From the NCBI GenBank assembly GCA_964057225.1, contig OZ059900.1:6200001-6264000 (forward strand): DNA of 64,000 nucleotides, read 5' to 3'. A model generated the notes under the pieces. That model had not been told where the DNA came from. It did no database searches and saw only the letters and a program-made list of their open reading frames with translations. Origin of the DNA: Auanema rhodensis. Taxonomy: Eukaryota > Animalia > Nematoda. Both the position numbers and the translations under genes were made by a program. Shown here piece by piece: positions 1 through 64,000 of this stretch; positions within the stretch are counted from its first letter, which is position 1, and each line of letters starts with the position of its first letter.

Positions 1-1587
1 AAAATAGGTTGTATATAATATTCAAGTTCATCAATCAAAGCTAGCAGTAGTACGTACATACTAATGAGAAATAAAAATGTTATTAGGATAGCAAGCACGA
101 ATAGAAGTAGCGCCTGCAGCACTATTTGTCGACTACAAAAAAAATCAGTTTGAAGGGTGGAAGAACATTGGAGTGGAGAGCAAGTTTCAAACTTTATGGA
201 AATGGGAAAAATAGACATGAAGAAACAAGCAACATCTATTGTGTCATATTTCCTATCATAATTTCTGAACCATATGAATAGATCACTGTGTTTTTCTTTT
301 TTTTTGTATCTTCTTTCTCTTCTTCTTATTTTTCTCTACATTTTTTTAGCGTTCTTCGCATTTCCTCTCTTTCAACGCCTTTATTATGAGAGAAAAGACA
401 GAAAAAATAGAATGTTTATGAAGAAACAAAAAAGGTGGAACACAAACCAAGTAGAAAGAACAAATGTTGATGCGTCATAAAAGAGAGAATCCTAGGTTAT
501 TATTGTTTGAGCACATAAATATGCTCATTGATGCGGCAAATTTGAAAGTTAGAAATGTACTAAAGAATATGAAAGAATAACATTGAGCTCAGAAAAAAAG
601 TTCGAAAATGAGGAAATTATTGAGAAGAAACGAAAACATGAATGAGGAAATATTAGCAAATAAATTCCTAATGAATTTCATTCGAAAGTTGTTCGCCAAG
701 CTGATTATCTTTCAACTTGAATTAGCATTTGATTATTCCAATCCCAAGAAAGTTTTTTTCAATTCTGCGAACACAAGTCAATTGCATCATTGAATGATTT
801 TTTTTGATGAACTTCAATTTGAGGACTATATAGTAATGGCCATTAAAGCTGAAGATATATACGTTTGTTTTCGAGAATGAGGAAAAGAAACTGATGTTTC
901 ATCGTGTTATTCCTGACGTTCTGGAATTCGCTATTTATGCGTTAACTATACATATATTTTATTCAAATATATATATATATATAAGAAAATTTCTGAACTT
1001 ATATGATAAAGATGATTTGTTTTCAAATACAACTCTTCATTTATTACTCATATTCCTTAGTCTTCATTATTTCAGGTGGCATTCTATTGACCATATTACC
1101 ATAATGAGAATGTGCTTATGTAAACATACTAAGCTTAAAATCTGGCTGGAGGGCATTGAGTCATATATTTTGGACTAGACAAAAGATGCATAGCAGATAC
1201 AACTATCAGTTTTATTTCAAAACAGCTTGCTCAATACAAACTTCGTTGTATATATTTGATGTTTTGTTTATTTACGATTCTGTCACTATCATAGTTGAAC
1301 AATCCAAAAAAGAAGCTACAAAACTATCTTTTCGCGATATTTCGGATTATCGTAAATATTCAAATGATTATTTTGATAATAAAGGTTTTTGTTATGTTTT
1401 AACAGAATTATTTTTTAATTTTCTTATTTAGTTTTTCACTGTGTCTCGGCTTCACGATAATTTTCTGTTGCAGAAGAATGAATTTGAATGATGTCTAACA
1501 CAGAGCAACTGTGAACACTAGTAGGACACAGTTGGCAATAGCTAAACCAACAAGAACAAAGAAATATGAGTGGAATGTAGAACTTAC

Positions 1588-1617
1588 AACCGACACATCA
1601 CTCGATGTTCTCGTCAT
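1588..1617 (-). CDS. Possible short first coding exon (MTRTSSDVSV) of a minus-strand gene continuing beyond the left edge
   Basis: ATG at 1617, consensus donor GTAAGT at 1587, preceded by a relatively GC-richer leader with several upstream ATGs; no downstream exon identified in the window. Confidence 0.25.
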
Positions 1618-4600
1618 GTCATACGATCTTGGAAAGTTCAACTAAAACTAATGAGCTCAACATTCAGACTCATTATCTTCCTCTTCTTGAGACATTAATA
1701 AATAACAATGAAATGACCAAAAACGAAAGAGTAAATTCAAGAAGCTTGCAGTAGTTAGGTATTGGATATTGTCTTCAACTTGTTTTATTTGAAAAAAGTT
1801 CAAAACAAGAACATGAACTAGGCTGATTAAATAACAGAACAAGACAATAGTTTTAACAAAATTTTCGAGTAAAACTATTAGTTTCGTTATGTCTCAGCAA
1901 TGAGTTATAGCTATTACTCATTAGGATCTATGCACTAGTTGAATGTTTGAGCAAGCTATCGATATAAGCTCTTTAGCCTAACTAACAATCTACATTCACT
2001 TTTCAGAATATACGTCCATTTTCAATTTGAATATTTATAATTTCATGAAATGATTTACAAATTCATGAAAAGTTAGTTAGATGGCGTTAATGAATATTCA
2101 CTGAAATCTCAGCAGAATGTCATCTTCCGACATGCAAAATACCCTTTTAGTTATAATTTTCAAAAATTTTCTTCTTATTTGGGGTTATTGCTTAAAACAT
2201 ATTGTGCAGCCCGTTAAAGTGAGATAGCTTTTGGTGGCAAAAGCATTCAATGTAAATAAGTAAGCAACAATAATAGTCCAAAATGCCAAAAAAAAGCAGA
2301 AGAAGCAGAAAAAGAGGTTTCTAACAAAATATCAATATAAGAACAGAGAGGTTCAATACATATGGAGCGGGTAAGTCAAGAACTTGGCAACCATATTACA
2401 TTTCTTTCTTGTCTCAACCACTTTAAAGTGTCGCATAAAGCTGAAGTTAAGCCAATCGTTTTTCAGCGAACAAAATGGATGTGAGTTTCGAACTAGTTTA
2501 AAAAAGCAGAAAGACATAAACGTTGTCCAGCGACAAAACTAAACTCACACCGTATGGAGGAATAAAAATATCTTTCGAATAGTTGATAAAATATACAAAA
2601 TTTCCGCTAAAATAAGTAAAATAAAATTAGAATGAAAAGAAAGTCAAAACTGCAGCATAAATATAAATATGATTATAAAGTTAGTCAACAATATTTTGAA
2701 ATTAATGAGTGATTTTAACAAATTTAAGACTATTTGATTGCTCATTTCAAGAGTATATAGTGGGAAAGAATAAAAAAAATCTTGAGTGAAAGGACGGACA
2801 TATGGCCACACAATAGATCTTAAGCTTTCTATATTTCTTTTCTAAGGCAAGTTTTCAACATCGTCTCATAAACATGTCTAAAGCACTCGTTCTATGAGCT
2901 GCTGTATGGCGATATTCATGACGATTAACTCTGTCTTTTCTTTGTTTTACGTATGTATGTGGTTTGCGCTTTTGTGCGCATAAAATGAAAAGCCATTTCA
3001 ATTTGAAAAAAGAGCAGATTGAAAATTGTTCAGACGTTATTCAATGAAATGAGCGTTTTGCAATGCTACCTAGCAATTTCATTGATTTAGTTATTGAATG
3101 GGCTTGAGGAAAGTTCAAAGAAGTCATAGTTGAAATATTGAATAATTTTTTTTGCTAAGCATCAAAAACAGATAGAAGTATATACAGCAGTTCAAATCAT
3201 TTTTGTTTCTGCTATTTTTCGATTACTTTTTCATCTCCTTTTTTCAATTCCATTAGAACTTCCTCAAATTATCTCCTACTGTTTGCTTTATTTTCAATTT
3301 TTTTAACTGCTCTATAGAATATTGAGTTTCAAAATTGAGTTTTAGCTGCAAATTTGCATTAAAAAACTAAATTCAGCAAAAACAGAGCAAATACTGTACT
3401 AAAGAGAATAAAAAAACTATATATAACTACTAATTGGATTGAAGACCTGACAATAAACTAAAAGCGTGCGTAATCGAAAAGATATATTATTTCATTCAGT
3501 TTTTAATAATCAAGTTTTGAAGAAACTATTTTTGTTTTTCATTTGCCTTTCTAAAAAGAAAAAAAGTTATCAAAACGAGCTCTGCCCCGCTACTGCTTCA
3601 CAAATAATGAATTCTTCATATTACTCTCACCAACTCAGTTTTTTTTTCAGACTTCCTCTTGTTTAAAAGAAAAAAACGCGTCCGGCTGGTACACATACAC
3701 ATTGAGATTGGGTGAGAGCATAGAAGAAAAAGCAAAATGCAAATTGAGGCAAAAAAAAAAGAAGAAAAAAATACAGATAAATTGAAGAAAACGATTACCT
3801 ATAATGAAATAAGTAAACTACGTTGTTTTTGAAATAATTGAAAATGAAACGAACACTTAGAAGTAAAAATATATAAATCTTATCGCGGAATTTTTCATTA
3901 TTCGAAAAGAAACAGTCATAATAGAACAGCATGACAGAGGAAGATTGTGATATGACAATCGAATAGACAGGTATATGAAGATGTGTATCATATTTATGAT
4001 TTCCTTTTCGTACATGAAAATACTGTCTTAAACTTCCCCACGAGGATTAAGCATTATTTTGAATAAATAAATGTTTTTTTTTCAAACGAGGATGAAAGAC
4101 GGAAAGAGATTGCCAGAATGAAAGCAAAAAAAGGAGAGATAGATAGATACAACGAAGAAACAAGAGATAAAGGCAAAAAGAGTGAAATAGAAAAGATTGA
4201 ACAAGATGTGAGAAATAATATGAAAAGATATCAGAAAATATTGCGTTTATTCATTATATTTGTAGGAGAATGAGAAGCAAATAGTTGTTGATAACAAATG
4301 AGAATGAAAAATAAATTGTAGTGATACTTGAGAAAAAAAATATAAACTATATATATAGTTTATAGATATTTTAGTTAAAAGGAATAAAAATATATTGTAA
4401 TTATACTCAAACGTTAATTGCCTTTTGGGGACATGAAAGGGCATGTCTAATAAGTAGCCAAAGGAAACAGGAGTGCATTTCGATAAGAATATGAGGTAGA
4501 ATGACAGCCTGAATATATGAGAAAGATATCTATAACAGAAAAGATACAAGTGAATTATTTCTAGACATCATCGGAAACTGAACGCGGAAAAAGAGATAGA

Positions 4601-7600
4601 AAGAAGAGGAAAAAGCAGAAAGAGACAACGAAACAAAAGCAAAGAAAAGAATATAAAGTAAAAAATAATACACAGAGACAAGCACCATAAATGCTGTGTA
4701 TAAAAGGTGTTGAATGTAAGATAAAATAAATTAGAATAGTAAAATGGATCTTTACAAATGAACCTCCCAACTGATTTTTTTTATAAAAGTCTTTACTGAG
4801 ATAGACATAGAAAAATGAAAGAAATCGAAAAAACGAAGACAAAGATGATGAGGCAATTGCAATAGCTTATAATTAAGAAGAAGTAACCGTAGTACTAATT
4901 AGGAAATGATCATCGCTTTTTACGACTGAATAACAGATGAGGTTTACTTCTGAACAAAAGACGCATATTCTGTTATTATTTTTTTCAAAGAATATAAATA
5001 CATTATGAAAATTGAAAAAAAAAAGAAAGAAAGAAATGGATGAAGTATGCAAACAAAACAACAAAAAGAAATTTTGTCAGATAATAAGCAGGTGCGAACA
5101 ATCTATATCAGTATCTGCCAGCTGTCATCAGGATATTAATAATCAACATTTGAATATACTAACGTAGCATGTATTGTCAAAAAGTTATAATTCGAACATA
5201 ATATACTAATAAAATTTAGAATACAATTTGAATAGTAAAAAAAATGAAAAAAATAATGCGTTTTCAATATGAAATAATTAATTTTGGCTAATGAAACCGA
5301 AAATTGCGTTTTGAAGAAGCAGATTCTGAACAATATGATGAAAAGAACAAAATTAGATTTCTTGAAACATAAAATTGCTTCACAATGAATGTTTCAATGG
5401 CAGAAAAGCAAAAAGTTAGCAAACGGTTGGTTGAGAAGGATGAGCTGGATAATATTTTGAAAGACTTGTTGAGCAAATTTTCTTGGCATTGCTGGTTTGT
5501 TTACTGATTAGGGCCAGATGTTTCAAATGCAGTAAGAGGCAATGACCAAGTGGCCTCTCATTTCACTCTTATTCCTCTCAGCTATCTACTAGACTATTCA
5601 CTTCGTAAATTTGATCTTCATGGCAAGCAAGCTGCTGCAATTTTGGCTCAGGTAGTATAGAAAATTGAAGTAATAAAGAAAATTAAAAAATGTTTTATCG
5701 TCATAATATGGTTTAAATTTTTATTTCCATATTAAATTAAAATAGATTGACTTGGAGAGTTGTCATTACTTTTTGAACGACTAGTACGAATCAATCTTGA
5801 GACTTATTAAAAATTCCTGTCCAGTTTGACAAGATTTTCAGCCTACAACAAGAAGCCACGCTAATGTTTCCAACATGCGAGAAAGAAAAAACGAGAGGAA
5901 TTAGCAGTAAAAGTCGGTAAAAAAAAATAAATGCTACGAGCTCATAGATAAAAACGAGTAGAGCAGATTGACGTAGATGAAAAAAAATTACTAAAGTGCC
6001 TCAGTCTCTCAACAAAATTACAATAGCCAATGATGAAATCAATTAGCGATATTGTGCTGTGTAAGTAACAAGAGAGTTGAACCAACGTATTTGAGTATTG
6101 AAACATGAGAAGAAGCAGAAATGAAAACTGAAAGAAAGACAAAGAGAGCAAAGGAAGGAGATAGATATAGGGTAACAAAGTCTTAATACCAACCATGAGC
6201 ATTCATAAAGAAAGTGAAATAGATATAGATTTTGGTAACTTGTATATAGCATTTTTAACGCAGATTGGCCCGTCCGGAGCTGTCTGATGGCAGTGATGCC
6301 GTGGCTGAAATATGGCCGACGTAGCCGTATTTTCTCCTTCTCTCTTTCTCTTTGTCTCTTTTTCTCTCATTCTCTCGTATTCTTTTCATATTTTGTTTCA
6401 ACCACTATTTCTTTCTTTCGTTACCCTACTCTCGTCTTTTTTCTTTCTTGTCGGCGTTTTCCCTGTTGTCTGCTGAGAGGCGCGTTCAACCATCATGCTC
6501 ATCTCTGACCGATGTCCGAAAATCAAAGAAATGGACAGACACTGCCATACACATCTATGGAAAATATGCTTCAGATGTGTGTACGGGCGTCAGTGTATGT
6601 ATGTGTGCATACACAAATAGACATAGAAGATGCAGCTCCAAAAGAGTGTAGTAACTTTTGCATCAGCTGCAGGATGAAGAAGATGTTAGATAATCTGTCA
6701 GGATTCGCTGATGTTATTTTCTTTCATGGCTTTTAGCTAAATATGAAATGAGCAAAGCTGTTCAGATGCGCCTAATACAACCAGAGTTACAATCATATTG
6801 AGGAAGTAGAAAATATATTTTTATGTTGTAAATATAACAAAATAGTTATCAACACAGAGTAAAATGATAAAAAATACGGATTCATAGTGGGAACTCTTGT
6901 ACAAAAGCTGTTTAGCTTGTTTTGAATAATTGGATTTGAATATTCCGACTTTCCCTAAGTTGTTCTCTCATTTGACTGCAGACTCATTTTGTATTGGAAC
7001 AAAAAAAAAACTAAATTTTAGCAAAAGACTATCTCTTTCTGTCTGTCTTCTTTGAATGCTTTAGGTTTTTCAATTATTTTTTTCTTATTTTTTGAGGAGA
7101 ATTGAATGCGATGAAATATTGAGAGAGGCCATACAATATCATTTGGAATAACAAGAATTAATGATGATACATATCCTGTGTATGTGGCTGATGTTAAATG
7201 TGAAACACACACGCTCCAGTAACACGACACATATAATAGGAAAAGCTTGAAATCATTTATACAGCAGAAATTTAATTAATTCAAATGCTATGAGAAGATT
7301 TAAAATTGAATAGACGTAAATTAAAATCACGTAAGTTTTATTGAGGCTTTTTCAAGATCACCGGCTTATTTAGCAATTTCGCAGCTGTCTTAAAATCGCA
7401 ACATGGCCATATTGAAGAATTTTAGTCGTTGGTCAGTATGAAGATGAAAAGCAAGCGAAAGAATAATAAAAGAAGAGAGAGAGAGACATAGAGGAAAGAA
7501 AAAGGCTTCACATTCTTATATGAAGCTCAGAGTGGATATGAGTGATGAATGATAAATTGAATTAAAAAAATAATTCTGATATACCAGACAGGGATTACGT

Positions 7601-10600
7601 TTTCAACTTATTATTTTATTTTTCACAATAGATTATTATGTCTTCAGCATATTGTATATTGAAGCATCGTGGAAAATTATAGTAAAAGTTAAAACGAACA
7701 GAACAAACTTGTTTATTTTAGATTTCTCAAAAGAAAAAAAAAAGATTATTTTTTGTCGCATTTCTTCCCTTTTTGTCGGCATTTCATGAAGAAATGTTAA
7801 TAATTTATTGAATCTGCCTGTGAATTTTTTTTTCATCTAAATAAAACTCTGTAGATGATTTGGCAAATATGTCTCTCCCTTGCTCTTGTCTATTAAGTCT
7901 TGAAGAAAATAAATAAATATATATATAAACGGACACTGCAACGAACTGGCACGTAAATGGAATATTTCATATATGTTTTTCGTGTGTCATTTTCTGGCTA
8001 GATGGCTTAGTCAGGCATTCAAGTATCCAACTCTTCAAAATCTTTGACCACTTTGCATCAGCTCGATGTCTAGCCTAGCCGATCAAACGTGTGAATTGAG
8101 CAAAAGTTTTCCTTGAAATGCAGGCCACTGCTGTGTTGTCGTTGTTTGCAGCAACACCATCATTATCAACATACACTCCAATCGTCAGGCACAGCCATTG
8201 CAAACTAAACTCAACAACTCGTGGCACTATATTGCTTTGCGTGTGATAGCCTCAAGCAATTATGTTGCTTGACCCAATGAAAGTTGTCAAAAAAAGGTCA
8301 CGGGGGATATATTTGTAAATAATGGGCTATTTTCTTGATTACTAGACAGTTAGAAGTATGTGATCTGGTGGTAAATATTCCTCATAGAGAAATGCAATTA
8401 AAAATTCCAATAAAGTATTTGCAATGGCTGAAAGTTTTTTTTTCAAAATGATCATTAGCTATAGCATAGTTGCGATTTTCAGCTCTATTCAAAAAAAGAT
8501 TCAAAAATCAGTTTTTTTGTTTCTTATACTAGGAATTCAGTGTCAGATTCCAATAAACCTTGAAAATGACTATTTTAAACTAACAGTAAATAAAATGGAT
8601 CCAGAAAATGAGGAAGTTTAAAAAAAAGGAAACAAGATCTATTTTTGAATTTAAAAGATATAGCCGATACGATTATGGTAGTTATAATGTTATTCACGCT
8701 TCCAGCTTAAGCTAAGGTATTCATAAAGACAAATTATATATTAACATTCAGTTTTTGAAGTTCGCTTTCAAATGATTTGGGTAAATCCCTTCACATCTAT
8801 GACTGCTTCATCTTTCGCTTCTGTTTCTTAATGAAAACTTTAATGATTCACGTAAAACGGAAAAAAGGTCATGCATGAGAAAAAAGCAAAACGAACGAAT
8901 TGAAAAGTAGACAGAAAGGACATGCTCTCTCGTGATGTCCACTTGGATATGCATCAAGCTGTATATGAGCCATTTAGAGGAATAAACAGATAAGAGAAAT
9001 TATATTCATGTGTTTGTGAGGTTGAAAGTCAAATATTACTCGTAATCTCATCAAAGTTATATATTCACTTAGCTTTAAATAGATTTGTGAATTATATCCA
9101 TATTTATATATAATTTTCTCCATATGTTGCATATCTTGAAGACGTACGCTTTTTATCTCTAGCACTCTCTTGCATCATTCTGCGTTCAGCCGCTTGTCTG
9201 ACAAAAAAGATGCAACACCGTGACGGGAATTAAATGTCGCCCTTAGCGATAATTATTCATTTTGTCAAAAGAAAAAAGCAAAGATATTGAAATATCTTTT
9301 GAAACATTCATTGTATATAAAATATGAATAGACGGCTATTATAATTAATTAGTCAATGAGAAATAGTATAATAAAGGAAAGAGCTCAGATGATGGTAGAA
9401 ACAGATAGATAGTGCATGCTTTGAGAGGAAGAATGTAGTAGAAGAAAAGAGATAGTTGTAACAGAGGATGGACACTGAGAATATCAAAGTATGAAAGAGC
9501 AATAACGGATGCATATGGTGGAAATTGCTGGAAAGTTAAACATAATTACATAACGAGGCATGCTAAACACATAATGACATTGGCAAAAAAACGTGGAAGA
9601 ATGAGAATAGCTGAATGGCAATAGTTTTTTTTCTTAGCAGATTAGTAATAGAACAGTTAATATTCAATTTAACGTTTGCAAAGGTTAGTCTCTGCTGTTG
9701 AATTCTGGCAGTCTGAAGGTCTATGACTACATCACGACCCTGCTAAAGAAAGAGTAGAAACAGAAGACGACGGACTAAGGGAATGATGGAGAAAACGATA
9801 GAACGAGAGAGAGGAACAGAGCATGTGTTTCGGTTGAGCCAAGCGAAGCTGGCAACTACCAAGACAAGAAGGACAGCCGGCTTCTTAGCTTTGGCTTGAA
9901 GAAAATGAGAAATATTTTTAAAACTCGAGAGAGCTTAGAGATATGTGATGTAGCAGGCAGATTTGGGAGTGCAGCAGGCAGCTTGCTTGCCATTGGCGAA
10001 GTAAATCGCTTGCTCTTCCTCCTCCCATCCTCACCCTTTATTCCATTCTTATTCTATCTCTTTTCTCGTCTCTTCAATCACTTTGATCTCTCTTCCGTTT
10101 TCTCTCTATCCCTCTGCACATCTCAATTTTGCTTCCTCATCTTCATTCTTTTTCTCTGCTGAACTCTCTTCGTCTTCCAGTTTCAAACCAAGCTGACTAG
10201 TCCTACTCAGAATGTGATCGATTTTCCTTTGGTTGAAAGTGAGAAAGATCTGAGGGAAGGAATTGAAGAGAATGAATTGTAAGAGGAGATGAGGCAGATG
10301 TATTCGACGAAAGCACTTGCTTGCACATGTCACCTCGAAGAGACAGATAGAGACACAGATATATAATAAGAGAACAGGAGAGCAATGCAATAAAAGAGAG
10401 AGTAACAGAGCAATAGAGTAGAAGATGGATGGAAAAATCAGGCCGCGCACTGAATTCTGGATACAGCTAAATAAGTCGATAGGAATACGTAACAGAAAGA
10501 TAGTTCTTTCAACGGCACTTCGAAAGTTATATATGCATTTTTGCTAGTTGTGCATATGTGACTGCAACGTTTGCAACTTTTAAAGAAAAACTGATTTTTT

Positions 10601-13600
10601 GATTTCAATCTCAAACGTTAAACAAAAAAATAAGCATTAAACGAAAATAAGCAGCGGCAAGTAGGAGCCGTATAGAGCAAGAAAGAGACAAATGTTATCA
10701 TTTGTAAGTTGTAACTTCATATTTTCATCGGATTGCTTTCATCTTGTACGATGTACAATTTCTCTCTTTCACATTTTCCTATATCGTCTATTCTCTTCAT
10801 ATCTCACTCTTCGTATACATTCAGATTGTCTTGCTCTTGTGTTTCAGTCCCATATCAATTTTCGAAAATTGTACTTAATAAGTACTAAACAAAACAATAG
10901 AAAATTTTGATTTCTTAATATTTGATTACAACTATAGATGCTACATTCGAAAATTTTCGATATAGAAAATAAAATCAAAAATATAAAGTTATAATTCAAA
11001 AATGAAATAGACATACGATAGCAATAAAAACAGTCATGCGCAAAGCTATAAATGTAATTTTTAAGCTTGAAAATAACTTAAATTTTAATTTTCAGATGAA
11101 AATGAGAGATATAATAATATTGCTCTATTTCAATAACTATAGTTATTGAGATATAGAAAACTATTAAAGAGATGATTGGATAGAACTGCAATCAAATGAA
11201 AATACTTTTACTATACTTTTAGTTCAATATATATATATATATATGTAAGCAAAATGATAATTAGAAAAAGAGTTATAGAGATAAAAGGAAAATCGAATAT
11301 ATTTCAATTGTTTCCTTCAAATCTATCTTTCTCTTCTTGTTGTCTTGTTCTCTCTTTGTATTTCGTATTTTTCTCTTTCTCTCATACTCATTCTAACCTT
11401 TTTTCAATTTATTTCCCTGTCCTTTTATTCTATTTAACAGTTCATGATGTTTGTGTAAAACCTTTCATTTTCTTTTATTATTATTGGTTCTAGTACTCTT
11501 ATTGTCTCTACATCAAGTACGAACATAATTTCTTTCCTTTCTCGCACTCTCTCATCTTTGGTTTTGAAATAGAAGATCACAACTTTCTGCCTCTTTATAA
11601 CCCATCTTTAAAAATTTTTCTTTTACTCGTTCTCTTTGTTCAAATGTTTCATTTTTACAAGCGTTGTCTTATAAGAGCTGTCGGCTTGTCTACGATCTGT
11701 GAAGATCTGACAAGCAGCAAATTTCCTAACACTCATGGGAACACTTTACTATTGTTTTAACTATTCAGCTTCATTCATGCTCTCTCAGTCATCTCTATTA
11801 TAACTGTACTATCTAATTTTCTTCTTCTTTCTCTAGACTACTATACATATAACATGAATATATTATATAAATATATATATAGTACTGTTTTTTTCTTGAA
11901 TCCCTGTCTCTCTCTTCTGCTACTACGAATGTAACTGCCATACAACAACTTCCATATTATTATGCAAGCCGGAAGCGTAGACTAGAATGCTTACATGGCT
12001 CTTTAGTCCAGCAATGACCGGCATAGAAGTTGACACCGTCGTTGTTGTCACCATATTTCAATGCTTTTTTGATTCTCTAGCGTAATATGCTCAAAGAGCA
12101 GATAAGCATTTAGTGTCAGCTAGCGTAGTTTTTACAATTTTTGAATATGCACATTCATTCAAATCAAAAATATTGTTCCTTTTCTTTAGTTTCACTTTAA
12201 TTCTAAAACCAAAATAAAAATTTCTAGAATATTTGCCATAATACTGATTGTTACTTGATTTGAAAATAAACTAAATAGATATTGTTAACATTTGACAGGA
12301 TTAATTCTCTCACTTTGGCGGCTCTTTTTCATTCAAATACCAAAATTGGCCTTTTTTTGTGAATAAACCTGATAATGGACTATAATTCAGTTAAAAATTA
12401 AGCACACTGCCAGGAGTATTGCTTTCGTATCGTTGAAAAGGTAAGAAACTTCTGCTCAGCATATAAAATCGTAATGATATTTTTTCACGCTGAACGCAGA
12501 ACAATATATCGTTTCAAAGCTAAAACTCAAAAAGATGCGTGGGCATGATCTGAAAAATAAAGAGAATAAAGGATTAGGAAAAGACAGGAATATATTAAGA
12601 AAAAATAGAAAAGAATGCTCATTTCTTTTATGACCCTTCTACAAGCATGAGTATGACGCAAAGTTCAGAAAATAGAGAGAGAGAAGAAAAAGGGTTCATC
12701 AGAGTAGAGTAAATGTAATGATGAAAAATGGAAAATGGAAAAAGAATAGAATTTGCTTCTTAGAGATAGCTGGTTGCAATAGTCATGAGTTTGATAAAAA
12801 GAAACGATGAACAAATGGTAAAGATGTAAGTAAGGAGAAAAGAAACGAATTGCAAAATAAAGAGACCGCCAGAGACGAAGCGAAAAGAGCGAAAGAGAAA
12901 GAGGTGAAGATGATGAGCTTAAGAGAGTCGAAACGAAAAATGGAACAATTCGAGCAAACTAGTAATTGAATATTGACAAGGACCATACTTACATGTACAC
13001 ATATCTATTCGTCTAGACGACTAGTATAGTCAAAAAATTGGAAAATTAACTTTGAAAGTGAATAATTATGACCTAACAATTTAATTAGTCTAATGATGCG
13101 ACATGAAGTTGTTAGTCAGCTTGCAACTAGAAGCAAGTTCGTCAAAGCATCTGCCAACAACGAACATGGTGAGACAATGCAAAAGAGAAAGTTAAAAAAA
13201 GCTTCTTAACTTTTTTGTGTTCTTGTTTTGCTTTTTTTGCTAACATTACATACAACTCAAACAGCCACAATGACAAGTGAGTGGGATATGCGAACAGAGT
13301 CAAGTAAAAGATATAAAAATGCTCAAAGTACTTTCTCGGACTTCTTTATTTGTAGCAAAAAAAGACCACACAGTTGAAGAAATACTAAACTACAGCACAA
13401 ACAGAAACAAATGAAAAGTAGTTGTTTAGAAAACTAAAAAAAAACTAAAAAAAAGTTTTAGAAGGGAATCTGTTTCTTTTGGACTAAAATTTTTAATCTT
13501 GTATATCGCAAACTAGGGGACACACATGCAACGAAAACAAGACAAGAAAACAAATAAAAAATCTTAAGCTGTGAATATGGAAATATGGCATCAAAACTAA

Positions 13601-16318
13601 AAAGAAAGAATAGAAAAGATGAAAAAAATACTGAGAGAGGCAGAGGGAGTGAAGCAAAAAACGGATTGATATATTTCAGTCAGCCATATACAAAAAAATT
13701 CAACACGCAAAAGTAAGTGAGTACACATTTTGAAGAGTTAAAAGACAATTGTTATCTTGTTATTGCTTAGATGTTTGTGAAACAGTTTAACTAATAACGA
13801 TGTAGCTATGTTTTCAGTGAAATAAGAAGATGCCGAAACAAATTTGAAATATATGTCTAAATATAGCTGATTGAACAATAAACACGCTGAAGTTAACTGA
13901 CATCCATATAAACAGAGTCAATAATATTGAATTAAAGTAACATGCTATCAATTTTATAATAAGCTATGGTACAGACAATAAATATATACAATGAGCAATG
14001 TATTTTTGTTTAGACTTTTGTACACGATATGTTCTAAATTATGAAAGTAAAATGTTTAATTATCAATTTCATTCAATTATTTAGATATTCCTTAGATATT
14101 ATAATATATAAATGAAATATAACTACTACTACCATAACAATATATTATTATAGCTTGAAAAAAGAAATTAGTTTTGATTCCAAAACAAAGAATTTTTTCA
14201 ACATTCTAAATTTATAATTGAAATAAAACAAAATCAATGAAAAATTATATTTTAAATATGCATACTTTGCAGTTATAGTTATATAATTATATATGAAAAA
14301 TGCACAAAGCTCGAGAAGGGATAGAATTTGCTAACTATAACATACATACTATATACCATATGTATTACTATATGTATAAATTAGTTTTCAAACAATTAAC
14401 TGAATTTGAATGGCTAGTACCATTGAAACAGGTCTAAATCTATATTCAAAAAATTATATATGTTGATAACATACCGGAAAAAGAACCGAGAAAGTACTAT
14501 TGCTGAGAAATGAATTACGTTTTTGTGAAGGAATTAGACCAATCACATATACATATTTCGTACATCGTAGTGTGTTATGTGTTGAAATAAGAAAACGACA
14601 CTGATCTAATCTGTCTTATTGCGGTGCTGTGCAAGTGCACAGCTGTAACTTTAAGCACGACATATGATAATGATGAAAATGTGGTTGCGGCTGTGGTGAA
14701 ATATTGGGGGAACCGAAAAGATGATGATGATAAGTAGTTTACGCCGAAAAAATATATGCAAGCTATGAGATAGATAAAGATAAATTATTGGAGATAATGT
14801 GTTAGTCTATGAAAATACTACTAAACGAGAACATATGATGCAATTTAAAACACATTGCCACTGTGGTATGAAAGATGAAAGAGACGGTGTGCTTTCATAT
14901 TCACATAAATATAAAAAAAAAGAAGCCGATATAGCAAAAAAAAGTTTCGATAAAATGACCGATGTGAATAAGAATTTTTGGAAGGTCGCGCTTATTGTGT
15001 GCAGCTCGTGCTTCTTCTCCTTATACGTTATGCAAATCTAATTCAAGCAAATTGTTGCATTTCCTTTAGCAGCTTTCGCTCGTGCTCTCATCGCAACAGC
15101 GTACTACCCTCTGCTCAAAGAAAGTAAACTAGTAAAGAGGCCGAATGATTGAGATAAACGGAATGAAGACTCTAAAGGGAGAAAATGTTGAAGAAAAGAA
15201 GAAAAAAAGGATTGAGGAAATCAGGCTCTAGTCTCTTTTCGCGCATCTATGGTGTATCTGTCAATACTTTTGACGTGACAGCAGCAACAACACAGACATT
15301 TTTAAATAAGAAAACTTTTGAAACTCTAAAATGGAAAAGAAGAATCTCTATCTCTCATTTTTTTTGGCTATTTCCTTATATTCTCTCTCTTTTTTCTATC
15401 ATTTTTTTTATTTCTTAAAACCCACCCTAACTTTTTGTCTAGCCTTTCTCGTTTTCTCTCTTCCTCTCAGTATCACAACATCTCTGCTTCGTCAGATGAG
15501 AGCATGAGATAAATCTGTAGGACATTTGTGAGTAATATAGAAGTGTAAAAGCAAGAGTCGGTAAGGAAAACTGAAGTTGGAACTGGAAGTAAGATAAATG
15601 GGCAGAAAAGATAGAAAGTCCAATAAAGTGAAAGATACGAGAAACATGCTTCGAATTGCATAGAAAAAGCAAACGGAGCAATGTGGATTGCATGACCTTG
15701 CTCATTGAAGCGAAGGCAGATCAGGATAGCTCAGTGACAGATTTGGTGTGTCTGTCAGCTAGCAACAAAGACTTTGACATCTTAAACGTAATATCTATGT
15801 CAAACTCACAAAGTAAGCAGAAATCAAAACGAGCTTGTGCGAATAAATTTTGATTTTAGCCGGTTCGTTGATTTGTTGGTCAATCGGTCAGCCCGCTTCA
15901 ATGAATGCCGTTACAACCATCTTTATTTGATTGTATAATTTATAAGATTATATTATGTATATTATATCATATAACTCTTAAGTTTCAAGAAAATTTCAAT
16001 ATAAGAAACACATTGATTATTTAAATTATTATGCACATGTATGTCAGCATGTAAATCAAAAATGTGAAGCTAAAACAATTGCTATACATACTTCGCTCAT
16101 TTCTCATAATTCAAAGAAAATCTGAGCAACATTGCAGTTTCTCGAAAAATAAATTCACGATGGCTAAATTAATTGCCGTAAACTAGTATTACAAAAAAAA
16201 AAGCCAAAATTTCATAGTACAAAGTCTTAACAAAGGAAAGGGTTAGTAAATTGAGATTACGCTCATCATACTGAATGCTTAATCTGGAATGCGCAGTCCC
16301 GCTAGCTATCTCTCATTT

Positions 16319-16346
16319 TCTCTCTCTCTCTTCCTCTCTCTCTCTC
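16319..16346. repeat. (CT)n-rich tract
   Basis: Interrupted TC dinucleotide run. Confidence 0.8.
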
Positions 16347-18815
16347 AACTCCTACTTTCTTTCTCCTTCTTCTCTTTCTACTACTTTCTTTCAGAGAATA
16401 GATGTATAGCAATTGCCACATTATACTGGACACGTTCGTTATCCTGTTGTCCGGCTATTGAATTTGCCTTCAAAACGCCTAACTAGATGTTATTCCGGGC
16501 AGCATTACGGACGAGAAACTTTTGGAAAGAAATCTTGTAAAGCATTTACAAGTAAAATTTTCGAAGAAACGTATGACGACATTTACAAAAAGTTTCTGGC
16601 AATATTCTAATAGAGCGAAATATGAAAAGTTTTTAAATTGATGAAACCTTACAGACTTCTGAAAAAAAAGTGAAAATGTGTCAAAAAGAACATAGCGAGA
16701 GAATAAACAATCATTTCTTATTTTGCAAATGTTTTTTTACTGCAGGGGAGATAAACTTCCTCAGTACAGAGGAATTTGGATTTTTTTGTCGTTGAATGCG
16801 GGAAATGTAAAACTATGCACAAGTTGACCATCTGTTAAATCGTAAGGATTAATCGGGCCACATGCCTGCTTTCTTGCTCATTCTCTTGAATAGAATCATC
16901 TCGTTATTCTCCTCACTTTTTTCTATCTCTCATCTTCATATAATCAAAATATTAATACCCTCCCCCGATTTTTCATAGATTTATATACATTAAAAGATGT
17001 CAACTATAAGAGAAATTTGAACAATTCTTATAATCCTACTAATGGAAGGAATTTGTGATGAAAATGGTTTGATGGGAAGTGTTAGTAGAGGAATGGTTTA
17101 ATTCATAGCGATACTACGAAAGAATTAGCTTTTTCTTTCCTTATTTCATTTCCAGATTACATATTGTTGTTCGTAACGTTGTTCTTGCTATCCTTTTTTT
17201 CTTCAATCACGAACTGAAGTATTTATAGTTCTGTTATAATAGAATTATTTCAATATGCTTATTTTGCTTCTTCATATGTCTTAATTTCATTTCGTAGTTT
17301 GATTTTTCAAGCAGATTTTTCAATTTTCCATCTGCGAGTTAAGTAATAGCATAATTGAAAAATAAAATGTAATTTTAATAAAATTGCTTCTGATTAACAC
17401 ATAAAATGAATTTTAAATAGTATGCTGATTTACACAAAATTTTAGAAATTCGATATATACATATATTTGCAGAGAAATATGTTAATTTTTCATATTTCAG
17501 CACTTATGATAGAATTTCTTTTTGAAATTTCAATACAATATGAAATTCCGTAAATTAAGCTCAACAAAGCATTCAAATTTTTAAAAACAAGAGAACGTAC
17601 TAGCTAATAGGTGACGTGGAATCAAAACAGACTTAGTAGCATTAATGCAGGTTCCAAGAAATGCTGTCAGCTGGAATTCATAGAATAAATCACGCTGTAA
17701 CCTCTGTTATCGGAATTTTATCTGTAAAAGTATGTATTAGAAGAAAGATGATGTCTTAGCATGAGAATAAGCAAAAGGAAAAAACCAAAGTAAATTACGC
17801 GTGATGGGCGACATTCAACTGATGGAGAACTCAATTAACTTCGTTTCCTCCGCTTGATTTGAGGATCATTAGGAGATGCTTGGGCTAAGAGCTCTCTTAG
17901 CATGCGAAGAGAAGATAGATGGTCTGACGCCATCGTCTTGTGCCATCTAACGAGGTCATCATATTGGTATTTTGATTTGGAGAGATGACGGCCATGTCAG
18001 CCGATAAAGACAGACCAAGAGCCAAACATGATGTTGCCAACGTTGTGGATGTTCATGAATGATAGAAAATGAAATAGAGGACAATGCTAATGAAGTTGAT
18101 GAGGAGGTTGATACAACGCCATACAATAAACCTCCAAAACATCAAAACCGCAAATTGAAAAGAAATATATGGCTTAGCAATGACTGCTGATCATGTGTCC
18201 TTTGGCCGTGCGACAGAAATGTTAGTCAAGCAGTGAATAGGAAACGTCAATTGGTTAACGAAGTAGAGAATATTTCACATGTCAAACTGAGCTTCAAAAT
18301 GGGAGCTATGGCATAGGAGGAGAAAAGAGAGAAGAGAGAAAAAGCGCATTGCTTGTTCTGTGCCATATTCAAAAATGCCGTCCATTGGAATGTCATGGAC
18401 ATTGCAACAAGCCAAACATTTTTATTTCTTAAGTGACATATATATAGGCTTATGCTCACCATCTTTGAAACTTGAATGGTGCACATGAAATATGTGAGGG
18501 CGAGCTTGTTAAGAGCAAAAATTAAAAAACATCCAGATGTGTGATAAATGGGAGGGCATTTAGCGTATACTTGCAACTTCAAGTCTAGCTAGCCTTCATG
18601 TTGCATTGTTGAGACACAAGTCTTTTGAACAGTTTCATTCATAGGCTTATTGCTGTTGAGTTGTATTAAGTCGAAAAATTGTCGGGAAATCTCAAAAGAG
18701 TTCTTAAAATTGACTGGGTAGACTACGAAACCAAGTAAAAGTTAGAGAGAAAAGAAAGAGAGAAGAAAATTAGGAGAGGAGCTATATGGGTCAGCTAGTA
18801 AGTATGCTTTGGGGT

Positions 18816-18875
18816 GTCCGTCAGTCAGTCCGTCAGTCAGTCTAGTCAGTTAGCTAGTACGTCAGGCTCGTCAGT
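18816..18875. repeat. Degenerate (TCAG)n / GTCCGTCAGTCA tandem tract
   Basis: GTCCGTCAGTCA x2 then GTCTAGTCAGTTAGCTAGTACGTCAGGCTCGTCAGT. Confidence 0.7.
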
Positions 18876-19364
18876 TCATTTCTCTGAGCCCACCAGAAGC
18901 CCAAGATCAAAAAGAATGTGAAGTAAAAGAACCAGACTTTTAGAGCAAGAAATGAACCGTAGAGTAAGTTGAGAGAGATGGAAGGGGATTGCAGAACTAA
19001 CCAAAGACGTAATTTTTTCCCAAAAATAGGGAGACCAGACTTGAACAAATTAGCAGCTGGGTTTCGTGTAACGATTTGATCACATACATCTACACATTAA
19101 ATGCACTAAAGATAGCCTGATGTGATGTACTAACCAACGATTGCAAAAGATTTAAACTGGAAAATTCCAAGCTTGAAAAAGTAAACCCCAAAAATGTGAA
19201 AATAGAAATGCATGTTGAGCTTTAATAGTTAGTTGAACAGAGGTGGGCTGAAACTAATGATGCAGTGCGCGAAGCTATATATTGTTTTACTAAAATGGTT
19301 CAACAAACTGAAGTTGAAAAAGGAGTTGTTGTAATAATGAAGGAGTGAAAAAGTAGAAAAGGTT

Positions 19365-19410
19365 AGAGAGAGAGAAAAAAAGAGAGAAAGAGAGAGAGAG
19401 AGAGAGAGGG
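19365..19410. repeat. (GA)n-rich purine tract
   Basis: Interrupted AG dinucleotide run. Confidence 0.8.
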
Positions 19411-22400
19411 AGATAGAGGGAAATATTGAAAGGAGTGGGAATAAAAAGCTAGTTATTTGGGTAAAGTTTGAACAGAAAGGGTGAAAAAAGGAAAACGAAT
19501 TTAGTAAGTTGCCAAGGGACAAAGGCCATAGAGAATTCATAATTTTGAATGAAACGTAGCAATTGAAAACGAAAAAAGAATAAGATAAATTAAAAGAAAC
19601 ACAGGTGTTATCGAATAATATAAACAAGATGTTGTGTGTTAAGATGAATAACAATTCTCAGCTAAAGAAACGGCCTTATGCAAACTCTTTATGATTATTG
19701 AAATTGATTAAAATAGACTCTTTTCTATTTTGATATGCAGCTGACTTCTCAAATATCAAGCAAAATCTGCTGGTAATATTTAATAATGAAAATGATATAA
19801 TTTTTTAGAAATAAGCACAGACAGCTGCTGAAAACATCTTGTAATTAGCATTTACAATGCATATATTCTTAGTTTTTGGAATTGAGTAAATACGCTAAGC
19901 AGAGAGTTTTAACTTTTTACTAGTAAAAGGAATGGGTATGGATGAAAAGATTTTTCATTTTCTTCCTGACTTGGTTTATAAATCGGACAACGCTGGTCGA
20001 ACAGAAAGAAAGTAAAAAATGAAGAGAAATGAGACGACAAAGGCAAAAAGAAAGATGATTCTGAATAATGCCGCAAGTCAAGAGCTTCCTTGAAGTATGC
20101 TACTCGATAACTTAAAGACACAGTAAATTAATTTTATCTAAGTATGAAAGCTATAATTTTACTAATTTTGAAGAACATTTCGAAATAAACGATGCTAATT
20201 TCTTACTCTATAATAAGATTTGAAGATTCAAAACGCACAATCTCAAACTTGAGCTTCTACAAGGCCCACTTGAGATAGATTATGAAATGAGCTTCATGTG
20301 AAAGGCTCACTTCTCGTTATTATCTTCCTGTATTGCTTTGCTCATGTTCATACATTCTACTTATATACATACTTGTATAGCCACGAATGTAGCTGAAACT
20401 ATGCAATGTATAATGAATAAGCTACGACGGCTCATGACATCACTTGCGGCAATACAATATCTGCCTTTTCAATTTTACTCCACACAAGCTGATGTAACAG
20501 CTCAAAATTGAAGAAAATAGTCTTATATTCATTTGTATTTGTTTATTACTGAAAGGCAAAAGAACAATATTCATTCATTTGTGGTAAAAAGGAGATTACC
20601 AATTAAATGAAGAAAATAAATAAGCCAAAAAGAAGTTAACGACAAGGAAATGCATACAATATACAAGTCCAAAAGATTGCATTATTCAAAAAAAACTTGA
20701 AAAGTGCACGCTAGCATGCATAGTGACTAGAAGCAAGACAATTTTTTTCATGGTTTTTGTTCGAAACACTTTCAAAAGAAGCTTGTCGCAGCTTTATAAT
20801 ACATTTACAATCATTCTTCAACATTTTTTTGCTTAAATCTTCCTTATGAAGGATTCATTCCTTGACGTTTTGAATACCAATTCATACATGTACATCTCAA
20901 ACAAAAAGAATAGAACAGAGTAAGCATAAATGTATAAAAAGAAAGTTATACCTAAAAATTCATGATGCAAATGAAAGAGAAGCAAAGAAAAATTGACGCT
21001 TACAAGGGATAGCCGAAAAAGATGGAGAGAGTGAGAATGTAAAAAAGAAATATAAATTAGAGAGTAGTAGAATGAGCTGAAAGTACGACTACATGAATGT
21101 ATTGTTTCGCCTTCTCAACAATACATGCATTTTTCAAGTTACATGCCACCTTTCGAACTTGTGGCTGTCATACGATAAAAGCTGTTGAAGTGAAAATCTC
21201 AATTTTCAAAAAATTCATCAAATACTACAAATTGAATTGAATTAAACTATTTTAATATTAAAGTTTATCATTAAGAACAAACATGAAATAAAGGTTTAGC
21301 AATTTCAATAATGGAATTTTTGATGTGAAAAGTTTAAAGAAAACTAAAAAAAATTAAGATGACAGGGAATAAGCAATGAAGTGAACTTGCCTCGCACCCT
21401 GAAGCACGAAACAATACAATAAAATCTATTTGATACATTTGGTGCACTAAAATACATAATAAGTTTCTGAGCTATACTTTTTGGGGGTTTTGTTTCATTT
21501 TCATTGCTCCTCGTGGAATTCATTAACTAATTATTGAAAACAATAATAAAATATTTAATGAAGCAACTGATATGTACTATTTGTTTTTATGTTAACAATT
21601 TGATTTTAAAACTTCTTTTAATTCAGTAATTTAGCCAAAATACTACTCGTAAGAGCAATTGCTTGTTCTTTATTTTAGCATCTTGTAAATCTCATGAGAT
21701 TTAACTGAAAAGAAAAAAATTTCAAAATTTTCGATAAATTATTTTAAATTGCTTGAAGCTATTTTAAGATATTTACTGATTACTATTCGAAAGATTCTCT
21801 TCTATATCTCTAGGCTGCTTCAAATATATATACAGTTGCTTATCGCTGTCTACAATCATTACTATGAGTGAACGAGCTATAAGTGACAAATCGCGACCAA
21901 CTCGGGGGTCATATAATTCGAGAAGACAGAATACATGACGTGGCCACTGGGGAAAATAGTTTTGCATAACGTTTCAAGTTCTAACTCAGTCGAATGCATA
22001 TAAAGCGGGAAGTTGCATTAACATTTCATAAAATATCAGTGTTCTAATAAAGAAAAAAAACAATATCTCAAGAAAGCTTTTCATAAAAATAAAATAATTT
22101 TTTTTCGAAAATATAAGATATGCACACATTTAATACTACAGTACATGAAAAATTAATATAATGTCAATAGTACTTTTTTTGTTGAAAAAATCAATAATAA
22201 AAATAGTTATAATAGTACGTTAATAGATTCAGAAATAATTTATGTTTTTGCCGCATAAAAAATAAGATATTGAAAGAAAGGAAAATATATGCAGGTTGAT
22301 GTATTGACAAAAGTACCAACGTATTGTGAAAGAATATTTCATGGAAATGCTTATATTTTAATAAATAAATGATTGAGTTTTCATTGTGAATGATAATAAG

Positions 22401-25400
22401 AATCTATTAAATAATTCTCCTTTTCTATAAATTTAAATAAAAATATTTATTAAACATATATGATTCAGAACATTTTATTCATTTGTTATATTATGTTATA
22501 ATAGTATTAAGTTGTAATTGAATAGAAACAGGGAAGTTTTTTTTCTCAATAAAACAAATTACAATAAAAGAGAAAAGTCTTGAAAAAAGCTGGCATTCTT
22601 TGGTTTTTTGAAAAACATTATTCATAAACATTTGGCATTTAGTGGGTGATAGAAAACTCTATTTTAGTAATAGTTGGCACATCTTTTTCAACTTCTTTGA
22701 CCAACACTTTGAAACCATGAAATGGAAATTTGTGGTTATAAATATGAAGCTGTTTTAACATCTGGTATAATCATCCTTTGAGCTGCACATTGTATATGAT
22801 GTAATGGCTTAAAACTCGTGGGCGATTATGATATAGATTGAAAGAATCAACATAGCATATGAGCATCCCACTTCATAAACGCTTTCAATGTGAATATACA
22901 AGCCGAACAATATGAAAAACAAAAATGCTTACTGAACTGTGAGCTGGCAAAAAGCTTTTCCATCTTGACCCATCATCAAATCTAAACACTTGCTGTTGTG
23001 CAAAAATAAGTTGTATACACAGTTGATGAAGAGCAATAATAAAGTAAAACAACTAAGAACTATATAATATTTGGCGGATTATTTTGCTATTTTAGTCACA
23101 TACTAGTGTTTTCGGTACGACATGATTATTGAATTCCTAAGACATGTTTTATCCAGATTCTTATAAGCCATTTTTTCTCTTCAGTGCTATTCATATTTAA
23201 ATATTTCTTCATAAAAAGCAATTGTAAAAGCAAACAAAAAAAAGATATATTTTTATTTTTATTTTTTTGTCAACCGTCATGTTGTGCTACTACTCAAGCT
23301 TTACATTCTATACAATTATATTATGACAAACCTTTGAACAGACATAAAAAATTCTATTTGTGTTTGATTTCGAAGCCGCGAAAAAAAATGAGAGAACAAA
23401 ATAGTTATAAGCGATAGTAACCTGGTCATTTCCCACTTGTCACTTATGTCATGTTCGTGGCTCTCATTTATTTTCTTTTGTTTTTTTTGTGATTCATGTA
23501 TACACTCATGCACATATCCTTGTTGCAATGATGCCAAAATGAAATAAATACTTATTTTTTCCATGATAAATACAACAATCGGTTGCAGTTGTCAATTTTT
23601 TTATTATTATTCAGGAAAGGAGAGCTTTAAGAGCATTATCTGACCATGATTTTGACTATTTTCACAAAATCTTTTCGTACAAATTTTAATTTTCACCTGT
23701 TTATCTTTTATTTCTAGCATTTAGCTTGCCGCTCCAATCTCTCATATAATGGATTAAATAGTACAACATTATATAAAAGCTCATATGAGATCTGTTTTCT
23801 TTAAAAGTTTTTTTTAAAGTTTTCTTTAAATTTCAAATGAGCAAAATTTACATAAACTAATAGTACTAATGGATATACATATGGAATTTTAATTTTTTAA
23901 ATGACTATATATCTCATATATTATATGTATATTAGAGTAATCACATATAAGTTATGTGATCTAAAAGATCTTATATCTCGTTGTTATTTAATCCTTTTTT
24001 TATATTTTGCTTTCATGCTGTGATGAAGCTGTTTCATTCTCCCCCCTCTCGCAAACATCATATCACTATATACACTAGTTAGTATGGCAACCGACATCTG
24101 GCAAATCCAGCTGTTGCATAACAATGTCTTTGGAACATCTAACTTTTTGATTTTTTATATTTTTTCACTATTGTTTCAAATTATTTTTAGATATTATGTA
24201 ACAGTTGAACATTAAAGCATTGGCCTAATTCTTCTGTAAGCACGATTCTCTGCACTTCACAGATGTATCACAATCTTTTGTTATCAAAATACAAACAAAA
24301 CTTCAGATTCGAGGACAGAACTTTGTCGATCAGTTGTTGAAACGCACAAGATGATGACGAATTTGTAATTGTGAGGAATACTGAAAGACCGGAATCTGGC
24401 TAATGTCTTGATACCGAGTGCAATTTTATTTTAATCGGAAAATGGAAAAGCGCATGACTTTGTGGAAAAACTGACAAAAAAGTTTGAAATAGAGTCCCAT
24501 TTTTTGATGATGTTCAAAGAATTGTAATGTCTCAAGATAATACTTCTAAACTTTAAAAAATGGATGCTCACACACTCGCATTAATGAGTTTATTGCACTA
24601 ATCAATAGAATTTTTTATTTACATTCAAAGTTTCACGAAATAATGTAATTTAAAATTTCAATTTTCAACTTAACTATAGATTTTTTCGCCTGTTATTTAC
24701 AGATATCATTATTGCCAGCTAATTGTCTGATACCATGCTAACAATATCATCATCATCAGCCTACTAGTAATAAACAGCCCAGTTTACCAGCGTTAAAAAA
24801 ATAAATATCTATTAGAAACAATTAATGAATTCATTACGTTTCATCCATATCATATGAACAATGATATAGCGATGTGAACCGAAGATTTTTCTTTCATTAT
24901 TCATGGAATTGAACCGAGTAATGCCGTTTATATTTCCTCATTTTACTACGCTTTGCTCATTCTTACAACTTTTTCATCTAGATCGTGTTTCAAGTTGATA
25001 GTGCTTAATTTTGAAGTACAGTGTAGTGGCTGTACTGCTTTTTACGCTTTTTTTCGCAGTTTTTTCCGACCATCATCCATTAGTTTCAGCACATCCTGTC
25101 TTTCGATAGTTTGTCTATTCAGCTTCGTGATTGCGTGATTGTTGCCGCTGAAACTCACATCATTGGACCACATAAATTGGCCTCTAATTACACAGCGTGG
25201 CTAACTTCCATACAAAAAGTTTGAATTCAAATCTTTTCAATTTGAATACGGCTTCAATGAGAACAGGACACAAGCAAGAGCATAAAATCAGAAGCTGATA
25301 GAAGACCATGATGATGTCGATGCATGTCATGTCACATCATTTCTTATTGTAATAGGAAAGGCACTGAGTAGGAAGAGACAGGATGTTCTGGTTCAGACTG

Positions 25401-26015
25401 CAACTGCATTAAACATCCTCAAACGGATAGGATAGACAAAGTGAAACATAGAGAAGTTATACCATAAAGCGGGAAATAGGAGGAGCAAAAAGCACTTGTG
25501 ATATTTTGAATTTAAGCCAACTAACAGCTCTAAGAGACAGTTAATTGCGCATCCAGTTTGCTCACTACTCAGCTTTGTGCTTCATCCAAAATATGCCGTT
25601 TGCTCTGCCTTTTTCACTTCTATACTCTAAGTTTTTAATTTGAAATTATAATTCTTATTTTCAAAAACTACATTCCCTTTTTAATCTCGCTCAAACAATC
25701 TCATATGACATATCTCTATAAGCACACATTACTTAGAATAAGTGCTCAAATCTCAAAATAAATCTAAATCCATCTATATCTTTTTGAGAAAAAGAAAAGC
25801 CGCTGAAAATTTTTTTTACGAAATGTGAATAAAATTAACTTCCCCCCCTATATAGTTTGAATGAGCGGACACATTGATGAAAATTTCTATTATTTCTAAC
25901 GAATTTATTTATAATTATCATGTATATGTTTTTGTTTTTAAATATATGTCATTACCCGTTCGTCTTGATATAATTTAATTTTATATTTATCTAATTTAAT
26001 CTTTTTACACTATGA

Positions 26016-26021
26016 TTACAG
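26016..26021 (+). promoter_or_regulatory. 3' splice acceptor 8 nt before flp-12 ATG (candidate SL trans-splice site)
   Basis: TTACAG after an AT-rich outron-like stretch, directly before GTGAAATT-ATG; could instead end a 5' UTR intron. Confidence 0.45.
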
Positions 26022-26029
26022 GTGAAATT

Positions 26030-26538
26030 ATGAAAAGCATTAGCGTCATTGCTTTGTTCATCTGCTTCCTTATTGTCAATGCTCAGAGCGACGGTTAGTT
26101 GAAACATTGTACTTTTTTTTGAAAATTATCAATTAAAAATCAAATTTATTGGAAATATATGTTGATATTGTTCATGAATATTAGATACTTGTATTAGTTA
26201 AGTATTTAAACAAATATATATATATATCTACTATGGCTACTTGTTTTTATGTAATTATATATACTTATTCTAGGATCTGTTGATGCAGCGCTGGTTGCCC
26301 AACAAGAGCAAGACCTAGAAATGCTGAATGAGGTACAAAGAACAATTAGTTTTCAATATTAAATTCTCATTTAGCTATCATCTCGTCTCGTAAACTCATT
26401 AAAGATTGTTCAGAATCTTAGAGATGGTAACGAACATTTCGTATATATTTTAATTATCTGCTTATTTCAGGTCCTCAAGGCAAAGTGGCTGAGAAGCGTC
26501 GTAATAAGTTCGAATTCATTCGTTTTGGACGTAAATGA
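26030..26538 (+). CDS. flp-12: FMRFamide-like neuropeptide precursor FLP-12 (RNKFEFIRFamide), 4 exons, 80 aa
   Basis: Exons 26030-26093, 26274-26332, 26375-26426, 26471-26538, all GT-AG, phases consistent. Translation MKSISVIALFICFLIVNAQSDGSVDAALVAQQEQDLEMLNELSSRLVNSLKIVQNLRDGPQGKVAEKR-RNKFEFIRF-GRK*: signal peptide, KR cleavage site, amidation G plus RK. RNKFEFIRFa is the conserved nematode FLP-12 peptide. Confidence 0.96.
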
Positions 26539-27591
26539 GCATTGATCATGAAATCGAACTGCCATACAGTTTATGAGGGAGAACTGTGTGGCAGAACGAT
26601 TTCGTGAAAGGCACTCATTTGCCACATGACCCGTTGCGCTTTATTATGCTGCTGCTATTGCTGCTTATGATTATTATGAAATTTAACAAAACGTTTTATG
26701 CGATCCGATCTTACACACCCACAATTGTCTCCAGAAGGTGTCTTCACTAGTACACAAACTCACACACATGATCTCGAGCATCGTCATTGATTGTTGCTGA
26801 ATGAATATGTTGCAGAAATTGTGTTTTTGTTGTTGCAAATGTACAAGTTCAATCAAACAATAGCCTTATTTACATCGAAACGACGAAAATTACTCAATTG
26901 AAGAAGCAATTTTGAAAAACCATCTATACGAGATCTTAACATCTATACAAGTTTTTTTTAATATAATGTTTGGTACATGCATTCTTTATTAGAAATTAAA
27001 TATTGAAACAAATAATATAAAATTAAAAAAAATATTATTTTGCATTAAAATCTTAAAAAATATGAGAATTACAACCAGAATCGGATGTCAAAACTTGAAA
27101 AGTCTCAAAACTGGAACGCTTATGTTCAGCTTGAAGAAAAAATATCATATTAGATAAATAAATTACAAAACGAAATTGCTCAGCAATTTCGCTATTAGAT
27201 CATATGGCTTAAAGCAAAAGTTAAGCAATACTATGTGTTAGTATTCACTAACATGGAATAAGAGGAGTAGTAGATGTAGTTAAGCAGAAAGCTAAACTTT
27301 CATATAGCGCGAATCTTTTATATCTGTATATATGCACATGAAATATTAGCTAGTTCAACATTCTGCTCAACCAATCTTTTTTTGTCTTGAATGATGTGAC
27401 AAGTTAGTTGACCGTTATCGGATAATTTTTTAGAATGAAGCTATTTAGAAAATCATAGAAAAATTAGAAAATTAGAATATTTCAATACATATATGGAATG
27501 GTTGCATAAGTATGTTTCTAATTTTTTAACATATAAAAAAAGGAGATAATTACATATACGATGATGGACTAGATATTTGTACCACATACCA

Positions 27592-30377
27592 TTACAAGAA
27601 TTTTTTTACATCAACTTCTGGATCCTTGGTATCTTCAAATTTGAATTCACGGAAGAAAGAATAAACGCTACTTGTCAATTTTTGTTTTTGATGAAAAATT
27701 TTAATCAAATGTTGGACTGCGCTAAAATGTTTATTATTCTATTTTATATTTCTTCTAATTCAAAATACCTTCGAATTGTGATAGTGACGTATTTCGTTCC
27801 GGTTTCTTTACCCAAGTGTGGCTCTAGTTTCACGGTGCAGAATGTTCTTTTAAAGAAATGAAGTGAACGAATTTTTCTTTTACATAGTTGCACATTAATA
27901 AGTTCGTGAAACTTTTTCAAGCAAAATACCTATGAGATAAGAAATATAGTGAAAAAATATTTTTCTACTTACAATAGCTCGTGTTTGACTGTGTTCCACA
28001 GCTTCATTAAAGAGAGCACTTCTTACATATACAAGCCGATTTGAATTGTGGAATGTAACAGTATTTTCAGCACGATTATATAGCAGTTTAATATCAATCA
28101 CAGGCTCCGAGCTAGATAGCGCAAGGCTTTAAACTAGTTTACATTATTAGAACTTACGAATCGGGAAGCGAAACTTGTATTGTTTCGCATGCAGAAGTCA
28201 ATTCTTTTGGGTTTATAGTGGTTCCAGCTACCTGCAACAACGAGCTTCATAAAATAAATTAAATTAATATGATTAAACTAACACTGAATTTTTGCATCAC
28301 CTCTAAGCCTTTACATGTGGTAATTTTACCCCAAACGGGATCTGAAAAGAGATTTGTTTACTTAAATTTTGTGAAAATGATGAGGTTTACCAAATCTTGT
28401 ACCACATCGAATATACGTCTGATTTCGAGAAGTACGCATTAAAATGGCTTGTTCGTAATATTGGCGGTATACCTTAGCGCGACCAAGAGGGAAAACAACA
28501 AGAGGATACTCTGTACTTCTCAGACAATGCAGAGAAAAGAAAGCTTCAAGTCCTTGATCTTTGATTAGTTCAACAATTTGCATGAAGTTCAAATAGCATA
28601 CACTCAACACTCTTATTGTAAACCATGTGTCTGAAATAATTTGATGACAAACCAACTTTGAGCTGCTAAGATTACGCTGAGAGTGGAACAGACAACGTGA
28701 ACTTCTTCTTCGAAAATTGCTAACTATATGTTTACATTTTATAAGCATCGACTCAAAACTTTCCAATATAGATTGGAAATCGCAAAGTTCGTATATATAT
28801 TCGAGAGTCATGTTCAAACTGTCTTCACGCAAACCGTCGTTTATTTGGCTCATGCACTTGATTATATTGTATAATGCATCAAAAATTGTATTCATATGCT
28901 GACAATGCGAACCTTAATATAATTCATAAATAATACTTACTTTCATCAGCCGATCAAATAGTTAAAACGAAACTCACAACCGCAGATAGTAATGCGGTAC
29001 ATAAGACGAGCCATTAGAGGTGGATCAAAAACCAAAAATTGTTTGTTCTTTTTCTCGACTTTTTTATTAAAATCATCTAAAAGTTTATGTACTAATAGAG
29101 TTCGAGTGCAATATTCTTCTTGTTCAATAAAAAAGTCATCTATAACAGAAACAATGTTACTGATTGAAGTGGTTCATAATGGTTACCATCAGGATGACTA
29201 TCTGGTACTGTAATTCCTGGATCCTCTCCATGATTTAGTTGATAAGCAGTTTGAATACAAGCACGATGAAGTTTATTTGGATGCGAAACATTAAGAATCT
29301 CCCTCGCAATAGTGTTGCATAACTCCTCAGAGGGCGGGTACTGAGGAGCCAAAGCTGCACATAAAAGTTCCTGTTCGGTGTACTTAGAATTCGATTTGGG
29401 TAAAAGACATTGCTCAACAGGATGAGTCGTTTCCACAATTATATCTTTGTTGTTAAGAACTTGTTGGTCTACATTAAGATCAACGGGTTTGCTACATGTA
29501 ACAACATCAGCTGTCAACTGTTCATTCCCGCTCACAGGACTACCTGGTAACTGCTCACTATTACTAACACAATCAGCTGCCAATTGCTTATTAGCGCTCA
29601 TTGGACTGACTGGTAATTCTTCATTACCACAAACGGCTGCCGTTGTTAATTCATTAACTGCTTGCACTGCGATCGTATCATCCATTAAAGTTGGTAGCTC
29701 ATCGATTGAATAAGTTTCCTCTTCCATATTATCATTCACCAAAACTTGTTGCTCTTCACTATGATCAATTGGCTCATCACGAACAGGATTAGTATTTGAT
29801 GTATTAGATATACATCCAACTAGCGAAGATGGTTGCTGTTCTAAGGAAAAAAATTCATTTACTGGTGTAGTGCTATTTGGAGAACTCAATTGCAACTCAT
29901 TAACACTGATAGGCTCAGTTGCAGCGAAAATTGCTGGTTGTTGAAACGGAACAATATTATTATTTTCTAAGCTTGCTGATTCTATATTAGACGCTGGATC
30001 ATTCATGTCAAAATAAAAAAATTCACTCATAAAATTCCTGAGTAATGGAGTTTGCATTAGAGGTAGCGTTGCTGTAGGCTCTATAAGGTATATTACAACT
30101 TCGCTCTGCTCTATGCTCTCAGTTACTCACCCTGCTGAAAAGAAGGCTCATCTATGTTCATTGCTTCTCCTTGTTCGTTTGCCTCAGAACGTTTCTTTCT
30201 TTCGTTTTCCTCTCCTAAATTCATAAGAGCAGTCTTCAACTGTATAATTCAAGTAGGTTTCTCACTTTCTTTACGTTCTAATGCCTCAAGCTGTGCTATT
30301 AATAGAGTTTCTAAATCTTCATGCCCGAGAAGGTGGAAACCGACTTTATCTGCAGGAGGTTGCCCGTCAGATTCCAT
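27592..30377 (-). CDS. Uncharacterised 778-aa protein, 10 exons: acidic low-complexity N-half with 11-aa repeats, C-terminal divergent SMAD MH2-like domain
   Basis: Exons 30377-30266, 30214-30131, 30080-29187, 29139-28978, 28912-28391, 28341-28283, 28231-28158, 28111-27973, 27929-27769, 27721-27592. All GT-AG, phases close, 2337 nt open frame MESDGQPPADK...EVDVKKFL*. Joins track ORFs 30249-30548, 29140-30057, 28362-28895 and 27895-28101. The gene model is well supported; the MH2 call is a by-eye alignment. Confidence 0.8.
29497..29661 (-). repeat. Coding tandem repeat, 5 x 33 bp (11 aa)
   Basis: AVNELTTAAVC / GNEELPVSPMS / ANKQLAADCVS / NSEQLPGSPVS / GNEQLTADVVT; 165 bp = 5 x 33; alternate units are more alike (66-bp higher order). 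Confidence 0.75.
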
Positions 30378-33138
30378 CTCAATTCCCAAATTTCTAGAAC
30401 AATATTCAAGCTTATAGTAAACATCAAATGATATCAAGAAGCTTAAAACAATCAATTTTAATGACAAAAATGAAAGAAAAAAATCGATGCTTAAACAATA
30501 ACAAAATATTGTAAGACTCGTTTGTAATGGTCGAACATAAAAAACCATCTAGTGTTCAAATATAACAGAAATATAACGCAAATCAAATGCGAACGCTTCT
30601 CTCATGACTAAAACAGTGTTCGCTACGTCTGATATGACTAAATGATTACGTGGCACACCAATCCAGACAGTATTCGGTTAAATGATAATTATTTATTTAT
30701 AATGAATGACCGATGAAACAAATAAGGTAGAAGCTTGTCAATATTTCATGTTTAACAGTTCTTCCTTAAAGATTGTTCAAAAGTGAAAATATTTTTAATG
30801 AGAAACAACGAGATGGAAGTATTTGAAGTAATCTTTCTCACTTTTCAAGGATATGTTTCTTTAAAATTCAAAAGCCATATGCGAAAAAATTAGAAAACAT
30901 GATGTAGATAAAGATAGAACAGAGCAATTCACTCATACTAGTGAGCACTGGTATACTGGTAGGAACATCTAGTTCGCTCTGTCAATTAACAGATAATTTT
31001 CGTCGATAGGGAGGCATATCTTTTGAATAATGAAAATCATGAAATGAGGTAAGGGATACATTAATAAAAAGAATTTTCGGGGAGAATGAATGCATAATCA
31101 CTTTATATTAAGTTGAAAAAAAGTTTATCATGACTGAGTATATGAATGACAAAAAAGTCTAAATAGTTGGTTGCTATGAAGTTGTTGCTAAGGATGAATA
31201 TACTAGCATCATATCCTTTTTCCGAGTTTTAATGAGTTGAGAAGTAAATATAACATCAGGAATATAGAATAAAGGGCTTATTGAACAAAGTTCTAATTCC
31301 AAAATAAAAAGTCTAATTAAAATGAATGAATGATGGTTTTAGATAAAAATAGGTTTTATTCATAATGTTGGAGATTAGATTAAGTTTTAAATATTTGATA
31401 GGAATAGTTCGACCGTTTAGTGCGAATGATCGAAATACAATGACTATAGAAGAACATGTGGAGAAACAGTAGAATGGATAGCTATTCAAACTTCAAATTC
31501 TATTGTATCATGAACGTCGAAAAAAAAAGCACTTTGTTTTTGTCGTGGTTCTTGGTAAAACATTTAAATTTTTTGATTTCTAAATGGTTTTCTTATTGCT
31601 CGAAATAGTGACAACGTAGCTGTATGCTATTGTTTGATTCTCAAAAATAACAGTTAAGTCTGAACTAAGATTCAAATAATTAAACTCACGTATCACCAAT
31701 ATCAATCTGGTAGCTGATTCGGAAACTGATACTTACATATGGTTGTGCTTACAAGACATTTATTTAAATGAATTGCTATTGAAGAAACAATCTGCCGTTC
31801 ATATGAGATTATGAATGATCTTGAAAGATTATTTTCAAAAGGTAGTAAAGCCAATAGTCTGATAACCACTAGCTATGAGGTTGATAAAAAGAAATGAGAA
31901 AGAATCTGTTTTATAATCCTATTTGTTTAGGCTCCTCCCCTTCACAAGATATCAATATTAATTTTTTTTGGAGTTAAACTCGAAAAGTATAGCATTACTT
32001 CTCAACTAACGACAACAAAAAAGTATTTTAAGTTTAAAAAATTCTGAAATATGAACAATAAGAAAAATCGAGACTAAGGTGGTTAATGTATATAAAATTG
32101 TCATGAATAGCTATACTGATATATATAGTTAATAGTTGAAAATAAGATAATCAATTAACAAAATTTACCTGCTAATCGACAATTAATACAATTAAATACT
32201 TAATAAAAAAGAAATAAATCTTACTCTATTTTGTTCAATTTTAGCTAGCATTAGCATGCAGCTGTCACCTATATTCAATCCTCTCGTCTGCATAATTGAA
32301 AAATCTCCAAATCGAACAAACGTTTAAAACGTTTATTTAACTGTTTAATTAACACAATTATTCTAATAAATATATATATTCTTCTAGAATTTACTTTTCC
32401 AGAAATATATATACTAATAATTAACCCCCTTAAAGCCACTTCTCTTATTCTAGCCTCCCAATCCTTGAACAAATGAAAATGTTCGTACAGTGACTCCAAC
32501 TTCCTAGCTATTTTTGTCTCACACCCTAGCATTTTTTTTGACATAGTCATAACCTTCTTGACTACCTCTGTTTAAATGGTAGCATTTGCCAACTATATGC
32601 CGACATATCCACGCTCTCTCAATATCACAGCTCCAACTTTCTTTTTTTTAAACCTATCATATTAATCATAGTTTATTAAGGAAAGCTTGCTTACTATTTG
32701 CTCTTTCTAATTACTTTTTACATAAAGGTAACTGTGGCAAACTTAATCAAAGAATCTTTGCTTGGCATTTTTGTTTTCATAATCGACCTATATCGAAAAA
32801 TGCCATGTGTATATTCAGTCCAAAGAAAGAATGATAAAGGTAAAGTTGAACGAAAATTCTATAACAGATAAGTCGAGTAAAAAAAGTTTTTCAGCTATAT
32901 TTCGGAAAAAATAGAACGGAATTATCGGTGAAAGTATGTAATTTGGAAGTATTTCATTCACTTCAATTGAATTAAATGACTATACTTGTCTACAGAGTAA
33001 GTTAAAGTGTCAAAAGAAAAGTTCTATCCTACGTTGGCATTTATACTTTTCTCTTTTGCTTATCTATTATTTAAGATGTTCAGAAAAAAAAGTTTCTCGA
33101 TCAATCTTTTACAACTTTTTTTGGATTTCACATTTAGA

Positions 33139-33402
33139 ATGAGTTTTTGGATGAGAGCCAAAATCAGATAGGATTCAATAGAATTTGTTTATTTCTGATT
33201 GACTGATAACTTGAGGTACAAAGACAGTTATCCAACAAAAGTCAGATTACTTGATAAATGAGTATTTGCTCCTAAAAAGCTGTCTATTGAAAATTTTATT
33301 TAGTCAAACAGCTGAAACATGGGAAAAAAAGAGGAAAGATTTCAAAAAGTTCGTATAACCTATCTTTTTTTATTTCCTAAACAAAGAATTTCCATAGCAA
33401 CT

Positions 33403-33441
<39 letters not shown>

Positions 33442-33520
33442 GAATTAGTAAACACAGCTTATGTAGACTTTAATCAGTTTCTATTATAATACTAAATATG
33501 TCTCTCATCCAAAAATTCAT
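33139..33520. mobile_element. Possible MITE relic (degenerate terminal inverted repeats)
   Basis: 33139-33157 ATGAGTTTTTGGATGAGAG matches the reverse complement of 33502-33520 CTCTCATCCAAAAATTCAT at 18/19, with weaker similarity about 25 nt further inward; no ORF; no clear target-site duplication. Confidence 0.3.
33406..33439. repeat. (AT)17 microsatellite
   Basis: Perfect 34-bp dinucleotide run. Confidence 0.95.
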
Positions 33521-36312
33521 GACGTTTCAATGAGTTGTACTCAACGTTTAGTGATGATATTTAATGAAAACTGCTCAAAAAATTATATTTTCCGTTTTCA
33601 TGACCAGCTCTTTCAACCAAATACTGATGCTACATTGAAAAAAGAAGTCAAAATTACTAAACGTACGCGTTAATGCCAGATGAGGTTAGATGCTGCTGTA
33701 CAGAATAAAGTCAGAAATCTGTGATTGGAACAAATACTGCCAGAAAGAAAATTTATTAGGGTAGTTCATTTTCACAATTAAAATTCTTGGAAAATAAATA
33801 TGAATTTGAATAGTTGTCTTGATTTCTTTTGTGTTGAAAGTTAATTAAAACAAAAAAGTTTATTCAATGCATCACTAACTAAATTGCTCTCATACTTACA
33901 CATGTGCATCTTGAATATTCTTAAATATAGTGGTTATTCATGATTTTGCTCTTTTCTAACAAACTTTTTTTCTACATATTTTACACGAATGAATAATTAT
34001 CTCCAATTATAACTGGGAAATTTCACTAATTTGATTTTTCCTTCAAGATATGAATGACTATTTTCAATTTTAGACTTCATTCACTAGTAGCGAACTTGAA
34101 AGAGGTTTATCATCATTCTTTCGCGTTCTCTGAGTTCCTTGTACAATATATAAAATAAAACTAAGATTTGAATTATTAAATAAATATATTCAAATATATC
34201 ATATACCACATGTTTTTTTTGGAAATTTCTCTTCCAGGCACGCTTTTGCAAACAAAAATATTTATCTGAAGAGCTATAAATAGCCACTCATATAAATAAA
34301 ATTAATTGGTAAAAATCACAGGAACGGTATTTGTTTCCCAATTTGACTGATAAAAATTGCCATTACACATATATTTTTATATCTTCGTTTAGAAAACAAC
34401 ACGTTAATTGCAACACTACAGTTGATATATGATTTCAAAACAGCATATCCGTTTTTTGTATGAAAATATGATTTTTATTTCAATTTCATTCAAAAACAAT
34501 GATAATAACCAAAACGGTTTTCAGTTCAGAACAGCTGTCTAGTACCGTATACTTGACTACAAGCATAAAATACATTCGAAATACAGTTTTTAGGTTTGCA
34601 AAAAACGATATTTGCAAGTAAAAATAAGGTGTTATCCCCCGAAATCTATTTATTATTAGAACGAATATACTTTGTTTTACTTGAGAGCATATATCACTCG
34701 AACTAACATGAAGGACGGATCATCCTTGGAGCTTCAAACAATTGGAAAATGCATATTAAATGCTTATACTTAAGTCTTCATCGAGCTCTATTTGTATCTT
34801 ATGAGATTATATCTTTAATGCGTAATACAAACATAAATCTGTATTTCATTCAATTTGCCAAACTAATCAGCTATCATCTCAACTAAATCTAGTTGATTAT
34901 TAAATAAAAAAAAGGATATAGCAGCAATCATAAATATACGTATTTGTATATATATATATATATATATAAGAAGTTACATGATAAAATATATAATAATGAA
35001 CAACATATGTAGATATATATAGATAAAGACAAGTATAGATATATGTATAGATAGATGGATGTATATATAGTTTACAACTGAATATTGGACGTATTTTAAT
35101 GATTTTTTTGGCATATATATTATCACATTAGCTATTATTTTAATAGTAGTGATGAACAATGATGAATAAAATAAAATCTCTATGAAAAAAAACACTGTTT
35201 TACTACTATTTAGATTTTTTTTATTAGTCACATATAAAATCTACGCGCTCGTAGCTATAACAATTGTATTTTGATCAATTTGTTAATTATGTGATGATCA
35301 ATTTTATATTATTATATTAGATTATCTTAATTATTTGTAGATTCTCAATTCGGTATATATATACATTTATATTTTACATTTTACTTACTTTTTCTACTTA
35401 CTTGTTAAAGGTTTGTTAATTTTTTTTTTCTGAAAATACTTGATATATACTATAAAATGTAAAAAAAAGCATTTTTTATATCTTTTATAATAACTGAAGA
35501 ACTAAAATCATTACATGCTAAATATTATAAATTATTGGATGCATCATAAATAATATAAATAATCATAATCCCAGTAGAGAAAAAGGGATTTTTTTCTTCT
35601 CACTCTTCTCTCACTCTTCTTCTCCTTATAGACTATCATTGGGTCCATCTGAGAAATCATATTGAACTTAATATCAACGCATTTTGATGATAAAACTGTT
35701 TTATAACCACGCTGTTTGCTTAAGATTTTGCATCAATATCAATCTTTTTTTCTCCTTTTTTTTCACGTTTGAGTATATCTTGATGTTATATCCACTTAAA
35801 GTCATCAACAAATGAAATTATGCAAAACAAAAGAATAATTGCTTAGTGCTAAGTGCATCTAATACATGGAAGATGAGCAGACACTTCTTTTTCTTAAAGT
35901 GTCTAGCAAATAAAGCTCAATCGCTCGATCAATGCTATTTCGGCTGCTTGCTCACATCATCATCTACCTTCTATCGTCACTATTCTATCGTGTCTTGCTA
36001 TTAAGCATGTATAGATAGTTTTTAGAAAATTTTCTTCAAAAAAATTAGTATTTAATCAAATTAATCAAAGTTAGAATAACTTCCTTGTCTTAACTTTTTT
36101 TTTCTAACGTGTTCATATATCATTAATAGTCTACTAATTGTTTTGCCACAGTATACTAAACTTATACTATACAAGTTCAAAAATTAATTGAATTAGAAAT
36201 TATTTTATGAGATTTCAGCTTCTGTGTTTTGATCCAAAAAATGTGAGTTTTATGTACTCGTAGGCAAAATTCTTTTTATCTTCAGGCACCTGCTGATGTG
36301 CCACACATCTCT

Positions 36313-36370
36313 CCGTGTCAAATCAAAGCTATGTTTGATTTCTACTCATATTGCACATTATTTGACACGG
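36313..36370 (+). ncRNA. Candidate pre-miRNA-like hairpin (3' arm begins TATTGCAC, miR-92/miR-235 seed)
   Basis: Perfect 11-bp stem CCGTGTCAAAT/ATTTGACACGG, 58-nt span; 22-mer 36349-36370 TATTGCACATTATTTGACACGG. The upper stem is poorly paired. Confidence 0.25.
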
Positions 36371-37894
36371 TTCACAAAAAAAACTGAAGACTACTCACTT
36401 ATTCTCGGTTCCTTCCTATAAGCACACACGCATCTGATATATGATGCTAACCTCGTAGCTAAACATTCCAGACATTGATCAGGCTCATCTTTCTCTTCAA
36501 ACTGAAAAGTTAAATTTGTATATTTTTGTGAGCAAGAAAGAGCATTTAAACGACTCGTAAATGAAAGCCAAAATAAAACTAAGCACTTAGCAATCTTCAT
36601 TATCCATTTACTTAAAACAGCACTAAGAAATGCTATTTAATTGCTGAAAAAGGGCTGCAAATTGAAAGAAGTGCTTTATGAAAAGAATACCCTCAATAGT
36701 GTTCTTACACCTTTTTTTTAATTCTAGTCAAATGGAAATATTATTATTAATGAGATGTTTTGCTTTTTCTCGCTAGATACAGTCTTTTTTACCGTCATAC
36801 ATGCTCTAAACATTAACATTTCGAACTTTTTTCTTCTTTGCAATGTAAAATAGATGATAACTTTAACAGTTTTTTTTGTTTTAACGGATTTCAGTCAAAG
36901 TAGTGACTTTTCATTCTTTTTTGTGTTTGCTTTAAACACTTATACCTTTTTTATACTTTGATTACCAAAATAAAGTCGATACATTTTCCTTACATGCAGC
37001 AAATATGTTGAATATTTGGTAGATAGATTGCGATCGTCGACGAGAGGACAGAGATGGCAAATAAAACCTGTTTTCTCCCGTTCTCTTACACGTTTTACAC
37101 AGCATCTCGTAGTTCGATTAAACATTTTTGTGTGTTACTTGCCAATTCGACTTTAATGCTTGTCCGTATTTTCTTATGCGTAATCATTCAAGCAGTAGTT
37201 CTCAAATACTTTTTTTTGACCTTGTTTCTTTGAAATATCTGTCAACAATACATATCTTTAATGTTCAATTTGTCCGCATTTTCAACGTACATAGACAGAT
37301 AGTAATAAAGATGATCAATCCGTTCTTCATTCTCTCTTCATCTCCGTTTATCTTGCTATCGTACAAATTCCTAATTCTTCTACTCATGTCTGTTCAGTTC
37401 TCGTCATTTTGCGTTTATTCGAATCAACATCTCATAAGTCACCGTTCATATAGTATACATAAGATTATGAAATGTTCCAATGATTTATTGATTTCTTCAA
37501 TGTTCTGCCATTTATAGACTGAAATCTAAGTTTTTGTCAGTGTTCTTCGTACTTAATAATTTTGCTCAATTATTTTCAAATTTTTCCACATATTTTCAAA
37601 TTAAATTTAAATTTTTTTTTCATTTTCAATGAGAACATGTTCATATAAACTTTAATTATAAATGTATGCCTTCATATTATTGTGTGTTAGATACAAAATA
37701 CAACATAGTTTATTCCATTAAAATAGAATAATCAATGTATAATAAACCTTTTCCCCGTTATATTTAAACAATTATACTAATTGTTTTATCGTTCATCTGT
37801 GGAAACTTTGTGTTTTTCTTTGAAAAACCACTTTTATTCTTAAAAAAAAAGAAAAAAGACTTTTCAATTTACACATTTTTCAGAGACGGACAAC

Positions 37895-39305
37895 ATGTCT
37901 GGCCTCTGTTTGTTTTGTACCGGAGACAGCTCAGATGAGCATAAACGATCAAAAAAAATTGAAAATCAATTAGAAAAAGATAGAAAGCAGCTGAAGCGTG
38001 AAGTAAGTTACTGCGAATCCTTAATTTGAATAGAAGAAAAACTTTAATTATTAGATACGTATATTACTGTTGGGTACTGGAGAATCTGGTAAAAGTACTC
38101 TGATTAAGCAAATGAATATCATTCATGGCGCCGGAGAATTTACTGCTGATGAAGTTCGATCATATCGACAACAGATTTATCAGGTAACCAAACTACTTAA
38201 TAGATCCCGTAGTAAGTTTGTTTGCACAGAATGTGATATCAGGAATGCGTGTTCTACTTGATGCCAGACGCAAGCTTAACATACCATGGGAAATGGAAGA
38301 GCGTCAAAACAACATCGACCAAATATTAAAGTAGATTAAAAATATGTTTTATAAAAATACTATTTGTTTAAGATTTACAACCGCTGATTTATTGAAAGGA
38401 ATTGATTATACAACGTTTGTGGGCATAGCTCCAATTGTATCAGAAATGTGGAGAGATTCAGCTGTCCGCAAGACATACGATCAGCGCAACTTATTTCAAT
38501 TAGTTAGATAGTAATTATCAGTTAATTGTCATTAAAAAGTTTTTTCAGAGTGACTCTTGTCAATACTTTTTCGAGCATCTTCATCGAATTGCTCAGCCCG
38601 ATTTTTATCCCACAAATAAAGATATTCTATACTGTCGTAAAGCATCACGTGGAATCTCTGAGCACACATTTTTTATAAACCAAATACCATTCCGGTAAGT
38701 TTTTCTTGCACAACATGTTTTTATTTATCTATTCTAATTAAAGATTTATTGATGTTGGTGGTCAGAGATCACAACGACAAAAATGGTTCCAATGCTTTAC
38801 GGATATTACAAGTATACTCTTTCTGGTCGCATCAAATGAATATGATCAAGTAATTAAAATAATCTTTAATCTTTAATTTTATCTATATATTAAGGTTGTT
38901 CTTGAAGACAGACGTACTAATCGGGTAGTAGAATCACGATCAGTTTTTGAAACTATTGTTAATAATAAGGCTTTCTCGAAAGTATCAATTATTTTGTTTA
39001 TGAATAAGAGTGATCTTCTTCACGGTATTACATTGTTTGAATCGTAATCTCATTCAAATATTTCAGAAAAACTTGCCTCATCAGACATTCGACAATATTT
39101 TGCAGATTTTCAAGGAAATCAGACATCACTACGTGATGTACAATATTTTCTTGTTGATAAGTTTGAGAGCTCACGAAAAGACAGGGCTCGTCCATTTTTC
39201 TATCACTTTACAACAGCTGTTGATACCGAGAATATCCGACGAGTATTTAAAGATGTTCGAGAAACTATATTAGAACAAAATTTGCAATCACTAATGATGC
39301 ATTAA
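37895..39305 (+). CDS. gpa-12: Heterotrimeric G protein alpha subunit, G12/13 class, 8 exons, 362 aa
   Basis: Exons 37895-38002, 38055-38183, 38230-38330, 38373-38502, 38549-38694, 38744-38849, 38895-39024, 39067-39305 (introns 42-52 nt, GT-AG). G1 [10 protein letters not shown]2 RKASRG, G3 [17 protein letters not shown]4 NKSD, G5 [16 protein letters not shown]-terminus [27 protein letters not shown] and NLxxLMM are G12/13-type signatures. TTTCAG acceptor 11 nt before ATG; AATAAA at 39377. Confidence 0.95.
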
Positions 39306-39902
39306 CTTTTAAAACTACGTTGCATCTTTTTTCTGTTCATAGTTTTCAGCACTTTTTATACTTTTTTTTTCATATAAATAAATTTATAAATATATTGACA
39401 AATAAATAAGATAATTACAATATTCACCCATTCTTTTATTTTTCAATATGAAATAGTATGGGAATTTGAGATGAAATTCATTCATTCTCATTAAGTTGTG
39501 AATTATTCTCATAAGTAACAATTACTACTTGCTTTACAAACAGTTAAATTTATAAAATACAATATTGTGATCTGCTGCTTATGGAATTAATAAAAACATA
39601 ACAAAAAGATATAAAAATTGGAAAGGTTATAATTATTCAAAAAATACAGAGAATTTAGAATATAATCCTAACAAGATGAAATAAAGTAACATGATGAGAT
39701 AAAACAGAATTATGAGTGAAAAAAAACTGTGAGATAACTAGCAAATGATGATAACTTGATATTTTCTTTGGAGAATGAATTACACATTAGAATTCATTCA
39801 TTTTTCTTCTCTAAAGCAGAATTGGAAAGATATTTTATTTACTAAAACTTATAGGAAATCGTTGAAAACCTAAATCTTACTTACGTTTTATAATATTGAG
39901 AT

Positions 39903-41174
39903 TCAATTTGTGAGAAAAATTTCTTCGTTTGAATTCTCAGATTTTTTCTACAATGAAAATATAATGAGTAATACAAAAAATCTCAAATCTTACTGGGTTG
40001 CAAAAAAATGCGGTTCCTGCGAAAAAAGCAAGCATTATGATACCGGCAAATACTATAAATACAATAATATATATAAGTTATGCCTTCCTAGATTATTTAA
40101 CTAATTATTGAAGTTTTGTCATTTTCCGCGGTTTTCGAATTTTGAATATTGGAATACTCACAGTTCTTACCATGCCATCCTTTGGGACATCTGAAAATCA
40201 TATTCATGCGATTTGAAAAAATATGATAATATCAAAATTTCAAAAAACTCGCAAACAAATTGGCATGTTTTCGAAATTGACGTAGCATGCATTGGAATGG
40301 AGACAAGATTGTTTTTGCTCCTCAGTACAGTTCGTAGCTCCTCGCTCGACACTAACGTTTTTTAAAACCGAATCAAACAGCCTAATAGTCGCTCTATCTT
40401 CTCCCTGCAATTATACTAATTGTTGAGGAGAATTAACAATATATATGGATGTTAAAGTGAAAAAGATGATAAACTCACATGTACACATACATATACTCCA
40501 GAAAAATTATTATTAAATAAATAAGTAAAACGTAACATTGAATAACTACTGAAAAAGAATTATATTAAAGTCTTTTTATAATGTTTTGTATATTTAACAA
40601 ATAATTTTTATTGTTTTTTGGCAGAAATTATAATATAAATGAATGATCAGCTTTAACTTTTTGAGCAATGCTTGAAACGTCACACTGTATTGATTTTTTG
40701 ATAAAATTCGAGACAATTCTTACTTAATCAAGCACAAGAAAATTTGATTAGAATGGGAAAAACTTGATTTCTTTTTTTAAAATGAACAAAACTTACTTTA
40801 TAATATCTATTCTTTCATATACATTATTACTGAAATTAATATCTCGACCATTAAATTCCCATTCATATTCTCGTATATGTTTAAAATTTTTAAGATTACA
40901 ACATATTTCTATTTCTGTACCATTATTTACAGATCTTAGTTCACCTCCACTAAGAGTATCTGGAAAAAAAATCTATGAAGGCATGAATGTGAATAATTCA
41001 ATTAAAAAAACTATAAAATAACAGCATTTCAAAAGTAAAATGAATAGTTTGAACAACTATTGAAGAAAACTTACTTGATATTATTAATTTTAATGGTCCA
41101 GAACTAGTTGGCATTATCAATATGTAATACATTAATAGAGTAAATTTGTTGAATACAGGACGATGGGAAATCAT
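39903..41174 (-). CDS. Ig-domain + EGF-domain single-pass membrane protein (neuregulin/Vein-like, IGEG/SISS-1 type), 7 exons, about 225 aa
   Basis: Exons 41174-41075, 40959-40797, 40548-40479, 40404-40253, 40190-40102, 40052-39994, 39947-39903. Signal-like N-terminus; Ig motifs VNNGTEIEICC, YEWEFNG, NFSGVYVC; EGF motif CTEEQKQSCLHSNACYVNFENMPICLCPKGWHGKNC; TM IIIFAGIIMLAFFAGTAFF. Needs a GC donor (GCGAGT at 40252). C-terminus uncertain. Confidence 0.85.
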
Positions 41175-41971
41175 TAGTTGGGTAGTGAATTAACGCTATC
41201 AGTATTATAATTTTCTCTTCGTTTTATCGCCCAGTCTGCTTTCCCGCCGTGCGTTGTGGAATTTTCTAGAATACTATCTACAATTTTCAAATTAACGAAT
41301 TTAGAATAGATATATTTTTTTTATGTTCCGTCAAAGGTTTAGTAGATAAATGACAATGATACACCAAGAGAAATGATAAACAATAAACAGTACGGCAACA
41401 AAAAGCAACAACATGTGTGTTGCAGATGCTCAAACAATATGAAAAATCTTAAAATGGAATAGCTAAGGAGGAGTAACATGGATGTTTGTCATCAAGAATC
41501 ATGAATAAATAGCATGATGTAGGCGTTTCAAGTTGATTCAGATGACAGAATAGTTAATGGTATCACTATATATTCGTTTTCTTTATATCTGCGATTTTAG
41601 TTGAACTCTTTTGTGTCCTATCATCTTTCAACAAATTTTAAGTTTTATTTACGCAAAACGTCTTAACTATGGGATTTTCCATATGACTCATAGCAAATGG
41701 ACATATCAAGGACAATTTTCCCTCTTTTTCGTTTTTCTTTTCATTTCTCCGAATACGCAATATCAAATACAATAGAATATTTGAAAAATGGTTTCTCACT
41801 CAGAGGACCTTTGTGATAAAGAACAGTTTATCAGTATCACTTGTTTGTATGAACTTGTAAAATATTTCATGACATCATTCTATTGTTTTAAAAGTAATTG
41901 TCTTTGTTTTGTTGTACTTTTATTAATAATAAGTTGACTATTATAAGGTATTCTTAACAGAAGAATATGTT

Positions 41972-43630
41972 TCATTTTCTTAGATCAAAATCAACGGATG
42001 ATGTTTGTCCACGTCTCAGCACTACTCTCTGAAATTTAAATATGATATAATCTCATTTTAGAAACTTTGAAATCAGTTCACATGCATAAAAGCTAAAACA
42101 AACATTATTGACGCCTTGTTCGCGTGAATCGCGATAATCGATTAGTGGGTGATTGGGAGAATGCCTGAATATAAAAACTGATTATTTCTGCTGATTTAAT
42201 GTTATTATGAAATATTTCAAAATTTAATGTTCTTTTAATATTAATCCAAGTTTACAAACCTTGCAGAAATAGCTGCGGTTGCTGCTCCAGATGCTGCCGC
42301 GGGGTATCGTCGTGAACTGAGCTTTGGTGTTGGATAGTTGTCCCAAGAAGACTCAATATCCGGTCGTGATTTGTATTCTGGCTCAGGTGATATAGCTGCT
42401 GTTCGAATTTTGCCGTGCTGATATTCTTCCCAGGTTAATGGCTGGCTATCAATGGAACGTGACTCAACAAACGTAGGTGTTTCTGAATAAAATTTAATTG
42501 ATCTATAATTTTGCTCACTTAGTGATCAAAGTGTACACAAAAGAATTCGAAATGTTTGATCAAAAAATTAAAGAAGTGACATCATTTAACAAATACAACG
42601 TTTATTTGCTCAATGATTAAAGAGGGGTATACCTTCACGTGGAGGGCACTTGCAATATCCACCATCTGCACCGGGCTGTCCACGACGACCTGGCAGCCCG
42701 CGTAATCCGTCGATGCCTGGGTCTCCCGGTTCACCTTCGTGTCCAGGCAAACCTTCTGGTCCTGCAATTGTAAAAAAAGGTGCTTTCTGAATAATTTTAA
42801 GAGCAATACCTGGAGCGGTTGGAATGCCATTTTCTCCAGGATCACCTCGAGGTCCTTGAAAACCAGGTAATCCAGGGGGACCTTGAGGGCCAGGTAGTCC
42901 AATTAGTTGAACAGCATCTTGTCCTGGTTCACCTTTTGCTCCCTATTTTTTATTTGTTATGTAATTATTTTATTGTTTAGCTACTTTTTGTCCCGTATAG
43001 CCATTTTGACCACGTTCTCCTGTTTCTCCAGGCAGTCCTGGATAGCTTCTTCCATCTTTTCCAGGGATTCCTGGTTTTCCCGGTTTACCGGGTTCTCCTT
43101 TTTCTCCAGGAAGGCCATCAGCTCCTCGTCGACCTGCCGGACACGGAGGGCAAAACGTTTCACCTACAAGATCAACTCCACTTATTCCTGGCTGTCCAGG
43201 TCTACCAGGGCGGCCGTCATAAGCACGCTCGCCAGGTGGACCTGGAGGACCTCTTTCCCCTCGTGGACATTGAATTACAGTACAATCAAAAACATAGATA
43301 ATAACAAAGAAATAAATTTTACTATTATTACCACAAATATAAGCATTTCGCCGACTAAATGCTGTTCTTCCTCTTGGATAAATAGATTCACGTTTCAAAC
43401 GAATGTTTTCTTCCAATTCCATATGATCATCCTTAACACATAGTTATGATGAAAACTATTAATGAAAGATTTACCTTCATGAGATCCAATTCCTTTTGAA
43501 TTTCGTCTCGAAAGTTGCTCGCATCTGCATTCAAAAATATATGCAATGATATGAACATGATCATTGAACATATTGACAGTAACGAGGCAGCACGGTAGGC
43601 ATTATTCAAAGATTCGATGTTATCTTTCAT
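41972..43630 (-). CDS. Nematode cuticle collagen with extended non-collagenous C-terminal tail, about 386 aa
   Basis: Exons 43630-43475, 43431-43332, 43286-42985, 42942-42810, 42761-42633, 42482-42260, 42164-42104, 42028-41972. N-terminal hydrophobic anchor and coiled region, RLKR furin-type site, CDC...CP cysteines, interrupted Gly-X-Y blocks, CPPCP, terminal YCKCP. Intron 43287-43331 lacks an AG but is in frame. Confidence 0.93.
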
Positions 43631-44752
43631 TTTGATCTATAATTTTTAACAAAAAGTTTTAACAGCATTAAAAGTAATAAGTAAACTAACTCTGGAAGCA
43701 AAGCGAGATTCTTCTGTTTCTTGACAAGTATCTTGTTCATAATTGCCCCTCCCTTTCGCTTCAACTCTTGATAAAAAGACGAACTAGTTTGGCATTTCAG
43801 AGAATTTGACGCAGAGAAATTAAAATATGAATGAATAAACCTTCACTAACCTAATAAGCCGAATAGGACACTTCAATTCTCATTTAAGTGCTACTCGTAT
43901 ACCAAAATGCTATTATAACTCAAACCAGAAATATCAGGTAGAAAGGTTAGAATTCTCTTTTTACGCATTTTTGTAATATAATTCAAATGGCTATTTGAAG
44001 AACAGTTTCATTTTTTATAAATGAAAATTTTGACTATTAAACAAAATGAATTAATATGAATGATAGAACCATAGGTTTATAAAGAAGTTGTTGAAACTTA
44101 AATGAAGTCGAATATTTTTTAGTTTGTATAGTTAACAAAAAAGTTGAATATTCCTTATTATAGAACAGCTTTATTGGCATTTTTCAAAAACGATTTATTC
44201 AATTGCAAATACAAAAACAATATGTTTTTTTTTTAAAAACACGGAGTGTTTTAATCATTTCCCGAAAGTGAAAAAACAAATACTATAAATTCAAAAAAAA
44301 ATTGAAACTAATTATATAAGTATAATAGGTGAAATGATAAAAGTATAACAGAAATAGCAATGATATTAAAGCAATTTTCTGTATATAGGAAGAAAATAAA
44401 TGATGAATGTTTTAGAGTTATTTTGATGATAATTAATAGTAGATCTAATACGAAAAAGTAATCTACCATTAAATTAACCAATACTTTATTCCATTTTTTT
44501 CATGATTTTTAACAGTGAAAAAAAGTAATAAAAGAGAATGTGAATTACAAAAACGGGAGAAAGCATAAAAAGAAATTATATTTATACATTAGCTGGGACA
44601 CGTGCTGATCAAACGTATAAACAAAACCACCAGCCGAATATAATAAAGATAAAAAGCGAAATTTATATAAAGATATGTAAAATAACGAATACATATAACA
44701 TATTTATAAGTTATACGCTACATTACATTCATAAATAATTATTTCTTAGTGT

Positions 44753-47700
44753 TTACTTTGAAACATCAATGTAGGCGGGAGCCACGGATACAACATCTGT
44801 ATCAGCTAAGCGATCGAGAGAATTATCGCTGCTGGAGTTTTTGCGATCGATGGAGGCACGCTGAAAAAATTACAAAAACATAATAATAAGTATACAAATG
44901 TTATTATTATTTATAGGTTATTGTCATGCAAAATGTAAAGCTATTTTACCTCTCCGTCGTCACTTGTACGAGTGTCTTCCTCTTCTTCTTCTTGGCAGAA
45001 CTCATTTTCAGTCTCATTTAATGTATTCTTAGCCCATCCACGAACTATATAACAAAAAAAATTACTTTCATATTTATTTCTCTTTTTTGAATATTGAGAC
45101 TTGAAGCTTATTTCTTAAATTTATTTGAATTTTCTTTCAGTTTCTATGATTCTTTAATCTTTGCTCAAATATGCCTTCAAAAGATATTTCAACTCATTCG
45201 CACTAAAACCAGTTTATGTTTAAAGGTCATATACGTTCATTTTCATTCTTATTCCCTCTCTTACTTTTTTTCTTACAATAATTTATAAGCAAATGCCATT
45301 TCAATTGGGTACTCAAACTTTTACAGGAAATGGCATCATGAATCGAATTTTTGAAGTCTTAGATGGGAAAAGGTCAGCCTGAGCTTATTGATGCACTTGA
45401 AAACTACATGCTGTTCTATGTTTTTTTTAAGTTTATGTCATCCAAATGAAATAAAAATCATTGTTACCTTGAATTCCTACACTTCCCTGTCTGCTGAGAG
45501 TTTCTGTACGTGTTGGCTTAATAACAGAAGCATGATCAACAGTGCTTTCATGTGGAAGAAGCTGCATTGGTGAGCGGAAGAAATAGAATGAAGGGTAATA
45601 ATACAAGTTGTAGCATGATGATGCATATATATCAGCATATCTGAAATTATTGCAAATAGATAATAAACTATTGATTAACTATACATATTGCATATACTTT
45701 CTAGCGAGTTTTACAATAACTTGAATATATAATTGAAAATTGTATAAAACTTTAGAACGTTGTTTGAATGAGCAATTTTAGGAAAAAGTTGAAAGGGGAA
45801 ACAACATTATGCAAGGTGAAAAATGTTTTTATATTCTAAATTCAAAAACCAAACATTCTACTAATTAAAATATATTATTAAGTGAACATTTGGCTTTTAG
45901 CTTCAACATGTTGGCAAAAAACTGAATATATCAAAGAGCCGTAAAGGTTAAAGTTAAAACTTCTACAAAGATATTAACTAATTTTGGTGTCGAATTTCGT
46001 AAATTAGCATTCTAGTTTGGTTTCTAATTTCATAAAATACTATTTACCTCTCCACCTGTGATGCAAAGAATGTGGTACGGGAGCCAGTGCGGAACAATGA
46101 TCCCAAAACACTGTATTCTTCATCCATTTCATGAGTAATTTTCTAAAATATTTATTATATGAACAGTATTTTCTGTCGTTTTTTCTTACACGAAGATTAG
46201 AAACAATATCTCCCAGATCAGGCTTTTCTGTTGAGCATGCATCTAATTGCTTGTAAATGTTGCAAAGACGAATCTCAAGCTCATCAAGTTGCTCAAACAA
46301 GGGTCTGCGATCAGTCCAAACTGTGAGCTCATGCTCAAGTTCTGGAACAATCAAGAAAGTTCTCCATCCACGAGATTTCTTCGATCTGGAAATGAGCAAA
46401 GTACTATATTTTCGTAGCGAAGGTTACCTTAAAACATCTCCAAAAATGTGATCTCCAATGTAAAGCACATCTTTTCCACGTGCTTTAACAATTTTATGAA
46501 AAACATTGCTGTTTCCTAAAGTATTTCATTACATATGGTTTTTTGGTTATTTTTGTACTCACCTCCAGAATACACAACTCCTTCTCTAAGGGGTCCGTAA
46601 TGAATACCTAGTTTATGAGCTCCTGTATCAGTATTAACCTAAAATATGTTTATCCTTATTGTTCACTGAAATATTAGCTTACCTCACGGAAAACAGTTCC
46701 ATCGGCAAACCATTTGGGTTTACATGCATCAACAACGATGATGTTGAAATAGCTTCTCCAGGTGTCGCCCAATAAGTATGTCATCATAACCTAAAAGATT
46801 CATCCTGTTTAACTCAATTAATGATTAGCTGAACATACATTGGTATAATTCCAGTCACTGTTAGTTAGTAAGAAAGTTTGTTTTCCATGCTCTTTCAATT
46901 GCTTAAGCATTGGTGCGGCACGAGCATCCTTTTCAACATAAAGATGTGGCTCATTCATTACCATTTGCTTCATTTCACTCTTAAAATTGTTATACCATGT
47001 TATTAAATATCTTCTTTTTAATTTACTTCAATATGAACCCAATCAATAGCTTTGCGACAATCCTGGAAGATGGAACGATATGACATAAGCACATCTCCTC
47101 CACGAAGTCCAGTGCGATCCTCTAATCTAAAAATATATTATTAATCTCTAAAATCTTCATATCTGTCGATGTTGTTAATTGCATGTTCCTTATCATTCCA
47201 AAAATTTTTTTTGAAAAAAACTCAATTAATCCGTATTCCGTCACTTTTTTTCACAAATCAATCTTAGCATTATGACGTAGATATTCTATCAAAGTTAAAT
47301 CTTTTTTCTTTGATGTTTATAAAAGAAAAAAGCTATCAAAAAGTGAAATTCTCAGTATATAGTGCTGCTGATGATGATGGCGCCATTTTATAAAAACAGT
47401 TTGAATATCTTTTTTAATGATTATAGCTGTTATCACCGATATAATGGTCGTGAACTTAATCATTTTGAACAATGACACTTCGATATGATTTTTGGAGACA
47501 TTGAAATTCGTTATCAGGAAAAATAGGCCAGGGGTATAGGATAATGAAAATGCTTCTTGATAGCTTCTGATCGTCTCGTATAATTTATTTGATAGCTTTT
47601 GATATCGTTGATTTCATTTGCTGCATAAGTAAACGTTTTGTTCACATTTTAAACACTGGGCAACCAAAAATTAATACTTTTGCGACCAATTAGGGATATT

Positions 47701-48440
47701 ACTATCAGTTTTTATTTTATTATATCCTGCTTCTGCTCAGCTATATTGTACTTAATGTGTATAGTCAACTCACGTTGTATAATCTGGATGATTATCAAAG
47801 AAATCAATCAAAAGTGAAATCAAGTGAGTTTCTGGCAAATTGAAAAGGGTATTGAGTACGAAAACGCGGCCTTCAGATAATTGAAGATACTTATTTGGAT
47901 ACATTTCTTCAATATCAGATCTAAAATATTGAATTAATCATTGCTTTCAATTTTCAAAAATCCTACGCTTTAAGGAATTTTTGTCCGTGCATTCCAAGAA
48001 GGATATTTCCAAATCCATCGACTTTTAATAAATTTCCATATTGGTAATCAAACCATAATCCTACAAAGAAGTAGTTAGTCTTCAACAAATATCTTCTTTT
48101 CCAACCTCTCACGGGAAAGATAGGATTGTATTCTAGTTTCTTAATCTCTTGTGGATAACCGAGCTTGATGAGGTGATCAACAGCTAAATTGAATACCAAA
48201 TATTCGAGTTGAGGAGATTTGTATTCTAGAATTCATAATATTTCTGTGAAGCAATTTGCTAATTATTCCTTACGAATCAAAGTATAATCCATGTCAAATC
48301 CAAAAAATTTAATCTTTTCCAATCTCAGATTACGATTAACAAAGATTCTAAAATTTTTCTCATGATTCACACCAAACATTTCTATTTTCAAACCTCTTTG
48401 CGGGTTCACGTTTGTACGCTGATGTTCTGATAGCTGCCAT
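44753..48440 (-). CDS. NT5C2: Cytosolic purine (IMP/GMP) 5'-nucleotidase cN-II, HAD superfamily, 15 exons, 553 aa
   Basis: Exons 48440-48394, 48347-48274, 48225-48106, 48060-47967, 47920-47774, 47126-47027, 46979-46839, 46790-46683, 46638-46563, 46515-46428, 46385-46190, 46142-46048, 45640-45468, 45044-44950, 44860-44753; 1662 nt open. Motif I GFDMDYTL, motif II LLTNSD, ACKP, motif [11 protein letters not shown], then [32 protein letters not shown] and an acidic EEEED tail, all cN-II hallmarks. Symbol is the vertebrate orthologue name. Confidence 0.95.
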
Positions 48441-49273
48441 TTCTTCTTCTAAAGTTGATAAATAATGAAAATGGTATTTATAAAGTTAATATATATATAA
48501 AAAGCAAGCAGCACAGATGATAGCGAGGTGAAGAAAAGGCTATTTTAAAACTTTTCTACACATTTAAAGCTGGAAAATATAAAACAAATATGAAGAAAAC
48601 ATTGTATACGTAACAAAATCAACGATATAACATAAATGGTCACAAGGACAAGGTGCGACCCTTCTGTCTGAAAAAACTGACAGAAAAGCTGAACATAACG
48701 TGTTTAAGGTTTTTGAATGACATGTATAACACCACGCATGGATAGTGAAAGGTGATCAACTGGTTATCACATAGAAACATAAAAATATTGCAATTAGTAA
48801 GATTTCTGAAGTTTACTTTCTGAAAGGACAAGAAATTGCTAGTGAGCATGTTGACTGTTGAAATCAGCAGAACTAATTAACCTCGCCACGATAGGGCGAC
48901 CAGACTAAACAGTGGCTTTATATATTGAGTTATCGTGTGGTATCACGCATGTTGTTTGTGCATGATAGAGCAATGAAACACGAGAACAATGCGTGATTCT
49001 TTTGGGGGGAGGAATGAAGGAATTGGGAAAAAAAAGGATGATCAAAGCCAACATGTTATGTAATACTAAATGATAATTAAACTTAATTATGGGAATACAC
49101 ATGGATTGGTGTGTGAACATATGACACAGAGAAGATATATAGGCAAACTTGGTGTTATTCATATTCCGTAGAACCGGAAAAAAATTGCCCGTTAGGTAAG
49201 CTAATACTATAAAAGCTTTGTGACATTCTATTGCTAGTATGAGCTAACTACATCAGATAGACTGTTGACCTAC

Positions 49274-49313
49274 CACTAATCTGCTGGCCATCATTTGTAA
49301 CAGTTTTACACAT
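49274..49313 (-). CDS. Probable upstream or alternative first coding exon of the cN-II gene (MCKTVTNDGQQIS)
   Basis: AACAG-TCAAG-ATG...AGT G|GTAGGT ends in phase 1, matching the phase-1 acceptor CTTTAG|AA GAA GAA ATG upstream of 48440. Confidence 0.5.
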
Positions 49314-52300
49314 CTTGACTGTTCTAATAATATTATTGAATATAGTAATTCATGTAAGGAACAAAAAAATATTATTATAGTACGTAATCAACAGTAGAGA
49401 AGAAGAAATATGCTTGCAAAATTAAGAAAAAAATGAATTTGAAGAAAAAATTTTTTTTTTGAAAATCAGGTGAAAACCAGTCTGCCGTTTGCAGGACATC
49501 TAATGAATGTATAAAACAAAAAATGTTTTATCATATCAAAAGTTTCGCAATATTTTAAATTGTTTAATCGAATCGAAGACATCTACGGCAATTTGTAATT
49601 AATGAAATTGACTACAACTATACAACCTACGACCTATCACCTTTACCTCTTGAAGAGAGAAGAAAGTGATATTGCGCACAGAAGGTACTATTAATAAGGA
49701 TGGGGGATACTTATCGCCTACCCACTGCTGCTGACAAAGCTTATGGTTCAGCGACACAAAGAAGAATGGTCATCCTTATCAGAGTGGTGCAGTAAGCGAA
49801 GGATTACGCCAACCATTAAGTGTATTTGATACGGTTACATATGGAGAAAATTGGGCTGACATAGAGGAGGAGCCAGAAACATGTCCTCTGTGATCTTGCA
49901 GGATAAGAGGAAGTAGCATGACTGCTGCTCTTAGTGTTATATACACACAAATAATGAACAATCGTATGAGATGTGGAAACATCTGCAATCTGTTTGCACT
50001 TGAGGTGATAATCTTAGATAGAGAATGCTGATATGTGATCTATAATAGTACAAATCTTTGGATGAGATTAACTATTATCTATTATAACTTGAAATTCCAA
50101 AGTTTAAGAGAAAAATGCCCAACTCGATGAAAAGTAGCGACGAACTCACCGATAACACGCTGCGACAGCGCCCAGTAGGCGAACAAAAAAAAGAAAATCG
50201 ATAAGGTTAAAGAAGTGCAAATAGTTCATTCTCTTTTTTTATTATGATGAATATCAATTTGTTACAGAACAGAATCAAATGTCAGACTTTTTCTTGTCTG
50301 ATAACTGTTTAACAACTTGCCAATTTCTTCAATTTCCATGACAAGTGTTTAGAATGTGATATATACATGAACACTATTTCCGCCTTTTTAAAAATGGTTC
50401 AGCTAGCTTTAGCAGTTCGATGTTAGCAATAGACATATGCATATCGTATAGCATCTGATAGCACATTATTTCCATAACATTAGTAATGTGCAATATTTCA
50501 TCTCTGCCATTTGTCTATTATGGTAGACAGACTCTGATCTTTGTGGGAAACAGTGGAAAACAATAAATAGATCATTTATTGGTGTGAATGTCTAACAAGT
50601 GTGCTATATTAACAGAGACACTTTGATGTGTAGATTAGATTGATACGAAAGGCGAAGACACGACTGAATTTTTGCGGCTTTTTATGATTTTCTTTAAGAC
50701 AATCAACACGGCAAACCAGAGTAGAGCTTGCATACAGATATATATCATCTGCTTTGTCTAGAAAAAACAGAGAAAATGAAAAGTCTAAAAAGGAAATAAG
50801 CTAGAAATCGACACAGAAGATTTCATTAGCAGATAGCAGAGGACAATTCGTTCTTAATAAAAAATCATGGAAAGTCCGGCTATATACTACTAATTTGCTA
50901 AACGTTGAAGTGAAAAAGGGGATAAAATGAAAATAAAAATAATATGTTTTTGGTATCAAGCCAAGCATTATAATTTGGATGGAAGGAGGTACGACACTCG
51001 TTAACTGTACACCGGATCAAAGGTCAAAGAGAATATACAATAGCCTGAGTGAGAGGTTATCCCTGCACATCGGTTATTTGTATTTTTGATCTTTGAACCA
51101 CTCATTTGATCTTTAAAAGTTAGACTTCTTTGAAGTAGATAGAATAAGATATAATTAATAATGAAATGTCAATAATAATAGTCCCATTAGATTAATGGAT
51201 AAAGGATCAAAAGATGAAAAATAAATAAAATCACTAGATTATATGAGTTTTTTCAAGACTTTGAAGAATGAACATGAGGAAATAAAGTTAAAATTTAGCA
51301 TAATGTGGAAATGTGAATAATAACAATCAAGAATGCGAATGAATATATTGCTCTCTAAAGTTTTTTTTTCATATATTCACTATTTATACAACAATCGTTT
51401 TAAAAGGTTTGTTAAAGAACATCATTGAAGGTTCAATGGAAAGTTTAATCAGATTTGTCAACTATTCAATTAATATATAACTGTTAAAACGTTCATCATG
51501 AAACTATGTAAAAAAAAGATTATTAAGAAAGAAATAGATTTAAATTTATGAATATGAATGAAAGTATGTTCGAAATCTGAATTTTTGCCTAAAAATATGA
51601 AATGAAACGTCAAACATGCTTACCCTTAATTGCACATGAAATTGCAGCTGAGCTGAATCCAAGTTGACTAACTTCCGTTAGTTAGTTGTCAGGAGAAAAG
51701 TTCATTAAATTGCCTATTGCCATCTGAGCCAGAAATCAAATTGAGATTCTGGCAAAGACCAAATCAACTTGCAAGTGCTAAGCAGGAGAGAAGAATATAT
51801 ACATATTCGATTTAATTACATAATAAGATTTATTTTTGCTGATTTATTCATCCGAGCGTATGATAGAAAAGCCATTTTTTTATGTTCAGTCTGCAAATCT
51901 TATCAGACAGACAGCAATGCTCGTTTGGAATTTTTTGATATAGTTTTTTACCATCTATTTTTGATCAAAGTATAGTTGTATCCCTGTATTTAACTTTTCA
52001 ACAGCAACACAAGTAAACATACACTTGAAAGTATTGAAAAAGGAAGTAAATATCATAATATTGAGCTTTTAAACATTTGCCTCAAATACTTAATTAATCA
52101 TTAGAAAAAAAAAGAAAAATTATGAATGTAATATTATTCTTATAGTTTGTTTGTTGCACTACTTTGCAACAGAAATGTAACATATTTCAGCTTATATGCT
52201 TCAAAAATTATTTTTGTGAATTGTTTCAAAAATTTCATTATATTCAGCGTTTTGCTCCATGCTTCCAATTTCTTATCAAGCATTTTTTACTTTCAATTTG

Positions 52301-55300
52301 ATTTTGATAGACATGTGTTTCTAGATTAAAGTTGTTAATAATCAAAAAAGAAGTCATGTATGTCTACTGTTGATTGATAAAGAAAATTGTCGAAAAAACC
52401 ATCATATCAGATATACTTTGCTTTACGTCTTTGGAATTATTATTAAACTGATAATAACTGGATGTTGAAACTTTGAAACAGGAATTAGATCCAAATAATT
52501 CAGTTAACATGAATATATGAAGAACTTTTCTTATTCAATTTTAAATCAAAATTCACGATATAATTTTTTGATAAGCTATCTCTTCAAACTTTACTAGCCG
52601 CAGTAGCTACACTGTCAAAGCATTCGAATGAAAGTATAAAGAAAACGGTAATCTGTAGCACAATAGTTCAAACTGATGATTTTTTTTATTATGATGCAAT
52701 AGGAAATTTTTTTCATTATTGGAATACTTATTGAGAGATCAAAATATGTAGGTACATGATAATCTTTTTCATCTTTTTATGCTTTGAATAAATGAATGAA
52801 AAGAAAAATGAGAGAAGGGCATACGTAAGAGGATTATACATTCTATCTACCTTTTTCTATTCGTCATCTTCTGTCTATTTCGTTTGTTCAACATTTTTCA
52901 GATTGCAGAGTGAATAAAAAAAATTTTTCAAATGATTTCCAGTATGGAGAAGGAATTATTGCGATCTGTCGTATAATTTAGAAACTACTTTTCACAATGT
53001 GAGGATGGTTTTTATGATTGTGAATGATATCTAGAATGTCAAGTTGATAGATAATGAATTTGATTGACAGTAATTAGTCAGTAGATGTCAGATATGGCCA
53101 CCTGTTACAAAAAAAAATATATTATACGGATTGACAGAGAGACAAATGAATGAAAAGTCAAATTCATCATAACAAGTTGTATTGTAGAAGAAAAATAAAT
53201 ACGTTTCAGACATATAGAAGAGCTATATGTCACATTTGAAAATTAAATATCATTACAAAGATGTGTACTATTTTGTATAAAAAGGTTTAAAAAGGAGGAA
53301 GAAAAATTATGAATTTTTGAAACATTCGACGCAAACATGTAAAACTTGAGCGATGAACTTGCTGCGCTAAAGGTTAATCATGGCATTTTGATAACTTGAA
53401 CTGATAAGATGTTTTCAACATAATTATTGTGTTCTCACAAAGTTCAAGAAAAAAAGATAAAATATAATTTACAATCGGCAAATGAAAAAAAAAGGTTGTA
53501 ACTTTCATCTTATTATTAATTACGAAAAAAGTTTTGTTGTATAATTATTATGACAAAAGAAAAGAGCAACTGTAAACTTTTAATTCGTATTCAAAAGTAG
53601 TAATCAATATTGGGGGGAAGTTGGTAATGCAAACGAAACTTACTGATGAGTCCCGTTTAACTAACTCGGCTTTAATGAAAAGTTTTTTTTCAACACTAAA
53701 AAAGCTTTCCAGTTTCCTTCATATTTTCTTTTTCTCATTATAGAAGAAAGTTGATGAAGAATTCGAGGAGCAATGGAAAAAAATATACTTCAACAGGATG
53801 TATGCGGAAGCCTAAAAGGTGGATTTGATAGATGTATTGTAGCAGTTACTACATATGTTATTTCATTTAAACAACCGGAAAGGTCTTGAAAATCATTTTC
53901 AGAGATGAAAACAGTTATGGTTACATTTACAAATTTCTCGTTCAAAATAGATTCTCCTTACAGCTTATTAAAAAATAACATTTCTTTCGATGTGAATGAG
54001 TAACATTTCATGGAATTACGTATAACATTTGTTTTATCAGCAGGGGGTTTAGAATAACTGAAGCATACTTACAGATACAATATCGTACATAACTCTTCAT
54101 GAATAGCAATATCCAACAATTTGTTAATATTACTCTATCAAAAAGAAAAATCTGCTAATGATATGAAGGTATCTCTTAGAATAAGTATAGCAGTGTAATA
54201 ACCTGTTTATTAATATAATTACTAAAAAAAGATCATGTTGTATTTTAATCTTCAAAGGTTACGAATTATGAGACATTCCATTATTAAAAATGTCTAAAAA
54301 TAAATAATAAAAGATGTTTATGACCATGTGATGAGTTATGACATCACAAATGATTATTTTCAATTAATTTAATTGAAATTTTCTTTTTTTTCCTTTACAT
54401 CCGTCATTGTAAATTGAAAAAATAAAAATACTTTATAAATTGGTTATATATAGATTATAATCATTATATATATTCTTAAACATACATATTCTTCAATAAT
54501 TTAGAAATATAAATATAATATTTATAATTTTGCACATAGTTGTACATAGGAAAGTCTTTAAACATCAAACGGATAGACGTGGATAAAAGTGCGTTTAGTC
54601 AAAGGATTGGACTGAAAAATAGATGTTATCAATCACAAGACATTGCGAAAGCGTTGCACTATAACAACGAACAAAAACATCAAAACATACATGCAGCAGT
54701 TGAGTAGAAATGGTCGAGAGAGTGCACCACTCGCTTTTAACGAAACTGACAACAGTTCAAATATTTTGGCACATTTTGACATGTAATTAGTGAGTTAACA
54801 GATGCAATAGAAGGTTTGTGAAAGAATAAGGATTATGTGGTGATTAGTGATTTAACAAATCAAAAAAAATGAAATGTGTGTTCAAGAAATGAAAGTGAAG
54901 CATTTTCAAAATAGAATGAATAACGTTGAAAAAAGCATATATAAATTGGAATATTGATTGTGAACACTATATCAGATCAACATTAGAATATCTGAAAGCT
55001 TAAATGATATTTGATAATGCGATTCCTTCAGATATCTTTCTAAATATACTTTAATATACTAAAGGAGAAATATAATTTGTACATTAAGCAATACTAAACT
55101 GTAAGAACATGTAGTGGTCAAACGTAATGAAATATAAAAAGAAAGAATTCTTCATTGCCGCAGTAAATGAAATATGGATAGAAGGAAACTCGACCTAAAA
55201 GTAATTTATGTTAGAAATGCATCAATAGTGAATATCTATTCGATTAGTTGTGCAAGCGTACGTTAGTCTTCTAAACGACATTGACAGCAACATTTGAGGT

Positions 55301-58300
55301 AATTTTCTAACTTTAAACTATCGGGATCAGAGGGATTGGTGCAACAGCAATAACGTGAGCTTGCAAAAGTAGAACTATCAAAATTAGACTTCGGAGATTG
55401 CTTTCGAAGAAAACGGAGAAGAAAAAAGATATGTGCAAAGTTAATTGTCGTTGACACAATGAGAGAAAGAAGAAAAGCCACAGATGGAACAAGGTATTAG
55501 CTAGAGAGCGCAAGAGAAAAATAGATAGATGGCTGAGAGAGAATAAGGAAGATAGATAAATCTGCAGAATGGATATATTTCTCTTAAAAAATGTCAACGA
55601 AACTAAAGTCAGACAGAAACGAAGCCCGAAGCAAACAAAAAGTAATAACTAAGAAATTTTAGTTCCTGAGATAATTCAGAAACTCTGTAATGTTTAAGGT
55701 TAAAATTATCGTAAAACACGTTAGAAAAACACATTTTTATGTTAAAATGTCAAAAAAGGGTAGACTACTACACTAAATTTATCAATGAAAATAGTTGATA
55801 ACAAAAGTATTCGAACAGTTTTTCTAATTAAAAAGCTGAGAAACGACAGATAACTTCGATGAACTGTGTACAATATAAAAACTAGTGATAAATCTGAATG
55901 TGCGACGGTTAAATTTTCCAAAAAATAGAAACAGGACATGTTTTGCAATGAGGTTCCCTAACGTTCAAAGCTTTTTACTCTTATATAGAAGAAGAAAGTA
56001 GAATGAGAAAATATATAAGCTTTAACGGATAAATAAATCAAAAAAAAAGAAAATAAAAAACGAAAATGCAGCTTCGTGGCACCCGAATTAGCTGGATATC
56101 GATAAAGGAAAATAGCCATGAGTTGTTTACGTTGTCTTTTCAAAGCCCCCCCTTCGTTTTTCATCTATTTTCAGCTTTTCATCTTATTTTCTATATATCT
56201 TTCACAATTCTCTAGCATACTCGCTACTCTCCATTAATACTAGCCAACTCTTCAACTTTCTTTGTCCGGCAAGCCATTTGTGCATTTGTTTGTGCATGTG
56301 TCCAGTGCTGAACAGAATCTACGGTCTGAGAGCAAAATTTTATTTTTTTTTGTTGATTGCACTCACTTTCCATAGTCTTTTGAATATTGACTAAAGTTTA
56401 AAAACCATGGCATTTATCAAATAAATATCAATCTTTTCGTACATACAATAGCAAATATAAACTAAAAAAACTCGGTCATTTTAAAGAATCAGAAATAGAG
56501 TAAGAATAAGAAAAATGAAAAATCAATATGCATTATTAACATGTGTATTAGCTGAGAGCTAAACTTATAGAGATTGTATTAAGAAAAAAAATAAATAGAA
56601 AAACTATGACTGAAAATCGAATCATCGTTAACTAATGTTAGAAGTGGAAGGTGTTATATTCCTGAATGGTACACTTACTATGGTTTCATCTTATATATTA
56701 TATTATAATATATGCTTAAGACGAAACAATGAGCAGATGTCGCGTTAGCAACACATGTAAAGCGAAACATTTTTTTTCGTTTTCATAAAAAAATAATGAA
56801 TCATCATTGTATTAATTCGAAAATAATTTCAAAAGTAAGACATTCAAACTATGAGCAAGTGTGGCTGAAAAAATTGAAAGTATTACATATCAAATAAAAT
56901 TAAAAAATCAAACACGCTTTTCGAAACAGCATATGGAGAAATTGACTATTCTTTGCACAAAATAATGCTACAAGAGATAGTAAGTGGTGCAAAGAGAAGC
57001 AGACAGCCCAACAGAGAAGAGATGAGAACGAAGAGGGAGTATGCGATTGTTTATTCATTTGACCTATATTTGAGATCATGCCATATAACCAAGCCAATAT
57101 ATATTGATTTTCAAAATGGTTGTGGACAAAAGCTGCAAAGGAAAAATACTACTTGTTACCGAAAGAAGACATGCAAAAACTTTTAAACTGATTAACTATT
57201 TTTCTTTTTTCAATACAGGGTTGGAGGAGAGGCAAGTAGAAATTAGCAAGCATTAGAGTTTTGACAGCCGCACAATATGCATATGGAAAACTTATACAAC
57301 ACATTGACCGCTCACGACTACAAAGCAAAAATAATAAAAAATAAATTATTCATTCTGTAGTGCTCACAATGATATTGATTCAGCTAACAGAGCTTACCAT
57401 TCTTTTATTTAACATTAAAGTTTTTTTCCCTATTATATTTTGGCATCATTTTGTTTACTTTTCTGTTGTCCATTTAACAATTCTATTTCTCCTCTGAAAT
57501 ACCAACACGAAAGCTAACCTCCATAGCGAAACAGTTTGATCGATATAATAACATTAATCATTTAATTTGTGCTCACAATTAAGCAAGTAAATCTGCTCAA
57601 TGAGATTTGAACCATAGGCTCATAAATCTCACGACCATTTCTCAACGATATTACAAAGCATAAACACTATACTGATTCTAGAATTCGCCAAAAGCTTCCA
57701 CAGTGTTTCGTAACCTGATGTACTATATCGATCAACCAAGCATTTCAATTGACTTTGAAATACTTCTATAATCTTATAATCTCTTTTTTCAATTCTACAA
57801 CAACGAATATAAAATATCTTCTTTCAATATTTTTGCTCAATATTGATCTTCTCTGTTTACAGAAACTTTTTCTGCGTCCACTATTAAAAGTATTTAATGA
57901 CTTAACTATTCACTTTACTTATTTCCGATGCTTTACGAAATTCATTTTTCATATCATCTTTTTTCGTTGACTTTACTTTAATTGAAAGAGCAATAAATAC
58001 TTTTAAAACTAGAATCTATTAACATTTTACTCAAGTAACTGATCAAGCATCATATTATTGCACTTTCTTAAGAAATATCTAAATTATTAATATTTCTAAT
58101 AAGAAAATGAACATATATTAGAACGAAATGGTGAGAAAAAAAAGTAAATATCTGCTACACAAAAAAAATCAATAGTTTGTCGTTATATACAACAGTCTTT
58201 GAACAAAATTAAAAACTTTAAGCAATTCTTTAAAAAAAAATTTTTCGAAAATTCCCAATTATATCAGCTATTCGACTAGATTTTCTGTTTTCGTTGGCAA

Positions 58301-60751
58301 GAATATTAGTGCAGCACAGAAAAAGCGTACGCGAGCCAGTAAATACGTCAGTTCGAACCGGACGATTATTTTGTGCGCGTTAAGAGTTAACCCTAACAAA
58401 TACTAATTTGAAAAATGAAACATATCAAGACTTTGATATCATGATTTTTGAAGATATTTTCATAGTTATCTGTGTTGTTTATGTATTTAATTACTAAATA
58501 TTTAATGTTTCTTTTTGAAAAAGAAAGGATAAGTAAAGGTACATATTCGCTTTTAAATTCTGTGCTTTCTGAATAATAGTAATAGTTTCATCACTTTTTT
58601 ATTTAAATATTTAATTTTATTAAGATTTTGAACGATTAACATTTGTTTCTAGTTGAATATTTTTTTGCATTGAAACTTATTATTGTTTTTTTTCCTTCTT
58701 TTTTTTTGAAACTTTTAATCCCTCAGATTAGAAAAGTTGTTCTAATTTCAACATTTTGATTTGCTTAATCTTTTTCATTTACTGGTTTTTTTCTCATATC
58801 CCACAATTGATTATACTTGATCCAATCCCTTAGCATTTATTAGTTTCTTCATTTAGTTAGCCAGTTTTTACATCATATCATCTTAAGCGTTAATGTTCAT
58901 TATGCTGGCAATGAAAATTCATTTTATTGACCATTTATTGCTTGCAGTATTATTATACTTTACATTTATCGGCTGATAATATTATAATGAAAGCTTCTAA
59001 AGCATTATATTATTATTTGAGTTTCTCAATTTTTGAATATATATGTATGTAGCACATCATTTTTATTCCGTAAATGATCTCAAAAAGCGTTGTGAAAGTT
59101 GTTATTATTGTGAACTACTATGAGATTTATTCAACTCAAATTTTTCGCTCCCCTCCTTTTTTTCTAATATTTCTATCAATATCTTTTTTTCATACTCTTT
59201 AGTTATTTACTTATATCACATTGAGCTGTGTTAGAAATTGTTGAGACGTTTTTCCTGCATTAGTCAAGTAACTTGTGTCAACATGAAATTTCATGCATCC
59301 GATAAAAAGAATTTTAGCTTTTTCCTCTTAGTATTGCTCTCAGATATGAAATAAAAAAAATATGCTTAGATATCTTATTGATTCTGTCTTGATGTGTCGG
59401 TCTATTTGTCCAAATATTCTCAAATAGTTTTCTAAGTTGACCTATCAAATATTTGGTTTATGTCTCTTCTGCTTACTCACGTCTGACCAATATATCTTTT
59501 CTTATTTTTAAAAATTTTAAAGTTTATTTTCAATAGCAGAAGAAAATTTGAAAATTCTCACATGCGTTCCTTTTGAAACTGTTTAGTGTGAATCATTACA
59601 GCTATGATTTTTTTCTTTTTTTATCTTAAAAGTTCAATAAGTACTACAATTAGTCACTTCCGCAGCTATCACATGTGTTCTTGAAGTGAAACATTTTGAT
59701 ATTTTTCTTCAAATTTGAAAATAAAGTTTATTAAGCGCAACTATTAAAATCGATGGCAAACTATTATGTATACTATACTTATCTGGATAATGTTGTAAAT
59801 GTTTCAACTTGTTGCACTAATATTCTAGCGTTTTGATGACTGATTGTTTTAATTTTATTTGTCATAATATGGGATATAGATGTATGTATATCCTTGCAAT
59901 ACTATTTTTGCAGCTACACGATACGTGCATTACATCATCAGCATGTAATAGCTTTAGATGTTATCCATCAATGCGAGGTCATGTTTTAAAAAAATCAAAG
60001 ATAAGATAGTGCATGTTTCTAAACGCTTTCTGCGTTTCAGGAAAAAAGTTTGATAGAAACGGAAAAACTACTAAAATCGAATCGCTCCACGATGATCAAT
60101 AAAAAAGCAAATAAATATTTTCAATGTAATAAGTAATTCTATGGAACAAAGCTGTTTATATTGATACTTTTGGTTTTAGTTTTGCATGTATCAAAGCAGA
60201 TTCTGATCAGAAAAACGTTCTCTCTTTTGCATTTGTAATCAACACTAATATCATTTTCTTGATCAGGCCTATTTTTCTATTTCTCTCTTCCCCTTTTGCT
60301 CTGTTTCACAATTCCTTTTTTCTTTCTTTCAATCTCTGTCTCTCTCTACTTTTGAACTGTGCCTTTCTGTTATCACTTCATCTTCTCAAACATCTTTCTT
60401 TTTATTTCTCTTTTTTGACTCTCTATCGCTATAACCTCTCTGATACATCGAAACAATATACATTTCTCGACCATTTATATACAATACACTTCTTTGCCAA
60501 TCTATCTTAGTGGCAGTGTTCTGCTCCTCTTTTTTGGTTTCCTTGCCCATCCAATGCTTTTCTTATCAAGGACACTCTAAGACAATCTCTATCACTCTTG
60601 TGCAACAACCCCTATATTTTGGGTGCATAAGTATCGTTGTCTTGATTATAAGGAACAGACTAACGTACACTCTTTCCTTCTACTTTTATACTAAAATTAA
60701 TTACTGGTGTGTACGTGTATACAAGCAACGTATGACAAAGAGATATCAAAA

Positions 60752-63229
60752 ATGGTTCAGAGTAGAGGATTTTGTCACTCAATTCGAGGTTAGATCGCTT
60801 CATTTCTTTTTTCTTACTAGTTTTTTTTTCATTTTTTAATGGACTACAAAGTTTATTTTATATTCCTGTTTCCAATTTTACTAGCTTTCTGCATAAAAAT
60901 TTGAATCATATTCAAGTATGTCACTTTTCTTGACTTTAGCGCCAGAAGTTATGCTATTATTGCAATCCGCTGTTACAAATTTAACATGAATCACAGTTCT
61001 ATTTGATATTTTTTCTAGCTTGTTGTTAGCTATTTAGATATTGAACTGAATATTAAGAAATAAATGAGTCTATATATGCTGCGCGCATTCATACTTGATG
61101 CTGGGTTGTGTGCTATTATCGTTAAAATTGGCTTCATTAACTAAGCCTAACTATTACAATAATTCTCTAATAATGCCATAAGTTGTCCACATAGACACAA
61201 AGAGATTGCTTTTCTCGCTTTCTTATCCTGCACCGAACATCTAGGAAACAGCGCTTCGATTAAAGTAGCTATCATTTTAATTCCTATCGCATTTTCAACT
61301 GAACAGACTGCCTTACCTTCTACGTTACTGCATATCTAGTTATGGATGATCAGATTGAATCTTTTTTTTCCATTTTCTCCATGTTTGTATCGGATAACGA
61401 AGGACATAATGTAGTTCTACTTCTTATTCAATTTTTCATCCTAATGCGAGTTATTAAGTACTATCTTCAACTTCGTAACGTCTAAAACGTTAAACTACTA
61501 ATTCAACTAGAACCTTTATATTGTATACCCTTAAGTGATATATACAGCGCTCCTATCTCAACTAAGTATTGTATTCTTCCGTATTTCAGTCTTTTTTTCT
61601 GGCATGAAGCCATTATCGCAATCATGGTATTACTGGATAATGGTTGGATTATTTATAGCACAGGTTTGGTTTAGCTTGATAAGACATTTAAATATAATTT
61701 GGGTCATTACACTGTTCCTGTTTTTGAAGCTTGAAAAAGGTGTATCAATTGTGAGAATGTAAAAGTAACACTGATATTACTTTGAAATAATAGAAAGTTT
61801 GATTGAATACTTGAAATTATTATATTTCAGATCGTTTTATCAGTAAAATATCATGCACTGCTATGCAATATGCTAACAGCTAATACACTTCTTTTGCTCA
61901 TAATTTCTGTTCATCATGGATATCAGATAAACGAAGACGCAAAACAATTGTTTCATAGGTAAGTGTTACTTATAAATTCCAGTTTTTGAAAAGCCTTTTG
62001 TACTAAATTTTAACTTTATTTTATTGTAGAATTTGTGGTTGTGTCGCTTTCATAGCTGTACTATTTGTTAACTGTACACATGCCTTGGAGTCACTGAGCA
62101 ATGTTGGTGATGATGGTCATGGTCATTCTCATAGCGTTGAGCACGAAGAGCATGTTGATCATTATTCATTTATTCCAGGTTAATACTACTCATAGATATA
62201 CCATACTAATTTGATAAATAATGAAAACAAAACCGCATATTTTCAGATTATTATGCTTTTGTGGCTATTTTCGATGTTATACTGAAGTGCATGATTCTTG
62301 TGCTAGGATATATTCCTCATATGGGATTGAATCTCGTTTTTCGAATTCTTTTCCATACCATAACACCTTTGAGTGTAGTTAGTGAGTTTAACGTTTTCAA
62401 AGCGTTGTAAATTCAATTAAAATATCTAAGTTTATTATGTACTGGGGTTATCCATACCAACATCTATTGGAACATCTAAATTATGGCAATTAGCTGACCC
62501 AATCACAACCATAATTTTAACTGCTGTCCTGATTGGTCTCATTGTTCCTAGCTGTAAGTTCAAGTGTTTATAAGCAAAGCTTAATGACAATTTTTATAGT
62601 CAAGGAAGTACTTCCTTACTTACTGGTTCATGAGCCAACAGAATTTGAAGAAGATGATTTCCGTTACGCTGTTGGTCAGCGGGTAAATCAAAAAGAAAAC
62701 TATGATTGAAATTATTCTGATTTCAGTTTCCTAGTGTCACTATCTCTCATCTTCATGTTTATCGGCAATGGCCTGGAAAACAGTTTGAAGCTTTATTACA
62801 CATTGATATTGAGGTAAATATAATACTAACTTTAAAAAATATCGATTTATCCTTTTCAGCTTATCAAATCATCTAGTAACTGGTCAAACGATGCAGCTCA
62901 AAGTTTCCAAAGTGTTCAACAGTTTGTTGAAGAATATCTCAAACAAAAAGGAGCCAAAAAAGTACAATTTGCTTAACATTTTCTTGACAATGATTGATTT
63001 TGTTTAGATCGTTATACAGCCTCGCTTCTTGGGTGAATATGAAGATTCCAAGTGGCAGTGGTGCGACGATAATTGCCAGAAAAAAAATCGTGGTTGCTGC
63101 GATAAGCCCGCTGAAGAGGTAATTATTCTCGAAATAAAATAAAATAAAAACCAAAAAAAATAAAAAAAATAAAAACCAAAATATATTGTATCTATTTCTT
63201 AATTTTTAATTTTTTAGGCCGCTAGTTAG
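60752..63229 (+). CDS. Divergent cation diffusion facilitator (CDF/SLC30, ZnT-like; possibly SUR-7-like), 11 exons, 346 aa
   Basis: Exons 60752-60788, 61590-61663, 61831-61958, 62030-62178, 62247-62381, 62431-62553, 62600-62682, 62727-62813, 62860-62961, 63008-63118, 63218-63229 (1041 nt, GT-AG). Six hydrophobic segments, His-rich loop DDGHGHSHSVEHEEHVDH, TM6 WQLADP, C-terminal domain HLHVY...ALLHI, VIQP, and C-x3-C-x6-CC tail as in ZnT1-like CDFs. First exon less certain (alternative start ATG 61604). Confidence 0.85.
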
Positions 63230-64000
63230 ATGATTATTATTTTACAATGCTAGCTCTGGTATGATTCACTTATCCATATCTATGTTTTACAAATTCTTGC
63301 ATCTCAGCAACTAATCATTCAATCATATTATCACATGATCACCTACATCATAGAGACATTATTATCATTTGATTACAAATGCGGCAATTCTAATTTATTA
63401 TTGGTTACAATTTGTATTTTATTCATTTTGAGTGTACTTCTTTCAGTTGTCATAGTTTTCAAGTATACAGTATAATTCACATTCAAATATTGCTATTTTG
63501 CTACTTAGAAATATTATTCTGATAAGCTTTAGTTTATCATCCATCTCAGTTAACCCGTTCTGTTTTTAATCAAAATTTGAAATAAGCTTATATTTTCATG
63601 AATTCCACCTTCTTTAGTCATTTTTTCAAATATCACTAATTTGAGTGCATTAATTATAATTCTTAATATTTGGATTATTATGTTAGAAAATCAGTTTTAA
63701 TAGGATTTATTATTATTTTTCTTATAATTATACATCATATAACTAAAATATATAAAAAACCCATTATTATTCACTTTATCCAATAGAAGCAATAATTAAT
63801 TATTATTTCATTTTTTGTTGTACTATTTTTTATATTTACATATAGATTATGAGAAATTTCCTATTATTCTTATTGATCATGACTTTTAAAAAAGTTTTAA
63901 TTTTTCCAATAAAATAAATATGTGTTGTTTACATCTTCTTCTATTTTTTACAATAGCAAACTAAATATGAATAAGTACACACAAACAGATATGAACTCAC

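Follow-up and report, generated by a model that had tools for sequence, protein, structure and literature searches.

DAF-14 is reportedly a nematode Smad without an MH1 domain, as described by Inoue and Thomas in 2000. Its MH2 domain is canonical and recognisable to Pfam, the L3 loop and the phosphorylation motif at the C-terminus are retained, and it belongs to the dauer TGF-beta pathway. The protostome proteins Expansion and Rebuff carry a non-Smad MH2 domain in which L3 is short and to which a helical part has been added; they are reported to have no role in TGF-beta signalling (PMC4388265). The IRF-3 association domain and the FHA domains illustrate that the Smad/FHA beta-sandwich can persist without detectable Smad sequence similarity (PMC4388265).

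We analysed a minus-strand gene (30239..27592) that belongs to a two-member, lineage-restricted family and whose C-terminal part, encoded by its last five exons, is a candidate MH2 domain. The window, that is, the whole stretch of 64,000 nucleotides under analysis, corresponds to C8:6200001-6264000 of a 181 Mb nematode genome. Like the DAF-14-type Smads, the gene encodes a nematode protein with an MH2 domain, here a candidate one, and without MH1, but it lacks the canonical Pfam-recognisable MH2, the L3 loop and the C-terminal phosphorylation motif of DAF-14. Expansion and Rebuff appear to be its closest described analogues: compared by description, they have in common with the gene a divergent MH2 (in the gene a candidate one), a short L3, a helical element in front and the lack of MH1 and SSXS (PMC4388265; PMC6176944), but their MH2 is N-terminal, recognisable by annotation and about 16% identical to Smads, whereas that of the gene would be C-terminal and is unrecognised. 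There is no sign of descent of the gene from IRF-3 association or FHA domains, and its structure and position point to a Smad specifically.

The gene model comprises nine exons in one open frame from ATG to TAA (about 744 codons), and all introns are GT..AG with lengths of 43-65 nt. Exons are named as a probable first coding exon followed by exons 1-8; exons 4-8, which encode the last ~165 residues, are referred to as the tail. The assignments of tail exons to MH2 strands and helices are proposals.

30131..30239, minus strand: probable first coding exon (predicted), with an acceptor-like site at 30239 and the first in-frame ATG at 30224, MNLGEENERKKRSE...
29187..30080, minus strand: exon 1, acidic and of low complexity, about 298 codons
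28978..29139, minus strand: exon 2, ending within the second Cys codon of CxCxxC at a phase-1 intron
28896..28984, minus strand: CxCxxC(xH) cluster CGC/SHCQH, interrupted by intron 2 (slash); CDC/CICKD in the paralogue
28391..28912, minus strand: exon 3, middle domain, 173 codons
28283..28341, minus strand: exon 4, proposed MH2 strands B1/B1' (VWGKITTC...)
28158..28231, minus strand: exon 5, proposed B2-B3 (..TINP..)
27973..28111, minus strand: exon 6, proposed B5-B8, the best-supported MH2 segment
27769..27929, minus strand: exon 7, proposed B9, helices, B10, shortened L3 and B11, starting with VFCLKKF
27592..27721, minus strand: exon 8, proposed helix H5 (AVQHLIKIFHQ), a 23-residue tail and the stop codon TAA at 27592-27594

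In the model, a 50-nt GT..AG intron in phase 1 separates the probable first coding exon from exon 1, and this 5' end is a prediction. An upstream 42-codon frame (MESDGQ.., 30377-30249) was rejected as a 5' exon, as it offers only introns of 26 and 35 nt that lead to stops. The gene is real, spliced and expressed. Three small public transcript runs of one study (X1-X3) each contain parts of it, with contigs of all three covering 29216-29783 in exon 1, and in two contigs of run X1 the segments 27722-27768 and 28112-28157 (CT..AC on the plus strand) are missing precisely, so that transcripts use the junction of exons 7 and 8 and that of exons 5 and 6. A failure of transcripts to join the tail exons, which would have spoken against the initial proposal, is thereby excluded for these two junctions. 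The peptides on which that proposal, made from the sequence-only reading, had been based could all be found in the five successive tail exons of the minus strand (28341-28283 to 27721-27592).

Ahead of the tail, the sequence-only reading had described an acidic repeat-rich region and a Cys/His cluster, CGCSHCQH, and both are present. Exon 1 has a pI of 4.1, with 43 D+E versus 10 K+R, and contains two tandem 'EQLPxSPxSxNxQLxAD' units at about 29487-29620; the cluster is split by intron 2. Exon 3, the middle domain, was predicted to be all-helical at low confidence (AlphaFold2 without alignment, pLDDT 45), and no similarity was found between it and the Smad gene that neighbours the paralogue. 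Exon 3 is the only part of the gene with significant similarity to the paralogue.

The search for paralogues that had been suggested yielded this one relative, found by exon 3 (E 1.3e-4 genome-wide and 4e-8 locally for the two middle domains). It lies 147 kb away on the plus strand (C8:6079754-6081446) and has nine GT-AG exons and an intact 393-codon frame; searches of the same genome with exons 2, 6 and 7 and two exons of the paralogue found no further paralogues. CxCxxC is present in both proteins, with the phase-1 intron at the same codon. All five tail introns are common to the two genes in position and phase (1,0,2,0,2), and the corresponding tail exons measure 59/62, 74/74, 139/136 and 161/167 nt in gene and paralogue, respectively, exon 5 being 74 nt in both. 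BLASTP gave no alignment of the tail exons of the two paralogues, which are extremely divergent. Given the shared tail introns and phases, the exon sizes and the CxCxxC intron, the two tails are therefore homologous despite the failure of BLASTP. Such divergence, together with RNA evidence that is low in depth and patchy, would also fit a decaying duplicate, that is, a pseudogene or a non-functional transcript without a working protein; we regard this as extremely unlikely, as both copies have intact frames over nine exons with all splice sites and phases kept, the transcripts are correctly spliced, and the G+C content of the exons exceeds that of the introns (36.6% versus 25.3%, in an AT-rich window of 30.9%).

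Standard searches detected no MH2 domain in either gene. Exon-by-exon comparison of gene and paralogue with Pfam, a format that lowers power, returned no MH2 match at E<=10 and found nothing else. A scan of the whole genome with PF03166 (MH2) matched eight Smad loci, neither the gene nor the paralogue among them, and PF03165 (MH1) matched four Smad genes and nothing in gene or paralogue, which bears out the earlier observation that the protein has no recognisable MH1. When a local HMM made from the MH2 domains of 75 R-Smad entries was run without any filter, each exon of the tail scored about 0 bits; because each exon scores about zero, the joined tail is judged unlikely to reach significance with this HMM. 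Sequence and profile searches of the PDB recovered no MH2 chain, and their chance matches were to syntaxin, DDX41 and photoactive yellow protein, the last of which was the top chance match of the exon-6 profile. Exhaustive HMMER searching of the 173-residue exon 3 against 1.84 billion protein representatives gave 0 matches at E<=0.001, a word search with the same exon found no relative, and the best score with ESM Atlas features (0.81) was noise. The term orphan, which had been applied to the gene, holds in that exon 3 has no relatives outside the genome among these 1.84 billion proteins, but not within the genome, where there is one paralogue. The absence of outside relatives would be less remarkable if the clade is thinly sampled.

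The uniformly negative outcome of these family, sequence and PDB searches favours the reading that the gene is lineage-specific and evolves fast and that its beta-rich tail adopts a fold unrelated to MH2, its block similarity to MH2, its family's Smad neighbour and its intron positions all being due to chance. The failure of BLASTP even between the tail exons of the paralogues speaks for it as well. We consider this reading unlikely, though it is the most substantial of the alternatives, and the evidence that bears on it from the other side comes from profile comparisons of single exons, gene structure and chromosomal position.

With an R-Smad-dominated profile in hhalign, only exon 7 landed at the expected place (P 0.18). 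In a constrained alignment of single exons to the expected MH2 segments, exon 7 reached a z of 3.5 against shuffles and 2.7 against natural decoys. Exon 8 gave about 2.4 and exon 4 gave 1.3, and exons 5 and 6 showed no signal. When exon 6 was compared with pieces of three Smads of the same genome, the equivalent B5-B8 pieces gave z 3.0-3.7 and the non-equivalent pieces z -1.4 to 1.8. We then used the exon-6 pair as hhalign query against a template of B5-B8 from six own-genome Smads and one R-Smad, a template chosen after the broader, R-Smad-dominated one had given negative tests, and obtained a score of 21.7 (P 3e-4, hhalign probability 40%) in the predicted register. The match covers strands B5-B7, placing IKLLYNRAENTVTFHN-SNRLVYVRSA (IKLLYN..TVTFHN-SNRLVYVRS) on the Smad block that the sequence-only reading had named, so that the B5-B7 core (GVxLxY..GEVxxxxxS..IFVQS) is recovered by profile comparison. 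Controls were clean: 400 column shuffles scored 8.6 +/- 1.9 with a maximum of 15.9 (0/400 reached 21.7), none of 47 natural decoys exceeded 11.0, and reversing the query gave 8.4. The suggested profile check against Pfam MH2 was thus negative in standard searches and positive in this targeted exon-6 test. In hhalign tests of this type on the remaining tail exons, exon 4 (P 0.021, Trp aligned to Trp) and exon 7 (P 0.04, aligned at IFNNQEF..) matched weakly, exons 5 (P 0.3) and 8 (P 0.67) gave no signal, and the exons of the paralogue were mostly non-significant when taken singly. Combining all five exon tests by Fisher's method gave p of about 2e-4 (our own arithmetic).

The claim that the tail follows the MH2 blocks in order is supported by exon 6, most strongly, and by exons 4 and 7, weakly, each at its expected place, and gains nothing from exons 5 and 8 in these hhalign tests. 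An unrelated fold would account for the lack of MH2 signal in the latter two exons, and an accidental out-of-frame control piece, which reached z 3.4 by chance, shows how far such scores can go; by-eye MH2 similarity also carries a look-elsewhere cost, because the gene was picked for its MH2-like appearance. Chance block similarity is harder to reconcile with an exon-6 score in the predicted register that exceeds the maxima of the shuffles and of the natural decoys, and with the placement of exons 4, 6 and 7 each on its expected MH2 segment.

Chromosomal position points in the same direction. A complete Smad gene (MH1 at C8:6091362-6091761, MH2 at C8:6085912-6087330) lies tail-to-tail with the paralogue, 4.5 kb apart. 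From the density of MH2 loci, about 8 in the whole 181 Mb, we estimate that chance would place a Smad this near to one or the other family member about once in 1000, which argues against an unrelated fold. To the MH2 of this neighbouring Smad (PF03166; gene at C8:6085912-6091761) the tail has weak similarity with the same block order, the blocks in common being the B1 Trp, the B5-B7 core, the IF....F start of helix 2 and the C-T-hydrophobic-basic pattern of B10.

The gene and the neighbouring Smad also have two identical phase-0 intron positions. The first marks the end of exon 4, at the 17th residue when the Trp of VWGKI is taken as the start of the count. Counting likewise from the Trp of NWAVFVYYE, the neighbouring Smad is also interrupted in phase 0 after residue 17; the corresponding intron of the paralogue and of the Smads L009 and L013 follows the 18th residue. 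The second phase-0 intron immediately precedes VFCLKKF in the gene. In the paralogue it is followed by AFSYKNF and in the neighbouring Smad by VYDQTF, at the place of IFNNQEF in canonical Smads. In total, two of the five tail introns match Smads of the same genome in position and phase, and the remaining three are without a match. Two exact coincidences of intron and phase, both with the same neighbouring Smad, again weigh against a tail of unrelated fold.

In its C-terminal domain placement the candidate agrees with Smads, but it differs from them in falling below every Pfam and HMMER threshold, in the absence of helix H1, which would be missing after exon 5, and in the lack of SFVKGWG, SSXS and MH1. 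The missing L3 loop and SSXS motif had been noted before, and both observations were borne out: the protein ends in ...DVKKFL (the paralogue in ...KTEAF, likewise without SSXS), and the 17-residue SFVKGWG loop of Smads is replaced by about 10 residues (EPHLGKETGTK) between the proposed B10 and B11. The CxCxxC motif and the helical domain of the gene occupy the place of the Smad linker. AlphaFold2 was applied to exon 3 and to the paralogue stretch L002:2285-2626 (exon 6', a 42-nt in-frame intron and exon 7'), the only stop-free stretch spanning two tail exons, and both models were too poor for a fold search. The latter (pLDDT 36, again without alignment) consists of four strands, helices and two strands, an order that would suit the second half of MH2, in a model too weak to serve as a search query.

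A shortened L3 also raises the possibility that the gene is a diverged N-alpha-MH2 protein of the Expansion/Rebuff family and not a recent Smad derivative. The L3 of that family has 11 residues (PMC4388265), close to the length seen here, MH1 and SSXS are absent, a helical part precedes the MH2, and the family is present in nematodes. Membership nevertheless seems very unlikely, because the domain is C-terminal here and invisible to Pfam: in Expansion and Rebuff the MH2 is N-terminal and followed by a variable C-terminal region, and these proteins are annotated as MH2 with nematode orthologues retrievable by PSI-BLAST (PMC4388265), whereas our exon-3 search of 1.84 billion proteins gave no match. 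The introns in common and the chromosomal position indicate a local Smad instead. No Expansion-like MH2 was seen among the other MH2 loci (L026-L028), which have ordinary Smad-like L3 regions only.

Taken together, we consider it probable, from comparisons at the level of sequence and gene structure, that the tail (exons 4-8) descends from a Smad MH2 domain. This descent is favoured because four partly independent lines of weak to moderate strength support it, namely where the paralogue lies, the intron positions, the profile match of exon 6 and the weak but colinear matches of exons 4 and 7. The earlier description of the tail as a SMAD MH2-like domain is accordingly upheld by the exon-6 profile, the introns and the Smad neighbour of the paralogue, and finds no backing in Pfam, the PF03166 scan, the R-Smad HMM or the PDB.

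If the tail descends from an MH2 domain, a proposal can be made for its fold, for an origin by duplication and for its function. The tail would probably have been duplicated from the lineage of the complete Smad that adjoins the paralogue. Helix H1, the L3 loop of 17 residues and the SSXS tail would then have been lost, as would the DNA-binding MH1 domain, all of them features by which a Smad carries receptor signals, and the remnant would have been fused to the CxCxxC motif and the helical domain, with the gene copy also carrying the long acidic PxSP-containing region. On the MH2 reading, the loss of H1, most of L3, SSXS and MH1 implies that the protein would neither dock to nor be phosphorylated by receptors, nor enter phospho-Smad trimers, an argument that draws on Smad structure-function knowledge summarised in PMC4388265. 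The remaining beta-sandwich would act as a protein-protein interaction module that TGF-beta receptors could not phosphorylate and that would stay outside canonical phospho-Smad trimers, as is reported for Expansion and Rebuff. The protein may be a receptor-independent regulator or decoy, the role suggested in the sequence-only reading. The scenario can be made more specific: the MH2 of a co-Smad-like gene, devoid of receptor and trimer interfaces and fused to CxCxxC/helical and acidic PxSP-rich parts, would have become a receptor-independent adaptor or decoy that modulates the output of its parent Smad, with TGF-beta signalling in dauer or body size as examples of where it might act. In this detailed form the proposal is speculative and quite unlikely to be correct as a whole.

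Should the fold not be that of MH2, the gene would be an expressed lineage-specific gene of another fold. If the tail is an MH2 remnant, it would represent a second route, beside that of Expansion and Rebuff, by which a Smad interaction domain has left the TGF-beta pathway, and its descent would be traceable by gene structure and chromosomal position after near-total loss of sequence similarity. The nematode would then possess an unrecognised Smad-derived gene pair, of which the paralogue adjoins a complete Smad, and the two genes would be candidates for a part in TGF-beta-dependent traits.

Immediately upstream of the probable first coding exon of the nine-exon gene with the proposed eroded Smad MH2 tail (window 30131–30239, minus strand), a 42-codon frame, MESDGQPPADKVGF...EKPT followed by a stop, occupies window 30249–30377 on the same strand. 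This frame was rejected as part of the gene because no in-frame splice to it is possible; it may represent an upstream ORF, the last part of a different gene or the product of an assembly indel. On the 3' side, no AATAAA was found within 450 nt of the stop codon. A contig from the small public RNA run X3 covers window 27339–27506, 86–253 nt past the stop codon, and derives from the 3' UTR either of this gene or of a convergent neuropeptide gene. The latter comprises three exons (window 26012–26540, plus strand), encodes a signal peptide (MKSISVIALF...) and a C-terminal end ...KRRNKFEFIRFGRK, and looks like a flp-12-type FMRFamide-like peptide precursor.

In the paralogue, the single other family member in the genome, intron 6' (L002:2420–2461, C8:6081120–6081161) is 42 nt long, in frame and free of stops, so that a transcript retaining it would encode a protein 14 residues longer, not a truncated one.

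Among the other Smad loci of the genome, L009 (C6, about 7.02 Mb) is the best-conserved R-Smad gene. Its intron at L009:1905–1960, between ..RRRIGNG and VRLTYV.., lacks an AG ahead of the downstream exon, a sign that the acceptor may be non-canonical or the local sequence in error. An odd insertion occupies the matching site of the Dictyocaulus protein P0001. Four MH2 loci have no MH1 match nearby:

C3:18.02 Mb, locus L010
C4:17.81 Mb, locus L014/L028
C3:8.63 Mb, locus L019/L027
C6:13.17 Mb, locus L026, MH2 very divergent (..KIFDMKKF..CIRVALVK..TPCWFAIVNL..)

The Smad gene neighbouring the paralogue (C8:6085912–6091761, minus strand; loci L012, L018 and L024) is complete, with MH1, a long, Ser/Thr/Pro-rich linker and an MH2 that carries an insertion of ~30 residues between helix 2 and B10, and is possibly a co-Smad/DAF-3-like gene.

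Follow-up and report, generated by a model that had tools for sequence, protein, structure and literature searches.

It was only in 2024-2025 that ligands of the worm EGF receptor with an Ig and an EGF domain came to be recognised, namely SISS-1, which acts in damage-induced sleep, and IGEG-2, which has no known endogenous role. SISS-1 is shed by the ADAM17-type protease ADM-4, signals via LET-23 and is suspected by its authors to be a low-affinity ligand (PMC11686035). IGEG-2 (F48C5.1) carries an Ig domain at residues 46-117, an EGF domain at 127-168 and a transmembrane helix at 188-210, and its overexpression causes LET-23-dependent vulval hyperinduction and sleep, with the Ig domain required (PMC12485627). 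EGF-family ligand genes bear a near-invariant mark, an intron that separates Cys4 from Cys5 in the EGF motif (PMC11686035, PMC12485627, PMC1618406), and both siss-1 and igeg-2 have it (PMC11686035, PMC12485627). The mark sets the ligands apart from other EGF modules, although it is also found in mucins, meprins and IMPG2. EGFR ligands have the published consensus CX7CX4-5CX10-13CXCX8GXRC. The arginine before Cys6 is invariant in verified EGFR ligands, where it contacts Asp355 of the receptor, and is replaced only in the tomoregulins (Stein and Staros, PMC1618406); its change to histidine in human EGF (Arg41His) reduces binding (PMC1618406).

In the window analysed here, a stretch of 64,000 nucleotides from the nematode Auanema rhodensis, the minus strand carries a gene with a coding sequence bounded exactly by 41174 and 39903. 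Its ATG begins at 41174, its TGA stop covers 39905-39903, and RNA contigs show that it has seven coding exons and that its 3' UTR is spliced. The region is AT-rich (about 29% GC), with short open stretches on the minus strand flanked by nematode-type splice signals. The RNA evidence consists of assembled contigs, not raw reads, from four runs (X1 to X4) of one study, which count as one independent source. These runs, labelled only as possible RNA, matched exonic parts of the stretch, and their contigs were mapped on 38500-42500. The runs behave as transcriptomes, contig depth being zero in the introns other than intron 4 and between the genes at 41314-41849; the flanking genes are spliced in the same four runs' contigs as well.

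All parts of the transcript lie on the minus strand. The contigs give exact coding joints, with GT..AG ends except at intron 4, namely 41075/40959, 40797/40548, 40479/40404, 40253/40190, 40102/40052 and 39994/39947, the first three of which are present in all four runs. Upstream of the ATG is a 5' UTR of at least 93 nt (41175..41267), the contigs of X1 and X3 starting at 41267, and no spliced-leader letters were seen. Coding exon 1 (41075..41174), whose joint is found in every run, encodes the initiating methionine and a signal-peptide-like N-terminus. An Ig-type domain is divided between exon 2 (40797..40959), which has joints on both sides and encodes the first half (EICC...EYEWEFNGRDI), and exon 3 (40479..40548), whose phase fits and which encodes the second half up to FSGVYVC, ending in Cys109. 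Exon 4 (40253..40404) carries a linker and EGF Cys1-Cys4 (CTEEQKQSCLHSNACYVNFENMPIC), and exon 5 (40102..40190) carries EGF Cys5-Cys6 (CPKGWHGKNC) and the membrane-adjacent stalk, both with RNA joints. The transmembrane helix is encoded by exon 6 (39994..40052), bounded by the joints 40102/40052 and 39994/39947, and the last 14 residues of the tail by exon 7 (39885..39947), which also holds the TGA and 18 nt of 3' UTR. From 5' to 3', the introns of the coding region measure 115, 248, 74, 62, 49 and 46 nt, and the RNA uses two unusual donors, GCGAGT in intron 4 and GTTAAA in intron 5. A candidate third exon at 40684-40599 (VTFQALLKKLKLIIHLYYNFCQ) was rejected: it is out of phase with exon 4, and according to the RNA joints the true exon lies at 40548-40479.

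The intron in the 3' UTR begins just 18 nt past the stop codon and has two alternative acceptors. It is removed as a 43-nt intron (39842..39884, joint 39885/39841) in X1, X2 and X4 and as a 74-nt intron (39811..39884, joint 39885/39810) in X3. The last 3' UTR exon spans 39634..39841, with contigs ending at 39634-39662.

Joined by script, the coding exons total 678 nt and form a single open frame of 225 codons. The gene is real and expressed. We draw this conclusion because of the RNA joints and a frame that stays intact through seven exons, and not from the Cys pattern alone: the four-Cys N-subdomain pattern has one match in the six frames of the window, versus 0.2 per composition-preserving shuffle, and is by itself weak evidence for a gene. 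The earlier note, made from the DNA letters alone, had proposed a seven-exon gene at 39903-41174 encoding a signal peptide, an Ig domain, an EGF motif, a transmembrane helix and a short tail, and had named RNA-seq junctions as a check. The proposal holds to the exact ATG and stop, and spliced contigs of the four runs supply every coding junction.

On the same strand and directly upstream lies a cuticle-type collagen gene (about 41960-43630, minus; Pfam Collagen), also represented by spliced contigs. Past the usual ...GGYCKCPPR end it splices to an exon at 42484-42259 that adds a non-collagen C-terminal extension of about 76 residues, which has no Pfam match, and two further introns follow this exon at 42258-42164 and 42103-42029. 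On the other side, a G-protein alpha subunit gene (about 37980-39349, plus strand; Pfam G-alpha), with at least three short GT..AG introns in the contigs, is convergent with the Ig-EGF gene, the 3' ends being about 300 nt apart. Farther off on the minus strand are exons of the cytosolic 5'-nucleotidase family (46040-46399 and 47963-48199; Pfam 5_nucleotid, E=1e-10 for the first exon) and a 305-codon open frame (29140-30057) for a low-complexity, probably disordered protein, which had no Pfam match and no homologue in a word-indexed protein search.

The script translation orders the protein as a signal-like N-terminus, one Ig-type domain, one EGF motif, a stalk, a membrane helix and a tail. By translation and hydropathy, residues 1-26 resemble a signal peptide, with basic residues H4, R5 and K10, an 11-residue hydrophobic run (FTLLMYYILIM) and then PTSSGP. 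The Ig-type domain covers approximately residues 40-113 and is marked by Cys53/Cys54, C54-x12-W67 and S-G-V-Y-V-C109, with a Cys-Cys span of 55 residues; Pfam gave Ig_3 on exon 2 at E=0.025, below the family cut-off, and no Ig match on exon 3, which encodes the second half. A stalk of 15 residues separates Cys6 from a hydrophobic segment of 22 residues, called from hydropathy (maximum 1.85) as a transmembrane helix at about 188-209. The cytoplasmic tail of 15 residues begins K-K, and the ectodomain has five N-glycosylation sequons.

Two cysteine placements in this protein stand apart. Cys53 and Cys54 are adjacent at the position of the Ig B-strand (exon 2), and Cys209 lies at the inner end of the membrane helix (exon 6). 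The adjacent pair implies that at least one ectodomain cysteine is unpaired, and such a residue could form an intermolecular disulfide.

The EGF motif spans residues 133-173 with the spacing C137-x7-C145-x5-C151-x9-C161-x-C163-x8-C172, ending W-H-G-K-N-C. It follows the six-Cys framework of the ligands, C-x7-C-x4-5-C-...-C-x-C-x8-C, and as a regular expression it fits C-x-C-x2-G-W-x-G-x2-C as well as the EGF_1- and EGF_2-type patterns. By comparison with human EGF, the C-L-H after Cys2 and the aromatic residue after the Gly of the last loop would also fit ligand-type EGF motifs, as would Ile177, a hydrophobic residue five positions past Cys6 and the presumed equivalent of Leu47 in human EGF. 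The protein is a single-pass precursor with its EGF motif close to the membrane, as in EGF-family ligands, judging by hydropathy. Traits of structural EGF repeats are not seen here: the module stands alone rather than in tandem, it is interrupted internally by an intron instead of being bordered by introns, and the residues before Cys1 are E-R-G-A-T-N, with no calcium-binding EGF signature (D-x-D/N-E-C type). At two places the motif leaves the ligand consensus. The Cys3-Cys4 loop has nine residues (YVNFENMPI) where the consensus has 10-13, so that the strict pattern is unmatched, and the residue before Cys6 is Asn171 (G169-K-N171-C172) where G-x-R-C ligands have arginine.

The fourth intron (40191..40252), 62 nt long, splits the codon of Leu162 in phase 2 between Cys4 and Cys5, as verified by RNA, and ends GC..AG rather than GT..AG. 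It is spliced (40253/40190) in contigs of X1, X3 and X4. In X2, a 1,020-nt contig keeps it (40102-40403 unbroken) while every other intron has been removed, and this is the only form assembled from that run. Summed depths hint that the retained form occurs in X1, X3 and X4 too, a rough indication as contig depths are unfit for quantification. When the intron is retained, the frame stops after 165 residues (...PICLRVF*), before Cys5, Cys6, the stalk and the membrane anchor. GC-AG introns make up about 0.6% of C. elegans coding junctions, and weak GC donors have been tied to regulated splicing, let-2 being the tested case in worms. A GT donor one codon past Cys4 (CGA|GTTTTT) was considered and rejected, as it leads to a stop in the next exon and the RNA uses the GC donor. 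Two donors inside exon 5 that look strong (CATG|GTAAGA and AACT|GTGAGT), whose use would remove Cys6, appear in no contig.

What had been read from the letters alone about the EGF motif is thus borne out. The proposed spacing, C-x7-C-x5-C-x9-C-x-C-x8-C, is reproduced in the joined translation, the intron claimed between C4 and C5 is the 40253/40190 joint, and the third loop is one residue short, as had been said. The asparagine in HGKNC is there, and the invariance in verified ligands of the arginine that it replaces is confirmed in the literature (PMC1618406). The comparison of the Ig-plus-EGF layout with SISS-1/IGEG-1, IGEG-2, Vein and some neuregulins also agrees with the published layouts. 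The note's further reading, of a fast-evolving paralogue that could be low-affinity, a decoy or a ligand of another receptor, goes beyond these observations, and the gene may simply be the orthologue of igeg-2.

From these observations we conclude, with moderate confidence, that the locus is an expressed rhabditid gene for a 225-residue type I Ig-EGF precursor with a layout like that of IGEG-2, the shed form of which would be a putative LET-23 ligand. The gene would then be a new member of a class of Ig-EGF membrane precursors that is itself already known. Its product is most probably released by shedding as a putative ligand of the worm's EGF receptor, although it departs from verified ligands at two consensus features. 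In favor of placing it in the ligand class we counted the likeness in layout to IGEG-2 and SISS-1, the Cys4/Cys5 intron and the six-Cys framework; against it we counted the nine-residue loop, the asparagine in place of arginine, the lack of a detected relative and the generic nature of the EGF matches described below.

Under this reading, the N-terminal signal peptide would be cleaved off the precursor, and the Ig domain, predicted to be glycosylated, would be exposed outside the cell together with the single EGF motif. An ADAM-type membrane metalloprotease may then cleave the 15-residue stalk, releasing a soluble Ig-EGF fragment that would bind LET-23. Production of a complete EGF motif would require removal of intron 4 with its weak GC donor, and the fraction of RNA that keeps this intron would encode just the truncated product of 165 residues. 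The replacement of the receptor-contacting arginine by asparagine, together with a middle loop shorter by one residue, would be expected to lower or change affinity for the receptor unless compensated.

The strongest competing explanation is that the gene encodes a cell-surface Ig-EGF protein that does not signal via the EGF receptor, for example one used in adhesion or recognition, with a structural EGF module. In that case the Cys4/Cys5 intron would be coincidental or inherited from a common ancestor; mucins, meprins and IMPG2 likewise are non-ligands with the same splice site near a transmembrane domain (Stein and Staros, PMC1618406). The missing arginine, with its contact to receptor Asp355, and the short middle loop are consistent with such a protein, and the similarity searches bear on it as well. 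Homology searches, family scans and fold predictions covered single exons, and the joined protein was covered by translation, hydropathy and pattern checks. In the Protein Data Bank (PDB), exon 5, the C-terminal half of the EGF motif, best matched EGF modules of factor X (CAEGFEGKNCEFS), Notch1 and a mussel foot protein, with no ErbB ligand among the sequence matches, which shows that G-K-N-C is common in non-ligand EGF modules. Weighing against this, the matches are weak, spanning just 12-13 residues with E of at least 0.02; judged from their sequence, they reflect the shared pattern C-x-x-G-aromatic-x-G-x-x-C-E and are too short for classifying the domain. The absence of a calcium-binding signature ahead of Cys1 also speaks against a structural module. 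Furthermore, the layout of an Ig domain with one membrane-adjacent EGF motif in 225 residues is that of both C. elegans Ig-EGF proteins, and both of these act through LET-23 (PMC11686035, PMC12485627). We therefore regard a non-signalling surface protein as a serious but unlikely alternative.

The other exon-level searches returned little. A HMMER search with exon 4 (50 residues) against 1.84 billion representative proteins found just two spurious repeat proteins, unrelated to EGF. As the search returned no match of the gene to itself, the gene is absent from the public predictions in that library, and the library holds no relative similar enough to show with 50 residues. Neither exon 2 nor exon 4 matched any PDB entry by sequence, and the ESM Atlas gave no usable match with exon 4. 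Scanned exon by exon with Pfam, neither half-domain was called as EGF, and a match to GPR128_N on a single exon was judged spurious. AlphaFold2 modeled exon 4 alone with a mean pLDDT of 62.6, reaching 69-78 across the Cys1-Cys4 part, and a Foldseek comparison of this model with the PDB found no meaningful match. There are no paralogous exons elsewhere in the window.

A second alternative, which we consider rather doubtful, is that the protein is a naturally occurring variant of an EGFR ligand that has low affinity or acts as a partial agonist or an antagonist (decoy). Asn171 and the short loop would weaken its contact with domain III of the receptor, and retention of the intron in part of the RNA would restrict or gate how much of the complete EGF motif is made. 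The substitution of an invariant arginine points in this direction, since histidine at this position lowers the binding of human EGF and the arginine-less tomoregulins have an unusual receptor preference (PMC1618406), and SISS-1 has itself come under suspicion of low affinity (PMC11686035). The GC donor and the retention of intron 4 seen in the RNA would also fit. However, this ligand lineage may normally have asparagine, with compensation in the receptor, and retention observed at the level of contigs is unquantifiable and may be ordinary inefficient splicing. A more elaborate form of the idea, and a quite improbable one in our estimate, is that intron 4 has become a detained intron with a weak GC donor, kept in most of the steady-state RNA, and that the full sheddable ligand is made only once splicing has run to completion, as might happen following stress or in a particular stage. 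With its asparagine and shortened loop, the product would be a natural low-affinity or biased ligand of LET-23, and the two features together would amount to a splicing-gated, attenuated EGF signal. Finally, it is very improbable that the gene is decaying or non-functional, with poor splicing of intron 4 and an altered motif as signs of relaxed constraint: X2 did assemble the intron-retained form alone and the exon 4 HMMER search detected no relatives, but one open frame has been kept through seven exons in a stop-rich genome of 30% GC, all ten structural marks examined are intact (among them the six EGF cysteines, the Ig Cys pair, the Trp and the transmembrane helix), and the spliced form is present in three of the four runs.

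If the gene is a putative shed Ig-EGF ligand, as we favor, an expressed relative in a distant rhabditid would extend this ligand class past Caenorhabditis. The gene would also be a natural variant at a residue held invariant in verified ligands. Should its orthologues normally have arginine, it would be a natural experiment on ligand affinity; should they lack it, the rule of the invariant arginine would not apply to this ligand lineage. With a ligand role that is putative, the gene by itself leaves current understanding unchanged.

Among known systems, the tomoregulins (TMEFF1/2) share with this protein a membrane-proximal EGF motif, the ligand-type intron and the lack of arginine before Cys6, where they have His, Tyr or Gln (PMC1618406). 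Their interaction with receptors is uncertain or unusual (PMC1618406). Unlike the protein described here, they are vertebrate proteins and have follistatin modules in place of the Ig domain. The Ig isoforms of neuregulins 1 and 2 and Drosophila Vein have the layout seen here, with an Ig domain N-terminal to a single receptor-binding EGF motif, and neuregulins are made as membrane-anchored precursors, as predicted for this protein. Neuregulins and Vein are much larger, however, and exon-level searches detected no sequence similarity to them; the neuregulins in addition have long cytoplasmic tails and keep the arginine of G-x-R-C.

The C. elegans Ig-EGF proteins are closer. Similar to the arrangement here, SISS-1/IGEG-1 (F28E10.2) has an ectodomain of Ig and EGF domains, a single transmembrane helix and the Cys4/Cys5 intron. 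It differs in length and start, being 274 residues long and reported without a signal sequence (PMC11686035), compared with 225 residues and a signal-like N-terminus in A. rhodensis. IGEG-2 matches in order throughout, from a hydrophobic N-terminus through Ig, EGF and stalk to one transmembrane helix, and it too has the Cys4/Cys5 intron. To judge from the size of its cDNA, IGEG-2 is the longer protein, the tail here being just 15 residues, and the EGF span here is one residue less than the 42-residue annotated domain of IGEG-2 would suggest. The positions of the domains nonetheless nearly coincide with those published for IGEG-2, with Ig at about 40-113, EGF at 133-173 and the helix at 188-209. 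Based on this layout and on the published coordinates, our best guess is that the A. rhodensis gene is orthologous or closely related to igeg-2, a new paralogue being less likely.
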